Made by a program: the position numbers and the translations under genes | Notes under the pieces: model-generated | What the model was told of the DNA's origin: nothing | The model's input: the letters and a program-made list of their open reading frames with translations, nothing else | Databases searched by the model: none | Shown here: piece after piece, positions 1 through 64,000 of the stretch | How positions within the stretch are numbered: the first letter of the stretch is position 1 | Layout of the letters: each line of letters opens with the position of its first letter | Source of the DNA: Eledone cirrhosa | Taxonomy: Eukaryota | Assembly (NCBI GenBank): GCA_964016885.1 | Contig: OZ024742.1 | Span: 170,252,001 to 170,316,000, forward strand | DNA: 64,000 nucleotides | Reading direction: 5' to 3'

Positions 1-446
1 TTAAATACTAAAGGGTTAAACTATAGAAGTTAATGCTCCCTCTAATATTTTACAATTACTTACTGGAATGTTTGATGTTTTGAGGAAAAATATTTTAGAT
101 TTAAAGTTATTGCATAGCAACATTTCTAATCTATTGAACAATATTTTAAAGCTATTGAGCAACAATATTTTGATGTGTGCAGCACCAATACAGTGACTGC
201 ATGACTACATATATGTGCAGCTTAGAGGGAATGATGGTGGAAATGCATTGGGTGGACTGTACCTGTAATTCAAAGATCTGACCTTGTCTCATTGATTCTG
301 CCTGAAGGTTACAAGGGTACATGAGTCTGTGGAATATTCAGCCATTTATATAAGATGGAAGTAGTTCAGTTGATTAAACAACCAGATACACATGGTTGAA
401 ACTGATGGAGATCCATTTACTTTACAGCTAAGTATTGGGTTTTGTG

Positions 447-975
447 AGGGGGTGTAGCCCAGTGGTTAGGGTGATTGGCTCTAGATAATATGGTCATGGT
501 TTTGATTCTTGGACTGGGTGGTGTGTTGTGTTCTTGAACAAGACGTTTGTTACTTTGCATGTTGCATTTCATTAAAATACCAAAGAAACCTCCGATCAGA
601 TACTTTGTAGGTGGACAGCTAAACTTGCACAGGTGTTAGCTGTAACAACATGATAGGGCTGGAGCCCCCCTCCCTGATATTAAAACATCCAAGAAACTTC
701 CTATGAGATACAACCAAGTAGAAAGCTAGCTAAACACCTATACAGGCGTGAGCTCTAAATTTCATGATAGGGCTGGGTCTCCTGTAATTAAAACACCCAA
801 GAAACTTCCTATGAGATACAACCTTATAGGAGGATAGCTAAATCTACATAGGTGGGAACAGTAACACAACATGATCGGACTGGGGCTCCTATCATTAAAA
901 CACCCAAGAAACCTCCTTTGAGATACAACCTTGTAGGAGGCCAGCCAAACTTACATAGGTGTGGACTGTGAATTT
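447..975 (+). mobile_element. tRNA-derived CORE-type SINE with a tandem ~110-bp tail (about 3.5 units, 571-975)
   Basis: Decayed A-box/B-box head (tagcccagtggttagg...ggttttgattc), CORE-like tgtgttcttgaacaagac, then repeated attaaaacacccaagaaacctcctatgagatacaacc...agctaaac...gtgagct units. Confidence 0.7.
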
Positions 976-1402
976 CATTCAAAATATTATTTCAGTACTG
1001 GTTTGCTAGTTAGTATGCATTTAGATCAATAGATAAATGTATAATTCTAATATCAAATCTAATTAATATTATTGCTTAATACATAGGGATTAATGTTATT
1101 TATTAGTTAAGAGAAGTAAACGTGATTTTTCAACAATGATAAAGATTAAGAGAGTAAATTTTTCTCCGAATATTTCTGGAATGCAGTCATTTGTTTCATT
1201 TTTTGGTGTTAAAAAACTCTGTTCATAAAAATATAGCAAATATTGGCAGAAAAATGTTATTTGATTTATGAGAACATTGAACTGTAGTTGTTTTAAGTGT
1301 ATTTAGGGTGTTAGTCTCTTTAGAAACTATTGATAATGTTTTACATCCCATTCCTAACCAGTTAGAAATTCGTTCATGAATAATTTGGTAAGATTTTAAT
1401 AT

Positions 1403-1915
1403 GAAGATGTATGGCCTAGTGGTTATGGTATTGGACTCATGATCATAAAGTGGGTTTGATTCTTGAACTGAGCAATGCATTGTGGTCTGAAGCAAGACAC
1501 GTTTCATGCTGCTTTTAATGATAGGACTGGAGTCCATATCATTGAAATGTATAAGAAATCTATGAGATGCAACCTCTGTAGGAGGCCAGCTAAACCTGCA
1601 TAGGGGTTAGCCGTGACAACATAAGACTGGGATCTCTATCATTAAAACACATGAAATACCTATGAGAAACAACCTTTGTAGGTTAACTAAACTTACATAG
1701 ATGTGAGCTACAACATAATAGGGCAGAGGTCCTATCATTAAAACATCCCAGAAAGCTTCTATGAGATGCAACTTCTGTAGGTCAGTTAAACTTATATAGA
1801 TGTGACCTACAACATCATGATAGGACAGAGGTCCCTATCATTAAAACACATGAGAAACCTGAGATACAACTTCTGTAGATCAGCTAAAGTTACATAGATG
1901 TGAGCTACAACATGC
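1403..1915 (+). mobile_element. Same SINE family with a tandem ~105-bp tail (about 4 units)
   Basis: Head tggcctagtggttatggtattggactcatgatc...ggtttgattc, CORE-like agcaagacac, then four attaaaaca...gagatgcaac...agctaaac units at 1520-1915. Confidence 0.7.
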
Positions 1916-2079
1916 AAAACATTTCTGATAGTTTTTTTTCTTTCTTCTTTTCTAGATCTGAAACAACCTAGTAGTTTCATATTTAGAGTTATGACTAATC
2001 AGCTATGATAGTCTATTCTCTGTTCATTCTATTTTTACTTTCATAATAATAGTAATAGTAATAATAATAATAATAATTT

Positions 2080-2915
2080 TTAATTTAGGCATGAGGCCAG
2101 CAATTTGTGGGGAGGGGAAAATACTTTACTGGTGCTTTTTTTTTTATTGACCCTAGATGGATGAAAAGCAAAATTGACCATGGGGCAGGATGGGATTGAA
2201 TGTAGATTGTAAAAGGCCATAACTATATGCTGCAAAGCTGTTGTCCAATGCTCTACTGATACTGCCAATCCACTGCCATAATAATAATAATATTTGTTTC
2301 TACATTTGGTACAAGGCCAGCAATTTGAAGGAAAGGGAAACTTATTAAATCAATCCCTGTGCGTCAGAGGTACTTTATTTTATCAATCCCTGTAAGGATG
2401 TAAGGCAAAGCTAACCTTGGTGAGATTTGAACTCGGGACATAAAGAGCTGTAACTATGTTGCAAACCATGTTGTCTGATGCTCTCCTGATACTGACAATC
2501 CACTGCCCTAATGTTTCTACTTTTGGCACAAGGCCAGCAATTAACCCAGTGCATTACTGGTACTTTATTTTATCGACCTCGTAAGGATGAGAAACAAAGT
2601 TAACCTCGGCAGATTTGAACTCAGAACGTAAAGGGCCATAACCCTATGCTGCAAAGCATGGTGTCTGACGCTTTACCGATACTGCCAAACAATAATGATA
2701 ATAATGGTTTATGATTTAGGCACAAGGCCAGCAATTTGATGGAGGGGAAAGTTGATTAAATCAACCCCCTGTGCATTGTAGGTACTTCATTTTATCAACC
2801 CCGTAAGGATGAAAAGAAAACCTCAGTGGGATTTGAACGCAGAACGTAAAGGGCCGTAACTCTATGCCGCTAAGCATGCTGTCCAATACTCTACCAATTC
2901 TGCCAATCCACCTTC
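2080..2915 (-). mobile_element. Four head-to-tail Deu/Nin-domain tRNA-SINE copies, mostly separated by (AAT)n
   Basis: Each copy shows aaggccagcaattt...ggtactttattttatcgacc..gtaaggatgaaaggcaaag...tttgaactc...tactgccaatcc, the reverse complement of the gcctttcatcc..gggtcgataaa..gtacc Deu/Nin core. Copies at about 2080-2278, 2295-2508, 2512-2690 and 2706-2915. Confidence 0.8.
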
Positions 2916-3430
2916 CTAATAATAATGATATAGCCATCCAGGTGTGTTGTAGGCCCTCAGTAATTTGATCCATTTATTTTGAATCTCCTTGTAGCTGTTC
3001 CCAACTTCATTAACATCACCTTAGTCATGTTTTCTAATGAACCTAACTAATCAGCTGTTTGTTTTCTTTGCAGTTCATTTCCGGGGTAACTACAAACAGT
3101 TTTATTTATATCATGTTTACATGTTTTTCTTTTTTTTGTTTAATCCATGAAAGTTACTAATTTTAGTTTTGTGACTAATGTTTTATAAAATAATAATAAT
3201 AATAATAATAAAATAAATAATTATCCAACACTGTCATAAAGTTAACAAAGCAAAGCTGACTAAAATTATTTTTGTAAAGCTCAAGTTTATTGTCCTTCTC
3301 TATCTTGTGACAAAAATATTGTTTATCGTTTTTTGTTTCGTCCAACTTAATAATATCAGCACATGTAAACCGAGGAAATCTTGGAAAAATATCCCATCTA
3401 AATGTAATAAAAATGTTCAAATGGAGCATT

Positions 3431-3432
3431 TA

Positions 3433-3475
<43 letters not shown>

Positions 3476-3490
3476 TATTATTATTATTAC
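3431..3490. repeat. (ATT)n microsatellite
   Basis: Direct trinucleotide run. Confidence 0.95.
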
Positions 3491-4157
3491 CATCATTATC
3501 GTCAAAAACAGACCTTGTAGGGTTTTTTTCTTCAAAATTTAACCAATTGATCCCATTGAAAGTTTTTACTTACAAAGTTACATTGTTTTGATCAATTTCC
3601 TAAAAATTCATGAGTCTGGTAGAGTCTATTCTTGAACAATATATGCAGACACACATACACTTATCTGTTTATTTATTTATCATCACTTCACACTGTTTTT
3701 TAGAAAATTATTTCCTATCTAAAATTCCGAGAGCAAAATTGTATTGATTAAAAAATTAAATTCATTGATCAGTTTTTCAAATGTTTACACATTTATAAAC
3801 TGTTCATTTGTATTATTTTTTTCATTTTATAACAATTTATTTCAATATCTAAACAATTATATTTCTATGCTTAGTTAACTTCTAATAAATAAGACAGTTA
3901 AACATTTTTTTCTAGTGTTTTAAGGCAATGTTTTTTCTTCTCACTCTTTTATTATTTTTTTTTTTTCAAGTTATATTCATGCATGAATGTTTTAAAATGG
4001 TATTTGATTTACCACACTGGAGATTTGAACAATATCTTGTGTATTTTGTGTGTTATGTGTGTATTGCTTTTGATGGATGTGCAGTGTCTGTGTGGATTAG
4101 GAATAATGATACCACCACTCTTATATAAGTTCAAGCACACTAACAGTTATTTTTTTT

Positions 4158-4532
4158 TAACTTATAACGTCCTGAACCACATGAAACCATATTAGCAAGG
4201 CACTCTTTAACAGTACAAAACAGTGCTACAACTGCATCACATTAAAAATTAAAGTCTTTACTTTAGTTTACTGCAATTTTTCACAATCTGTTCACTTGTA
4301 AAGATACTATAAACATTTAAATTAACAAACCAGATGAAACCACATTAACAAGGTATCTTTGAAAAGTATTAAACTGACTATATCACATAAAAAATTAGTC
4401 TTTTTTTTAGTTTACTGCAATCTATACAATAATAAAAATATCTATACAATAATAAAAATACTATAACCATCTGAATTAACAAAAACGTTTTAGATATTTT
4501 CTGCTAAAATCTTTGAGGATATTAAGAGTTAA
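4158..4532 (+). mobile_element. TTAA-bounded non-autonomous DNA element (family P3); related copies near 11230-11420, 15336-15445, 30345-30545, 32278-32500 and 63154-63828
   Basis: Ends ttaacttataacgtcctg and gaggatattaagagttaa are imperfect inverted repeats. The internal block accacatgaaacca(c)attagcaagg...aaaagtacaaaacag recurs across the window. Confidence 0.5.
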
Positions 4533-4954
4533 TTGGTCTGGTAACTATATCCTATTTATTACTGCATCTAATCTTGCTTTAGTTGGCTGAAGAATTTCTT
4601 TCAAATTAATTTTGTTATTGGATGGTTTTCCTCCAAAATCTTGTCAGTCCTGCAAGCATCAATTATTTTTTCTCTCTGAAGCAGCAATCTATACAGGCAG
4701 GGGAGAAGAAATATGTGAGTATCGTGGGAGTGTGAATGAGTGTGTGTGTGTGTGGGGGGGGATCTCATTTTACCTGAAATTCTGAATAATTTCAGCTGTA
4801 ATGGATAGCACCCAGCACTTGTAGTAATGATTTTCATTTATTTATTGTTCTTGATAAAAATGGAGGAATTAATAATGTTTTAAAGGTGTATGATAAACTA
4901 ACTCATAGAGAGTTATCTCATACATTCACTTTAAGATATAGCTTCATTTCAGGA

Positions 4955-5133
4955 TAGTGGTTGTGGGTTTGATTCATACAGTGGGTAGTGTATTGTTCTT
5001 GAGCAAAATGCTTCATTCCATGTTGCTTTTCGTGCTAGAACTGGGTCCCTTATCATTAAAATACCCAAGAAACCTGAGATGCAACTTCATAGGATGTCAG
5101 TTAAACTCACATAGATGTAAGCTGTAACAACAT
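4955..5133 (+). mobile_element. Truncated SINE with one unit of the ~110-bp tail
   Basis: ggtttgattc...gttcttgagcaaaa followed by ctgggtcccttatcattaaaatacccaagaaacctgagatgcaac. Confidence 0.6.
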
Positions 5134-5623
5134 GCACACAGACGACACACATACACACACCACACACACACACACATATACACACACCACACACACATAC
5201 ACCACACACACATACACCACACACTCATACACACCACACACACACACATACCACACACACCACACACACCACACACACCACACACACACACCACACACAC
5301 CACACACACACACCACACACACACCACACACACACCTACCACATACAACACCACATACACCACACACACATACACTACACACTATCACACACACATACCA
5401 CACACACACATACCACACATACCACACACACACACACATACCACACACATACTATACACACACCACATACAACACATACAACACTACATACAACACTACA
5501 TACCACACCACATACCACACACCACATACAACACACACACCACATACACCACACACACCACACACATACACACACCACACACACATACACCACACACTAT
5601 CACACACACATACCACACACATA

Positions 5624-5657
<34 letters not shown>

Positions 5658-5863
5658 CACGCACACACACACACACACATACCACACACACACACATACC
5701 ACACACATACCACACACACACCACATACACTACATACCACATACCACATACCACACACCACATACCACATACACACACACACCACATACACATACACACA
5801 CACACCACATATACACACACCACATACACACACACACACCACACACACACCACACACACACAC

Positions 5864-5894
<31 letters not shown>

Positions 5895-5899
5895 CACAT
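5133..5899. repeat. Compound CA-rich low-complexity array (CA/CACCA/CATA)
   Basis: About 770 bp almost devoid of G on the plus strand; explains the His/Thr and Cys/Val ORFs. Confidence 0.95.
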
Positions 5900-7099
5900 A
5901 ATGATTGGACTCAGGCCCCCAACCATTAAAGCCTGCATAGGTGTGAAATGTTTCTCTATATTCAAAAAAGTATTAATGTGGAATGTCACATTACAGCCTC
6001 TATATTTAGTGAAAGTTTCTTTTAAAAATAATTCCTTGTTCGTTCCCCTCTTGGAGTTTAACCAGTTATTACTGTTATTATTCCAATATGTTCTTTCAAG
6101 CAAATCTTATTCACAGTCTCGTTTAATTAACCAACCATCAAGTTCAGCTCATCTAACCTTGAAATTATGTTGTCCAAATTCTTGAATTCTGTTCTAACCA
6201 AAGTCTCCATATCATTCTGACTGTTCAACAATGTAGTCTTTTATCAATTAGAGTAGTTTAACCCTTTTGATACCAAACTTCATGAAACAACTCCACACAA
6301 AACTATTTGTTATAAAGTGTTTATATATATATTTAAAAGACTCTCTTCATAATTTTATGTAAGAACATTTATGTTCCAAGAATCAGTTTTATAAGAAACT
6401 GAGTTGTATTACTAAATCCTTTCCAATTATTAATTATTTTCAAAATTATTTAAAAAAAAATATAGGCAGTGTCTTTCATTAGAAATATAACTGTGTCAAC
6501 AGTAACATTCATCCTGTAATTTACATAAAGAAAATATTTTTGTTGTTTTAAAATGTCTAAATTTATCTAAGAAGCTTTGTTTTAAACACCAACTTAACAA
6601 TGAAAATGTTACCTATTTTACTAAATCCCTCCAAATTCTTTCTTTTTTTTTTTTTAAATTATTTAAAAATCTTAGCTTAATAAAGAGAAATTTAGTCAAA
6701 AGGTGGGAAGAATTTAGTAATATAACTACTTTCAAAATTATTTGAAAACATAGGCAGTGTTTTTCATTAGAAATATAGGAATAACAAGAATTAGGTGTGT
6801 GTGTGAGAGAGAGAGTTGTGTGTGTGTGCATATATGTATGTATGAATATATCTGCGTGTGTATAATAATATAATAATGAAATTATTGTGTAACGTGCTCA
6901 GGTGCACTACAACTCGTCAAAGGTGCATGTATAGTACATAGAATAATATACAAATGTCAGGGAAGTGAATAGTGTATGAGTCATGATATGTGTGTATGGA
7001 GGGGGAACATTAGGTGTAGTGTTGGCAAATCTCGGGAAGCATGGAGGCCTTAAAGGATGCAGTGTCTCGACAGCTAATAACTGATGCAGGTAGTTTGTT

Positions 7100-7924
7100 T
7101 CATGCTTCAGCAACTGTGAGCGTGAAAAAATATTTCCGAAAGTCATGGGAACTATGCTGTTTTCCGACTTTGTGGGCATGCCCACGTGTGTTAGACACAT
7201 GGAAATCAAAAAGGTACTTAGGGTTGTTGTTGGCAAGATGGTTAACAATTTTGTGGGTGTTTACCAAGTCAGTTGCCAGACGTCGGAGCTTCAATGTATC
7301 CATGCCCAGGGAAGCAAGGCGTTCAGAGTATGGTAGATGCCTGATGGAGGGTATTCGCTTGGTTGCACATCTCTGAACAGTTTCCAGGCGGTCAATGTTC
7401 TGAGCAAGATAGGGGTTCCAGACTGGTGATGCAAATTCTAAGTGTGGCCGCACCATAGCCATGTACAGCCTTAAATAGATAGCTGGAGAGCGGCTGACAA
7501 AAGTCTTGCTGAGTGATGCTAAGACACCCTCGGCCCTCTTGACAATTTTAGAAACGTGCTTCGTCCAACGCAAATCGCTGCTGACCGTAATGCCCAGGTC
7601 ACGTTCACAAGAAGACTTCTTGATATTAGTGCTGTGGAGGGAGTATGTGGATGCTGGGTTTTTACTCCCAAAATGCATGGTGGTGCACTTGTTCACAGCT
7701 AGCTTGAGTTGCCAGTCTGAGATCCATTGTTGCATTGTGTCCAGGTCAGACTGCAAGCAAGATCTATAGTGTTCAGGATCTGTCCTTTTTATCTGAAGGT
7801 ACAGCTTGTTGTCATCTGCATACTTTAGTACTGTGGCATTCTTTAAGTTGGCATCTATGTCATTAATATATGCCACAAACAAAAGGGGGCCAAGAACAGA
7901 TCCCTGTGGTACACCAGATAACAT
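7100..7924 (-). pseudogene. CR1-type reverse transcriptase fragment (longest open segment)
   Basis: GVPQGSVLGPLLF, YADD, DLGI and RPHLEF motifs; the upstream frame is broken. Confidence 0.9.
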
Positions 7925-8234
7925 CTCATGGTGAGGAATGCTGTCCCAGAACCGTGACTACCTCTCTTCGACTGAGAATGAAGGACTTCAACCAGTTAAA
8001 AAGATCATCCTTCACACCCATTGCAGAGAGTTTTGCCATAAGCCTTTTGTGTGGCACAGAATTGAAAGCTTTCGCAAAGTCAAGGTAAACAACATCCACC
8101 CATGAGCCGCCATCAGTGATCCAGGTGATGTCTTCAAGAAACTCGATAAGTTGATCACAGCAGCTGGAGTTGAGGATAAATCCAAATTGCGAGGGCCGGA
8201 TAAGACTGTGAGAGTTCCAGAAGTTCCAAAGTGT

Positions 8235-8753
8235 TTATCTGACACAGGATTCCATCAGTTTGGCAATGCAACTAGTAAGACTGACTGGACGATAGTTCAT
8301 AGGTGATGGGCAGTCACCCTTTTTGAACAGAGGAATGACACTGGCAGTTTTCCACTGTTCTGGAGTAGCACCGTTGTTCAGACAGAATTGGAAGAAGCGT
8401 GATAGCTGGTGCAGAAGGAAGTACCCACCACGTTTAAGAAGCAGGTTGCGTTTATTTTTTAGGTGACGTCGCAGCATTGCAGGTGTAAATTCCATAGTTG
8501 TAATAGAATCTGGTGTCATAGGTGGTGGAGACGGTACACTCTGGTCTTCAATAGTGAAAATGCCTGCATAGCATTCAGCAATGAGCTCTGTGCATTCCTT
8601 GGGGTCGTCAATAACCTGGCTTGTGTGGGGTTTGTGAAGAAGACCAACTGGAGAGTGAGGCCTCTGCTTTGAGTGAGCATACTTCCAGAACACCTTACTG
8701 TCAGGGCTGGTTGCTATGCGCTGCTCAAATTGAAGCACTGCCTTTTTTGTCAC
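8235..8753 (-). pseudogene. CR1-type ORF2 fragment (linker plus start of RT)
   Basis: KVFWKY, WKTASVIPLFKKGD, NYRPVSLTSCIAKLMES. Confidence 0.85.
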
Positions 8754-8792
8754 CTATTTGAGGTGGTTGGACGATCTATTTCGCCTCTTCCT

Positions 8793-9055
8793 ATTAATGT
8801 CTGATTTCTCAACATTCTCTACCAGATATTTTGTTTTAGTCTCATTCATTCTCAGCCCCACACTCATTGACACAGTCTCAACCTCCTGCATCAAATCCTC
8901 TGCCTCCTTCACTGTATTTGTCACCAAAACTATGTCGTCGGCAAATTCAGCATCTGATATCTTTTTCGCCTTAACTCTCCTGCTCTGAGCCGGTGCTACA
9001 GTAAAGCCAGAGTCCTGGTGTTTCTCCAGTGCAAGGCGCATACAATAGTCCACTA
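8793..9055 (-). mobile_element. RTE-clade LINE, inverted 5' segment (RT catalytic FADD region)
   Basis: LVDYCMR...SDAEFADDIVL...VGLRMNETKTKY on the minus strand. Confidence 0.85.
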
Positions 9056-9646
9056 ATGTAGGCGGGAAGCTGCTTGAATTGGTTGAGGACTTCCTGTATT
9101 TGGGAGCAAAGATTGGGAATACGGAAGATGATGTGGTTGAGAGGAAGAGCAAAGCCTGGAACGGTGTGCCACAGCTTGAGATTGGTGTGGAAGTCGGAAA
9201 ATCCGGCTCTTCATTGCTGTAGTGGAGTCTGTGCTGCTGTACGGGTCTGAGACTTGGACACTGACCAAGAAACTCACTCCGATGGCGGATGGGTGCTACA
9301 CGAGAATGCTGAGGATGGCTCTGAACATTAATCAGTATACACTGAGGATGAAAAACTCAGAGCTGTATGGGAGCCTCCCAAAAGTCAGCTCAAAAGTGAC
9401 ACAGAGGAGACTGAGGTTAGCTGGACATGCTCACCGACATCCAAAGTTGACATTGCACTCAGTGCTCCTGTGGGAGCCCCTACATGGACACACTGGAAGA
9501 GGAAGACCAAGGTTAACGTATGTTGATGCCCTAAGGACAGATACTGGTCTGTTGGAGACGCAGGACATGATGGCAGCGATAATGAGGGACAGAGACCGCT
9601 GGAGAGAACTCGTCCATGGATCTCGGGGAATTTTACCCGCCCGAGA

Positions 9647-9648
<2 letters not shown>
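9054..9648 (+). mobile_element. RTE-clade LINE, 3' segment
   Basis: LELVEDFLYLG, ESVLLYGSETWTLTK, RMLRMAL, RLRLAGH, GRPRLTY, DRDRWR are typical RTE C-terminal motifs; ends at (AT)n at 9649-9680. Confidence 0.9.
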
Positions 9649-9683
<35 letters not shown>

Positions 9684-9889
9684 TTAGTATTTTGGCTCTT
9701 CAGGGAACTAATTTGTCATTTCTCTGTAAAACAAAAAGTAAAGGTAGAATACTTAAATGTTGATAATTCAGGTGTGGAAATTGGTTTGATTATAGCAATT
9801 TGTATTTTCTTTGTTCAAAACCATTTATTTGTTTATTTGATTCAAACTATATCTAGGCTGTAAATTACTATATTTATGATAGCATATCT

Positions 9890-10330
9890 ATATGGATGAA
9901 TGGTTAAGAAGTTTGCTTTGTAATAATTAGGTCTTGAGTTTGATCCCATTGTGTGGCATCTTGAATGTATGCCTTTTACCATAGCCTTGGATCAACCAAA
10001 CTTTGTGAGTGAATTTGTGTAGGCAGACATTTTTTGGATGCTTGCTGGATGGACTGTATCTGTAATTCAAAGGGCCAGCCAAGTCACACACTGTGGCACA
10101 CTGAATCTCCCTAAGAACTACAGCGATACACGTTTGTGGGATACTCAACTGCATCTATTACATTATTGTATAGACTCATGATGATGATAAATTGTATCTG
10201 TAATTCAAAGGACCAGCCTTGTTACACACTGTGTCATACTGAATTGCTCTAAGAATTACCTTAAAGTTACATGTCTGTGGAATGGTCAGCCATTTACATG
10301 TTAATTTCATGAATAGATTGTTCCATTCCT
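9890..10330 (+). mobile_element. Decayed tRNA-derived SINE with a duplicated 3' block
   Basis: atggatgaatggttaagaagtttgc...gagtttgatccc head; the block ctgtaattcaaagg.ccagcc..gtcacac...ctaagaattac occurs twice and also near 260-400, 28860-29000 and 31520-31680. Confidence 0.55.
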
Positions 10331-10499
10331 ATATTTCTGAGGGAAATTATTGCCATAGTAATTCAGGTTTTCACACCATCAACTGTTATTTTGTAGTTTA
10401 TTTGTTTGTGGAAATGGCCCTTACATATCAAGTAAATGTTGAGGTCAAGATAGAATGCACCCAGTACAAATCAAAGAGAAACAATATAATGTAGAGAGA

Positions 10500-10907
10500 C
10501 CTCTTCAGTCTGGCCAAATATATGACAAACTCTCCAGGGCTGGTGCCACAAAATAAACACACTACAGCCTGTAAAATGTTAGTGTTGGTGCCACGAAAAA
10601 AAAAAAAGAAATGCACTCATGCCATGAAAAAATGTACCCAGTACAAGCTGTAAAATGGTAGTACTGGTGCTATGATAAAATGCACACTATACTCTGTAAA
10701 GTGGTAGTGCTGGTGCCATATTAAAACATCCCCAGTACACTCTGTAAGATGGTTGATAACGGGAAAAGCATCCAGCCTTAGAAACGATGCCAAATATGGA
10801 ATGTATGAGCAAGATGAGGTTGCTGCAACCTGACTTAACCTGGACTTTGATGACCCATTCTACCCATACCAACATGGAAAGCACATATAAAATGATGGTA
10901 ATGATGA
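10500..10907 (+). mobile_element. SINE 3' region with internal ~42-bp repeats and a (GAT)n tail; related copies near 15960-16195, 20520-20766, 23985-24150, 37800-38108, 55900-56147, 26860-27200 (-) and 62280-62910 (-)
   Basis: Recurrent gtgccac..aaaa..cacccagtacactctgtaaagtgg...ggaagggcatccagc...ccatgc.agcatggaa...gatgatg. Confidence 0.7.
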
Positions 10908-12487
10908 ATGTGTGCTAGTCTGTTGAATATAGAAGAAACACAAAAGCTAAGGCTCACACACAGTCCAGAAAATTCCAACTGCTGTATCTTATTAATGCAT
11001 GGTTTATTGTGAATTCCAGCAGGTAAACAATAACTAGATGTAATGTTTGTTGTTGAGGTTCAGTTTACATTTGTTGACATTTGATAGGGCACATTTTAGT
11101 GATCTTAAGTCAACATCTATTACTGACCCATATTTCAAATGCCAGATTTCCATTGCCTTTTTGAACTCTATTTAATTTAAAACAATAAACAGAAAAGGAA
11201 AACATACATTCATGACATCTAATGTTATACTAACTCTCAATGTCCTGTACAGCATGAAACTGTCTTGAAAAATACAAAACAGCGCTATGATTACATCATA
11301 TGAAAAATGGAAGTCTTTACTCTAATATTGTTAATTTTCACAACAATATCTCGACTAGTAAACATACTATAAACATTTGAATTGGCAATCTTGTTTTTAG
11401 ATATTTTCTGTTAAACCATTATGGGGGAGTTTCCATGCTGGTATAGGTTTTCCATTTGTTTATATTTTATGAGTAAATTGTAATAAATTGTACTAGAAAT
11501 ATTATTAAATTAGGTTAAGCAAAATTCAACGTGTTATCTTTTTTGCCCTTGGCCATAGGAAAGTAGTTTGAGGTTTACATGTTTGAGACCCCTGTTTTAC
11601 ATTATCAGTCTCCTGCCTCTCACTTGTTTCTTGAACAACAATTGATTAACTCCACTAAATCCACTCTATTTAACTGGGATACACAATCACATAGCATTTC
11701 CCTCATAAATCTGTCTTTCCCCTTAAAACCTCCACACACACGCAGATCATCACCCTCCATTGTCTTCACCCACACTACCTATCTACTCTTCATATAATAT
11801 TATTGTGCCACATAACACAACAGTATCACTATTTTCCTAACTCTCTAGAACACAGGCACATACATAGCATGTATCTCGCTTATCTCCTGACACAACTGCT
11901 TTGCCCTTGGCTGCAAAATGCCTTCATTTTTCATCCACTTTGCTGTAAACCCGCTGCTTTTTGTGTACTCCATTTTCCCCCTTATTTCTTCTTTAATTTT
12001 AAATTATTGGAAGGTCAAACAATGCATATATAAATTAAACATTTAATGTTTATACACATTGCTTGGCCTTCCAATCATTTAAAATTATTATATTGACTCA
12101 ATGCTCGATACTCAATGATATATATTTCTTCGTTAATGTTTCCAACGAAGGACCATTACCCAAAACATTGAATTATGTGTCTTTCCTGCTTTGTAATTAT
12201 ATAAATATATGATTTATATTCTTCATTGTTGTGTTGGGTTTTCCTTGGGTTTTTGTGAGAGACAGGTGAAAGTTTCATGTCTACTGGGCCAGGTAAAATG
12301 ACTCAATAAAGGTGCCATGTTTTTAGAAGTGGTTACTAGAATAGTTGTTTGACTAGTGTCTTCTGTGAATGGCTTCAGTTTTTTGAGTATATTACAAAAC
12401 CTCTGAAAGGAATTTGTCTTTTCTCTAGCAAATCTAATTGTATTGTTGGTTCAGCTATTTGTGTATGTGTATCTTTTTCTCTCTCTG

Positions 12488-12512
12488 TATGTGTGTGTAC
12501 ACACACACATAT

Positions 12513-12547
<35 letters not shown>

Positions 12548-12666
12548 TATACACACACACACATATATACATACATACATACATATATATACACACACAC
12601 ACACATATATATATATACACACACACACACATATATATATACATATACACACACACACACATATAT

Positions 12667-12710
<44 letters not shown>

Positions 12711-12757
12711 GCACACATACATGCACACATACATGTGCGCTCTCTCTCTCTCACACA
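12488..12757. repeat. Compound (CA)/(TA)/(CT) microsatellite
   Basis: Direct dinucleotide runs. Confidence 0.95.
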
Positions 12758-13137
12758 TAATGTATGCTAGTTTGTTTGTTAGTGTTACTGAAGTATTTAC
12801 ACATGTAGATTAAACTGATTTTGGTGAATAATTTACACAAATTCTCAGCCCAATATAGAAACACATAAATAGTCACATTTATCTTGTCTACTGTCTACAC
12901 AAGAAAACAACAACCCCAAACTGAACCATATATGGCATAAAAAGAAAGTTAATCTAACCGAGGATCAGATGTCAAATTTAATTTAGATTTCTTTATTGTG
13001 ACGTTATTTTAAATTAAATGTTTATTATTATTGTTGTTATTGTTGTTGTTATTTTAAGAACACTCACATATTTGCTAACTAAACTAATTATTATCAGCTG
13101 CAGTGTATCACCATCTTAATGATGATGATCGTAATAT

Positions 13138-13655
13138 TTGTTTCTACTTTTGGCTCAAGGCCAGCAATTTGAAGGCAAGAAGGTAATCGATTAAATTGAC
13201 TATATTCTATTGACCCTGTGAAGATGAAAGGCAGGTTTTGAACTCAGAACATAAAGGGTCATAACTAGATACCTCAAAGCACTTTGTCAAATGCTCTAAT
13301 GAATCTGACAGTCCACGCTATAATGGTCATAATAATAATAATAATTGTTTCTACTTTTGGCACAAGGCCAGCAATTATCCTAGTGCATAACTGGTACTTT
13401 ATTTTACTGACCCTGTAAGGATGAAAGGCAAAGTTAACCTCGACTGATTTGAACTGAGAACGTAGAAAGTCGTAACCAAATGCTTTGTGCTATTTGGTTA
13501 TGGCTTTCTATAATCTGAGTTCAAATTCTGCCATGGTTAGCTTTGCCTTTTATCCTTATGTGGTCGATAAAATAAAGCACCAGTAATGCACTGGGTCGAT
13601 TTAATCGACTTACCCGTTTCTTTCAAATTGTTGGCCTTGTGCCAATAACCATAAT
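13138..13655. mobile_element. Three Deu/Nin SINE copies: two on the minus strand, then one on the plus strand forming a fold-back with the second
   Basis: Same core as 2080-2915; orientation switches at about 13485. Confidence 0.8.
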
Positions 13656-14553
13656 TGTTTAGTTTAAAGTTAGCCATTGTTGAGTTGATGTATGATCAAA
13701 AAGCATTCTGTCCATGACCATCCTTCCTTATATATTTCTAAGCATGTGTACATAATATGACAATTATTCAATATGTTCTTCCGTTTTGCTAAAGATAGTA
13801 TGGTATTCTTTGTGGGAAATTTGGCTGCTATTTTTAGCAGGTTGAGTGACCATTTTGGAGTTTCCTTTTTGCCATCGGGATGGCTGCTTCACAGATGTTG
13901 TATAATTTCTTTAGCTACACATATCTATATCTCTCGTGTCATTTCATCTACAATCTTTATTTAGCAATGAGAAGTGGTTTCAGAATTTTAGGATTGTAAT
14001 GTAATGTCAAAGGAAGCAAGGGAAAAAGCAAAGCAAAATCAAACATAATTATTAAAAAAATGGTAAAAGTAGAACCATTTAGTATTATTCTGGAACATTG
14101 GAATAAGTAGAATGAATACATCAGAATTTTCTTATTTTTATTTTTTACCTGGAATCAATAGATTGTAGGCTAGATTCGTTCCAAATGAACTTGAAGATAA
14201 TTGGTAGCTTAGACTATGTTTAGGGAAAGTTTGTGTTAGGAATACAATTTGGTAGGAAATCAAAGCCATGTTCTTCAAATGGAAAAGAAATGAGAGGAAT
14301 TGAACAGAAGAGTGATATATATTTTTTTTAATGTCAGTACTTTATTCCTTGCATACAAGAGTGGAAAATTTGGTATCTAGTCAAGTGCAATGGATTAGAT
14401 ATGATGTTATGTTTGAGAGTATAAAACATGACCAGAGCATTTTTAGTGGGGTTTTTAATGGTTCTCTTATCATATTTCTAATAAATTACACTGTTTCACT
14501 TAATTAATGAATAATTTGAATGGATTTACAGAATTGTTACTTCATTATTAAGA

Positions 14554-14909
14554 CTAGCAGAAAAACCACCCTTCGGGTGGTTTTCTTCAAGCATGTGTAG
14601 TGGGTATATGCAGGTATATATACATGTAGCTATGACACGTCAAATAAAATCGTAATTGACAGACAATATACACAGAAATTGAATGAAGACTGCGTTACAC
14701 TCTCTTATGTAATCAGTAACGTAATCCATTGTACATTTTAAAAAAAACGATATTATATATAAACTGCATTAGGAGAAAATTAGTGACAGAAAATTAATGT
14801 TTATTTAAGCGATTGCCACTGGAAGTGTTGACATTTGAAGATTTTAAAGAAGTGAATCTTTAAATAAATAATAAAATATATTTAATGAACAGCCACGAAA
14901 TTTAGTAGA
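14554..14909 (-). mobile_element. Non-autonomous Helitron (~356 bp)
   Basis: Minus strand starts A|TCTACTA (plus tagtagat at 14903-14910) and ends with the hairpin aaaaccaccc-gaa-gggtggtttt followed by CTAG|T (14553-14557). These are canonical Helitron termini inserted between A and T; the 5' end is less certain. Confidence 0.65.
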
Positions 14910-14944
14910 TAAATTATGTAATATTCATTCATTATTTATTCAAA

Positions 14945-15133
14945 GGGCAGTGAATTGGCAGTATCGGTAGAGGGTTGGACGCCATGTTTTCTAGCATAGT
15001 TATGTCCCTTTATGGTTTGAGTTCAAATCCTGCTGAGGTTAACTTTGCTTTTCATCCTTACGGGGTCGATAAAATAAAGTACCAGTAATGTACTGGGTAA
15101 TTGCTGGCCTTGTGCCTAAAGTAGAAACAATTA
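14945..15133 (+). mobile_element. Full-length Deu/Nin tRNA-SINE; further copies near 24640-25050 (-), 26045-26280 (-), 37110-37257, 43920-44022, 45760-46222, 51735-51925, 52355-52570 and 53330-53520 (-)
   Basis: ggcagtgaattggcagtatcggtagag...gagttcaaatcc...cttttcatccttacggggtcgataaaataaagtacc...gctggccttgtgcc..agaaacaatt. Confidence 0.8.
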
Positions 15134-16884
15134 TTCAAAGTAATCCAACTTATTTTACTAATGGGATAAAAAATTATAAACAGTACGCAATCCCGCGCTT
15201 TTTACTTTATGGTATTTGCAGCGTACATAACTTAAGAAAAAGTTATTATGTTGAATTATGTTGGAAGTTGTATTTAAACAGCTACCCTTAAAAGAGGGTG
15301 ATTTTGTTTCGTAAAAAAAGAAGGTTTGGGGTGGGTTAACCCTTTTGTTACTATTTTTAATGTGAGGCAGTCATAGTGTTGTTTTATACTTTTGAAGAAT
15401 ATCTTGCTAATGTGGTTTCATGTGGTCCAGGATGTTAAGAGTTAAACATGTTATGAGTTTAAAACCAACCACTTCTACAGATTAGCATTTTAATTGTATT
15501 AAGATGACCCATCATGCTTAAATATAAACTCTAGCTTTAAAATGTCACACACACATTTACATACACAGACATTCAAATCATTCAAACATTCTCATATATA
15601 CACACACATTCACATACACACATTATCACATACACACACAGGCAAACAGACACACACACTCTCATGATCATATGCAAATATGTTTATGGCTGTTACAAGT
15701 TAATTTTATTTTATTGACTTCTTTTCTTAATTAGAAACACATGTTGAACTGTTTTATACTTTATTTAGTAACTAAAAGTGAGTAAGATTAGTTTAATAAT
15801 AGTTACTGCTGCTAAGGTTAACAATATATATACTCAGATTTATTAGACAGTGTTGACAAAGAAGAGAGGAGAGAGAAATTCACTTTTCCATCCTGGTATG
15901 GGTTAGACATGACATTTTGAGGTAGTGTTTTATGGTCAGATGTCCATTCTGATGCCAACCTCCCGAGTGTTGGTGCATAGAATACATACACCCAGTACAG
16001 TCTGTAAAGTGGTTGGTGTTAGGATGGGTATCCAGCTGTAGAAACTGCCAAGAACAGAACATACATCAGCGAGACTCTCCTGAACCCCAGCCAATTTATA
16101 CGAACAGTAGCTCCAATTAAACACCGACTTGGTTTGTGGTGACCCGTTCAACCTATGCCATACCAACATAGAAATATAAACATTAGATTATGAAGACATT
16201 AAATTATGAGGATAATGATGTGTGTGCACACACACACACACACATGCTCATGCACACACACATTATTATTATTATTATACACATATGAAAATATATCAGA
16301 TGACTTAGAAAGACTGTTTATATTGAGATTGTTGGCTTGATAACAATAGATATAATTCTGATATCTGAGAATTCTTGTATTATTATTATTATTTTCTTTT
16401 CTACATACGTGTGTCATAATTGTTGGCTGTTGGAAGTATGCTCTGTCTGTCTCAGTTTACAGGGCCTACTGGATATAAGGTTGGCTAGGTCAAGGCTCTC
16501 TCTCTGTAAAAGTGTAAAAGCACAGGGGTTTGTTTTAAAAGTTTTTTTTCTTTTATCCAAGTTTTGTTGAATATTACCGGTTTTGATTGGTATGTCAATC
16601 TTGTCAATTTAAAAAAAAATGTTTCTCATATTTTGTGGGCAGTTCAGCCAACACTCCAACTCTCTCTTTCTCTCTCTCTCTCTCTCCCCCCTTCTCTCTC
16701 TCTCCTCTCTCTCTCTCTCCCCCCTTCTCTCTCTCTCCTCTCTCTCTCTATATATATATAATGTTCTATGGGTTTGTATAATAATCACACTTAATACAAA
16801 CTAAATGAATATATTATGTGTAGAATAAATATATTTGCTGTTTATAGTGATGGTTACTTGGAAGTTTTGTCAAGGTTAGTGGCC

Positions 16885-17060
16885 TTAACCCTTTAGCATT
16901 TAAATTATTCTATATATATTGTTATATTTTCACATAATATCGAATCTATGAGAATTTGATATTATTTATTTTGAGAACAATACCTTAACATCACAGCGAG
17001 TGGCCAGTTTGAACAGAAAGAAGCGATAGAATTCTGCCAGTTTAAATGCTAAAGGGTTAA
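16885..17060. mobile_element. piggyBac-like MITE, family P1
   Basis: TTAA|ccctttagcatt ... aatgctaaaggg|TTAA terminal inverted repeats with a TTAA target duplication. Confidence 0.8.
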
Positions 17061-17962
17061 ACTAACAAAAGCACTTTAACATTTGCAGCTAATGGTTTCA
17101 TGAACATTAGAGGGCCTGCAAAACAGCAAGCAATAGTTATCAGTCATATCTTTAGGCAACTCTGAATTATATAGAACATGTTTTTTTCCTTATTGACGTT
17201 TTTGGTATGCATATACATGTATGTACACACACACAGGTTAAATAAAAGAAATTGGAACATATGCTGTAACTCTGGATGGAAGGAACAGAAGATGGTGAAT
17301 TTCTGATAATGTTGTTTTTAATGGTTTGAACTAAGGATATTTGGAGTGTCATCAGTTTTTGTCAAAAAAAAAAAAAAAAAAAAAGAGCATGTAGACAAAA
17401 TAAAAATGGAGCCAGTTTTTTTTTTTTTTTTGTAAATTATTCACCCTGTGTGTATATATATATATATTAATGGGGTACTGTAAGAAGATAAAAACATTTA
17501 ATCTGATTTCTTTTTCAGAATTTGAGCTCTGGAATATCCAATACCATGACGGTACATTATTCATTCTGTTTTTGTTTTCTTCTTTTAGCATTTTGTAGAT
17601 TTACCTAGTTTTTCTTCTTTTTAGTAGTTGTTGTAACACTGTTGTATTCTTTTCTTTCTCCACCTTTTTCTTCTCTTCTTTTCTTCTTCCACCTCCTTTA
17701 CTTTTTGTTTACTATTTTCTCCTCTTTTCCTTCTTTTTCTTTTTTCTACTTCCCTTTCTTCCTATTTTTTTCCATTGAGCATGTTACTTCATGCATGACT
17801 TAGTCCAGCTTCTAACATATAGTCATTATCTAGTAATTAGTAATACTAACATTCTCCCCCCCCCCCCCACTCACAACATCCCCTTATGTCACTTTGGTCT
17901 TGTTGAGGTTAGCCTGACTTATGACTAGTTAATCCACATGCATATGTATTTTTAAGAGTTCT

Positions 17963-18199
17963 CATACCATGTGATGCTTCCTTCACTCCTGGTAGTGTCA
18001 AAAGAATGCTATGGCATACAAGTTATGACATACAATGTGATGCTCCCTTCACTCCCAGTAGTGTCATAATGATGTTATTATGACTTACCATGTAATACTC
18101 CCTTTACTCCTGGTAGTGTCATAAGAATGCTGTTATGACATACAATGTGACGTTTCCACTCACTCCTGGTAGAGTCATAAGGATGCTGTTATGACATAC
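17963..18199 (+). repeat. Minisatellite, ~55-bp unit x4
   Basis: catac(a/c)atgtgatgctcccttcactcctggtagtgtcataagaatgctgttatga repeated four times. Confidence 0.85.
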
Positions 18200-18492
18200 T
18201 CTGTTTTGGGAACCCATTCCTCTCCAGGTCTGAACACAGCTGATTAGTCCCAGAGAAAAAGGAGCTGGGAGGAAAGTGAGATAGAGGAAGAATTGACCCT
18301 AGTACTGGACTGGTAGACTGAAAACAAAGAATAAAACACAACATAACTTCACTACAAGTCGGCTGGGAAGCTTCTATACAGTTGTGTGAACCTGCTAGAA
18401 ATAAGAGAAAAATTTCATTCAAATCATACTCTCCCCTCTGAACTCTTTTGATACTACCCTGCCTGAAAATGATCCTGTTTCTATGAATCATT

Positions 18493-18918
18493 TTAACCCT
18501 TTTGTTACCATATTTCTAACGAAAAACACTGCATATAATTTTCAAATAATCAAGGATTTGGAAGGGTTTTATATTTCTAAATTTCTCTTTATTGAGTTGG
18601 TGTTTGGAGCATAGCTTTACAAAGATTCTTATATAAAAATATGATGGAAGGGCTTTAGATAAAAAATAAACGCTTAAAATAAGCAGTTTTGTATCATAGA
18701 GCCAAGGAGTTTCATGTAGCTTGGTATTGAAAATATTAAACCAAAACCTATTGTAATTTTATGTAAGAACTGTTTTAGTAATGCTCTAAATAACTCAGTA
18801 ATGAGAAAGTTCAGCAATTTTACTAAATCTCTCCCATTTAAAAAAAAAATATTTTCGAAATTAATTGAAACCCTTTGGAAGTGTCTTTTATGAGAAATAT
18901 GGTAAAGAAAAGATTTAA
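18493..18918. mobile_element. piggyBac-like MITE family P2 (two decayed pieces); other copies near 6258-6500, 32583-32962, 36382-36766, 53179-53320, 55264-55473, 56449-56718 and 57415-57618
   Basis: TTAA|cccttttgttaccatatttctaa end and, in better copies, ggtatcaaaaggg|TTAA at the other end; shared internal sequence. Confidence 0.65.
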
Positions 18919-19227
18919 AAGAAAAGTCAAAGAATATGTTGCATAACTTGGGTGCAAATAGAATGGGCCTCCATCAGTTTTGATGAAGTGTGTTCTAGTT
19001 GTTCAACCAATGGAACAGTCTGCTTATGAAATTAATGTGTAAGTTGGTAAGCATTCCACAGACACATGCCCATAACATAATTATCAGAGTGTCAAAGCTG
19101 GCTCTTTAAATTATGGATACAATTCATCTAATAGGCTTCCAAATAATTTCCATCTAACTAATTTCATTTACAAGGTACAGGTCGATTTGTCTTTTGTCAA
19201 AGATACCATGCACTGGGATTGAAACCT

Positions 19228-19587
19228 TCTTCTTCCCCCACATATTCCTGAGAGGGTTGTGGGGGTAGAGTTCTCAAACACTCCTTCCAATGGGTCCTGT
19301 CAGAAGCAACTGTCTCCAACTGATCTGGCTGGATCCCCAAGTGAGACTAGCCCAGCTCATGGATGTTATCCAACCAACTTGCTCAGGGTCTGCCCATGGG
19401 TCTCCTGCCAATTGGTTTTGCCCATAAAATCTGTCCAGTGATTCTTTTCTGAGACATTCTAACCCTATGTCTATAATATCGGAGCTGTTGTCTCTCAATT
19501 TGGAGAAGTAGTGGCTCTACTTGGAGTGACTCTCTGATCTCCAAGCTATGCACTCTATTGAGTAATGTTACTCCAAAAGACCTTTCA
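19228..19587 (-). mobile_element. RTE-like LINE 3' fragment inserted into a SINE, with an apparent target-site duplication
   Basis: The minus strand reads aaaccaattggcaggagacccatgggcagaccctgagcaagttgg, a decayed GRRPxGRPRxRW region. Flanked by ggattgaaacct (19216) and ggattgaacct (19588). Homologous to 37268-37600. Confidence 0.65.
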
Positions 19588-21559
19588 GGATTGAACCTGA
19601 GGCCTTATAATTGTTAAGCAAACTCCTTAACCATTTGGCCATGCTGTGTTGACTGTTGAATTAATGATGGCTGGAATGTCTTTGATCAGAGTTCTGTTCT
19701 CTCAGAGCTTGCCTGGGGCTAAACAACAATACCAACAACTTCACCACCTGAAGCTGTTTCAAATTCAAATTATTATTGATAAGAAGAGGTGGTGATGGTA
19801 GAGGTAGGGGTTAGAGAAGAAAAGAAAGCAGTAGAGCAAAATGTGTTATTTATTGAGGAATTCTTGGTTGGTTTGGGGAGCTTACCTCCTCCTTCCCCTC
19901 TTCTTCCTCCCTGTCTCTTCCCCATATCTACCCCCTGCTCCCCCTTTCTCCCCTGCTCCCCCCTCTTCCCTAATATCTTTCGTTTTTACCATTTTTTCAA
20001 ATCCAGTAACAGCATTTATATTCTTTACCCTTTCCATAAGTATGGACAGGAACAGGGTTTTTTTATATGATTAAATTTGCTCTGTGTGTGTGTTTGTCCC
20101 TCTTTTTACTTCTTCTTTATCTGTATCTCGCTATTTCTCTTATTCTCTCTCCATAGCTATTTCATTGTTTTTCTTTTTCTCTGTTTCTTGCTTGTTATCC
20201 CTTCTCTCTGTCGTTTTAACACACATATACTTTGAAGTATTCTCCAAATGTCGACAACATAAAAAGAAAGACACAAAGAAACACCATCTCAACAAGATCT
20301 CCAATGACAGTGTCTTATTAAATGTTTTATATTGCAGGAACATTGTAAATAATCAGAGTAGGAACCTTTCGAAATCCTCTGTGAAAATGGATGAATTCCT
20401 CTCTTTACAAGTTTATTTTACTAATGTATACATATGTGTGTCTGTGTGTCTATGAGTATATGTGTGTGTTTGTATATATGTGTGTATGTATATATGTGTA
20501 TAGGCCGAAACAAATGAGATCGTGTAGGTGTCACGACAAAAAAAACACACAGTCCACGCTGTAATGTGGCCGTGTAGGCAACATGGTAAAAACCTCCCAG
20601 ACCCACACTGTAAATGTGGTTGGTGTTAGGAAGGGCATCCAACTGTAGAAAACCTGCCAGACAGTCCTATGCGAGCAAGACAATCACGCTTGCCTCAAGT
20701 GGGAAAACCCCCGTCCAAACCCATGCAAGCGTGGAATACAGACGTTAAACGTTGATGATGATGATGTAGATATATGGTTATGTATATATATTTATATGTG
20801 AACTAGTACAAAATGTAGTACAAATTTTCTAAATTACCAAGTTTTAAGAAAATATTAGTCAGAGAAATTGTTCTACCATGGGCCATAGAAAAGTAGTTTG
20901 TGGGCCATGTGTTGAGAAAAAACATTGAGTAAACTAACAAATGGTTGCAAGGTTTTCATTTTTACACATATGATTTGCTCTTGAAATGCCATAATACCAT
21001 GAAATACAATAGTTTATCATCAATGTTATAGCCACAGTATTGTGTGTTGTACCATTTTAGACTCTTCAATTCTTAAAGTCTGCTCACTTTTAGTCGTTCA
21101 TCATGTTTCCTTGGTTTGGCATATTGTATTGATGTTGTTGTTGGCATGTTTTATTGCTGATGTTGTTGGTGACATGTTGTATTGCAGCTATGATTGTATT
21201 GTATAGCTGCTGTTGTATTATTATTTTTGTTGTTGAGCATTGAATATAAAAAAAGGTGAGCCCTTGTAGTGGATGGAACTTGTGGAAGAGGGAAACCAAG
21301 GAAGACATGGGGCAAAGTGTGGGGAATGACCTAAAAAAAATGGACTTCACAAATGAGATGATACAGGACTGGGTTGACTGGCAATCTACCTTAATACAAC
21401 AGAGACATCTGTTAGTGGAAGCACTGTAATACTAAAAGTAGACATGGTGAGAGACCAGAGCCTACAGTCCTTGGCAATTGAATAGAAACAATATAGGGTT
21501 TGAGAAGAGTCTTCAGTCTGGCTTAACATGTGATAATCTCTCTAGTGCTGATGCCAATT

Positions 21560-21930
21560 CTGGCTTGAACAGTGCATTGTGTTTTTGAGCAAAACACTTT
21601 ATTTCATATTGCTTTTCATAACAGGCCTGGATTTCTTATCATTAAAACACCACAGAAATCTCCTATGAGATACAACCCTGTAGGAGGCCAGATAAACTTA
21701 CAGAGGTGTGAATTGTAACATAATAGAACATGGGCCCCCTATCATTAGAACATCCAAGAATCCTCCTATGAGATTGTATCTCATAGGAGGTCAGCTATAC
21801 CGACATAGTTGTGAGCTGTAACAACAACAACAGCATCATCTGACTGGAGCTCTTATCATTAAAACACCCCAGAAACCTCCTGAGATATAACATCATAGGA
21901 AACCAGCTAAATGTGAGCTGTAACAAGATA
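21560..21930 (+). mobile_element. SINE with a tandem ~110-bp tail (3 units)
   Basis: ttgtgtttttgagcaaaacactttatttc followed by three attaaaacacc...cctatgagatacaac...gtgagctgtaac units. Confidence 0.7.
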
Positions 21931-22285
21931 AACAGTTATTTTTTTATCTCTCAATTTTGGAGAGATTCAAGTGAAGTTCTGGAATGGTGGGGTGGGGTAT
22001 AAACTAACAATTATTATTATTATTATAAGGAATGTGAGATGTTACCAAATACTGAATCTCTTCTGACATTGAAGTCTGCCGATACATAATTATAAACAAC
22101 AACAATAATGTCATAGCTTTAATCCATTTATTGCTTTATTATTAATTGCAGATATAATTGCATTATCTCATTGTTCTCTGTGTTGGCAGCCTGTCTTCAT
22201 GTTTATGGCACTTCATTATTATTGTTATTTGTGATCACTTGTCTGTTAGCAGGGGAAACATCCAGCTGTTAAATGATGCAGATAG

Positions 22286-22337
<52 letters not shown>

Positions 22338-22338
22338 C

Positions 22339-22369
<31 letters not shown>

Positions 22370-22849
22370 AATCATCAGCCATTTTTCTATTCTTGCATGG
22401 GTTGGACAGGTCATTCTCGACATGGCATCCTTCCATTTGTTGCGATGCTTTGTTATCTCCTCTGTGACGCAGTGCCTGCCTTGCCTTTAGCTCCATTTTT
22501 GTTACAGCTGCTCATAAACTCCACTGTTATAGCCTGGAGAACTATAATGAACAGTATTGGGCTATGAACCCTGATGAACCTGTATCTTGAATTCCACACT
22601 AAATTCATTTCTTACTCTCACTTCGCTGATAGCTCCTCTGTACATGGCTTGCACTGCTCTCACCAACCATTCTTCTACACTTAATTTCCTTAAGGACCAC
22701 TGTCAAACGCTTTTTCTATATCAATGAAAGCTAGGTATTGTGGCTTATTTTTGGCTAAGAATTTCACTTGCAGCTGCATCACTAAAAAGAGGGCATCTAT
22801 AGTACTTTTCCTAGGCATGAAACCGTCTATGATTATATATATATATATA

Positions 22850-23770
22850 TGAAAACGGGGAGAAAGACGATTAGTAGGAAGAAAAATATTTTTTTTTCCC
22901 TTTTTGTTTCTCTCTCTCTCTTTTCTGGGTTAGAAAATGATTAAAACGAAATGTTTTACTTTGTGTGAAGTGTTAAGGTATTAGTTGATTTATTTATTAT
23001 TTAACAATGGCATTTATTTATCTATTTATCTATTTAATTATTGTCTATTACCGGTTTCAGCATTTATATGCATTATCAAATGATAGTGAAATGTAAATGT
23101 TTGATTGTTTGTTGCAGTTTTAGATTGGTCCAATTTTTAGAGCATTAAGTAGAGGTTGGAATTTGTTAATGAAATATGTTTCCTTATTGGTACGTTGGAT
23201 GAAAGTAGCGTTGTCTATGAATTTGTAAATGGGGAAAATTTTAAAGTTTGGATGTTGGTTGTGAGCACAATTGGCGATATGTTCACTAAATGCAATCTTT
23301 CTGTATTCCTGTATTTTATGGACGGTCATACGTTGACGGAGGCTGTCTTTTGTCTGTCCTATGTAATGCTCTTGACAACCTGAGCAGGTCAAAACATAGA
23401 TAGGTTTTCAGATGCACATGTAAAGTTGTTTAACTGTGAATCGCTGTCCTTGTTTAAAATGGAATGTTGAACCTTCTATTAGATTTATGCATATGCCATA
23501 GGTAGGCCTTCCGCATTTTGTTACTGTAGGGTTCATTGTGAGGGTTTGTTGGATTTTGGTTTGTGTGAGGATGTTTTTTATGGATTTAGGTTGTCTTTTG
23601 CTCTTTATGATGTTGTGTGTTTGGAGGATTTTGTTCATTCTTGGGTCTCTTTTTAGTAAAGGAATGTTCTGGAGGATGGTGTCGAATGCCTCATAAGAGA
23701 GAGAGAAACAAAAAGGGAAAAAAATATATTTTTCTTCCTAATAATCGTCTCTTTCTCCCTGTTTTTATAT
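22850..23770 (-). mobile_element. Truncated Penelope-like element (Cys-rich linker plus GIY-YIG endonuclease) with inverted termini, in (TA)n
   Basis: KCGRPTYGIC, TCSGCQEHYIGQT...LRQRMTVH...SEH...KETYFINKFQPLLN in ORFs 23408-23638 and 23120-23392 (frameshifted). 22850-22921 is the reverse complement of 23696-23770. TA runs flank both sides. Confidence 0.85.
23045..23086 (-). ncRNA. Decayed minimal type I hammerhead ribozyme in the PLE 3' region
   Basis: Minus strand: ctat-cat-TTGATAA-t-gcat ataa atgc-t-GAAA-ccgg-TA-atag. Palindromic stem III (ACCGGT), two core substitutions, on the sense strand just after the ORF. Confidence 0.5.
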
Positions 23771-23844
23771 ATATATATATATATCCGAACTCGTGTGCTT
23801 CCTCTCCACATTTTATTATTATATATATATATATATATATATAT

Positions 23845-24150
23845 GGAGGCACATGGCTTAGTGGTTAGAGCATTGGGCTTGCAATCGAAAGGTTGTGAGT
23901 TCAATTCTCAGACCGGGTGATGTTGTTTCCATGAGCAAGACATTTTATTTCACATTGCTCCAGTTTACTCAGCTGTAGAAATGTAAAGTGGACGTATAGG
24001 CGCCACAGAAAAAAAAGCACCCAGCACTCACTGTAAATGAGGTTGGTGTTAGGAAGGTCATCCAGCTGTAGAAATCAAGCCAGAATCAGTTCCCGTCCCA
24101 CCCTTGCAAGCAGGGAAAAGCGGACGTATGATGACGATGATGATAATGAT
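23845..24150 (+). mobile_element. tRNA-derived CORE SINE with a (GAT)n tail
   Basis: ggaggcacatggcttagtggttagagc...gagttcaattc (A/B boxes), gagcaagac, tail gatgacgatgatg. Confidence 0.8.
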
Positions 24151-25539
24151 ATATATATATATATATAATTTTCCCTGCTAACAAGAGCTGTCCCAGGTTA
24201 TCACAGAACAATTCAGTACTTAATTGGGAGGCAATGATCTCTCAACTCCCCTCCCCTCCTTCCTCGGGACCTTATCACTGTTTAACAGCTATTTTCTATA
24301 TTGGTATGGTTTCTATGGATGGATGTCTTTCCTAATGCCAATCACATCACTGTGTACAAGGTTGTTTTTACATATCACCACTACCTCTTGACACATTTTT
24401 ATAACATGGCTAGTTTTCTCTATGATCTTATCACAAAGCACTGAACAGCAATGCATAAAACATTCAATAAATCTAAGATGTGGTAAGTGAAGTCATCAGT
24501 TTTTTATTATTTTTTTGTTAGTTCATATACTTGATTGCCAGTTCATAGCTGTTAGGAAATATTAAGCACAAAAAATGTTTGTCTGCCATCTGTTTGATAA
24601 GTTTGTATAGCTAGGACAAATAGTACTGTTCAAATAATGGTTTCTAATTAGCCACAAGTTCAGCAATTTTGTGGGGTGGGAAAAGTTGCTCATATCAACC
24701 CCAGTACTTAGCTGATACTTTATTTTATCCGCCTTGGCAGGATGGAATGGAAAGTTGACCACAGTGGGATTTGATCTCAGAAAGTAAAGAGCATGAAGTG
24801 CTCAGCATTTGTTCAATGCTCTAATGATTTTGCAAATCACCCACCCTAGTAATGATGAAATAATTATTTTTACAAGGCCAGCAATTTGAAGGGAAGTAGA
24901 AAGTCGATTAAATTGACCCCAGTGCATTACTGCTACTATTTTCATTGACCCTGTCAGAATGAAAGACAAAGCAGGCTTTAAACTAAGAAGGTAAAAGGTC
25001 ACAACTAAGTACTGCAAAGCATTTTTGTCTGACGCTCTACCGAAACTGACATTTTTAACGTCTTGTACCACATGAAATATTCTGGAAAAGTACTAAACAG
25101 GTTGTCACACAACTATGCTGGAAAGTTTTTAGATAAATATAGACACTTTAAATCAAGCAGTTTTGTATCCTAGCACCAGGGGTGATTTCAGGCATGTTGG
25201 TATCAAAATGGTTAACATGAGTTTTCATTTGAGGTAGTTGTCAAACCTTACAGGACAACCAGGACTAAAGCAAGTTTTTTCAGGACCTAAGCATTTAAAA
25301 GATTATGATGTCTCCATATATAAAATCGGCAAAAATATATTTCTTTTGGAATGACAAATGCATATAATTTTAATAAAATGGTGGCCCCTTTTCCTTGATG
25401 CCCTAAGCATAAAGATATATAAGTGTGTCTTTTGTGCAGAATTAATGTGGGAAAATGATCATTCAGTAAGAATTCTAAAGAGTTTGGCAATATTTATATT
25501 AATCTTTTTGTGTCCTATGATACTGGTAGTTTTCTTTTG

Positions 25540-25741
25540 TCCTGAATCTAGTTTGTTAATATACTATATATACTAATGAATCTAAATTGTTAATACTTTG
25601 TGTATATATTTCCCTTTAGTGAATCTAGTTTGTTTATATTCTGTATATATGTATATGTGAATCTAGTTTAATACGCTGTGTATATATACATATTAGTGAA
25701 TCTAATTTGTTTATACTCTGTATATATATATTAGTTTAATA

Positions 25742-25809
<68 letters not shown>

Positions 25810-25870
25810 TAGTGAATCTAGTTTAATACTCTGTATGTATATTACAAATCTAGTTTAATATTCTGTATAA
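25540..25870. repeat. Degenerate ~30-40 bp minisatellite (gaatctagttt...atact) with an embedded (CT)n
   Basis: aatctagttt-like motif recurs about seven times. Confidence 0.75.
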
Positions 25871-28800
25871 TATGTAATGGGGATTTTGTTTTTTGATGAG
25901 GTTCAAAGCCAAATTTTTTAAATGTTGATGGCTGTGGTATATCATGAAATGAATCAATATCAGTATATTACTGATAATTATTTTTTATTGACCTCAGAGA
26001 GACAATAGCCAAAGGCAACGTTGGTGTTTAAATTAATAATAATAATTGTTTCTACTTTAGGCACAAGGCCAACAATTTGAAGAGGAGTTGAAAGTCAATT
26101 AAATCAACTCCAGTGTATTACTGGTACTTTATTTTATTGGCCCCATAAGGATGAAAGGCAAAGCATGGTGGCTGATGCTCTACAGATACTGCCAAATAAT
26201 TATAATAATAATTGTTTCTACTTTTGGCACAATGCCAGAAATTACCCCAGTGTATCACTGGTGCTTTATTTTATTGATCCAGGACGGAAGCTCTCTCTGC
26301 TAATTTGGACAATCTACCACTCTCATGAAATTTGTTTATTTTGATTAAAACACAAGGCCATGTGGCTGTGTAAGTGATTGAACTAACATTGATGATGGTG
26401 GTAGGGTGGTGATGGTGGATCCTCTGTTGTCAGCAATGATCATTCAGTTGTTTCATCAACTGAACATCCAACTCATGAATTAATATGTAAGTGGTTGAAT
26501 ATTCCACAGACACATGTACTTTTAACAATTCCCAAGCCATTTCAGCATGACACAGTATGTAACAAAGCTAGACCTTTCAATTACAGATACAGTCCATCTC
26601 ATAGGCTTTTAAATAGTTTCTGTCTATCAAATTTCTCTCACATGGTTTTTCTTGACCAAAGGCTATGGTAAAGACACTTGCTCATGATACCATACAATAG
26701 GATTGAACTCAGGATCTGATGATTCCCTGCTTAACATTAATCTATTACTGATACTTATGTTATTGTTTCTCGCAGGTGGAGGAACCGACATTAGAATTTG
26801 AGCTAAGACCACTGAGGCAGTGAACTAGATACTGTGAAGCATTTGTCATCCTCATCACCATTTAACATCTATTTTTCCATGTTTGCATGGGTTAGATGGG
26901 TTATCATGTTATGAGACAATTCAGGTCATGTGGCCACGTCTTGCTCATATGGATCTGTATTTTGGCTTAGTTCCTATGCTTGGATGCCCTTAAAACCATG
27001 TGTTGTTCATAGAGATGTGTATTTTGGCTTGGTTTCTATGCCTGGATACCCGTCTCCATGTCAACCACATTACAGTGTGGACTGGGTGCTTTTTATTGTG
27101 GCATCAAAATAGCTGATAGGGTGCTTTTTTGTCGTGTCACCAGAATGACCATGTTACAGAGTGGACTAGGGTTTGTTTTTTTCGTGACACCAGCATGATT
27201 CCCTTTCAGGATGGACTCTGCTATATGGGCCATTCTAATAATATTGATCCCCCCCCCTTTTACAAGACATAAGATCAATTTTTATAGGGGTGTTTGAATT
27301 GATTCCATTTTATTTCCGGAAATTATTTTTATTAAACTCAGAGGATCAAAAAGTAGAATTAATCCTTTTGTAACCAGATTTCCAACAATGGAATACTATT
27401 TTGGTTCCTGATTTATCAAAATAATCAGGAATTATGAAAGGTTTAATAAAATTTTAAACTTTAAATTTTCTATCATAAGCACAGGGCCATCAATTTATAG
27501 GTAAGGGGAATGTCGATTACATTGGCCCCTAGTACTTGACCCTGAAAGGATGAAAGGTTAACTTGCAGCTTAATAATAATAAAAAACAAAGAAACAAATA
27601 TCTATCTATTGAAATCTAATATTCTTCTTTGTTCACTCGATAGTGAAGGGATGGGATTGTCACTGAGCAGTGGCTCATTTATTTGAAATCTAATATCTTT
27701 CATATAATAGAGATATCAATACAAGGTTTGAATTTAAATTTGAACACTTTAATGTTCCATGGCACAAAACTTAAGATGTGTAAGAAGTATGTAGTTAATT
27801 AAATCAACCTTAGTATATGACAGGTAGGATTTTAATCGACCACTGAGCTGTGAAAGGAAAGCATTGGGAATTTGAACTCAAAACGTTGAAATAAGTACCA
27901 CAAGGCACCTTGTAGATTTTCTATCATCTTCATTTAAGCTATTTGGCTTTATGATACAGAACTGTTTGTTTTAAAGTGTTTATCATCACCATCATTTTTA
28001 TGTCGACTTTTCCATGCTGGCATGGGTTAGACAGGACTTTTCAAGGTAATGTTTTAGTCAGATGCTTTTCCTGACATCAACCCTTTTAGTCACCTCATGC
28101 ATGCAGGGATATAGTGTATTTATTCTAAAACCTTCCATCATAATTTCATGTAAGAACCTTTAAATTATGTTTTAAATACCTGCTTGATAACAAGAAAGTT
28201 CATTATATTTCATAAATCTTTCTATATTATTGATTATTCAAGAAATTATTTGAAAATCATAGGCAGTGTCTTTGCTTAGAAATATGGTAATGAAGAAGGA
28301 TTAGTTATTAACCTTGACTTTTATGAGCTATCTTCTTAATTCAGTAGCCTTGCTGTATTTTCTAGTTTCTCACATATAAAACCTACCAGTCTCATTGTAT
28401 GTCTATTAATATATTCGTGACAAATAAATCAATCCAGTGTTTTAGACTGAACACAGCAATTTATTCCATGTGATGCCTGCTTTTGTTTCTGAAAAACAAA
28501 GCAGTTTGTTTAGATGGTGTAAGAACTTTGTTATAATAATACTGTTTGATTCAGAAATGAAACAGTAGTATGGAGATAAACTATTCTAAAAACAGACTAG
28601 AAAGAAACATTCTTTTTTTAACTTGAAATAGTGTTGACAAACATTTATGAGTAAATTTGGTCCAAAAACATTACTAGTTCTTGAAATTGGTAGATTTCCT
28701 ATAATATAGTGAAGTAATTTTACTGATTTTTGCATACTAGTATAGAATAAAAAATGTGACAAAGTATTTAGAATGTCATATAGACTCTTGCTGCATTTGT

Positions 28801-29731
28801 TCTGGCTCTCTACGATCTGAGTTCAATCCTGCTGTGTGAAAATGGGTAGATGGAAACTGTTTTGAAACCTGTCAGATGTACTGTACAATTCAAATAACCA
28901 GCCTTGTCACACTGAATCTCCCTGAGAATTACGTTAAAGGTACACATGTTTGTAGAATGCTCAGCCACTTATATGTTAATTTCACAAGCAGACTGTTCCA
29001 TTCATTGTTGAAACTGATCAAACTCCATGACAGTTGTGTGGTTATATATGTCTGTCACAGTTTTGTTACATCTGTAGGAGAGCTTTGTAAGAAATTAACT
29101 GAAGCTTGCTGAAAGTATCTGATAAATATTCCTTTGAGATAGAATATATTTAGTAGTCTATAAATCAGAAATAGGTGAATGGCTATTAGTAAAGTGTGTA
29201 GGGGGAGTTTGGAGTGAAGTAGAAAACAAGGTAAGAAGTTAATGATTTGAGGGTATTTCTTGTCGTTTCTGTTTGAGCTGGTCTATTGAACAATAGTCGT
29301 TAATTGAATGAACCATCTGAATGCCATTCCTTGTTACAGTAATGTGGGAGTTACTGCCCTAATAGTTAGAAACTGATATATCTAGTCTCTATTTCACAGG
29401 TAATAGTTCCTATTTAAAAGATAATTATGTTGAAGAAGACTCCAGGGAGATTTTTGTTTGGTGTAGTGATTGCCTGTGTAGTAACCTTTGTTAGATAAAT
29501 AATAGAAAGTTGAATCTCTAAATTTACATTAAATATATTGATCAGTTTTAATTTTCTGAATGTACATATGTGTGTGTGTGTGTGTGTGGGTGGGTGTATA
29601 TATATGATGATTTCCTTTGAATGAAACACTTCTAGTCTTGTAGAAGCCATTTCTATATTAAATTTATTGTTTACACTCCACTAATGTATTTAGTACCTTA
29701 CTTACTGTGATTATCCCCCGATTGAACCCGG

Positions 29732-29869
<138 letters not shown>

Positions 29870-30019
29870 TATATGGTGGGAAGACCCCAAAACCAGGGTA
29901 GGATTCGATGAATGATGTTATGTAGAGTGTGTATAGGGAAGAGGCAGAATTCCAGCAGCTAGTCCAGCTGTTTCAACTTGTGTTCCACAAGTATTTTGGA
30001 AGCAACGATTCCTTTGAAA

Positions 30020-30268
30020 AACTTTATTTCTTGTTGCACCAGTTCACTCAACTGGAGAAGTGAGTTGCGATGTCACTAGTACCAAGCTGTATCGATCTTT
30101 ACCATTCATTTGGACAACATTGGTGGCATGGATAAGGGACACTGGCATGTATGGGCGACTGATGGTCTTCCACAAAAGCATCTTCCGTGGGCTTGTGCCA
30201 TGGAGGGGAACTTTCTAGATGCAAAACCCATGGTTATTTGTGATTGAGAGGGCTCTTTACCCTTTACC
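30020..30268 (+). mobile_element. SINE 3' half with a (TTTACC) tail; minus-strand homolog at 36826-37110
   Basis: ccagttcac...gagttgcgat.tcact...aagctgtatc...gggaactttctag.tgcaaaacc...tctttaccctttacc is shared between the two loci. Confidence 0.7.
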
Positions 30269-30632
30269 TCATATCAGTGAGCAATTCTTCATTCTCAAGA
30301 AAATTGGAAAATATGTAGTATTATATATTTGTAGTGTTTATTTCACTCTTAATGTCCTGCACCACATGGGACTACATTAGCAACACATTCTTGGAAAAGT
30401 ACAAAACAGCACTGAGACTATGTCACATTAAAAAAAATTCAAGTCGTTAATACTTATAATAATTTCCACAATGATGTGTTCACTAGTAAAGATACTATAA
30501 ATATTTGAATTAACAAACCTATTTTTAGATATTTCTGCTAAATCATTAAAAGAAAAGAAATATGTAACGATTCACGGTTTTATAAGAGAAAATTTACAAG
30601 TGTAAATTAATAGGAGTTATAGGCATGGCTGT

Positions 30633-30750
30633 GAAGGCGCGTGGCTTAGTGATTAGAGAGTTGGATTCACAATCGTGAGATTGAGAGTTCAATTCTTGAA
30701 CCAGGTGATGCGTTGTGTCCTTGAGCAAGACACTTTATTTCATGTTGCGA
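30633..30750 (+). mobile_element. tRNA-derived SINE head plus CORE
   Basis: ggcgcgtggcttagtgattagagagttggattcacaatcgtgagattgagagttcaattc then gcgttgtgtccttgagcaagacacttt. Confidence 0.8.
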
Positions 30751-33365
30751 CTGGTAGATAGTATCAGCAATGGAAACATTGTTTCCTTGGTCTGATTTGA
30801 TGAGGTTTACCCCACTCGACATGTGATTAGGCATGGCTGAGTTGTTAAGTTTATTTCACAATTATGTGATCCCAGGTTCAATCTTATTGCTACACATTTT
30901 AGGTAAATATTATTTACCAATGTCTTGGATTGATCTAAGTCATATGAGGAAAACTGGGGAGAGAGAAACTGTGTAGAAGCTCATCAGATGCATTATTACT
31001 GTACCTGTAAGACAAAAGTCCAGCAGTGTCACATTGATTTGGCTTGAGAATTATGTTAATGATACATGTTAAAACGAAAAATACTGAGCTACTTAAAATT
31101 TAACCATTTTGATATCACCCTGGTTTTATGATAAATAGCTGACTATTTCAAAATGTTCATATTCTATTAACCTTTTAGCATTTAACCTGGCCATATCCAG
31201 CCAAAATTCTCTCATCTCTCTCTGTTCAACTGGTCCCTCATATTGATGTTAAGGTATTGTTCTCAAAATAAATAATATCAATCTCATAGATTCAATATTA
31301 TGAAAAATAATTATGTGAGATAAAGCCTGTACTGCAAAAATACAATAGTAAATATAGAGTAATGTAAATACTAAATTTACTTAAGAAATTTTTGTTAAAT
31401 ACTGTTTCAAACATTAGCTTACTAATGAAAAGGTTAGTTATCTCATAAAATTCTTAAAATTAGTTGGTACATATATTTCACTAGAAATAGGGTAACAAAA
31501 GAGTTAATACAAGATGGATTGTGTCTGTAATTCAAAGGTTCATCCTTGTTACATATTGTGTCACACTAATTTGATTTCAGAATGGCATTTAGGGTACATG
31601 TCTCCTTACATATTCACAAGTTGGATGTTCAGTTGATTCAAGAAACGAATTCTCTTCGTTGAAATTGATGGAGCCTCTATGGTAATTTGACATAATCAGT
31701 CAAGCAAAACATGGCTGACACTGGTAAAAGATTGTGATCTGCCGTGAGAAATTATTATGAATTCAGAACCTGATCTTTATTGGTTGAAAGAGGGAGTTGT
31801 AATAATATGTAATAACCAAAGCTTAAGGGGTTCAAAGGTCAGTTTGCTTTTGTTATTGTTTATAATAAAGTTGCTTTCTTTAAAGATGAAAGATAGGGAT
31901 GGGACTTAATGATAGAATGTAAATTGAATGAAACAAAATAGGTCATGGGATATACAATTGTTGTCTGAAAGAAATTGATTTGCCTATCTGATGAAAAACA
32001 GATAGCAAGACATTGATTATCATAATATAGACATTACTCTAGGATCCTGGGCACCGAGACAATAATAATAATAATGATAATAATAGTAATAATAATGGAA
32101 GAGTAAAACAAAATAACTCTCCTGATGTTTTCATGAACAATCATATTTACAGCATAAAAACTTTGCATAATGGGAAATTAGTGAATCATCTATTTTGGGG
32201 AATAGAATGAAAATATCTCGCATGTAACAGTTATACTTATATGTGTGCATGTATGTGTCTCTACATTAGCTAGGTTGTTAACACTTAACATCCTATACCA
32301 TAACACATGCAGTCCCATTAGCAAAATATTCTCAAAAACTACAAAACAGCTCTATGACTGCATTATATTAAAAATGAAAGTGTTCACCCTAATACTGCAA
32401 ATTTTCACAATGATCTGTCCACTAGTAAAGATATAAGCATTTGAATAAACAAACTTGTTTCAAAATATTTTCTGCTAAACCATTACAGGATGTTTAGAGT
32501 AAATCTTATCTTTAGACTTTTTATATTTTCTGATGATCTTTGGAGCCTATATTTCTACACATATAAATAACATGTTTAAGCTTTAACCCTCTCGATACCA
32601 AAGTGTCTGAGACTGTTCCTGGTTCTACAATACTAAGCTGTTTGTTTTAAAGTGTTTACTATTTATATAGAATTTTCATACATAATTTTATGTAAGAATT
32701 TTTATGTTCTAAACACTAGCTTAATAATGGGAAAGATAATTATTTTAGTAAATCCTTCCATATTCTTAAATATTTTTCCAAATTATTTGAAAATCATAGG
32801 CAGTATCTTTCATTGTATGTAAGAACTGTTATGTTCAAAACACCAGCTTAATGAGAAAGTTGGTTATGTTACTAAATCTCTCTAAATTCTTGGTTATTTT
32901 CAGAATTATTTGAAAATCATTGGCAGTGTCTTTCATTAGAGATATGGTAACAAAAGAGTTAACATCACTCTTTAATAGTATACTTGACAACCCGAGAAAA
33001 CAACAATAGCGAGTTGTTTTGTTGAGGGAAATGAATAAGATGAACTTTGCAGTGTTAACAACTTAACAATGTATATTGTCCCAACATTAACACTAATTTC
33101 TGAAACACAGACATAATTAGTTTTTATACACTGCCTAGCTATTTACATTTCAGCATATTCCTTACAACCATATTAATACAGTCAGTCTAGGTATTTATAA
33201 TTTTAGTAATGGAATTTCTCTCACATTCATATCATCATCATCATCATCGTCTAATGACCACTTTCCCTGCTAGCAAGAGTTGGACGGGTATACATAGATA
33301 AAGCGGGGTTACTGATCTCAGGGACAGGCTGGGGGTTTGTATCTCGATTATTTACGGTCTCTCTC

Positions 33366-33434
<69 letters not shown>

Positions 33435-33533
33435 TGTCCTACACCATCTTATTTTTGTGAGCTGTACACAGCTTACAAGAACACAATGGTGTAGAACAGA
33501 ACAAAGGAAAGATACAAAATAACTACAAAAGTA

Positions 33534-33574
33534 GTCATTGAGGAGGTCACAGAATGTGATGAAAGAGTTTTGAC
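33534..33574 (+). ncRNA. Minimal hammerhead ribozyme motif (C3 mutated)
   Basis: gtca-TTGAGGA-g-gtcaca gaa tgtgat-GAAA-gagt-TT-tgac. Confidence 0.55.
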
Positions 33575-33615
33575 AATCAACAAAAACTAGACAACCATCT
33601 AGTTATTAAACTAAC

Positions 33616-33655
33616 CAACTGAGGAGGTCACAGAATATGACGTAAGAGTTTTGAC
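33616..33655 (+). ncRNA. Minimal hammerhead ribozyme motif (GAAA mutated to GTAA)
   Basis: CTGAGGA-g-gtcaca gaa tatgac-GTAA-gagt-TT-tgac. Confidence 0.45.
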
Positions 33656-33809
33656 AATCAACAACTAGACAACCATCTAGTTATTAAACTAACCAACTGG
33701 GAGTTTATAATAAATTGAAGTGAGATTTAACAGGTGTGTGTTTTTATTGACAGCATGACCCTCCCAAAGTATAACAATATATATATATATATATATATGC
33801 ATACACACA

Positions 33810-33887
33810 CGGGGTGTCCCCCAAAAATGTATACACACTTCACTAGCATTCTAACAAAAATATGTATACATTTTTTGGGACACACTG
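33810..33887. mobile_element. Tiny Tc1/mariner-like MITE (~78 bp)
   Basis: cggggtgtcccccaaaaatgtataca ... tgtatacattttttgggacacactg|TA inverted termini. Confidence 0.6.
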
Positions 33888-35098
33888 TATATGTCCAGCC
33901 CATGCAAGCATGTGACAATGGACCTAAAATGATGAATGATGATGCTGATAAGTGGTTATGTCTAGGTAGCTACTACAATGCAGGTGGGGTTGTAAATATT
34001 AAGGCAATAAAATCGGCATGAAAATAATTAAGAATTTTAAAGGATTTAGAACATAACTTAATAAAGGTTTGTTTTTAGATGAATATAAACATTTAAACAT
34101 AAATGATTTTAAAATCATTTTGAAAATAAAGAATTTGAAAGGTTTTAGTAATATAACTGACTTTCTCAATTTATCTTGTGTTTGAAAAATAACTTAGTAA
34201 ATGTTCATACATAAAATGATGATAGAAAGTTTTCAGATGAAAATAAACATTTTAAAACAAGCAATTTCATTTCATAGATCTGAGGGGGTGAGGATCAAAA
34301 GAGTTAAGTGAATATGATAATCTTTCTCTCAGTATTGGGGTCTGTTTTCATTATTCAGATATTTAAATCATCTGAATCCTGAAGCTATTCTAAATCTTTA
34401 CTACTTTCTCCATCCTTACTATATTCAGGAATTTCATATACTTTTCTACTGTTTAGTATTGTTTTCCTCTTTTCCTCTCCTTATGTTTAATCTCCAAGCC
34501 CACCTTTCTGTTCCTCCCTACTTTCAACATTTTCCTGTTCTCCTTTACTGTTGACTCGATCTTAGCATTCCACCATTTGCTCCCAATCATGACCCCAAAA
34601 CTTGGTTTTGTTTTAAAGATGATCAGAGGAGAGAGAGGGAAGTACCTATGATATTTGCAGGGTCTCAAAGACTGGTAAGATTGATGTAGTTAATGTCCAG
34701 GCATGAACATTTGTAGGAGAAATTTTGGTAGTGGAAGATTTGCTGCTGCTGTCCTAGGTTGTTGTCGTTTTTGTCTGATCAGTTATCAGTTTCCAGGGCC
34801 CACCATGAGGAGGTTGAAAAACATGGGCCCTAGGTTAGGGTAAAATATTTAATGAAGGGCCTGGCAGGGTGTCAGACACTCTTCTACATTGTTAAAATAT
34901 TCAGTTTCTTTCATGTATTTGACTTGTGCAGAATCCTTTACAAAGTACTGCTCCACAGTCACAAATTTCTTAACTGTTCTTCTTTAATCTTTTCATTACC
35001 ATACTTCATGATTTTCAAATAATTTTGAATATAGAGAATTTGGATAGATTGTGTAATAACTAAATTTCTCATTATTAAGCTGGTGTCCGGAGCACAAA

Positions 35099-35327
35099 TT
35101 AACCCTTTAGCATTTACATTACTCTATATTTACTATTGTATTTTCACAGTAAAGGCTTTATCTTACATAATTATCTCACATAATATCGAATCTACGAGAT
35201 TTTGATGTTATTTATTTTGAGAACAACACTTTAATATAGGTATGAGCAGTCAGTTACAGCCGGTTTGAACAGAAAGAGGTGAGAGAATTCTGGCCGGATA
35301 TGGCCGGTTTAAATGCTAAAGGGTTAA
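35099..35327. mobile_element. piggyBac-like MITE P1 nested in a P2 copy
   Basis: TTAA|ccctttagcattt...aaatgctaaaggg|TTAA; P2 sequence continues on both sides. Confidence 0.85.
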
Positions 35328-35385
35328 TGAAGATTCTTACATAATATTACTATAGAAAGTTTTTTTTAGATAGATGTAAACATGT

Positions 35386-35850
35386 TAATCCTTTTGTTAC
35401 TATATTTTTAATGAAGGACACTGTATAGAATTTTCAAATAATTTTGAAAGTAATTAAGAATTGAAAGAGGGTTAGAATATAACTAAATTTCTTGTTTGAA
35501 ACATAACTTAAAATAGGTTCTTACATAAAATTATGATGGAAGGTTTTTAGATATAACCACTTTAACCCTATAGCATTTAAACCAGCTGTATCTGGCCAGA
35601 ATTCTCTCACCCCTTTCTGTTCTGTCCAGCTGTAACTGGCCACTCATACCAACATTAAGGTATTGTTCTCAAAATAAATAATATCAAAATATCATAGATT
35701 CGATATTATGTGAGATAATTATGTGAGGTAAAGCCTTTACCATGAAAATACAATAGTATATATAGAGTAATGTAAATGTTAAAAGGTTAAGATAGTTTTG
35801 TATCATAGAACCAGAAACGGTTTCAGGAAGTTTGGTATGAAAGGGGTTAA
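35386..35850. mobile_element. P2 MITE interrupted by a P1 MITE at 35562-35790
   Basis: Outer ends ttaatccttttgttac and ggtatgaaaggggttaa; inner ends ttaaccctatagcattt and aaatgttaaaaggttaa. Confidence 0.8.
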
Positions 35851-36083
35851 GGTTTAGCTGACATTCCACACCTGAAATATTTTTGTTTACTACCACTGTC
35901 TTCTTTCTGGTTACTCTATTATTGTAGCTGAATATTAGGCAACTAATTGGCTAGTTGGTTTTCTAAAGGTAGTGATATACATATCTATATTAGTCATGTC
36001 ACATAATCACTGAACTTGATCAGTTGAATACTTCTCTCATATACACTTGCATGCACTCATCTAACTATCTGAGTGTTCATAGC

Positions 36084-36301
36084 TTAACCCTTTAGCATTC
36101 ACATTACTCTATATATATTATTATATTTTCATGGTAAAGGCTTTACCTTGTACAATTATCTCACATAATATCGAATCTATGAGATTTTGGAAATATTTAT
36201 TTTGAGAACAATACCTTAACATCAGTTTGAGTGACCAGTTACAGCCAGTTTCAACAGAAAAAGGTAGAGAATTCTGGCCGGTTTGAACATTAAAGGGTTT
36301 A
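36084..36301. mobile_element. piggyBac-like MITE P1 (also 31167-31384 and a terminal fragment at 1-19)
   Basis: Same TIR and internal sequence as 35099-35327. Confidence 0.75.
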
Positions 36302-37267
36302 CCAAATTTTTCATTGTGAATGTTGTTCCAATCTCTCTGTCAATTAGCTCTCAATAATAACTATAGAATAATCTTTTAAAGTTAACCCTTTCATTACCAT
36401 ATTTTTAATGAAAGTAATCAAGAATTTGGAGACATTTAGTAATATAAGGTTCTTGCCATTAAGTTAGTATTTGGAAAATGACTTAAAGGTTCTTATCTAA
36501 AGTTATGATGGAAGGTTTCTAGATAAATATAAATACTAATTCCTTTATTACCATATTTCAAATGAAAGTCGGTATACATTTTTCAAAATCAAGAATTTGG
36601 AATGATTTAGTAATATAATTAATTTTCTCATTGGAACACAACTTAACAAATGTTTTTACATAAAATTATGATGGAAGTTCTTAGATAATTATGAACTCTT
36701 TAAAATAAACAGCAGTATCATAGAACCAGGGGTGATTTGAGGCGGTTTGGTATTAAAAGGGTTAAGTTATTTTGAAATATATGTTCTGCTACTTGTTTTG
36801 TTTCAGGTTTTGTCATTGTAAAAAGGTTAAAGACCTCTTTCGGTCATGAATGACAACAGGTTTTGCACCTAGAAAGTTCCCCTTTGAGTCACATGCCCGA
36901 GCAAAGTTGTTTATGGAAGACCAGCAGTCGCTTATGCATACTAGTCTCCCCTCTCCACCGATGTTGTCCAAGAGAAAGACAATGGCTGATACAGCTTGAC
37001 ATCAGTGATATCGCAACTCATTTCTGGAGCTGTGTGAACTGGAGCAATGTGAAATAAAATGTCTCACTCAAGGACACAGCACATTGCCCTCTCCGGGAAC
37101 TAAACTCAGTGTATTGCCAGTGTTGTCAGAGCATTGGACAAATACTTAATATTTCTTCCAGTTCTTTATGTTCTGAGTTCAAATTTCGCCAAGATCAACT
37201 TTGCCTTTCATCCTTCCAAGGTCAATAACATAAAGTACCAGTCAAACACTGGGGCTGGTGTGTTCAA

Positions 37268-37600
37268 CTTTCCTCCTCCTCAAGGATGAGGAGATAGAGT
37301 TCTCAAGTATGCCTCTCAGCAGGTCCTGTTGGAAACAAATATTTCCAACTGATCTCGCTGAATCCCCAAGTGAGACCAGCCGAGATCAAGGATGTTATCC
37401 AACCATCTTGCTTGGGGTCGACACCTGGGTCTCCTGCTAGTTGGTTTTGCTTGCAAAATCTGTCCACCGATTCTTTCCTGAGACATTCTAAACACAAGTC
37501 TTTAGCTTGGAGATTAGAGTGGCTCTATCTGGAGTGTCTCTTTTTTCTAGCCTATCCACTCTATTGAGTAACATTACTCCAAAGACCCCTCGGAGAAACC
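37268..37600 (-). mobile_element. RTE-like LINE 3' fragment
   Basis: Colinear homolog of 19228-19587. Confidence 0.6.
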
Positions 37601-38400
37601 CCATTTCGGTTGCTTGTATTTATGATCAACTTTCCCATCTCCTAAATTAGAAATAATATGAAACCGCGGAGTGGGGAGACCCAAGATGACTTGGGATGAG
37701 GTGATAAAAGCCGACCTTACCCAACTACACCTCTCAAAGTCAATGACACACGACCGTGACTTCTGGCGTCACGCAGTAATACAGGGTACCCGACCTCCCA
37801 TGGGTACATGCTGAAGCATATAAACAATATGCCCCCACTCCCCCCACCGCAAGGTGGTAGTGGAGGTGCCACGGCAAAAAAGCACCCAGCCCACACTGCA
37901 AAGTGGACGTGTAGGCGCCACGAAAAAGCACCCAGCACTCACTGTAAATGAGGTTGGTGTTAGGAAGGGCATCCAGCTGTAGAAATCAAGCCAGATCAGT
38001 TCCTGTATGAGCAAGGCATGGTCAGCTGACCAGACACTGCCCACAACAGGACAACCCGTCTAACCCATGCTAGCGTGGAAGAACGGACGTAAAACGGTGA
38101 TGATGATGAAAATAACTTTTTTTTTTTTTTAATTTTTACTATTTTAAAAATATTTTTCATAAGTTTGAAATAAATTATATTTACTTTTTAGATTTATACA
38201 AGTAGAACTAGTAGAATCACATTCTTCAATAGCTATTACTGGCTGACATTTCTGCTTTTCCAGTTCATTTAGACAAACTATAGCTTGAAGTAATGTTGTA
38301 CACTGTCAGGCCCAGCTGACATCACTGTGTCTCTTAATGATGCTAACATTAATATTGCATACAAAACTCACTTTGTATAATATATATATGTGTATGTGTA

Positions 38401-38444
<44 letters not shown>

Positions 38445-40033
38445 CATATATATACATACACTGTGGAGGAGTATTCTTTTCCTGTTGCTTCACATGATAC
38501 ACTTGACATATTTCTAATTAATCACACACATACACACAGGCTCTCTTTCATATAGTCACGTACATATGCAGACACACACACAACCACATACATATATGCT
38601 CATACACATACTGACTTCCCTGCACACACACCCACACATGTACACTTCCCTTCAAACAATCACACACACACACAAAGGCTCTTGTTGCTCAAGCTGATAT
38701 TTACATATATTTATGATTTATTACAAGAAATTTGAGCCATAATCTTATTACAATAATCTTCATATCTCAGAGTTGGCTTTTTAAGTCCTGTATTTTTTAA
38801 GAACTTTCTGTATCAACAGAAAAATGAAAGCATTTGTAGAATTTTTATTTCAATCTCAACATGGAAAGAAATCTGCTACATTTAAAGGATCTTCAACATG
38901 TTTTTACCCTCTTGTCATGCTGTTCTGTTTTTCTGTTAAAGATGGGAAACTTGGATTGAAAAAAAAAAAGCATTTCCAGCCAAAGATGGCACCGTTATGT
39001 GGTCAGTTGGTTACTAGAAATACTAGTAAAATCATGCACCTATGCAGTATAGCATGCTTATAAAAGGTTGGGATAGTCATGGCTGGAACACTTTTGGTTT
39101 TAAATCTGGACGACCAAACATATAATAGGATTGGATTGAGCTGAAATTAAACAGCATTTTAGAGTTTGTTGGGCAGAGTATTTCAGATTGTAGATCATTA
39201 TCAAATATTTACATCTCTTTTATGTTGACATGGGCTGGACGGTACTTTTTGAGGCATTGATTTATAGTGGAATACCCTTACTGATGCCAACTCAGTTGTT
39301 TGTTTCTTACATCCTGCTGGGATGCAGTGTACTTATTCTAAAACCTAGTCTACAGATGACTGCCCTATTTTCTTTAGTTCCTTTTGCTTCCTATGGAGCA
39401 TTGAGAGATGAGAGATCTTCATTTTTCATTGCATAGTTGAAAACCTTACCATTCTCTGAGGGAAAGAATATATCTGCCAGGTCTTCTGCAGATCTTGATG
39501 GGTCCTCTTTGCTTCCTACGCCCTTCATTTCTAGCTTCTATTTGAGGTCGTGGTGGTGCTGGACTCGCTGGTCTCTTGTTAACATGTGTGCCACATGGTC
39601 AAACATCTGCCATTATATGGTGATGGTATCATGTAGATTACTCAGTCGGATCCATTCCATTACCTCCATATTTATGGTGTGGTCACTCCAAGAAATCTTA
39701 TGTATAGTCCTAAGGTAATTTACATATAAGATATTCACAGTTGTGTAGATTCCATCTATAGATCTTTTTCCATGTCTCTCATGCATAAGTTGCTATTGGC
39801 TCAACGATTGATGTATACAGGTGGAGCTTTGTGTCTTGGGTAATGTATTTGGATTACACACACACAAGATTAAAGATGGTTTTCCGAAAGGGATAAGAAC
39901 AAAGCCACACTTAAATAAGGTACTCAATATGTTAGTAGAGAAGAAGCCTATTTACTTTATATAGAAATGACTTCTACAGGACTGTTTTTCATATGAAATC
40001 ATCAAGTATCTCACTGACATCCACAGACACAGG

Positions 40034-40080
<47 letters not shown>

Positions 40081-40198
40081 AGGTGAGTTTTATTGTAGAA
40101 CAATAAAGCAATGCAAATATCGGATAAGTAGCACTCAACAGTTTATAGGACTGGAGTAAAAATAATATAAAATCAAAAGATGGTTAAGAGTTCCATGT

Positions 40199-40267
40199 AT
40201 TTTATTATGCGCATTTCAAAAACAAATATCATCATGAGATGTTATTTGCGTTCTCATCAGATAAAAT
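40199..40267 (-). ncRNA. Type I hammerhead ribozyme (intact core)
   Basis: Minus strand: attttat-CTGATGA-gaacgcaaataacatc tcat gatgatatttgttttt-GAAA-tgcgca-TA-ataaaat. 7-bp stem I, long stem II, palindromic stem III. Confidence 0.85.
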
Positions 40268-41163
40268 AGGGAGACATGATATGAAGCTTAAAAAACACTT
40301 GTGAGCAGTGAAGTGTTAAATCAACATGAAAAATAAAATAAGATGGATATATAAGATTAGAAAAAAGGAAAGGAAGGGGGGAAGGAAAAGGTGAGGAAGA
40401 AAGAATATAGATAGAAGAAAAAAAAAATAATAAGGAAAGGATGATAGAGGAGGAGTATAAGAGAGGAGGAGAAAATGAGTGAGAGAGAGATAACCTTTAA
40501 TACTGAGAAACTCTGTCTCACAGAGAAAAATAATAAAAAAACCGTTGTAAGATAATACATAATTTAAAAATTAAGAAATTAAAAGTTAATGAGGTTTATG
40601 AATGGTGATGCTTATGATTAAAGAGAAAGGAATTAAGAATACTATTTATGTGCGAAAAGGCATTTATTAAAATGTATTATTCAAATAAAATATATTAAGA
40701 AGATAAGGTTAAATGAATTATGAACTTAGAGAAATTAATTAGGGTCCAAGTTTGTTTCTATATATTGTAATAGGAAAAAGTAAATAATAGATTTAATAGG
40801 AGCACGGAAGGAGAGAAGAAAGAAAAAATTCAAGGAAGAAAAAATATATAGCGTCAAAAAAATATGTTTACAAAATTTCTCTAATGGTAATATTAGTATA
40901 TATTAAAAATAAAAATGGGTATGGCCGAGAATATAAGGAAAATGCTATAGTGAGTTATAAGGTGAATTAAGAAGTAATTGAGAAGTAAAAGTTGCAGATT
41001 AAAGATTAGAAATTAAAAAAGAAGAAAATTAGGGGACCGCTAACGACATAGTATGAGTAATATTGTATAATATACTGAAATAAGGTAGAAAGATGGGTAT
41101 ATTTATAAAATATATAAAAGTGTTTCAGAAAAAAAGATTTTAAACTAATTAGGTAGTAAGATA

Positions 41164-41550
41164 TTAGCTGTATACTTTATGGAAAGTTCTATGGGATTTA
41201 TGCAAGCAGAGCGAAAATAAATCCGTACGTCTATTTATTATAGAATTAAAATTAGAGATAATGGTAAATTTCTCCGCTAGGCAGAGATTACATGTTCAAG
41301 ATAGGGAAGAATTAAGGTAAGGAGAGGCGTTGCAAACCTTCCTCCAAGAAATGTTGTAGTTAATATTTTTGTCCTTTAAGGACCATATGAGTTCTGAGAG
41401 TGCTGTGTTAGTTCTTTTAAGTTGGTATTTAAAAGAGGAATTGTGATTATAAAATCTTGCTTTAAAGTAAGTGGAAGTGGAACCAAAATAGGTAAAAGAA
41501 TTGGTACCAGTTATAACCTTACATTCATACACTAAATTTTTATCAAGCAA
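41164..41550 (-). pseudogene. PLE GIY-YIG endonuclease C-terminal domain with one in-frame TGA
   Basis: LVYECKV...TYFGST...FKARFYNHNSSF...TALSELIW. The frame continues past the TGA (41296-41298) as TCNLCLAEK...INRRTDLFSLCLHK to a TAA at 41164. Confidence 0.85.
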
Positions 41551-42205
41551 TTGACAGACTTGATTGGAATCTTTATTTTGAATTCTTTAAATCGGAAAAT
41601 TCCTCAACTTCGCGGTGGAATATATCGTGACGATGCCCTTTTTGCTGTCTTAAACTGTAACTTAGTTAACCTTAATATTATTAAGAATAATATACTTGAT
41701 CTATTTAAGCAACATAACCTAAAAATTGAATTTGAAAACAACGTCAAACTAGCTAACTTCCTGGATATATCCCTTAATCTTGACACCGGCCTATACTATC
41801 CTTACCATAAAGACAATGAGAATCTAAATTATGTTAATTTTAAATCTAACCACCCTATTAACGTTAAAAATGCTACAGTTAGTAATGTTGAAAAAAGAAT
41901 CTCAAATCTATCTTCTAATAAACTTATCTTTGACGCTAAAGCCAATTATTACAACAATGCGTTTTCCAGAGCCGGTTATCCTGACAAAATTAAATACAGT
42001 AAAGAAACCAATCATCGAGGAACTTATAGTAATATAGTTACTTATAAGCATTCCAATAACATAAAGAAAAGACCTAGATATAAAAATATGATTTGGTACA
42101 ACGCTCCTTTTTCTCTATTATTAATATTCCTAAACTATTTTTTAGGGCCTTAGATAAATGCTTCCCTCCTTCACATATTTATAGTAAGATCTTTAATAAG
42201 CAACT
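41551..42205 (+). pseudogene. PLE reverse transcriptase C-terminal half plus linker
   Basis: GIYRDD, NFLDISLNL, SNHP, RISNLSS, AGY, IWYNAPFS, then frameshifted LDKCFPPSHIYSKIFNK. Confidence 0.9.
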
Positions 42206-42888
42206 TTTTTTAATTTTTTATTTTTTTTATTTCTTATCTTTAATCTGCAACTTTTACTTCTCAATTACTTCTTAATTCATCTTATAACTCACTATAGCAT
42301 TTTCCTTATTCTCGGCCATACAAATCTTTATTTTTAATATATACTAATATTACCATTAGAGAAATTTTGTAAACATATTTTTTTGACGTTATATATTTTT
42401 TCTTTCTTCTCTCTTTCCGTGCTCCTATTAAATCTATTATTTACTTTTTCCTATTACAATATATAGAAACAAACTTAGACCCTAATTAATTCCTCTAAGT
42501 TCATAATTCATTCACCTTATCTTCATTCACCTTATCTTAATATATTTTATTTTAATAATACATTTTAATAAATGCCTTTTCGCACATCTTATTAAACCCT
42601 TCAATATATAAACCTTAAATAAATAGTATTCTTAATTCCTTTCTCTTTAATCATAAGCATCACCATTCATAAACCTCATTAACTTTTAATTTTTAAATTA
42701 TGTATTATCTTACAACGGTTTTTAAAAATATTTTTTCTTCTATCTATATTCTTTCTTCCTCACCTTTTCCTTCCCCCCTTCCTTTCCTTTTTTCCAATCT
42801 CATATATCCATCTTATTTTATTTTTCATATGTTGATTTAACACTTCACTGCTCGCAAGTGTTTTTTAAGCTTCATATCACGTTTCCCT

Positions 42889-42957
42889 ATTTTATCTGAT
42901 GAGAACGCAAATATCATCCCATGATGATATTTGTTTTTGAAATGCGCATAATAAAAT
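42889..42957 (+). ncRNA. Type I hammerhead ribozyme (intact core)
   Basis: attttat-CTGATGA-gaacgcaaatatcatc ccat gatgatatttgttttt-GAAA-tgcgca-TA-ataaaat; predicted cleavage after A42950. Confidence 0.88.
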
Positions 42958-42984
42958 GCATGGAACTCTTTTAACCATCTTTTG

Positions 42985-43023
<39 letters not shown>

Positions 43024-43171
43024 ATGCTTTGGGAGGGTCATGTTGCCAATAAGAAACACACGCACCAGTCGCTTTCACTCCAAATTATTGTAAATTAAAT
43101 TTATAAATTTAAGAATTTATAAATTTCCGATTGGTTGGTTGGTTCCATAACCGGACGGTTGTTCATATATT

Positions 43172-43214
43172 GTCAAAGTTCTTTCGTCACACATTCTGTG
43201 ACCTCTTCAGTGAC
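43172..43214 (-). ncRNA. Minimal type I hammerhead ribozyme motif (intact core)
   Basis: Minus strand: gtca-CTGAAGA-g-gtcaca gaatg tgtgac-GAAA-gaac-TT-tgac. Confidence 0.7.
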
Positions 43215-43282
43215 TGGGGATTCTTTTCTATGTTTCGAGCCTCTCCATTGTTCTGTCCTACGCCATCTTGTTTTTGTGACCC

Positions 43283-43323
43283 CATTGAAGAGGTCACAGA
43301 ATGTGTGACGAAAGAACTTTGTC
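43283..43323 (+). ncRNA. Hammerhead motif, mutated copy
   Basis: ca-TTGAAGA-g-gtcaca gaatg tgtgac-GAAA-gaac-TT-tg; C3 changed and stem I truncated. Confidence 0.5.
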
Positions 43324-43532
43324 AATATATGAACAACCGTCCGGTTATGGAACCAACCTATCAACCGGAAATTTATAAATTCTTAATTTTATAAATTTTA
43401 TTTATAATAATTTGGAGTGAAAGCGCTGGTGCGTGTGTTTCTTATTGGTAACATGACCCTCCCAAAGCATAACAATATCGGTTTCAACACACGTTTTCAG
43501 ATAAAGAATCTTGCTAAACAAATTCAGAAACG

Positions 43533-43609
<77 letters not shown>

Positions 43610-43610
<1 letters not shown>

Positions 43611-43790
43611 GATATTAACAAATGGAAACTATATTTATAAAACTATATTTATTTCATTATACATATTTCAAGTATAAATATAGTTTCCATTTGTTAATAT
43701 CGTATTTTTACTCCAAATATTTGTTGAGTGCTTTATATCAGTTATAAAAATATTTCCTTGTTGTATCCCAACAATTTAAATAGAACTTTT
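43610..43790. mobile_element. Short PLE terminus with a 30-bp perfect inverted repeat, between (TA)n tracts
   Basis: 43610-43639 pairs with 43673-43702. The loop holds the 3' half of a hammerhead (minus strand cttGAAAtatgtaTAatgaaat). The tail tttttactcca...gttgagtgc resembles 40131-40162. Confidence 0.65.
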
Positions 43791-44049
43791 ACATATATAT
43801 ATATATATATATTCGCATGCCAACATAAGAGCAAGAATGAAGTGTTCATTCTACTGACATGGCTATAAAATTGAGACTTATTTGCAAAATTGCAAACGAA
43901 TCGAATGCTATTATTAATATTCGAGGTTAACTTTGCCTTTCATCCTTACGGGGTCGATAAAATAAAGTACCAGTAATGTCCTGGATAATTGATGGCCTTG
44001 TGCCTAATGTAGAAACAATTATTAATATTCGAAAAGCTCAGATTACATT

Positions 44050-44083
<34 letters not shown>

Positions 44084-44793
44084 GTATGTTTTGTCTCCAA
44101 CATTCCGCTCACGAGTTTATAGTAGAAGACCCCCCCCCCCCAGGTGCAACACAACTGAATCCAGAAAGCACGTGGTTGCGAATCGAACTTCTAAACGTTC
44201 CTCATGCTCTGCATCTATATCCTATCATTCGCTAAACAAAACCTATCTTGAATGCTCTCTCTCACATCCTATCATTGTGTGTATATCTTTTACAAACTGA
44301 TTCCTTCTTCCCCCAATCGTAAGCAACCCTACCGTGATGCATACACAGACACTCACTCCCTGTCCCGTTTAATGCTGATTCAGTGGCTATCAAACATTTA
44401 AAAAACCTTTATTACTAGAAATTTCAGTGTAAAGAAATGCACCGTCACATTTCTGATGTCACCCAATTAAAGAAGTAACATATTTAACAAAATGTTATTA
44501 ATTCATCTTCTCCCACCCTCTAACTCGTAATTCTGAGATGTTCTTCCTTATTGAGACTGCTTTATATTCGACTCCTCTACAATGAAACTGTAAACATTTT
44601 TTTCTTTCATATATTCAAAATGAGTTCATTTCCTGGCCAGCCCAGCTGAACAATGAATGAATATATATATATATTCATTTTATTAACGCTAGATAGTGAG
44701 TCTAGCTACTCTAGAGTAACAAGATTTTATTAAGGGTAAATAGCCTTAATAAAATGAATATTTAAACTCTACTTCAGTATCGAGTACTCTTTT

Positions 44794-44837
<44 letters not shown>

Positions 44838-44848
44838 ACACACCACAC

Positions 44849-44879
<31 letters not shown>

Positions 44880-46259
44880 ATTTCAATCATATATTTCTTA
44901 TTGATACTCGTTACTTACACACACGACGAAATCCTGTAAAATACCCCCCATGAGACAGAAAGTAGAAAGTAAGTGCATCCGAGAGTGCGAGGTTCGTGTC
45001 TCCGTAGCGACTACTATACCCGTCCCTACAGATATGTTGCCCGGTTTTCTAAGCTATTATTTATAGTGTTTGTTTTAGCGCGTACGTGCGTGTGCAGACA
45101 TAACACATTCCCATAGACAAGTACCAAGATTTGTTACTGTCTCAGCGTAATAGTTATTTCCCCCCCCACTTCGGAACGTTTCCTTATAAACTGTTCTGTG
45201 TGAAAATAAATAAATAAATAAAAGAAACTACACATGATTTAGTCAATGTTTTAGATTATTTTGGCAAAGAACTATCTTCAATATTCAGTCTATTATTAGC
45301 ATGACAACCGTACCTATCCTGTCCTTATCTCACTTTCTCACCCGCTACATCCCGCAGATTTCTTCATTCAAAAGCCCCGTTGCTGCTCAATGCATACATA
45401 CTTCCACGGTGAAGAGTGAGGAATATGTCTGCCCCCTAAACTATTGCTTACATTTTATTTTCCTCACATAGCAGATAATATATACGTATATATATATATT
45501 TATTTATTTCTGTTCTTCTCTCAACCCTACCCTCTGCGTTCTGTCATATATATAAATACACAGACATTGATGCAAGTACATTATTTAGTAGTACACCCCT
45601 CCCCCTTCAGTGGGTTGGGATAACACAAATTTCGAGTTGTTTTTTTTAAAAGTTATACGTATATATTTCAAATGTCGGTACATCTGTTAAAAAGTTAGTC
45701 TAGCTACTTCAGTATTTTTCTGGCTATGAGTTTATGTGGTCAATAAAAGAAATCATTATCAACTTTGCCTTTCATCCTTCCGGAGTCGAAAAAAATAATG
45801 TACCAGTCAAATACTTTACTCTTCACCCACAAAAGTGGTGGTCTTGTGCCAAAATTAGAAACAATTATTAGAGCGTCGTTCGGCCCTCGTGGCCAATAAA
45901 GAAAGAATTATTAGAGCGTCGGACATGCTTTGCAACCTATAGTTACGGCCCTTTACATTCTGAGTTCAAATCCAGCCTACATCAACTTCATCCTTCCTGA
46001 GTCGATAAAATAAAGTACCAGTCGTGTACAGGAGTCGATATAATCAACTTTCCCCTCCCCAAATTGCTGGCCTTGTGCTAGTGTTAGAAAGAATTATTAT
46101 TTCTTTCATTTTTCCAGGGGTCAATAAATAAGGTACCAGCCAAATACTGGTTATATATTTAATCTACTTTCCCCGATTCCCCATAAATTGCTGGCCTTGT
46201 GCCTAAATTAAATACCATCATTATTTTCTTCTCCTTCCCCGCCTTCTATTCCTTTCCCT

Positions 46260-46790
46260 TTCGTTTGTTCCTTCTTCCCGCCGTCGCCGTTGTCAGCCTC
46301 ACCCCTACTTGTTGTGTGACCGTTCTCAGCGCGCATCTGCCATCATTAATGCCGCGCCGTTCCCCCCTCGCTCGCTGGAGTCGCAGCTGCGGCACTACAT
46401 ACAGCAGTGGTAGTAGTAGTAGTACTTACAACTAGAGACAGACACTGTAAACAACATTGTGTTGCTACTGACAGATAAGTGAGCACTTCCAACTAACACC
46501 ACGCCATCAGGCCGCTTATACTTGACACCACACAACAACCACGACGACCTGTGGAAGGAAGGAAGCCAGGACATATTCCCCCTTGCTTCTAAATCAGCCA
46601 TTTACCTTATATTTAAACTGAGCTGCTACCATGGCGAATATCCTCTCATCTGCTTATAGTATAGTTTGAACGTCCCGTTTGATTTTTTTTTAAACTCTCC
46701 AGTTGAAGGAATATTTACCTGGAAATATTACTTTGCTGTGACGTCTGGTTGCTTTACCCGTTGCATGTCATCATGGCTTGGTTCAAGAAG
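46260..46790 (+). promoter_or_regulatory. CpG-rich candidate promoter and first exon ending in ATG GCT TGG TTC AAG AAG|gtatgt
   Basis: Highest local CpG/GC density in apparently unique sequence (46260-46400); Kozak-like atcATGG at 46773; strong donor AAG|GTATGT at 46790/46791. No downstream exon identified. Confidence 0.35.
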
Positions 46791-49719
46791 GTATGTATCT
46801 ATGTATACACCACATTCATCCATGGTCAGTGGGTTCCATTCTCCGGACATATATACCACAAATAATTCTGCATTTCATCTGATACCACACACACACACAC
46901 ACACACACACAGATGTATGTACAAATACATGAATGTATTTTGCACATACACACATAGATGTACAAATATATTAACGTATTTTGCACACAGTTACAGCAAC
47001 ATACACGCATAAATGAATGTGTAAATACAGACACATACACAGCAACACAATACACACGTGAGTGTATGAATATTTTAATGTATTTTGTACACGCTCACAC
47101 ATACACATAGATATATGAATGTATTTTTCCATATACACAAATGACTATAAATATATTAGTGTAAATGTGAATATATTTTACTCACACACAAATGACTATA
47201 AATATATTTTCTTTCTAAGTACGTTTATTTAGTAAAATGGTGCTGTAAATATATCGATGAGTGAGTCGTTGGTAGATATCTTGTTTTTGATAATTAAAGT
47301 CGCTATTTTTTTAATATAAAGCATGTAGTAAGCTAAAGGCTTTGTAAGTTAGTAAGACATTGGTCGTAGTAGCTGATGTGTTTTATTAATTCCCTTTTTG
47401 CCGTGAATGAGGAGGAAATATGAAACATTTGAAATACTCATGACTATTGTCAGTTAGTCAGTAGTCGGCTTTTATATAAATATATATATATATAAAGTGT
47501 GTTTAGTTCGAGATTAAAAAAGACAAAACACTGTTACAAATCTTATTAGTTTCACGCTTGTAAAAGGAAATACACACACATACAAATGAAGTGACTAAGC
47601 TGATCCTTCGAAGTCACTGCTACTATTCTACTTATTAAATGCTTGAATGTTCTAAGCACTAGTGTATTTTAAACACTCATTCATTCATATAGATATGTAT
47701 TGTAACCTTATGTTCTTAGATATATGTAGTGTGTATATACACACACATATATACATACACACACAAGTATGTCTATATGTTATGCGTCTTAAAAATTTTA
47801 TTTCGATATCTTGGATGTGGATTTCCGGTCTGTTTCCATACATGCCAGCTGTATATCTTTGTCATTTCATATTTTACTCACTGCACTTAACTACTACCAC
47901 TAAATATCGCTGAATGTACTCTCAAGATGTCAAATCTTGTATACAATCTACATGCATATACATACATATATGCACATGCGTACATATATACACATACGTA
48001 TACACGTGCATGCATATACATACTTATTACTTATATACATACATATCCATATGTACATACGTACACACATATCCTGCTCTCATCTTCATGTGGCCAAAGC
48101 AGCAATAGAATGGCGTGTTTTATTTGAAGCAGTTTTGCAATGCTTAGCTTTCTCTCTTTTGGTGGCTTCTAGAAATTGACTAACATATACATTATTATTA
48201 AAGTACTATTAACCTACTTCCATTATGTATATCTTACATCCCTACCATACAGCCAACATATCATTGTCGGAAAATTAATGGACGTGTAATGGAAACACTG
48301 GAATTCTCCTCTCTCATCTTGTCACGGTATTCCCGACAGTTCTTTGGTATAATTTCGTCCACATTTTCAAGAGTGGCTGCCATTCTTTTAAATATTTTAA
48401 TACCTTAAAAGCAAAATCTTGGTCTAATCTCCAGTGACGTAACTTGCTTCTCTTCTAGGTGCTTCTTCCACTACAATGGCAGTCAGTCTCTCTTTCCCTG
48501 TGTCCTTTATCTATTAGAGTGTGTTATATATCTAGCATGACATCTTTACTAACTGGATTTTTAGTAAATATGAAAGGGGTGAATGTTTGATAGCTGCAGT
48601 TGAACCTAAAACAGTCACCTGTGTGTTGCATTCAGTGTGCATGAAGCTAGCAACATCCACAACATTCACCTTTCTCTCTCTCTCTCTCTCTCACTATTAG
48701 ACATGGCAACTGCTCGCAGAAATATTTATTACTACTGCAGTTGTCATTCTGACTTACCAGTCTGCCTTGCATTTGGCAAGAATTACAGTTGCTCACACTC
48801 AGTCATAATTACCCATTTATAATTACGTTTATTATTACTATTATTATCATCCTATGGGATTTTTAGAGTCTCTTTGTTCCGCCGCTTCATCCCCATCCTT
48901 TTCTATATATCTTGTTCCAGATCTTTTGTTTTTGCGCTCCTGTCATGCAGAGAAAGATTTCATCTCGTATTAAAATGTCCCACTACACTAAGCATCACAC
49001 AAACACTACCGGCTGGAATGTTTCAAATGGAAGAATCTAATACTATATTAACCACTAATACACTACAGTACATATATATATATGTGTGTGTATATATATA
49101 TATATAGGTAATTCCTCGTTATAATGTATAGTAACTAACCCGCCTCCCACTACCTATTCATTTTTTCCTAGGAATTAACGAGAGTAGAGCCTCTACATGG
49201 TCGTTAGACCTGTTAGAAATAACAGCAAAATCTACTTTAAATCATACATTCTCCCTCTCTACACACAAATGTATTGAATAATGCAATCCTACACACTGTC
49301 TGAAAAAAGACTGGATGGTCATGGCCGAAACGCATCCGATTATAGGTCTTCTCAATCAGTAGTGCCTACATAGGGAAGGAACAACCACTCGTTCATTTTG
49401 CTTATCAGTGTGGGCCGATATATTATTGATTTTGTTAATCACCCCACTAGAATAAGGATTGATCAATGTAACCGATTACTCATTTCTACAATCATAGGAA
49501 ATTATTCGTTTTTATTCAATAAGCCACATCTTTATTTTATTTTGTAAACCGGGGTATATTCGCGCGTACGTGATTAAGCTTTGTTTTAACGTGTGTGACT
49601 CCTAGCATGTGGTTATTCTCGCGTGTATATAATTATAATTGTGTGTGCGCGTGTGTATATATATGTATTCATCTGTACACACACACACCTCGCTCGCTCT
49701 CTCTCTGCAGATGTTATAT

Positions 49720-49917
49720 TTAATTTAAAAAATGTCATAACTGATATAAAGCACTCAACAGGAGGCTCCAACCGTTAAGGTTGTCTTTTTTTCCGGGTAT
49801 GTCAATATTTATTTATAAAACAAATCTGTATTTTATCTGATGAAAGCGCACCATAATATGCCTTGGCCCTTGAAGTATATGTATAATAAAATAAATATAG
49901 TTTCCATTTATTAATAT

Positions 49918-49920
<3 letters not shown>
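49720..49920 (+). mobile_element. Short non-coding PLE-derived unit (inverted tail plus hammerhead) next to (TA)n
   Basis: ataactgatataaagcactcaaca is the reverse complement of 43722-43745; aatatagtttccattt.ttaatat matches 43677-43700. Confidence 0.65.
49829..49893 (+). ncRNA. Type I hammerhead ribozyme (GAAA>GAAG variant)
   Basis: tattttat-CTGATGA-aagcgcacca...tggccctt-GAAG-tatatgta-TA-ataaaata. Perfect 8-bp stem I, imperfect stem II. Confidence 0.7.
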
Positions 49921-49921
<1 letters not shown>

Positions 49922-49948
<27 letters not shown>

Positions 49949-50004
49949 AAGCTTGTATATGTCCCGATATATAGATATATATATATATAAGCTTGTATAT
50001 GTCC

Positions 50005-50049
<45 letters not shown>

Positions 50050-50063
50050 CTTGTGTATGTCCC

Positions 50064-50095
<32 letters not shown>
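49922..50095. repeat. (TA)n interrupted by three copies of agcttgtatatgtcccga
   Basis: Direct repeats at about 49950, 49990 and 50048. Confidence 0.85.
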
Positions 50096-50102
<7 letters not shown>

Positions 50103-53100
50103 ATATATGCTGATGTATATATGCTTATATACATACACATAAATATATACATTTTTGCGCGCGTGCGTGTGTGTGCGTATGTATATATCAGCTTGTATGT
50201 GTTGGTGTATAAAGTATTTGTTGGTTGAGGCACATCACTTCCGGTTGACTTTTAACAATTAAACATGCCGTTGGTTTCAGATACATTTTGACGTCCAGCT
50301 GTCGCTGCATTACTCCAGCCAGCGAGGAAACTTCTATGTGGTCAACCCATCTGTTAGAAATAGAAGTTGGACTCCCACTGACATCAGATAATGCAGTCCC
50401 CATTACCTGAAAAAAAAAAAAAAAAAAAATAGTGATCATGGCTGACCTAAGGCTAAATAACAACTAAGATGATCTTATGGAAGAGCCTCTGGTCGCTCGA
50501 CCTGCTAAAAATAGCAGCAAACTCTCTCTTAAACCACACCCTACTGCCTGTCTTAAATAAGGAAAAGGCATATTGTCATTTCTACATACTCCTTAAGCGG
50601 GATAGTCATGACTGGAATGACTCATATCTATGCTCTATTAGACATCAACGCTGGTCTAGTTACTCCTTTGAAATATGATTCTTGTATGGTATTTGTGCGT
50701 AAAGCATTATACACCTAGAGTGGTATGGATGTATGGTGTGACCTAAAGAAATGTAGATAAACTGAGAGTATGTTTCCTCTATTTTAGAGCTGGGACATTG
50801 ATTTATCTTTTGTTGCTTACCAGCAATATTAAGTGTATTTATTTAAATATATTATTTACAGTAACGACAATAATAATAATAATGACAACTATAATAACGG
50901 CAATAGTAAAAAAACAAAACAAAGGGAAAGAAAGAATAGGGAAATATAGAAAAAAAAAAGAAAAAGAAAGACTGGGAAGCGGGGACGGCAAGAGCTCTGG
51001 TGTCGCAGAGGGGAGGGTGATTGGGCCTGGGGCAAGGGAACAGATGTGCTCCCCCCCCCCCCACACACACACACACCCCGCGGACTATGGCCAGTGAGAC
51101 CCGCTGCAACAGCCATCCAACCTTGCGGGGCTCCCTCCTCAGATGATCCACCGACGTTCCGATCTTGAGTATTATCTTGATCAGATTCCAGTTCTTAATT
51201 TTTAGATGTAAACACAATATAGGTTCAGTTTAGTATATTTAGGAGGCTGTAAGTTGTACTTGCTTACAATATATATTTTAACTGAATATTGTACAACAAA
51301 AAGTAAGCTCCTTGTTTTGTTCAGCGTGTAAAGTGGTTTTTCCTTACAAACAATTGTTAGATCACCAGTCACATTCTTGCTTCTCTTATGTGTTCCTATG
51401 GTAGCTTTATTTAGAATTCAGGTCTTTGGTCAAAAGTTGGATTAGTCTGTAGTTAAATATAGTGGAACTTTGGTTAGTTATTGCCCAGTTGATATTTATG
51501 CTTCGGTTTCCTCTTAGTGGTTTTGGGTTGTTTGCCTGATCTAGATCAGTGATCAGTTTCTAGGGCTCACTGCAAGGTGGTTGACACACTTGGGCCTCTT
51601 ATACTTCAGTGATTTTCTCTCTAAAGGGTGTGTATATGTATCTATATATGTCCACGTACCATGTTGGCATGGGTTTGTCAGGCTGTTTACAATCTAAATT
51701 CAAATTCTTCCATGGTCAAATATTATTATTCAGAGTGGTGGATTGGCAGTATCGATAGAGCATCAGACATGCTTTGCGGCATATAGTTATGTCCCTTTAC
51801 GTTCTGCATTCAATCTCATCAAGGTTAGCTTATGGGGGCGATACAATAAAGTACCAGTAAAGGAAAATTGACTTTCCTCTTCCCTCAAAATTGTTGGCCT
51901 TGAGCCTAAATCAGAAACCATTATTATTATGTTGTTTGAATTTTGCTGTGTTTGCATGAGCTGACTTCAAGTCTCACCCAGAGACCCTAAAAAGAACCCA
52001 GCAAGTAATAAGTTCAAGTGGTGTTTGATAACTGACATCTTTTGAAGGAAGAATATAGTTTGGTGATATGGTTTTGTGTTTTGTTGTATGCCTTGGGTTT
52101 GAAAGAAGTGTTCTAGAAAATGTCTGTCAAAACATAAGAAAATAAAGTTTGTTGAAAAGTTTGGTGCGAAAATGATGGTATGACAGTAAAACAAATAATT
52201 GTTTTAGGGTTGCATAGATAATATTTTTCATAGGATACGAGCAATCTCCATGAGTACTATTTTCTGAGTTTCTTCCATTTTGGGATTTCCTTGGATTTGG
52301 GATAGGTAATAATCAGTCCCTTTTGCTATATTCCTAAAGCATTAATATTGTAGGCATGGCAGTATCGGTAGAGTGCCGGACAATATGCTTTGCAACATAT
52401 AGTTACTGCCCTTTACGTTCTGAGTTGAAATCCCGCTGAGGTGAGCTTTGCCTTTCATACTTATGGGGTTGATAAAATAAAGCACCAGTAGTGTACTGGG
52501 GTCAATTTAATTGACTTCCCTCTACCCCCAAAAATTGTTGGCTTTGTGGCTAAATTAGAAGTAATTATTGTAGCAATTTATTCCAAGTTCTTTGTTTTCA
52601 TATTTGCATTAGAATAAATTTGATCTGTATTTATTGTATCTGATTTAGAATAGCTACATCCTATCTCTGCATATTGTAACTGTAAAATATTGTGACTGTA
52701 AAACCTTGCCTAAAAAAAGGACCCTATGTCATGGAACCTGCAAAGTTAACTTCTGCTTTGGTGAAAGGAAGTTTTAAAATGCTTGTATTTCTAAAAAGAG
52801 TACACTTAGTACCATCCAATATATCAACTAGTGTTAAATGGGACAGGTATAACTTCTGGCATAAGTAGTTTGAGTTTTACTAAATATATCTTCTATTCCA
52901 AAGGGAACAGTCAAATATATTTGGCAGGAATGGAACATCTAACCAATTCAGTTTATTTCAGTTGAGTGTAAGATCTTGATTTATCTTTGCATATCATTGA
53001 GGTGCCTGCTTGATAAGCCATATTGTTGCCTAGTTTTTCCACTTATATACATGTTTTATGTGAAAACTGTTGTGAAATTTAGCCCTGTTGAGTGTAAAGG

Positions 53101-56100
53101 TTCTGGAAAATCAATTAAATGAGCCACCCTACTTGTAAAACTTACTAACCAGATATACATACTACAGTGGGATATAATTTAAACCTTTTGATACCAAACC
53201 ACCTGAAATCAGCCCTGGTTCTATCTGCAGTACAGAGTTGTTTTAAAATGTTTATATTTGTCTAAAAACCTTCTATCATAATTTTATGTAACAACCTTTA
53301 AGTTATGTTCCGAACACAAGATAATGATTTCTAATTTAGTCACAAGCTCAGCAATTTGGGGGAAGGGGAAAGTCGATTATATTGACCCCAGTACTTGACT
53401 GGTACTTTTTATTGACCTCCCCAGGAGGATGAAAGGCAAAGTTGACTGTGACAGATTTTGAACTCAGACCAAGACCATAAAGAGCTGTCATTAAATCCTG
53501 CAAAGCATTCTATCTGACGTTGTCATGACCAATTTATTGCCTATTTATGACAAATTTGATCTCAGCAGAAGCTACTCCAGTACAATCCAAAGAGATATGA
53601 TGGGGTTAAGGTAGAAAACACTTGGCCAACATATAACACTGTAAGATTGAACCTAGAACCACATGATTGCAATGTGAAATTTTTAACCACATGGCTGAGA
53701 GTTAGGTCTGTCCTGACATTTTCAGTGTTTGCTTTCATTGGACAGTTGAATTCCTTGGAGTTCCTATGAGAGGGCAATGCCTTAATAACTTTAACACCTA
53801 TTAACTGTAGGTAGAGACTTGATATATTTGTGTGTGTGCCAAGCCTTTTCCAAGCCACAGCAAATTTGCTAAAACTATTGTCTGTAACTCACCCTTAATT
53901 AAAGGAGTGACTCCTTTCTTTAATGTGGCAGCTCTCAACTATTGCTGACTAACACTGAATGTCAGAGGTGATCTTGAAAAAGTAAACCTGTTGGATTTCA
54001 TGACATAAGACTACCTTTTGAATAGAATGATATAGAATAATAGTAAGGTGTGTTAAGATGATATGATACTAACCTCAATGTTAACGGATCTTTTCATTTG
54101 TGTGGGAGGCTACTGGAGTGGTAGCAATTGTAGAGTTAAGTTAATTTTTTTAAAAAGTTTTTCTTTTATCTCTCTTGGGAGTGGAAATTGGTTAGTTATT
54201 TAAACCATTCTCCTACAAATTAGTGGCCTTATGCCAATGTGAGAAATTATAGCTACTAATACCACCAGTATCATCATCATCTAGATTATCATAATTGCTA
54301 GCTAGCTGCGGATGTGATTGTGTTTAAGAACTCAGGAACAACATGGTTTTGGGTTCAGTCCCTCAATTACAACTATTGTGAGTGAATTTGGTAAACAGAA
54401 ACTGTAACAAAACTTGTGTGTGTCTATATATATAAAGTTCACTTCAGCGAGATTTAAATACACACACACACACTCTTTCTCTCTCTGATGTGAACTTTAC
54501 TTTTCATGCTTTTGAGGTCAATAAAAACAAAAAGTACCAGTCCAGTATTGGTGTTGACTCTTCCTATTTATCTCCCTCTCTTTCTCCCCCTCCATCTCTC
54601 TCCCTCCTCTGGAAGAAGTAGACTATGTTCAGACCTGGAGATAGAATGGGTTCTGCCAGGTTTAAAATGTGTAAGACATGCTGTATGTCACTATGGCATC
54701 TCTACAACTCCATCAGTAATTATGGGTCCATGCATTACATATCTGTGGTGTTGAAGTAATTCTGTAGTACTCTCTGATCTTGTAATTGTGACCAGGTCGC
54801 TGAGGGTGCCATGAAAAAAATGAAAATTTTGGCATCTACCACAAGAGAAAGAAATGAAAAGTGAATCTAAAGTTATCATTTTGTAATTGTCATCAGTTGC
54901 TGTTGTCATCATTTTAACACAGTCTTGTGCTCAATTAAAATAAAGATGTTACAGCTAGATACCATTTCTATTCGAAAACATCAACCCAAATGTGTGTACA
55001 AGATTTGAAATGACAATTTTAGAAAAACCTTAACATTTAGCTGCACAGTTGATAATATGATGGATTATCAAAGAACATTATATTACATTCCTGATGACTC
55101 AACTAATATTGTCAGCCCTCTGTTCATAAATCAACTTTCTCAGAAGCCAATTTCTGGTAGATTTCTTTTTCTTCTTCATTGGTTTTGAAATAGAAATATA
55201 TAACAAATATGACTGACTCGTGTTTTAAAACTCCCGTGTTGTAGCTATCTAATGTGAATAATCTTAACACTTTGATTACCATATTTTTAATGAAGAATTT
55301 GGGAAGGATTTATCAAAATTATTATGTAAGATGGTATTTGTAACATAACAAAATGTTCTTATATAAAATTATGTTGGAAAGTTTTTAATTTAAGTAAGGA
55401 GCTTTTAAAATGGATGGCTTTGTTTCTTTGAAACTGGGTGCAGTTTTGAGTGGGTTGGTATCAAAAGGCTTAACTAATTATTAGTTATCTCCAGTCAATG
55501 TAATTATGTGTTTCTGAAGAGGAAGATGGCGTAAATTCTTTTTAAAGTGTTTGCACTGGATTATTGATGCATGACTCAAAAGATGCAAGAAAAAGACACA
55601 AATTTTTGGAACTTCATAATCAGCTTAACTTTTAAAATTTCTTCAAGTGCTTGCTTTATTGGATAAAGTTAGGTCACCCTTTTCAAACAGAGTGGAGTAG
55701 GAGAAGTATCCACTAGAGGTTATAACATTTCTCACTTTCTCTTGCTACGAAGAAGGCTTCTTTCTTTCTTTCTTTTTTTTCACTTTTATTTTTGGTTTTG
55801 TCATCTTAGAATCTGTCCCTATTTTTTAAAAGCAGGTACAAGCACTGCAACACAAATACGTAAATGTAGCGAGATCCTGGAGGCTACAATATTTGGCAAT
55901 TGAATAGAAACAATGTAGTGTCTGAGTAGTCCCTTTACTCTGGCCGAGCGTGTAACAACTCCTCTTGAGCTAGTACCATGATAAACTGCACCCAGTACAC
56001 TTTGTAAGGTGGCTGGTGAGTATCCAACCATGGAAACCACACCAAATATGGAACATACAAGCTTACTCCAGCTTGTTTGATCTCAGACCATGACAGTCTT

Positions 56101-57684
56101 GCCAATCCATGCCATCATGGAACGTAGACATAAAATGATAATGATGTCCTACTAAAATATGGTCCTTTTAGTTTGTTGTTCTATTTAATTTGATAACAAT
56201 GTAGTAGTTGTTGCTGTTCTATGTTGCGCCTGAGACAGCTCATCCATCATCCACTGGCGCTCCTTGCGACTCTAAACTAGCAGAATCATAACAACCTGAC
56301 TACTCCTTCACCGTGTAGTTAATGACTCGAACCCAAGTGCTGTTAATTATACTCTCCATGGTTCTTTTCAATGGTTGATAATACCTTACTGGCACCACTT
56401 GTTAGTTGACATTTGTTGAACCAGTTGATTGATATAGTAAGGACATTAGTTAACTTTTTTGTAACCATATTTCTAATGAAATAAATGCTGTCAATGTTTC
56501 TATTTATGTTGACAATAATACAAATTTGGAGAAATTTCATAAAATAACTTTTTCTTCAGTAAGCTGATGCTTGGAACGTTACTTAACAAAGGTTTGGAAA
56601 CATTGCATAAGAAAATTATGCTGTAAGGTTTTAATATATGTATGAACACTTTCATATGAGCAGTTTTGTATTGTAGAACCAGACCCTGTTTTAAGTAATT
56701 TGGTATGAAAATGGTTAAGCCAGTTGATTGACACATAACTTGACAAATACAGACATTAGCCAAACTAGTGGTTTGACAGCAAAAACTTTAAAAGGTTATA
56801 TAGGATACTGAGTTGGTCTAATTTTAATTATGTTTCGTCAAATTATTTGTTGAAACTTAACATGAAATATTGTATCATCATGTGATATGTATAACTTTAG
56901 TATTAACTGTCAGGATTTACTAAGTTAGCTATCAGTCTTCATGTATGTTTTTAATAATAGGTCAGTGATCAGTGATATAGATTTGTTAACTGAAAATGGG
57001 GTCTGTTAATTCAATTATTTATAGTATATTTACTAATGGACAGATCATTGTGAAGTTTTGCAGTATTAGTGAATACTGCAATAGTTAATGTGATGCAATA
57101 ACGATGTTTTGTACTTTTTAAGAATGCCTTGCTAATGTGGTACAGGACGTTGAGTTAATGAAGTGTATCTTGGAATTTGACACTTGAGTTTTCTGTTTGC
57201 TACTGATGAGTTGTACTGTTATTGTTATAATCATTGATCTAAGGCCATGCTGGGGTACCACCTTGAAGGGTTAACTATATCAATCACAGTAAGTCACCAT
57301 ATATAAGCACTAAACACATACACTTGTATGTGTGTGGCATGAAATGTAAACAAATATAACTGCCTGTGGTGTTGAATTCTAAGAAGAGAGACAGATTATT
57401 TCTTCAACCTGAAAACCTATTTCATATAACTGCCCATGGTTCTATAATACAAAAGTGTTTATTTTTTATCTAAAACCCTTCCATCATAATTTTATATAAG
57501 AATTTTAAACACCAACACTTAATAATAGCAAGTTATTTGACTAAATCATTTGAAATTCTTTATTATTTGAAAATCATAGGCAGTGTTCTTCATTAGAAAT
57601 TTGGTAATGAAAGAGTTAAGTAGAATTGTGACATTTGTATTGTAACTCATCAATCATTGTGGTAAAAGTTGTGTAGACCAACCT

Positions 57685-57975
57685 CTAAAAGTCTAAAGTC
57701 TGTCTTAAGCCAGAAGGCTCGTTAGGCCGGTGCTTTATCCTGGTTTCATGGTGTGAAGCGACTGACAATACAAGACTTCCCCCTGGACAGGGTGCCAGTC
57801 CATTGTAAGGTTTAACCCTCAGCTATTGCTGGTACTCATTTTCAGCTGAGTGAACTGGAACAATGTGAAATAAAGCGTTTTGCTCAAGAACACAACACAC
57901 AACTCAGTCCAGGAATCGAACCCACAACATTATGATCGTAAGTCCAACACACTTACCACTAGGCCTTGCACCTTC
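57685..57975 (-). mobile_element. Full-length tRNA-derived CORE SINE
   Basis: Minus strand gaaggtgcaaggcctagtggtaagtgtgttggacttacgatc...gggttcgattcc, then gttcttgagcaaaacgc, tcagctgaaaatgagtacc and a (tttagac) tail. Confidence 0.8.
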
Positions 57976-58139
57976 ACATGTAGACAACCTACTACAGTAA
58001 TTTACATGGCACAATTCTAAACTATAAATGACTATCTTTACAACTATATATAAATAAATAAATGGAACTATTACCAACACCATTTTCACGAACACAATAT
58101 AATTTTGATATTAGTACAACAAACATTTTAAGTCCATCG

Positions 58140-58600
58140 CATTTACAAGTTCAGCTGGTCTCCTATGAGGTTGTATCTCATAGGTTTCTAGGGTGTTTTA
58201 ATGATAGGACACCAGTCTTATGTTCACACACATATGCAAGTTTAGCTAACCTCCTTTGAGGTTGTACCTAATAGAAGTTTTCTGAGGCATTTTAATTATA
58301 GGTTTCCTACAAGATTGTATCTCATAGGAGGCTTCTTGGGTGTTGTAATGATGGGGGCATCAGTCCTTTCAAGTTGTTGTTAGAGCTCACACTTGTGCAG
58401 ATTTAGCTGGCCTCTTATGAGGTTGTATCTCAGAAATTTTCTTGGGTGTTTTTAATAGTAGGCACTCTAGTCCTATCATGAAAAATAATTTGAAATGAAG
58501 TGTCTTGTTCAAGAACACAATTTTCTGCCTTGTCTATGAATTAAACCCATGAGTTTATAATCATGCGACCAACATGCTAACCACTAGGCTATGCGCTTTC
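58140..58600 (-). mobile_element. SINE with a tandem ~110-bp tail
   Basis: Head at 58500-58600; reverse-complement tail units ggttgtatctcatagg...gggtgttttaatgatagg at 58140-58480. Confidence 0.7.
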
Positions 58601-60141
58601 AGACAAACCTTCAATGAAAACATTTCAGTTATGGCTCTGCCATTTTTTTTTTATCAGTCATAGGTTGTCTATGGTTACACAATCCAATATATACTTCCTT
58701 TTTCTAAGATTGTAGGGTGTGATATAAGGTGATAAAATGGCAAAGTTGTTAGGACGTGGGATTAATAAAATACCTCCAAATTTGTCCTGGTTTACTGCAC
58801 TCAAGTCACATGAGATTAACTTTATCTTTCATTCTTTTGAGGTTCATAAAATACCAGTCAAGCTACTGGGGAGAAGGAATCAGGCAGTTGATTCTTCCTC
58901 TTTACCATTCTCTCTCTCTGTTCAAACCTGGAGAGGGATGGGCTCTGCTAGGTTGAACATTCTCAAGACACTGTGTGTGTGTGTCATGATAGTGCTCCTA
59001 TGACTCTATGAAGAGTTGAGAGTCCATTATCTTTTTTTGTTCTTTATCTTTTATAGTCTGATATGTGCAGCATGTTTTTAGCAGTCTTAATGACCACCTA
59101 GATGTGCTCTCATTTAGCTGAAAGCGTCTGTTTGGATTTTTGGTTAGGTACTACACTTAGATCATAGCCACAAGACTGACAAGTGGCTTTCTGGCTCAGA
59201 ATGAGTAGACTTAAGATCAAAAGAATTCCAGCCATGACGATCCTGACTTTTAGTATATTCATAACTACATTTGCCCAATGTGTCCTTTATTTTTTTAATG
59301 GTGACAGTTTGATTCGAGGGAGATTTGGCTGCTATTTTTAGCAGGATGAGTGACCACAGAGGCTCACTTGTTCATTTAGATTTAGTATTACTTAAGTATG
59401 TGTGTGTGTATATGGTTGTATGTAATAGTGTGTGGTAAATGTGAATGATTGAAACTTGTGAGACTGATATAACATTCTTGGTAAGTGAGGCTCTTCAACT
59501 GGTTACATTAGCAGCATGACTGCTCTCCCCACCCCTCACACTGTTACTTTCTCCACCCTCCCTCTCTCTCATTCACTCTCTTCCACTCCTCTCTTACACT
59601 CCACTCCACTGTTACTTGTGCTATTTCATATATTTCTGCACATTGAATATAACCAGTGTTTTTCATGTCAAAGTAGGTGACTGACAGGAAATTCCATTAA
59701 CTTCCTCCTCTCAAAAGCTAAACGGGTGGGTTGGCTGGCTGTGTTGTGGGAGCCAGGCTGTGTTATGGGGGCTAGGTTGTGTTGCGGGGCCCCCATGGCT
59801 AAGCTATGCTGGGCGGGTGTGGATGGTGGCTGGCTATGATGTGGGAGCCAGGCTATGTGTTGTGTGTGCTCCCTCGGCAAGGCTATGCTGGGTGGGTTTG
59901 AGGGAGGGATTGCCAGGCTAGATTGTAGAGGCACATTCTATGTTGTGGGGCCCTTTGAGTTATGTTATGGTGGTGCTGGGAAAGTAGACTTGGGGCCAGG
60001 GTGTACCCTGATGTTTTCCTTTTTTTCTCATCTAGTTAATTACACAATTTTAAAGGCAGATCAACAAATTAAGATAAGAAACATTAGATAATTATTTTTC
60101 TTGTCTCATTTTACATTTACAAGCACCTCCTTTTTTTCATT

Positions 60142-60177
<36 letters not shown>

Positions 60178-60311
60178 AGGGTTGACGGACCCAGCATATT
60201 TATCAATGCCAGTACCGGTTATATCTCAGCGCACTCAATGGGCAATGTAAGATACATTACCAGAGTATACATATAGTTATTTGCCTCAACACAACACACG
60301 TAAATCGGGTG

Positions 60312-60347
<36 letters not shown>

Positions 60348-60685
60348 CATACATATATATTGTGTGTATATGTGTGCATATATACAGATGTAAATATGTG
60401 TGTATATACAGATGTAAATATAAATATATATATATTTATATATATAATTTTTAAATATAGAAATATGATAGTGAAATATTCAATTCCATGCCTATCTTCG
60501 TTTAGGCATGGAAAATAAAAATAATAATTTTTTTTTTTCGAATATTTATTTAAACAAATTATTAAGTGTGTGTGTGTGCTGTTTATACAGCTGGCTGCTT
60601 TTCTTCTGCCAATTATTATTGTGGAATATGATTGGTTGGACATAGAATCTTTAATTGGGCGCGGTTGAGGGTCAACTGGCTACAT

Positions 60686-61211
60686 AATTGGGGTAGGTCG
60701 CTGTCTCTCACTACATATATATGTTATAACTGGGGTAGATATCTACCCCTCACTACATATTTTGTGTTCTAGCTAGGGTAGATATCTACCTCTTACTACA
60801 TATGTTATTATATCTGGGGTAGATGTCTACTTTTCACTACATATATTGTGTTATAGCTGGGGTACATGTCTACTTCTCACTACACATACTGTGTTATAAC
60901 TGGGGTAGATATCGTAGATATCGCCCTCACACTATATTGTTATAGCTAGGGTAGATATCTACCTCTCACTATATATATTGTGTTATAGCTAGGGTAGATA
61001 TCTACCACTCACTACATATATTAAGCTGGGGTAGATATCTACCTCTCAGTACATATGTTGTTAAAGCTGGGGTAGATATCTACCTCTCACTAGATATATT
61101 GTTATAGCTAGGGTAGATATTTACCTCTCACTACATATTTTGTTATAAATGGGGTAGATATCTTTCTCTCACCACATATATTGTGTTATAGCTGGAGTAC
61201 ATATTTACCTC

Positions 61212-61217
<6 letters not shown>
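60686..61217. repeat. Minisatellite, ~38-41-bp unit x ~13, with an internal palindrome ggtagatatctacc
   Basis: Unit gttatagctggggtagatatctacctctcactacatatattgt. Confidence 0.9.
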
Positions 61218-61252
<35 letters not shown>

Positions 61253-61254
<2 letters not shown>

Positions 61255-61882
61255 AGCAGTGGTACCCGGCGTTGCACGGGATAAGGTATTTTGAAACGTG
61301 GGCCGCCAACAGACCTAATCGTGGAAAAACTGCATGCCTGGACAATATGTAAAGAAAATAAACTGAATACTGTGATGGCTGGATAATCTTTAAGATTTTC
61401 CTCGATGAAGCAGGAAAAATGCAGGTTTTCACCTAATGTGGGCCCTAGGGATCAAGAAAATGAATTTTTTTTATATGCATAATATGCCTTGAAATTTCGG
61501 GAAAATCGGCTAGACGTAACGCCTCAAAAAAGCCCTAAAAAGCTGGAAAAAATGAAGATTTTCACCTAATGCAGGCCCTAGGCCATAAAAAAGTTGGATT
61601 TTCTTTGCTCACGGTATGAAGAGACTGACTAATACATAGTTACAATTTCAAGGAAATTGGTCTGACGTAACACCTCAAAAAACCCTAAAAGCTGAAAAAA
61701 CACAGTTTTTTACCTAATGCGGGCCCTAAGGGATCAAAAAGTTGAATTTTTTATGTGCATAACACTCCCTGAAACAAGTAATACACAAGTAAAGTTTGAA
61801 TAAAGTCGTTTGGGTACTTCTCGAGTTTTAGGGATTCAAACTCTCTCTCACACACACACATCCTCAGTTTTATATTTATAGA
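61253..61882 (-). mobile_element. Non-autonomous Helitron (~630 bp) with three internal ~140-bp repeats
   Basis: Minus strand starts A|TCTATAAATATAAAA followed by a (TG)/(GA) microsatellite, and ends with the cccgtgcaacgccggg hairpin then CTAA|T (CTRR). Internal repeats ttt(c/t)acctaatg.(a/g)gccct at about 61425, 61559 and 61708. Confidence 0.75.
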
Positions 61883-62449
61883 TGTTGTATCATATTTTCT
61901 TAAAGGTGGGATTAATGAAAATTATGTTTTTAGCTTTTAAAAGTGTTCCTATGTCACACAAAAATCCGTCACATTCTACCACTATTATTGTTTCTGTTGC
62001 TGTTATTGTTGTTAGTGTAGTTGTAGTTGTTTTTGCTGCTGCTGTTATTGATGTGGTTGTTGCTGCTGCTGTTGTTGTTGGTGTTTTCTGTCTCTGAACA
62101 GCTGATCATTCTGCCAAACCAAAAGATCTGCTTGTCTTACATATCTTGTTTCTAATCAGGACTATTTTTTTTTTATTACATTTTGAAACACACAGGGACT
62201 GACAGATTAACTAACAATGATAATAGTCTTTTCATAGTCATCATCATCATAGTCTGTCACTGTAATTGTTGATGTTTATACATCAGCTTTCTACACTTTC
62301 ATGGGTTAGATGGGTTGTCACCTACTGAGGCTAGACTTGTCAGATGGCCATGTCTTGTTCATACATTCCATATTTGGCCTAATTCCTATGGTTGGATGCC
62401 CTTCCTAATACCAACTACCTTACATGTTGTACTTTGTGTGTTTTATCAT

Positions 62450-62910
62450 GACAACAACTTTACAGAGTAGACTCGGTGCATTTTATTGTGGCACCAGCAC
62501 TATCACTTTACAGAGTAGACTGGGTACATTTTATTGTGGCACCAGCACTATCACTTTAGAGTAGACTGGGTGCATTTTGTGGTACCAGCACTACTACTTT
62601 ACAAGGTGAACTTGGTGCATTTTATTGTGGTACTAGCACTACCACTTTACAGGGTGAACTAAGTGTGCTTTATCATAGCACCAGCACTGCCACTTTACAG
62701 GGGGGATTAGGTGATTTATCATGGCACTAGCACTACCGCTTTACAGGGTACATTTTATTGTAACACCAGCACTACCACTTTACAGGGTAGACTAGGTATA
62801 TTTTGTGACACCAGCACTACCACTTTACAGGGTGAACTAGTTGTGTTTTGTGACCCCAACACTACCACTTTACAGGGTGGACTAGCTGTGTTTTATCATG
62901 GCACCAGTAC
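62450..62910 (-). repeat. ~42-bp minisatellite (about 11 units) expanded inside a SINE
   Basis: Unit ttttattgtggcaccagcactaccactttacagggtagactgggtgca, continuous with SINE sequence ggatgcccttcctaa at 62394. Confidence 0.85.
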
Positions 62911-63472
62911 AAAATTGTTAGAACATTGGTCAAATTGCTGTGGGATATTTGTTTCTGCCCTGTTCTGAGTTCAAATGCTGTCCATGTTAAATCAACTCTC
63001 TTGCTCCCAATTTTTTCAGTAGGCATGTGTCTGTATCTGTGTAAGTCCAAGCAATGGCTGCCAGATTCATTAATTGCTTACCAACATTTTATTTTAACAT
63101 ATGTTTGGATTCTAAATTAGCAGATATTCAAATTTTTGTAATTCATTATCATACATTCTTTTTCTCTAGTAGCATGGGTTTGACTAGGGTTGATAAACTG
63201 ATTTTCTTTAATATTAACTCTTAACATCTTGTAAGGATTTAGCAGGTTTGTTAATTCAAATGTTTATAGTATCTTTATTAGTAGGCAGATCTTTGTGAAA
63301 TTTTCAGACTTTAATTTTTAATGTGGTGCAGTCATAGTGCTGTTTTGTACTAAATGTTTATAGTATCTTTGCTGTTGGACAGATTCTTGAGGAAATGGTG
63401 TAGCCATAATGTTGCATTGTACTTTTCAAGAATGTCTAACTAATGTGGTTTTCAATTAGTTAATTCAAACGT

Positions 63473-63684
63473 TTAACTCTTTAGCATTTACATTACTCTA
63501 TATTTACTATTGTATTTTCACGGTAAACACTTTATCTAGCATAATATCAAATCTACAAGATTTTGATATTTATTTTGAGGACCTACCATAATATAAGTAT
63601 GAGCAGCGAGTTACGGCTGGTTTGAACAGAAAGAGGTGAGAGAATTCTGGCTGAATACGGCTAGTTTAAATGCTAAAGGGTTAA
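63473..63684. mobile_element. piggyBac-like MITE P1 nested in P3-type sequence
   Basis: TTAA|ctctttagcattt...aaatgctaaaggg|TTAA. Confidence 0.8.
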
Positions 63685-64000
63685 CTAGTGGGCAGTTCAT
63701 TGTGGAAATGTGCAGTATTAGAATAAAGGCTATAATGTTTAATGTGATGCAGTCATAGTGTTGTTTTGTTCTTTTCAAGAATGCTTTGCTAATGTTGGTC
63801 TCGTGAAGCAGAGGATGTTAAGAGTTAATAATCTTGAACAGATCTTGTGGCAACATCTTCAACAGCGCAGCACAAAAACTTATTTTTAGCCTGTTCTGGT
63901 TTATGGCTTTTTTGCAGGCTAGTTTATTTATCTTTGGTTTGTTGATATCAATCTTTTTAAGACACAAATATCTTGCAATATGGAACATTTCTTGTTAAAG

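Follow-up and report, generated by a model that had tools for sequence, protein, structure and literature searches.

The region between positions 39850 and 43812 of the window, the whole 64,000-nucleotide stretch analysed here, very probably consists of four retrotransposon insertions in a row, each of them dead, separate from the others and of a different family. Three of them (F1, F2 and F3) form mirror-image pairs of 5'-truncated 3' ends of protein-coding Penelope-type elements (PLEs), likely produced by cutting of (TA)n on both strands followed by double priming. The locus is largely ordinary. Its units, at least four as originally predicted, are set apart by TA tracts at 40035-40078, 42989-43019, 43535-43601 and 43793-43812. 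They had been pictured as a nest along one (TA)n, of which the tracts between units hold up but a single microsatellite is unsupported: the units stand side by side with none inserted inside another, and the 3' end of F0 lies in a short (TG)n. The 2.9-kb unit F1 and the 455-bp hairpin F2 are inverted repeats, the latter folding near-perfectly (-304.5 kcal/mol, z -34), and neither tandem monomers nor a head-to-tail hammerhead array occur within 39850-43810. The features are as follows:

39856..40034, minus strand: F0, old stub of a 3' end with a single arm, from a family that carries hammerheads; it ends 3' within a short (TG)n
40035..40078: (TA)22 tract
40079..41553, minus strand: F1 left arm, 3' part of a Hydra-clade PLE by similarity (endonuclease C-terminus, 3' UTR, hammerhead, tail)
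40079-40164, minus strand: F1 left-arm tail, 86 nt, as elsewhere in the family
40198..40268, minus strand: F1 left hammerhead, predicted intact minimal type I with palindromic stem III, strict descriptor match at -40260
41547..42988, plus strand: F1 right arm, with RT motif C and the thumb (aa 353-573), then the 3' UTR, a hammerhead and an end without a tail
42888..42958, plus strand: F1 right hammerhead, predicted intact minimal type I with palindromic stem III, strict descriptor match at +42896
42989..43019: (TA)15 tract, common to the tail-less 3' ends of F1 and F2
43020..43282, minus strand: F2 left arm, from the 3' UTR of a second PLE family and ending without a tail; it starts 69 nt above its own hammerhead
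43210-43176, minus strand: F2 left hammerhead, intact core
43283..43534, plus strand: F2 right arm, beginning at the hammerhead edge, with a broken motif at 43285
43479-43534, plus strand: F2 right-arm tail, 56 nt
43535..43609: (TA)33 tract (43535-43601), then (CA)4
43609..43672, minus strand: F3 left arm, stub without a tail that keeps just the 3' half of a hammerhead
43673..43792, plus strand: F3 right arm, stub with a tail but no hammerhead, from a second Hydra-type family
43793..43812: (TA)10 tract

The predicted hammerheads of the locus comprise three intact, one broken, two partial and one spurious motif. Of the four clear and two or three partial motifs first proposed, three intact and two partial ones thus remain. 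Over the whole 64-kb window, a strict descriptor returns only the two F1 motifs. The features of a minimal type I hammerhead (CUGANGA and GAAA cores, a UH triplet, stems I and II, and a short stem III) are found in both F1 motifs and, with variants, in the left F2 motif, while the right F2, F0 and F3 motifs lack the full set. The core of the left F2 motif (-43210) is complete, with an extra base following A9; stem I has 4 bp and the triplet is UU, all of them features of its family (core intact in 124/155 members, UU in 135/155). In the right motif (+43285) C3 is changed, the 5' strand of stem I is lost at the junction and the 3' strand is mutated; the hairpin once described as carrying two ribozymes is an inverted repeat with an intact left core but a broken right motif. 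The F0 hammerhead (40005-39970, minus strand) has decayed, and of that in F3 the GAAA half alone remains. A look-alike antisense to the F2 tail (CTGAAAA..GAAA, -43500) was rejected as a hammerhead, having A at G8 in 113/113 copies. An Rfam scan of 36000-48000 gave no hammerhead family match and only microsatellite-driven miRNA matches below the gathering score, and minimum-energy folds of the isolated motifs recovered stems I and II, with no full active fold as monomer or dimer, and are given no weight here.

That the host keeps the cluster as a functional ribozyme or double-stranded RNA cassette is highly improbable. The three intact cores and the near-perfect F2 hairpin would agree with such a role, but intact cores are the norm in these young families (70/80, 124/155 in the F2 family, and 27/37), two cores here are already broken, and comparable element ends occur at about 95 per Mb.

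Families behind the paired units

F1 (40079-42988) had been recognised as an inverted PLE, and this is borne out: it is a twin-inverted, broken element with RT and endonuclease parts of Hydra-clade type. Its left arm matches natural copies at three loci (L058-L060) and aa 683-821 of the intact protein, and its right arm has lost the endonuclease in an internal deletion at 42202/42214. The arms are joined over a 7-nt overlap containing the palindrome CAATTG. Both share a private 7-nt deletion and two substitutions that, by eye, are missing from six other copies, and both come from one source template. This copy is dead and rearranged, not the autonomous driver it had been taken for. Elsewhere, the family retains intact ORFs of about 800 aa (loci L051-L055) and a full pLTR-ORF-pLTR copy, in which the tail passes into the ORF; at L052, 3,864 nt separate the two hammerheads and the 3' UTR measures 1.2 kb. 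One Hydra-type family has many near-identical intact ORFs, and such young ORFs are suited to biochemistry.

The single F1-family ORF encodes an RT followed by a C-terminal GIY-YIG-type endonuclease, a region that aligns with canonical PLEs by profile; Pfam gave no match on the window ORF or on the intact Hydra protein. In translations read against the published description of the clade (PMC8557442), DKT replaces DKG, RWT (L052) or RWK (homologue P0122) and YRDD are found, and a CxCX5C linker without CCHH is accompanied by CxxC and CxH around conserved E and N. By this eye match to the published alignment, we assign the family, by similarity, to the Hydra clade.

For F2, the 3' UTR is contiguous with an RT/GIY-YIG ORF in longer copies. 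In a random 1 Mb, 8/26 arms begin at least 284 nt above the hammerhead, inside the ORF, and 21/26 stop at one of two fixed 3' ends, +192 or +249. Among 28 scored loci of 30 selected by their tail, the 5' starts span -1428 to +117; no start coincides with the predicted cleavage base, +35, the closest being +32. An inverted partner arm accompanies 17/28, the longer of the two arms may be of either kind, and paired starts often lie within 10-30 nt of each other. Hairpin centres differ, by eye, among 27 copies, and the tail may lie on either side. We therefore dropped F2 as a fixed hairpin family (junctions differ among copies), as a fixed 330-nt monomer (the leader continues into the ORF) and as a MITE or fold-back DNA element (junction and arm lengths vary, with the tail on either side). 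From this continuity in sequence, F2 is best read as 5'-truncated, twin-inverted 3' ends of a protein-coding PLE family. The same reading applies to F3. Its right arm is identical in 123/123 bases to locus L124, and a Hydra-type ORF precedes its UTR and hammerhead in L332, the one locus that provides the ORF link.

It had been proposed that an autonomous PLE and non-coding ribozyme satellites repeatedly target TA microsatellites. Spelled out, the short units F0, F2 and F3 would be separate hammerhead-bounded elements, akin to retrozymes or MITEs, that the PLE mobilises and that amplify themselves at the same TA target. Overall, we regard this as improbable. Thousands of short copies exist (4179, 342 and, for F0, 1101 candidates at first look), the hairpin form occurs at dozens of loci, and a true 310-bp tandem hammerhead array, retrozyme-like, is present elsewhere in the genome (L292); the 5' ends of F0-type and sister copies, described below, also favour it. 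Against it, F2 and F3 run continuously into ORF-bearing parents, junctions vary among copies, 5' ends do not fall at the cleavage site, and the window lacks tandem monomers. For F2 and F3 the satellite reading is refuted: with their scattered 5' junctions they are truncations of autonomous PLE ends, the outcome that the original prediction had itself set against independent amplification.

The F2 parent was compared with Hydra and canonical PLEs by profile. It has a C-terminal GIY-YIG domain with a CX2-5CxxC linker and CCHH, as in Neptune/Nematis, together with DKS for DKG (L318 and aligned relatives) and LRKDHK for PKxHK. Its RT fingers are longer by about 55 residues, placed between motifs A and B; these are conserved in 17/17 aligned sequences and appear as unmatched profile columns against canonical PLEs. 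Judged by motifs and profiles, it does not appear to fall cleanly into any named PLE clade. The F2-group motifs were not found in the supplement of Craig et al., an absence that counts for little as its long sequence runs are incomplete. Should the F2 parent prove to be a lineage of its own, marked by the fingers insertion, this would be relevant to how PLEs and telomerase are related.

Insertion at TA tracts

In the F1, F2 and F3 families, the 3' end falls at either of two fixed positions, one with a tail of 56-90 nt and one without, while the 5' joints vary; in the random 1 Mb, 13/13 F1 arms end at +105 or +187-189, and 10/13 adjoin TA. We propose that the element's enzyme would cut a (TA)n tract on both strands and prime reverse transcription from both cut ends, and that both short cDNAs would stop early and be joined head to head through a few matching bases. 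The tail-less end probably acts as an RT start site, as it is also the normal 3' end of un-inverted full-length copies. Since the hammerhead sits 50-260 nt from the 3' end, most stubs would carry it, often twice, as a passenger. In vitro, both strands are cut and extended, two internal RT start sites bound the tail, and the hammerhead is dispensable for insertion (PMC11167929), a mechanism that comes from a Poseidon element, of another clade than those here. If transcription read through them, the two arms would base-pair in the RNA and prevent the hammerheads from folding. Each insertion would leave (TA)n at both ends as a target for the next element, so that rows would grow. The order here was probably left to right, with F0 oldest and F3 youngest, an age order that rests on identities from queries of unequal length.

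Alternatively, one primed cDNA could fold at a short match and be copied back towards its 3' end, with no second priming on RNA, a route that we consider possible though unlikely. It would account for the private variants common to both F1 arms, the palindrome overlapped by the F1 joint, the close starts of paired F2 arms, and F0-type joints, which by eye are nearly symmetric at a short natural inverted repeat beside the core. It is opposed by the extension of both target strands in vitro (PMC11167929), by the use of the tail-less end in un-inverted full-length copies, and by the finding that the longer arm may be the tailed or the tail-less one.

Inversion and clustering after insertion, by rearrangement at TA tracts, or an assembly artefact have very little probability. 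TA-rich palindromes are hard to assemble, and the private deletions are present in both F1 arms; nevertheless, the asymmetry of tail and no tail recurs at fixed positions over dozens of loci, and the arms have diverged to 94-95%, unlike a sequencing fold-back.

Genome-wide, the association of hammerheads with TA tracts that had been put forward for checking was found. The random 1 Mb holds 40 hammerheads, compared with 0, 0, 0, 1 and 1 in five shuffles, which, if this density holds, implies on the order of 100,000 motifs in the genome. Within 300 nt of (TA)6+ lie 25/40 (24/30 without one tandem array); the corresponding shares are 18.5% for 9540 random positions and 28.4% for 433 bare cores. 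Of the arm ends, 71/94 are at TA. Given this enrichment and density, TA targeting is upheld and the locus must count as commonplace. There are 7 TA tracts, some with same-family neighbours, that have element ends on either side, against 1.12 expected. This roughly six-fold excess, which favours re-targeting, is absent among tracts of at least 40 nt (1 seen, 1.01 expected).

F0 and its sister family

Unlike the paired F1, F2 and F3, F0 is single-armed. Its best other copies are 76-90% identical over part of the query, and it is 67-72% identical to a sister family, F0s. From its tail, F0s continues into a Hydra-type ORF, and the C-terminus of the same ORF family occurs in an inverted arm; both observations count against satellites. 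In the random 1 Mb, 13/14 F0-type arms start between -5 and +61, at the 5' edge of the hammerhead, and F0s has a fixed 5' start 389-590 nt above the hammerhead in 7/20 selected loci. Downstream of the F0s-linked ORF end, F0s is not reached within 2 kb at 3/3 loci, nor in L359. Because of the 5'-edge pile-up, the fixed F0s start and a 3' UTR of the ORF family that does not reach F0s, random truncation explains F0 poorly, and among the short units it alone may leave room for a non-autonomous, non-coding family.

A bolder combination seems to us doubtful: that the F2 parent is an undescribed lineage of C-terminal-endonuclease PLEs with a telomerase-like RT-fingers insertion, widespread in marine invertebrates, that F0 is a true short non-coding parasite of Hydra elements with its 5' end set by the hammerhead edge, and that together they build growing rows on self-made TA tracts. 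The remaining interest lies in the clade of the F2 parent and its insertion, the F0 5'-end pile-up and the both-sided tract excess.

Comparison with known PLEs and retrozymes

Inverted 5'-truncated copies, one-sided tails, hammerheads and a (TA)n preference are published PLE features, including for a Hydra family in Octopus (PMC8557442). Since this arrangement is described for PLEs generally and for the Hydra clade in octopus, the locus is not the undescribed system it had been proposed to be. It illustrates clearly, in nature and at very high copy number, what has been published on PLEs: tails on one side, inverted stubs and TA targeting. It also cautions that stubs of this kind will be taken for MITEs or ribozyme satellites, by repeat finders and by readers. 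As a natural data set, the genome is well suited to asking how PLE 5' ends are joined and whether the hammerhead acts in transposition.

The Hydra clade (Craig et al., 2021, PMC8557442; Hydra-1_Obim) resembles the F1 family in DKT, RW(K/T/R), YRDD, CxCX5C and the CxxC and CxH of the C-terminal endonuclease, as well as in its hammerhead and (TA)n insertion, and the F3 and F0s parents are alike by similarity. Hydra-1_Obim is nevertheless a different family from these, with another hammerhead; the F1 family, at 3,864 nt between the L052 hammerheads, exceeds the usual length of Hydra-clade elements (<3 kb); and at least three Hydra-type families are present in this genome. The F2 parent differs from Neptune/Nematis in having DKS, not DKG, and LRKDHK, not PKxHK, and from canonical C-terminal-endonuclease PLEs, published as lacking an insertion between RT motifs A and B, in the ~55 residues found there.

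Poseidon PAc of Anolis (Frangieh et al., 2024, PMC11167929) is similar in three respects: two internal RT start sites delimit its tail, both strands of its AT-rich targets are cut and extended, and a hammerhead lies near the pLTR-ORF junction. Its tails, however, are 30-40 nt long, compared with 56-90 nt here, the targets here are long (TA)n, the clades differ, and the present families are known from sequence alone. Non-LTR retrozymes (Cervera and de la Pena, 2020, PMC7229834; Li et al., 2026, 10.64898/2026.07.22.740005) share with these units short, non-coding type I hammerhead repeats related to PLE pseudo-LTRs. F2 and F3 are not fixed-length units independent of coding-element truncation, as a retrozyme would be; whereas retrozymes are head-to-tail monomers of 150-450 bp with a hammerhead in each, the window units are head-to-head stubs of variable length with ORF-bearing parents.

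Layout of the cluster and its hammerheads

Four TA tracts stand between the insertion units of the window (G000:C3:170252001-170316000), named F0 to F3 from left to right, which by self-comparison have no extended sequence in common; F1 and F2 each consist of two long arms in inverted orientation.

TA tracts of the cluster
40035-40078, TA tract
42989-43019, TA tract
43535-43601, TA tract
43793-43812, TA tract

Searched with a strict type I descriptor, the whole window yields two hammerheads, both within F1; an Rfam scan of 36000-48000 returned no hammerhead hits. In hammerhead core numbering, and with the triplet subject to the UH rule, the core of the left F2 motif is complete, with one base inserted after A9, stem III is not palindromic and the triplet is UU. 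These are traits of the family, in which 124 of 155 cores are intact and the triplet is UU in 135 and UA in 16. The right motif of F2 is broken, that of F0 is decayed and F3 retains the 3' half only, and an antisense look-alike in the F2 tail was rejected, its G8 position being A in 113 of 113 copies. In all, three motifs are intact, one is broken, two are partial and one is spurious, so that of the four clear and two or three partial hammerheads originally counted, two partial ones stand and the clear ones come down to three. Elsewhere in the window, beside microsatellites, F0, F2 and F3 have additional relatives that are more diverged (29579-29704, 33434-33798 and 49737-49989), and another short dispersed repeat, unrelated to the hammerhead families, flanks the cluster (43929-43990, 37197-37273 and 45761-46231).

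Coding parents of F1 to F3 and possible origins of F0

A 205-aa frame of F1 (41536-42153) has 40,506 first-look candidates genome-wide, and many of the 150 scored lie in long open frames. Frames of 815-821 aa, present in 5 of 12 fetched F1-related loci, carry RWT, DKT, YRDD, a CxCX5C linker, a C-terminal endonuclease and CxxC/CxH motifs, a set given as diagnostic of Hydra Penelope-like elements (PLEs) in section 11 of PMC8557442; the Hydra alignment of that paper agrees with these frames by eye, and Hydra-1_Obim is tabulated there with a (TA)n preference. One locus (L052) is a full pLTR-ORF-pLTR copy, in which the tail and then the ORF come after an upstream hammerhead, and the downstream hammerhead end is tail-less, in (TA)n. 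The window copy is dead, its two arms united by a 7-base joint.

Arms of F1
Left arm, minus strand: endonuclease end, UTR, hammerhead, tail
Right arm, plus strand: RT end, endonuclease deleted, UTR, hammerhead, no tail

Both arms have a 7-nt deletion and two substitutions that are absent, by eye, from six other copies, and therefore derive from one event and one source. Elsewhere, a young Hydra subfamily (L051-L055, L061) has many near-identical, intact ORFs of ~800 aa, and for this reason was probably active recently.

Full-length matches to the hairpin F2 occur at dozens of loci (4179 candidates, 40 scored), at first sight a hairpin family. A fixed hairpin family is rejected: among the 27 copies, of 30, compared by eye the centres differ, and the tail may lie on either side. 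What seems a leader extends upstream into an ORF whose motifs include RYVDD, a CX4CxxC linker and GIY-YIG; the 3.0-Gb genome has 25,887 candidates for it. Thirty loci were chosen by tail alone and 28 scored, the tail pattern not being found in two. An AT repeat ends 26 of the 28; their 5' starts range from -1428 to +117 (counted from the first C of the family's hammerhead core), and none lies at +35, the base of predicted cleavage (nearest, +32). Of the 28, 17 have a partner arm in inverted orientation, and either of the two arms can be the longer. In a random sample, 8 of 26 F2 arms extend at least 284 nt upstream and 21 of 26 stop at one of two fixed sites; a duplicated block is present at one locus of this sample. 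ORF continuity, varying starts and two fixed 3' sites identify F2 as a truncated, doubled 3' end, not the independent non-coding satellite that had been proposed. In a computed fold the arms pair completely in a read-through transcript, which would block the ribozyme fold. The F2 3' UTR (43213-43282, minus strand) contains a AAGATGGCG motif, which we take to be a YY1-type promoter word, and 11 of the 28 arms begin around it, between -30 and -104.

The F2-parent group (L318, L319, P0001-P0116), a broad set of PLEs with C-terminal endonucleases, is the less ordinary side result. In the parent, as in 16 relatives aligned with it, DKS and LRKDHK are present and the stretch between RT motifs A and B (RT fingers) is longer by ~55 conserved residues; among named proteins, those most similar to one encoded protein come from Octopus vulgaris (64-78% identity), which points to a probable octopus host. 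By profile the group is nearer canonical PLEs than Hydra, and it departs from Neptune and Nematis in two features of those clades. Literature searches, and a motif search of part of the supplement of PMC8557442, found no published description; the group, whose placement comes from profile comparisons, may already be catalogued, for instance in Repbase or Dfam. A canonical DKG/PKVHK-type fragment (L330:64-909) represents a further PLE clade in the genome.

The tail arm of F3 has 123 bases identical to another locus. L332 has an ORF of Hydra type (42-67% relative to the F1 protein), a long UTR, the complete hammerhead, an end without tail in (TA)n and, in inverted orientation, a stub with tail; this single locus ties F3 to a coding parent and argues against its being a non-coding satellite. 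The predicted PLE origin of the inserts is thus upheld by coding parents for F1, F2 and, through L332, F3.

F0 is old and shares 67-72% identity with F0s, a younger sister family (L338-L358; ~600 nt, non-coding, with internal ~190-nt repeats). At one locus (L356/L358) the F0s hammerhead and tail lead straight into a Hydra-type ORF start, and at L347 the C-terminus of this ORF family forms an inverted arm, with a short overlap and one mismatch. The simple reading of F0 as an ORF-linked end is opposed by three observations: 13 of the 14 F0-type arms sampled at random begin between -5 and +61 (flanks checked by eye), a fixed F0s start follows a compound (TG/TA)n microsatellite in 7 of 20 selected loci, and at 3 of 3 loci the UTR of the linked ORF family runs into a long microsatellite and does not reach F0s. 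F0 may represent the distal end of an autonomous element that was cut at a microsatellite inside it, or else a non-autonomous derivative. Within the 30 nt above its core (40005-40034, minus strand), the opening 12-mer differs by one base from the fixed start of F0s (11 of 12 identical); in F0s ~410 nt separate fixed start and core, and the match may reflect chance or an internally deleted form.

TA adjacency across the genome

We sampled 100 random 10-kb stretches from eight large contigs, with five local shuffles as controls, and found 40 hammerheads, against 0, 0, 0, 1 and 1 in the shuffles. The enrichment next to (TA)n that the original prediction called for is present: (TA)6+ lies within 300 nt downstream of 25 of the 40 (24 of 30 outside one tandem array), against 18.5% for random positions and 28.4% for bare cores. 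The four families contribute 95 arm ends, TA adjoining 71 of the 94 scored, and the tracts beside them are longer (median 31 vs 12 nt). Element ends occur on both sides of 7 of 1319 tracts, against 1.12 expected, with no such excess among tracts of at least 40 nt in this sample. The sample confirms TA targeting by hammerhead-bearing elements and shows rows made up of different families to be common. One locus (L292, G000:C3:66558875-66568874, minus strand, ~4751-7542) holds a tandem array of ten 310-bp units with an intact hammerhead in each, retrozyme-like and unlike the F0-F3 cluster.

Insertion and comparison with known systems

Besides coding parents, the inserts have 3' ends at two fixed sites (with or without a tail of 56-90 nt), 5' joints that vary, adjacency to TA and, for F1, a single source. 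As reported in PMC11167929, the purified protein of a Poseidon element cuts AT-rich DNA on both strands and extends them, begins reverse transcription at two internal sites bounding the tail, and inserts in vitro without need for hammerhead cleavage. We infer that, once a (TA)n tract is cut, each of its two ends would prime on element RNA, one per start site, and the short cDNAs would then be joined head to head via a few matching bases; the hammerhead, from its position near the 3' end, would be carried along as a passenger. The main rival makes the joint by fold-back of a single cDNA. Inverted F0-type joints are almost symmetric at the hammerhead 5' edge (L209, L248, L275, L289, L291; L320, L323), and a short natural inverted repeat adjoining them is a candidate fold-back hot spot. 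Identity to the closest copies rises from F0 to F3, which suggests that the row grew from left to right.

Searches of the literature for comparable rows in cephalopods yielded no paper. PLE traits already published (PMC8557442) include inverted copies truncated at the 5' end, one-sided tails, hammerheads and a preference for (TA)n, and the undescribed system originally suspected is not borne out. Retrozymes, as described in PMC7229834, are tandem monomers, an arrangement that the window does not have. The cluster is real, but it is a string of dead stubs of a known kind, not a new system.

Follow-up and report, generated by a model that had tools for sequence, protein, structure and literature searches.

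How did two halves of a Penelope-like element (PLE) come to lie back to back between two (TA)n tracts, each ending in an outward-reading hammerhead motif, and do these ribozymes still matter where they lie? The locus that raises these questions spans 40079–42989 of a 64,000-nt stretch of the Eledone cirrhosa genome (the window), and was first described in an earlier note made from the letters of the DNA. Judged by its sequence, the structure is real: it is a decayed copy of a Hydra-clade PLE in (TA)n. In our view the locus is likely a single insertion of this kind, with back-to-back arms that arose by twin priming.

The features of the insertion are collected in Table 1. The minus arm consists of endonuclease (EN), 3'UTR, hammerhead and tail, and the plus arm of half a reverse transcriptase (RT), 3'UTR and hammerhead. 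Mapped on a natural copy of the family, L058 (3696 nt), the minus arm corresponds to 2094–3694 and the plus arm to 1067–1729 and then 2656–3597. The earlier note was right about the divergent PLE halves, since the EN and RT remnants are 94% and 89% identical, respectively, to the long ORF of L058, and about the broken ORFs, with an in-frame stop in the EN remnant and a frameshift near 42125 in the RT remnant. Its inverted repeats of about 800 bp also stand, with 3.3% substitutions between the arms over 734 aligned columns and indels between 2 and about 130 nt long; the one-sided tail had escaped it. It had further placed a palindromic CAATTG at the junction of the halves, a reading that we rejected, whether as hairpin or as palindrome. 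The motif belongs to the RT itself, where intact copies have GCAATTG, and the endonuclease side reads on as ACATTGG, so that the junction falls at 41547/41548, with one shared base.

The plus arm does jump from the linker straight to the 3'UTR (42202 to 42211), as had been noted. An EN-skipping, non-autonomous subfamily was rejected as the explanation, because among 41 matches the window copy alone crosses that junction, and the gap of about 930 nt is thus private to it. The deletion junction carries a ATCTTTAAT..GCA microhomology and an 8-nt filler (42203–42210) similar to 42250–42255, and the gap may have originated either during copying or afterwards. L075 carries another deletion with an RT-side break nearby. 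The breaks in L075, in L098 and at window position 42202 all fall within 4 nt of one RT/linker position (reference 1728–1732); ATCTTTAAT adjoins this breakpoint and recurs in the 3'UTR, making it a possible deletion hot spot.

Table 1. Features of the two-armed PLE insertion (positions in the window)
Feature	Position	Strand	Basis
(TA)n target, left flank	40035–40078	.	sequence; Hydra-clade insertion preference
Tail of ~90 nt, left arm only; tail-plus end at 40079	40079–40164	-	
Bulged hairpin 1 (ACTC..TTGAGT), just 3' of the tail-less start site	40133–40157	-	predicted fold; natural pLTR-ORF junctions
Left inverted-repeat arm (3'UTR / pLTR sequence)	40165–41031	-	
Left type I hammerhead motif; core 40260–40254 and 40217–40214	40198–40268	-	sequence
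GIY-YIG endonuclease remnant, 5'-truncated; in-frame stop 41298–41296	41164–41547	-	
Inversion junction between arms, one shared base (G41547)	41547–41548	.	
RT C-terminal half with YRDD and thumb, then linker start; frameshift near 42120–42130	41548–42202	+	
Private deletion junction, ~930 nt missing (linker, EN, UTR start)	42189–42255	+	
Right inverted-repeat arm (3'UTR), stops at tail-less site	42211–42993	+	
Right type I hammerhead motif; core 42896–42902 and 42939–42942; private G42958	42888–42958	+	sequence
(TA)n target, right flank	42990–43019	.	sequence

To an artefact of assembly as the source of the inversion we give almost no credence. Across 41547/41548, four sequencing runs of other samples showed no bridging contig or read; these runs lack the private alleles of the window copy (for example at 41503) and therefore probably lack the insertion. 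The divergence of the arms, with its many indels, and the occurrence of 57 analogous insertions with different junctions both argue against an artefact.

The family to which the copy belongs is abundant, with 1552 first-look candidates for 206 nt and 641 exact copies of a 55-nt ribozyme motif in the 3.0-Gb genome. Searches of Pfam, NCBIfam and PDB profiles did not convincingly name the RT or EN, yielding one weak RT match, and the domain names consequently rest on motifs. The marks of the Hydra clade given in the accessible part of Craig et al. (PMC8557442) are DKT, RWK, a CxCX5C linker, CxxC/CxH and a (TA)n target. The family has a single ORF in which an RT is followed by a C-terminal GIY-YIG EN, and its YRDD and EN region align with ten homologues. 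It carries DKT rather than DKG, and intact family ORFs have the CxCX5C linker (CNCRIKNKC or CNCPVRTKC) together with CNLC..E and N..CLH around the conserved E and N, and no CCHH; the window copy retains CNLC and CLH. Insertion in (TA)n is seen at the window flanks and at most locus ends. Domain order, diagnostic motifs and target are thus those of Hydra-clade elements including Hydra-1_Obim and Penelope-13_HM, and the hammerhead likewise lies in the 3'UTR/pLTR (PMC8557442). The family differs in having RWT where homologues and the clade have RWK, in a tail of about 95 nt as compared to 30–40 nt, and in its length: the same source describes Hydra-clade elements as "generally" short (under 3 kb), whereas the natural unit here is about 3.7 kb (L058), with an ORF of about 800 aa, a 3'UTR of about 1.1 kb and an N-rich linker insert. 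We conclude that this is a new Hydra-clade member, its placement being made by motifs, with published Hydra proteins compared by eye.

The linker insert is exemplified by the L054 ORF, where about 70 Asn/Thr/Ser-rich residues (about 580–660) lie between thumb and CxCX5C linker; this insert is missing from the ten homologues and recalls the N-rich inserts of rotifer PLEs in the part of PMC3846280 that was available. A related younger subfamily (L051–L055, about 83% identical in RT) has open frames of 815–821 aa, and the arms of L055 show 1 difference in 669; near-identical arms and open frames together suggest recent activity.

Inverted 5'-truncated copies with a one-sided tail are typical of PLE insertions, and Penelope-13_HM includes an inverted 5'-truncated copy with one hammerhead on each strand (PMC8557442). 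The layout in the window is this published form, and it is common to about half of the family loci that we examined. These comprised 121 loci including the window, 61 picked by RT protein and 60 further, all best-scoring matches rather than a random sample. Copies end at either of two fixed sites about 95 nt apart. In outward-facing arm pairs with both ends readable, a tail was present on exactly one end in 57 of 57 cases (26 in the 61 RT-protein loci and 31 in the 60 further loci), and the tailed arm may be either arm of the pair. Tailed arms of 140 bp or less occurred in 16 of the 57 pairs, as compared to none of the tail-less arms, and all 16 stop at reference 3560–3640, around the tail-less site (3597). 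At four pLTR-ORF junctions, a similar CTC..TTGAG hairpin is predicted a few bases 3' of either end site, and in full copies a similar predicted hairpin also follows the tail-plus site. Direct copies of more than unit length exist as well (for example L058, L067 and L088). Such copies, and the long tailed arms, need RNA 3' of the tail, which an uncut tandem transcript could supply, as could a circle made by the hammerhead.

The two arms of an insertion are also related to each other. Rare variants common to both arms were found in 27 of 34 pairs, the arms were nearest neighbours in 13, and in 26 they were closer than the median to other copies. The remaining pairs, seven without a shared rare variant and eight not closer than the median, count against twin priming, and the sharing of rare variants could also stem from gene conversion. 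The window arms share three rare variants, and of 63 other arms only three are nearer in sequence. Two independent insertions could have entered the same (TA)n tract in back-to-back orientation, as the family has a preference for (TA)n and is found nested with other PLE stubs. This origin is nevertheless highly improbable, given the relatedness of the window arms, the absence of (TA)n at their junction, the strictness of the one-tail rule, and the orientation of neighbouring motifs: pairs no more than 5 kb apart, among the first 100 exact motifs listed, face outward in 8 cases and inward in none.

An inverted arm could also arise if a singly primed copy then folded back and primed itself, or if a template jump followed, possibly on antisense RNA. 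For rotifer PLEs, palindromes at the junctions of inverted copies have led to a self-priming proposal (PMC3846280); self-priming would account for variants common to both arms, and exact fold-backs do occur in two of the 57 pairs (L061 and L183). As a general origin of the arms we consider it unlikely. The inner ends coincide in those two pairs only and are unequal in the other 55 (2094 as compared to 1067 in the window, in reference coordinates), which argues against fold-back self-priming; the window junction has no palindrome; and a copied-back arm cannot gain a tail that is missing from its template strand, yet either arm may be tailed.

The exact or near fold-backs form a small group of their own. 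In L061 (7003–7447) and L183 (3747–4145) both arms stop at reference 3423, and four further sites (G000:C1:174788593, 259649753, 371480710 and 422819354) are also very short exact or near fold-backs. All of these carry two hammerheads about 160–190 bp apart.

In LINE-1 twin priming, the same RNA also serves as template for a cDNA primed by the second target strand, and the 5' part becomes inverted; the second site is variable and the two segments barely overlap. In the present family, in contrast, both sites are fixed and the arms often overlap by hundreds of bases. Under twin priming of this kind, each strand of the cut (TA)n target would serve as a primer on one and the same element RNA, one cDNA starting from the tail end and the other from the tail start. 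A dimeric RT/EN would start at two hairpin-marked sites about 95 nt apart. The enzyme at the tail end would often stall where the second had started, leaving tail-only arms, or would displace past that start, giving long arms as in the window, and the two cDNAs would be joined at their truncated ends. The hammerheads would point outward because each arm begins at the 3' region of the RNA. They likely served the source element in processing of a tandem RNA, possibly into a circle, and would be passengers at the window locus. Against this reading as a whole, the Poseidon hammerhead is dispensable for insertion in vitro (PMC11167929).

The one-tail rule, the short tailed arms, the shared variants and the unequal inner ends, together with biochemistry on another PLE, lead us to favor twin priming. 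In the accessible part of Frangieh et al. (PMC11167929), a Poseidon PLE protein is active on both strands in vitro, cutting and extending each; reverse transcription begins at two sites, one on either side of the tail, and a dimeric protein is predicted. Poseidon PAc and the present family have an AT-rich target in common, and would also share two RT starts bounding the tail and the cutting and extension of both strands; Poseidon belongs to a different clade, and the accessible part of that paper does not link the two starts to the two arms of inverted insertions. As a wider and decidedly more tentative proposal, twin priming from two sites may be obligate in PLEs, such that a dimer on two duplicated hairpins makes one cDNA per tail end from one RNA, likely a circle produced by the hammerhead, into opposite (TA)n strands. 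The long-stem-II hammerhead, with its conserved C.C or C.U mismatch and without G10.1-C11.1, would then be an uncharacterised variant that the cycle needs. Beyond the papers cited, a search of mostly open-access literature yielded neither a printed twin-priming model for PLEs nor octopus PLE hammerheads.

Both window motifs have the CUGANGA / GAAA / UH core with stems I–III, one motif per strand, both reading outward and with every core base intact, as the earlier note had described. The cleavage site that it expected on the plus strand, after 42950, agrees with our prediction, and on the minus strand cleavage is predicted between 40206 and 40205. An Rfam search, which the note had proposed, returned 13 matches at E≤1, none of them a hammerhead. 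The long stem II (36 nt with its loop) and the self-complementary stem III, the palindrome ATGCGCAT, were correctly identified. Two features had been overlooked: the private G42958 of the right arm, which lowers predicted stem I pairing from 0.79 to 0.40, and a G-U pair that opens stem II in place of G10.1-C11.1, with T before GAAA. C in the latter pair was found in 1 of 109 family copies. The left motif has two private changes in stem II/loop II.

Minimal, dimer-acting PLE hammerheads, in the part of Cervera and de la Pena (PMC4209133) that was available, likewise are of type I with a short palindromic stem III and a large helix II, and occur as opposite-strand pairs 100–700 bp apart. Unlike those, the present motif lacks the G10.1-C11.1 pair and has a helix II of 3 bp, a C.U mismatch and 12 bp. 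The 36 nt between its core boxes compare with 26 or fewer in File S2 of Craig et al. (PMC8557442), where T before GAA, as in the window family, appears in 14 of 26 Hydra hammerhead rows listed. Clustering of hammerheads in 1.49 Mb of partly overlapping loci gave 18 clusters with at least two members, 11 of which have at least 26 nt between core boxes; in 10 of these 11, three base positions and a C.C or C.U mismatch are followed by a longer helix, with covarying pairs. We regard this as a long-stem-II hammerhead variant, which may already be described in the work of Lunse et al. 2017 on variant PLE hammerheads. Among loci L001–L230, about ten unrelated hammerhead families combine a long stem II, mismatched C.C or C.U at its position 4, with an AUA cleavage triplet and a palindromic stem III of 8 nt.

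The earlier note had supposed that a transcript of either strand would contain one potentially active ribozyme. There is indeed one per strand. We doubt that it is active, since hammerheads of this kind depend on a partner on the same strand (PMC4209133), which is missing here. With one motif on each strand transcript, the two arms cannot form a dimer in cis, and in the same source a single PLE motif is inactive and dimers are of low activity. The palindromic stem III is predicted to be unstable (monomer probability of 0.001 or less), and a duplex of the AUGCGCAU palindrome is predicted at -10.5 kcal/mol. By this modelling, the window ribozyme is probably weak as a monomer, with a 2-bp stem III. 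The long double-stranded RNA foreseen in the note is in line with our fold prediction, in which a read-through transcript would pair the two arms (-402 kcal/mol for 266 bp of arms).

The intactness of both cores despite the divergence of the arms had been noted in a way that implies special preservation. The cores are intact; preservation is another matter, and the probability that both would be intact by chance at this divergence is about 0.5–0.7. Intact cores were found in 98 of 109 family copies, and core changes were depleted among 111 copies (9, with 21.3 expected). Between arms, a first set of 15 pairs had no core differences where 5.9 were expected, and a second set of 19 new pairs had 10 where 9.4 were expected; for the 34 pairs combined, which leave aside four pairs of the younger subfamily, there were 10 as compared to 14.9 expected (P=0.12). 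Protection of the catalytic core after insertion was therefore rejected, as the depletion in the 111 copies and the first set did not recur in the second. Cores decay about neutrally after insertion, and those at the window locus need no special explanation. Inherited variants, shared by both arms, were few in the ribozyme, at 5 distinct variants per 80 differences between arms, as compared to the 100 nt upstream (23/114) and further up (183/486), suggesting that selection likely acted on source elements and not at the window locus. The 32 nt just downstream were equally depleted (2/33), and the constraint may thus cover the whole 3' end rather than the ribozyme alone. It is likely that the 3' end, including the ribozyme, is constrained in mobile sources and decays after insertion.

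These results bear on whether the ribozymes or the long duplex were kept at the window locus for a host function, as a cleavage switch, editing substrate or small-RNA source. Intact cores, the absence of core differences in the first set and a duplex predicted to be very stable would fit such a role. We hold it to be very unlikely, since intact cores are expected by chance, the second set did not replicate the first, hundreds of equivalent copies exist, and private changes weaken stems I and II in the window. No host gene was recognised among window ORFs of at least 110 aa, a threshold that short exons would escape.

The window also holds other elements. Directly adjoining is another fold-back PLE stub, without an ORF and from a different family (43016–43520), with arms at 43016–43212 and 43283–43478, outward hammerheads and a tail on the right arm only; its minus core is intact (CTGAAGA), and its plus core has C3 changed to T. 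A related copy lies at about 33475–33798. A short, perfectly paired, AT-rich hairpin (43609–43703) flanked by (TA)n tracts is possibly a minimal two-armed stub, and decayed LINE RT fragments of two kinds occupy both strands of 7020–9863.

The window locus itself is ordinary. The family to which it belongs turns a PLE oddity known for a long time, an inverted arm with an optional tail, into a strict rule, and the tandem and inverted insertion mode of PLEs and the role of their hammerheads are stated open questions (PMC8557442). The one-tail rule gives a mechanism that is open to testing, and the family offers young, nearly intact open frames and defined RNA start sites.

What the first reader, a model, noticed from the sequence alone, without database searches (positions are those of the whole stretch)
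43020..43474. MITE-looking 455-bp hairpin that is actually two inverted ribozyme cassettes
Seen: near-perfect ~190-bp inverted arms with no coding capacity. Each arm contains (C/T)TGAAGA-g-gtcaca/tgtgac-GAAA-gaac-TT, and the left arm is closed by a gtca/tgac stem I. The left arm extends about 65 bp further into sequence also present at 33435-33510, so the asymmetry fits inverted PLE pseudo-LTRs rather than transposase TIRs. Inference: a non-autonomous retro-element that repeat annotators would probably misclassify as a DNA MITE.
Basis: partly seen in the sequence, partly recalled or inferred. Interest (0 to 1): 0.7.

Follow-up and report, generated by a model that had tools for sequence, protein, structure and literature searches.

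The report
Mirror-image Penelope retrotransposon stump, not MITE
This MITE-looking hairpin is two head-to-head end pieces of a known kind of jumping gene (a Penelope-like retrotransposon) sitting in a TA repeat; one arm keeps an intact, predicted self-cutting RNA motif, and the short size likely arises because copying stopped at the start of the element's own RNA.

Summary
The hairpin is real (197-bp arms, 94% alike) but runs to about 43538: a 60-bp one-sided tail was missed. It is the short form of an endonuclease-positive Penelope-like element (PLE), probably Neptune-type. The same arm lies directly downstream of an RT + GIY-YIG ORF in this genome (94% identical in L128); 39 of 97 position-sampled arms run back into that ORF; all 30 hairpin copies have different inversion points; ends fall at two AATAT sites next to TA runs. 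The left arm holds an intact minimal type I hammerhead of the published PLE kind; the right arm's copy is broken. Cleavage is untested, and no genomic footprint of it was found (0 of 97 ends at the cut site). Short copies are not a separate non-autonomous lineage. Of most interest: 23 of 58 shorter arms stop in one 15-nt window just upstream of a YY1-like motif, the likely transcription start, which would explain a MITE-sized class as 'strong-stop' copies of the mRNA's 5' end.

The parts
42990..43015 (.). (TA)n target run, left flank
   Evidence: sequence
43016..43278 (-). Tail-less pseudo-LTR copy (left arm), read outward on the minus strand; inner end 103 nt upstream of the predicted ribozyme cut, inside the pile-up of 5' ends; outer end at AATAT site 1
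43261..43270 (-). YY1-like motif CAAGATGGCG just downstream of the inferred transcription start
   Evidence: position; likeness to the L1 YY1 site from PMC2912911; binding untested
43172..43214 (-). Intact minimal type I hammerhead motif: 4-bp helix I, CUGAAGA, unpaired G, 6-bp helix II, GAAA, 4-nt loop, UU; predicted cut between 43176 and 43175
   Evidence: features from PMC4209133; cleavage untested
43279..43282 (.). 4-nt filler at the head-to-head junction
   Evidence: junction gap +4
43283..43478 (+). Tail-bearing pseudo-LTR copy (right arm); inner end 37 nt upstream of the predicted cut, so helix I is lost; broken hammerhead core at 43285
43453..43538 (+). Start of the PLE ORF (ATG at 43453, first 28-29 codons); in the tandem copy L131 this frame runs on into the RT ORF
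43479..43538 (+). 60-nt one-sided tail between AATAT site 1 (43474-43478) and AATAT site 2 (43534-43538)
43539..43601 (.). (TA)n target run, right flank
   Evidence: sequence
33434..33780 (+). Older-subfamily relative: short inverted piece, two decayed tandem hammerhead remnants (33539-33626, 33620-33703), tail-less end in (TA)n

Best explanation
The hairpin is one short insertion of an endonuclease-positive Penelope-like retrotransposon, made of two head-to-head copies of its pseudo-LTR in a TA run, likely laid down when the element's enzyme cut the TA run and primed reverse transcription twice on its own RNA. Shown: the arm is the 3' UTR end, hammerhead, 5' UTR and ORF start of an RT + GIY-YIG element; outer ends are fixed at two AATAT sites 60 nt apart; inner ends differ in each copy; the two arms of a copy share source-lineage variants. 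Inferred: the two cut target ends each prime at one AATAT site (one gives the tail, the other not), probably helped by AT pairing; both cDNAs run toward the RNA's 5' end and are joined head to head. Inferred: because these sites lie only about 270-330 nt from the transcription start, priming on the mRNA's 5' copy gives cDNAs that cannot be longer than that, hence a MITE-sized class. Inferred: the hammerhead is a weak, dimer- or protein-assisted ribozyme, and uncleaved RNA was the template.
For: ORF link: with only the last 136 bp as query, 6 of 30 loci (96-100% identical) carry PLE ORF directly upstream on the same strand; L128 has a 392-aa frame with GIY-YIG above the Pfam cut-off (E 1.3e-5) and then the arm at 94%; 39 of 97 position-ordered arms run at least 390 nt upstream, about 150 nt or more into the endonuclease frame; 5 of 5 long two-armed copies examined hold PLE ORF between the arms. 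Junctions: 30 of 30 and 16 of 16 distinct. Ends: 43 at site 1, 43 at site 2, 11 other, of 97; 75 of 94 arms with a recognisable end are followed by ATATAT, window background 0.7%. Both end sites are the same 7-mer, the only two in 4.15 kb of L131. One source: arms of a copy agree at 442 of 490 diagnostic cells (90%) against 57% in 2000 shuffles, maximum 68%. Start site: 23 of 58 shorter arms end at -112 to -98; no simulation of 5000 under each of four nulls reached 23. Hammerhead: 2 differences in 43 columns between young and old subfamily majorities (position 7 and loop 3) against 17 of 60 upstream and 43 of 100 downstream columns, gaps included; distant relatives L230, L227, L228 have the same layout with other helix sequences 217-295 nt after the ORF match. 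Literature: inverted copy plus one-sided tail (PMC8557442; PMC3846280); two RT start sites define the tail and uncleaved RNA is the main substrate (PMC11167929); transcript starts inside the pseudo-LTR (PMC2377424).
Against: No RNA evidence: no RNA holder was listed, so the start site is inferred only from genomic ends. The 23 ends come from 20 insertions (three give both arms), one (L182) looks like an internal deletion, and the sequence just upstream is AC/AAAT-rich and could itself stall RT or break alignments. 0 of 97 ends lie within 3 nt of the predicted cut. The tail is 60 nt, longer than the 30-40 nt in print. In the one PLE studied in vitro, priming needed no homology to the target, so AT pairing here is unproven. 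The short/long tree without tail columns needed 16 label changes against about 19 shuffled (37-52 of 500 as low): slight clustering is not excluded. No fully intact ORF was seen; L128 and L131 have frameshifts or stops. Some of the 59 arm pairs may be neighbouring separate insertions.
Confidence: 0.9

Rival explanations
1. A non-autonomous retroelement lineage (SINE- or retrozyme-like): solo pseudo-LTR copies are transcribed from their internal promoter and moved in trans by the PLE enzyme; the hairpins are its products.
For: Many short copies share one 5' limit (23 of 58); PLE pseudo-LTRs hold an internal promoter (PMC2377424) and can act in trans (PMC3846280); slight, non-significant clustering of short arms.
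Against: No variant separates start-site-ended from ORF-linked arms (38 columns, smallest p 0.23); one short and one long row are identical; junctions all differ; 0 of 45 tail arms in the sample ran on into tandem ORF and no tandem array of the unit was seen there.
Confidence: 0.07
2. Same element, but the inversion arises by fold-back self-priming of one nucleic-acid strand instead of two target-primed cDNAs.
For: Proposed for Adineta elements with palindromic junctions (PMC3846280); near-symmetric junctions occur here (4 of 14 in the 3'-selected set within 10 nt; L167, L171, L203, L215); arms share variants.
Against: In 20 of 40 scored copies, this one included, the longer arm lacks the tail and the shorter has it; a strand without the tail cannot template one. 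Both outer ends are fixed at AATAT sites. Later trimming at the junction could blur this test.
Confidence: 0.15
3. A DNA MITE with long TIRs, moved by a DDE transposase into TA sites; the hammerhead look is inherited or chance.
For: Long near-perfect inverted arms, fixed outer ends, TA flanks, at least 4557 exact matches of a 34-mer of the arm.
Against: One-sided tail, variable centre, solo arms, arms continuous with RT/EN ORF, PLE ORF inside 5 of 5 long two-armed copies. A TSD cannot be read inside TA runs, so that test is inconclusive. No transposase query was run.
Confidence: 0.02

Closest known systems
EN+ Penelope-like elements with C-terminal GIY-YIG, Neptune/Nematis type (Craig et al. 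2021, PMC8557442; passages read)
   Same: RT then CX2-5CxxC linker then GIY-YIG with CCHH; 5' truncation; inverted copy; one-sided tail; hammerhead in the pseudo-LTR; microsatellite bias
   Different: Tail 60 nt instead of 30-40; Neptune versus Nematis not tested by phylogeny against named references
Pen2a_Av and related Adineta vaga Penelope insertions (Arkhipova et al. 2013, PMC3846280; passages read)
   Same: About 200-bp pseudo-LTR holding the first codons of the ORF, tail extends the codons, inverted shorter pseudo-LTR, solo pseudo-LTRs
   Different: There a TSD is visible and solo copies are ascribed to recombination or deletion; here thousands of short copies stop at an inferred start site
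PAc, Poseidon of Anolis carolinensis (Frangieh et al. 2024, PMC11167929; main text read)
   Same: Two internal RT start sites inside the ORF's first codons define the tail; uncleaved RNA is copied
   Different: PAc start sites are not homologous to the target; here both are the same 7-mer holding ATAT, matching the (TA)n target
Minimal type I hammerheads of metazoan PLEs (Cervera and De la Pena 2014, PMC4209133; results and discussion read)
   Same: Helix I 4 bp, helix II 6 bp, unpaired base between 9 and 10.1, G10.1-C11.1, complementary 15.2-16.2
   Different: Loop 3 centre is AA or AG, not a Watson-Crick palindrome; activity untested
Non-LTR retrozymes (bioRxiv 10.64898/2026.07.22.740005; abstract, introduction, part of methods read)
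   Same: PLE pseudo-LTR-derived, non-coding, type I hammerhead
   Different: Retrozymes are head-to-tail tandem repeats; this is head-to-head, and the two motifs are on opposite strands
L1 5' inversion by twin priming (Kojima 2010, PMC2912911; passages read)
   Same: Two target ends prime on one RNA; microhomology or filler at the junction; YY1 motif just downstream of heterogeneous starts
   Different: In L1 the two cDNAs copy different parts of the RNA; here they copy the same part and give an inverted repeat
DNA MITEs (general knowledge, recalled)
   Same: Short, high-copy, inverted arms, TA flanks
   Different: Asymmetric tail, variable centre, arm continuous with RT/EN ORF

Membership tests
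EN+ Penelope-like element | Single ORF with RT and C-terminal GIY-YIG endonuclease upstream of the pseudo-LTR | tested here: met
   L128 392-aa frame, PF01541 E 1.3e-5 above cut-off, arm follows at 94%; RT piece only weak on PF00078 (E 0.0028, below cut-off); 67% to O. vulgaris RT-domain protein P0001
EN+ Penelope-like element | Partial-tandem pseudo-LTR holding the ORF start | tested here: met
   L131: tail runs on into the next ORF; ATG equals window 43453
EN+ Penelope-like element | Inverted 5'-truncated copy with variable junction | tested here: met
   30 of 30 and 16 of 16 distinct junctions
EN+ Penelope-like element | One-sided tail | tested here: met
   60 nt, longer than the published 30-40; two copies (L107, L122) have it on both arms
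Neptune/Nematis type | CX2-5CxxC linker and CCHH motif in the endonuclease | tested here: met
   C266, C271, C274 and C293 invariant, C298, H336, H341 nearly invariant in alignment A1; definition
Neptune clade (as against Nematis) | RT phylogeny with named references | not tested
   No named reference sequences were held; the supplements of PMC8557442 were not opened. Neptune is preferred from the linker and (TA)n bias and recalled motifs
Naiad/Chlamys | N-terminal endonuclease | tested here: not met
   EN is C-terminal
Minimal type I hammerhead (left arm) | Core CUGANGA/GAAA/UH with helices I and II, bulge at 9/10.1, G10.1-C11.1 | tested here: met
   (helix II pairing 0.95-1.0; helix I 0.9 alone, 0.55 in longer context)
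Minimal type I hammerhead (right arm) | Same | tested here: not met
   helix I 2 bp, C3 changed
Minimal type I hammerhead | Self-cleavage | not testable with these tools
   no assay; 0 of 97 genomic 5' ends within 3 nt of the cut
Non-LTR retrozyme | Head-to-tail tandem units each with a hammerhead | tested here: not met
   head-to-head here; no such arrays among the 97 arms
DNA MITE | Fixed internal structure and symmetric termini | tested here: not met
DNA MITE | Constant target-site duplication | tested here: inconclusive
   TA runs on both sides hide any duplication
DNA MITE | TIRs shared with a DDE transposase element | tested here: inconclusive
   5 of 5 long two-armed copies hold PLE ORF; no transposase query was run

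The most novel reading that the evidence does not exclude
This family gives a genome-scale record of how PLEs prime: two identical ATAT-bearing sites inside the ORF's first codons pair with the two cut ends of a (TA)n target, and when this happens at the mRNA's 5' copy the cDNAs run off the cap, producing thousands of MITE-sized 'strong-stop' hairpins. A share of what is annotated as TA-targeting MITEs in cephalopods would then be PLE strong-stop products, and these hairpins would be a large source of double-stranded RNA.
Probability: 0.4. Interest if true: 0.55.

Novelty: new member of a known kind. Interest (0 to 1): 0.3.

Why it matters
As an object it is an ordinary footprint of a known class. 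Its value is practical and mechanistic. It shows a PLE product that mimics a DNA MITE at high copy number (4557 exact matches of one 34-mer), which bears on repeat annotation and dating. The family also offers a ready test of the open question of how PLEs form inverted pseudo-LTRs, tails and microsatellite bias, named as unresolved in PMC8557442: defined priming sites, an inferred start site and near-intact ORF copies are all at hand.

Tried and rejected
Cleavage footprint: 3 of 29 tail arms in the 3'-selected set ended 1-3 nt from the predicted cut, but 0 of 97 did in the position-ordered sample; rejected. Rfam at E<=1 gave no hammerhead match. The neighbouring RT fragment at 41536-42153 as partner: rejected; no DNA match to the arm and P0001 has no tblastn hit in the window. 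Pfam on short decayed ORF pieces was mostly blank. The first short/long tree held tail columns that made a false clade; redone without them. No RNA holder listed; this is no evidence on expression. Contigs of runs X1 and X3 (one sample, kind not on record) cover the stretch with many variants and joints but cannot show ends or strand. Of 9 distant loci, 2 had no downstream DNA, 1 had 280 nt, L222 and L224 showed no core, L229 only a degenerate one. The shared 5' limit among the 30 hairpins was not used, since the query selects for it. PMC12602865 held nothing relevant. Paper searches showed no description of this family, of cephalopod PLE hammerheads or of a strong-stop origin of short PLE hairpins; subscription papers, Repbase/Dfam and supplements were not seen, so absence from print is not shown.

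Full report
Observation. The inverted repeat is real: 43016-43212 and 43283-43478 align at 94.4% over 197 columns, between two TA runs. A search of the window's own genome (3.0 Gb) gave 4109 candidates, 40 scored; an exact 34-mer of the arm occurs 4557 times, the reversed control 0 times. In the 30 best copies a further 60-nt segment follows one arm only (30 of 30, partial in L021 and L024), so the element ends near 43538, not 43474. The relative at 33434-33780 is an older subfamily copy. The closest named protein is from Octopus vulgaris (67-69%), which suggests a cephalopod host; that is an inference.

The partner element. Old-subfamily loci led to an inverted piece resembling an endonuclease end (L055); with it as query, a match to the arm or its 5' extension was found in 29 of 30 loci, in most of them about 130-150 bp downstream on the same strand. 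To avoid selecting for hairpins I then queried with the last 136 bp only: 6 of 30 loci (L101, L103, L104, L108, L110, L116) carry ORF directly upstream. L128 holds a nearly whole element: RT pieces, a 392-aa open frame with GIY-YIG above the Pfam cut-off (E 1.3e-5), a 3' UTR, then the arm at 94% identity to the window. L131 is a tandem in which the tail runs on into the next ORF; its ATG is window 43453, so arm end plus tail are the first codons, as in Adineta Pen2a (PMC3846280, passages). The linker cysteines and the CCHH residues are conserved, which by PMC8557442 (passages) means Neptune or Nematis type; Neptune is my preference and was not tested by tree. No fully intact ORF was seen.

Junctions and ends. 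All 30 hairpin copies have different pairs of inner ends, and so do the 16 two-armed copies among 29 of the 3'-selected set. For an unbiased sample I took the first 100 listed places of the 34-mer on contig C1, fetched 98 and dropped one duplicate (L161), leaving 97 arms. Of these 39 run at least 390 nt upstream into the endonuclease frame; 43 end at AATAT site 1, 43 at site 2 and 11 elsewhere; 36 of the 58 shorter arms have an adjacent inverted partner. 75 of 94 arms with a recognisable end are followed by ATATAT. Five of five long two-armed copies examined (3.6-7.1 kb loci) have PLE ORF between the arms. The 455-bp hairpin is thus the small end of a size continuum. A TSD cannot be read inside TA runs.

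The hammerhead. The left arm, minus strand 43214-43172, has a 4-bp helix I, CUGAAGA, one unpaired G, a 6-bp helix II opening with G-C, GAAA, a 4-nt loop with complementary outer bases, and UU. These are the features of PLE minimal hammerheads in PMC4209133 (results and discussion read), which cleave weakly and only as dimers or with an extended helix III. My descriptor found this one hit in the window and 1 hit in 30 shuffles; 53 of 103 young and 7 of 45 old arms pass; the right arm fails. Young and old majorities differ at 2 of 43 ribozyme columns, the free position 7 and loop 3, against 17 of 60 and 43 of 100 flanking columns (gaps counted). Distant relatives at 27-28% protein identity show the same layout with other helix sequences: L230 passes the descriptor, L227 and L228 (near copies) fit by eye with 3-bp helices; 3 of 9 loci, 2 lacking downstream DNA. 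Against activity in making copies: 0 of 97 5' ends lie within 3 nt of the cut, in line with PMC11167929 (main text read), where uncleaved RNA is the main substrate. The two motifs are on opposite strands, so a transcript carries one at most, and a read-through of the whole hairpin would pair the arms and mask it (inference).

Mechanism. In PMC11167929 two internal RT start sites define the tail. Here both end sites are the same 7-mer, its only two occurrences in 4.15 kb of L131, and hold ATAT; I infer that the two cut target ends prime there, perhaps by pairing. The arms of a copy share diagnostic variants (442 of 490 cells in 59 pairs, 90%, against 57% shuffled), so both come from one source. 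In 20 of 40 scored copies, this one included, the longer arm lacks the tail, which simple fold-back on one strand cannot give. 23 of 58 shorter arms, from 20 insertions, end at -112 to -98 relative to the cut; no simulation under four nulls of 5000 each reached that. This window lies a few to about 17 nt upstream of CAAGATGGCG, like the YY1 site at L1 nucleotides 12-22 that sets heterogeneous starts (PMC2912911, passages), and Penelope starts inside its pseudo-LTR (PMC2377424, passages). I read it as the transcription start: priming at the mRNA's 5' copy of the sites yields cDNAs of at most about 330 nt. The window's left arm (-103) is such an end. This step is inferred; low-complexity sequence just upstream is an alternative cause, and there is no RNA evidence.

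Non-autonomous lineage? Start-site-ended (23) and ORF-linked (39) arms differ at none of 38 variable columns (smallest p 0.23). The tree without tail columns needs 16 label changes against about 19 shuffled (37-52 of 500 as low), with one identical short/long pair. The hairpin is best seen as a dead product of the autonomous family, though some trans-mobilised solo copies are not excluded.

Novelty. The architecture, tail, ribozyme type and microsatellite bias are all in print. The family itself and the strong-stop reading were not found in six searches; a 2026 O. vulgaris repeat annotation lists Penelope-like and MITE classes without mention of hammerheads (passages). Supplements, Repbase and Dfam were not seen. 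Two earlier notes of this scan reached like readings on other loci; they are not independent evidence. Verdict: new member of a known kind, interest 0.3.

Noticed in passing
window 40080-42993: A second, unrelated element 25 bp left of the hairpin: long inverted repeats (about 40165-41031 / 42211-42993, 84-95%), an extra ~85-bp outer segment on the left, TA runs on both sides, a 205-aa RT-like frame at 41536-42153 and a canonical-looking type I hammerhead at about 42890-42960 (+) with a long helix II and palindromic loop. Pfam and the homologue search were blank; the Atlas gave HTH_animal clusters at 0.96. Likely another PLE family in the same TA nest; the RT motifs are recalled.
   Followed up: partly
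window 43609-43790: Small self-inverted piece between TA runs (43609-43703), with matches at 49737-49917; by eye part of it resembles the neighbour's outer segment, but BLAST did not report that match.
   Followed up: partly
window 23408-23737 (-): 109-aa frame with PLE-like thumb/linker motifs (recalled); Pfam blank.
   Followed up: partly
window 35099-35790 and 36080-36265: Further long inverted repeats (229 nt at 88%, 186 nt at 85%) with relatives at 31280 and 63584.
   Followed up: no
window 34761-34831 (-): Weak Rfam match to an HDV-like ribozyme, 32 bits, below the gathering score of 44, E 0.042.
   Followed up: no
window 7100-8753 (-) and 9180-9863 (+): Decayed LINE-like RT frames, by recalled motifs CR1-like and RTE-like.
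   Followed up: no
G000 C1226:48411-60146: Four near-identical hairpin copies spaced 3-4 kb apart, probably a tandem segmental repeat and not separate insertions.
   Followed up: no
L131 5169-6419, L128 3019-3723, P0001 1-85: The ORF's N-terminal part holds a long Thr/Asn-rich low-complexity stretch, recalling the Asn-rich inserts of Adineta Penelope ORFs.
   Followed up: no
L153, L154, L182: Copies with internal deletions that remove part of the hammerhead or the region upstream of it while both flanks stay.
   Followed up: no
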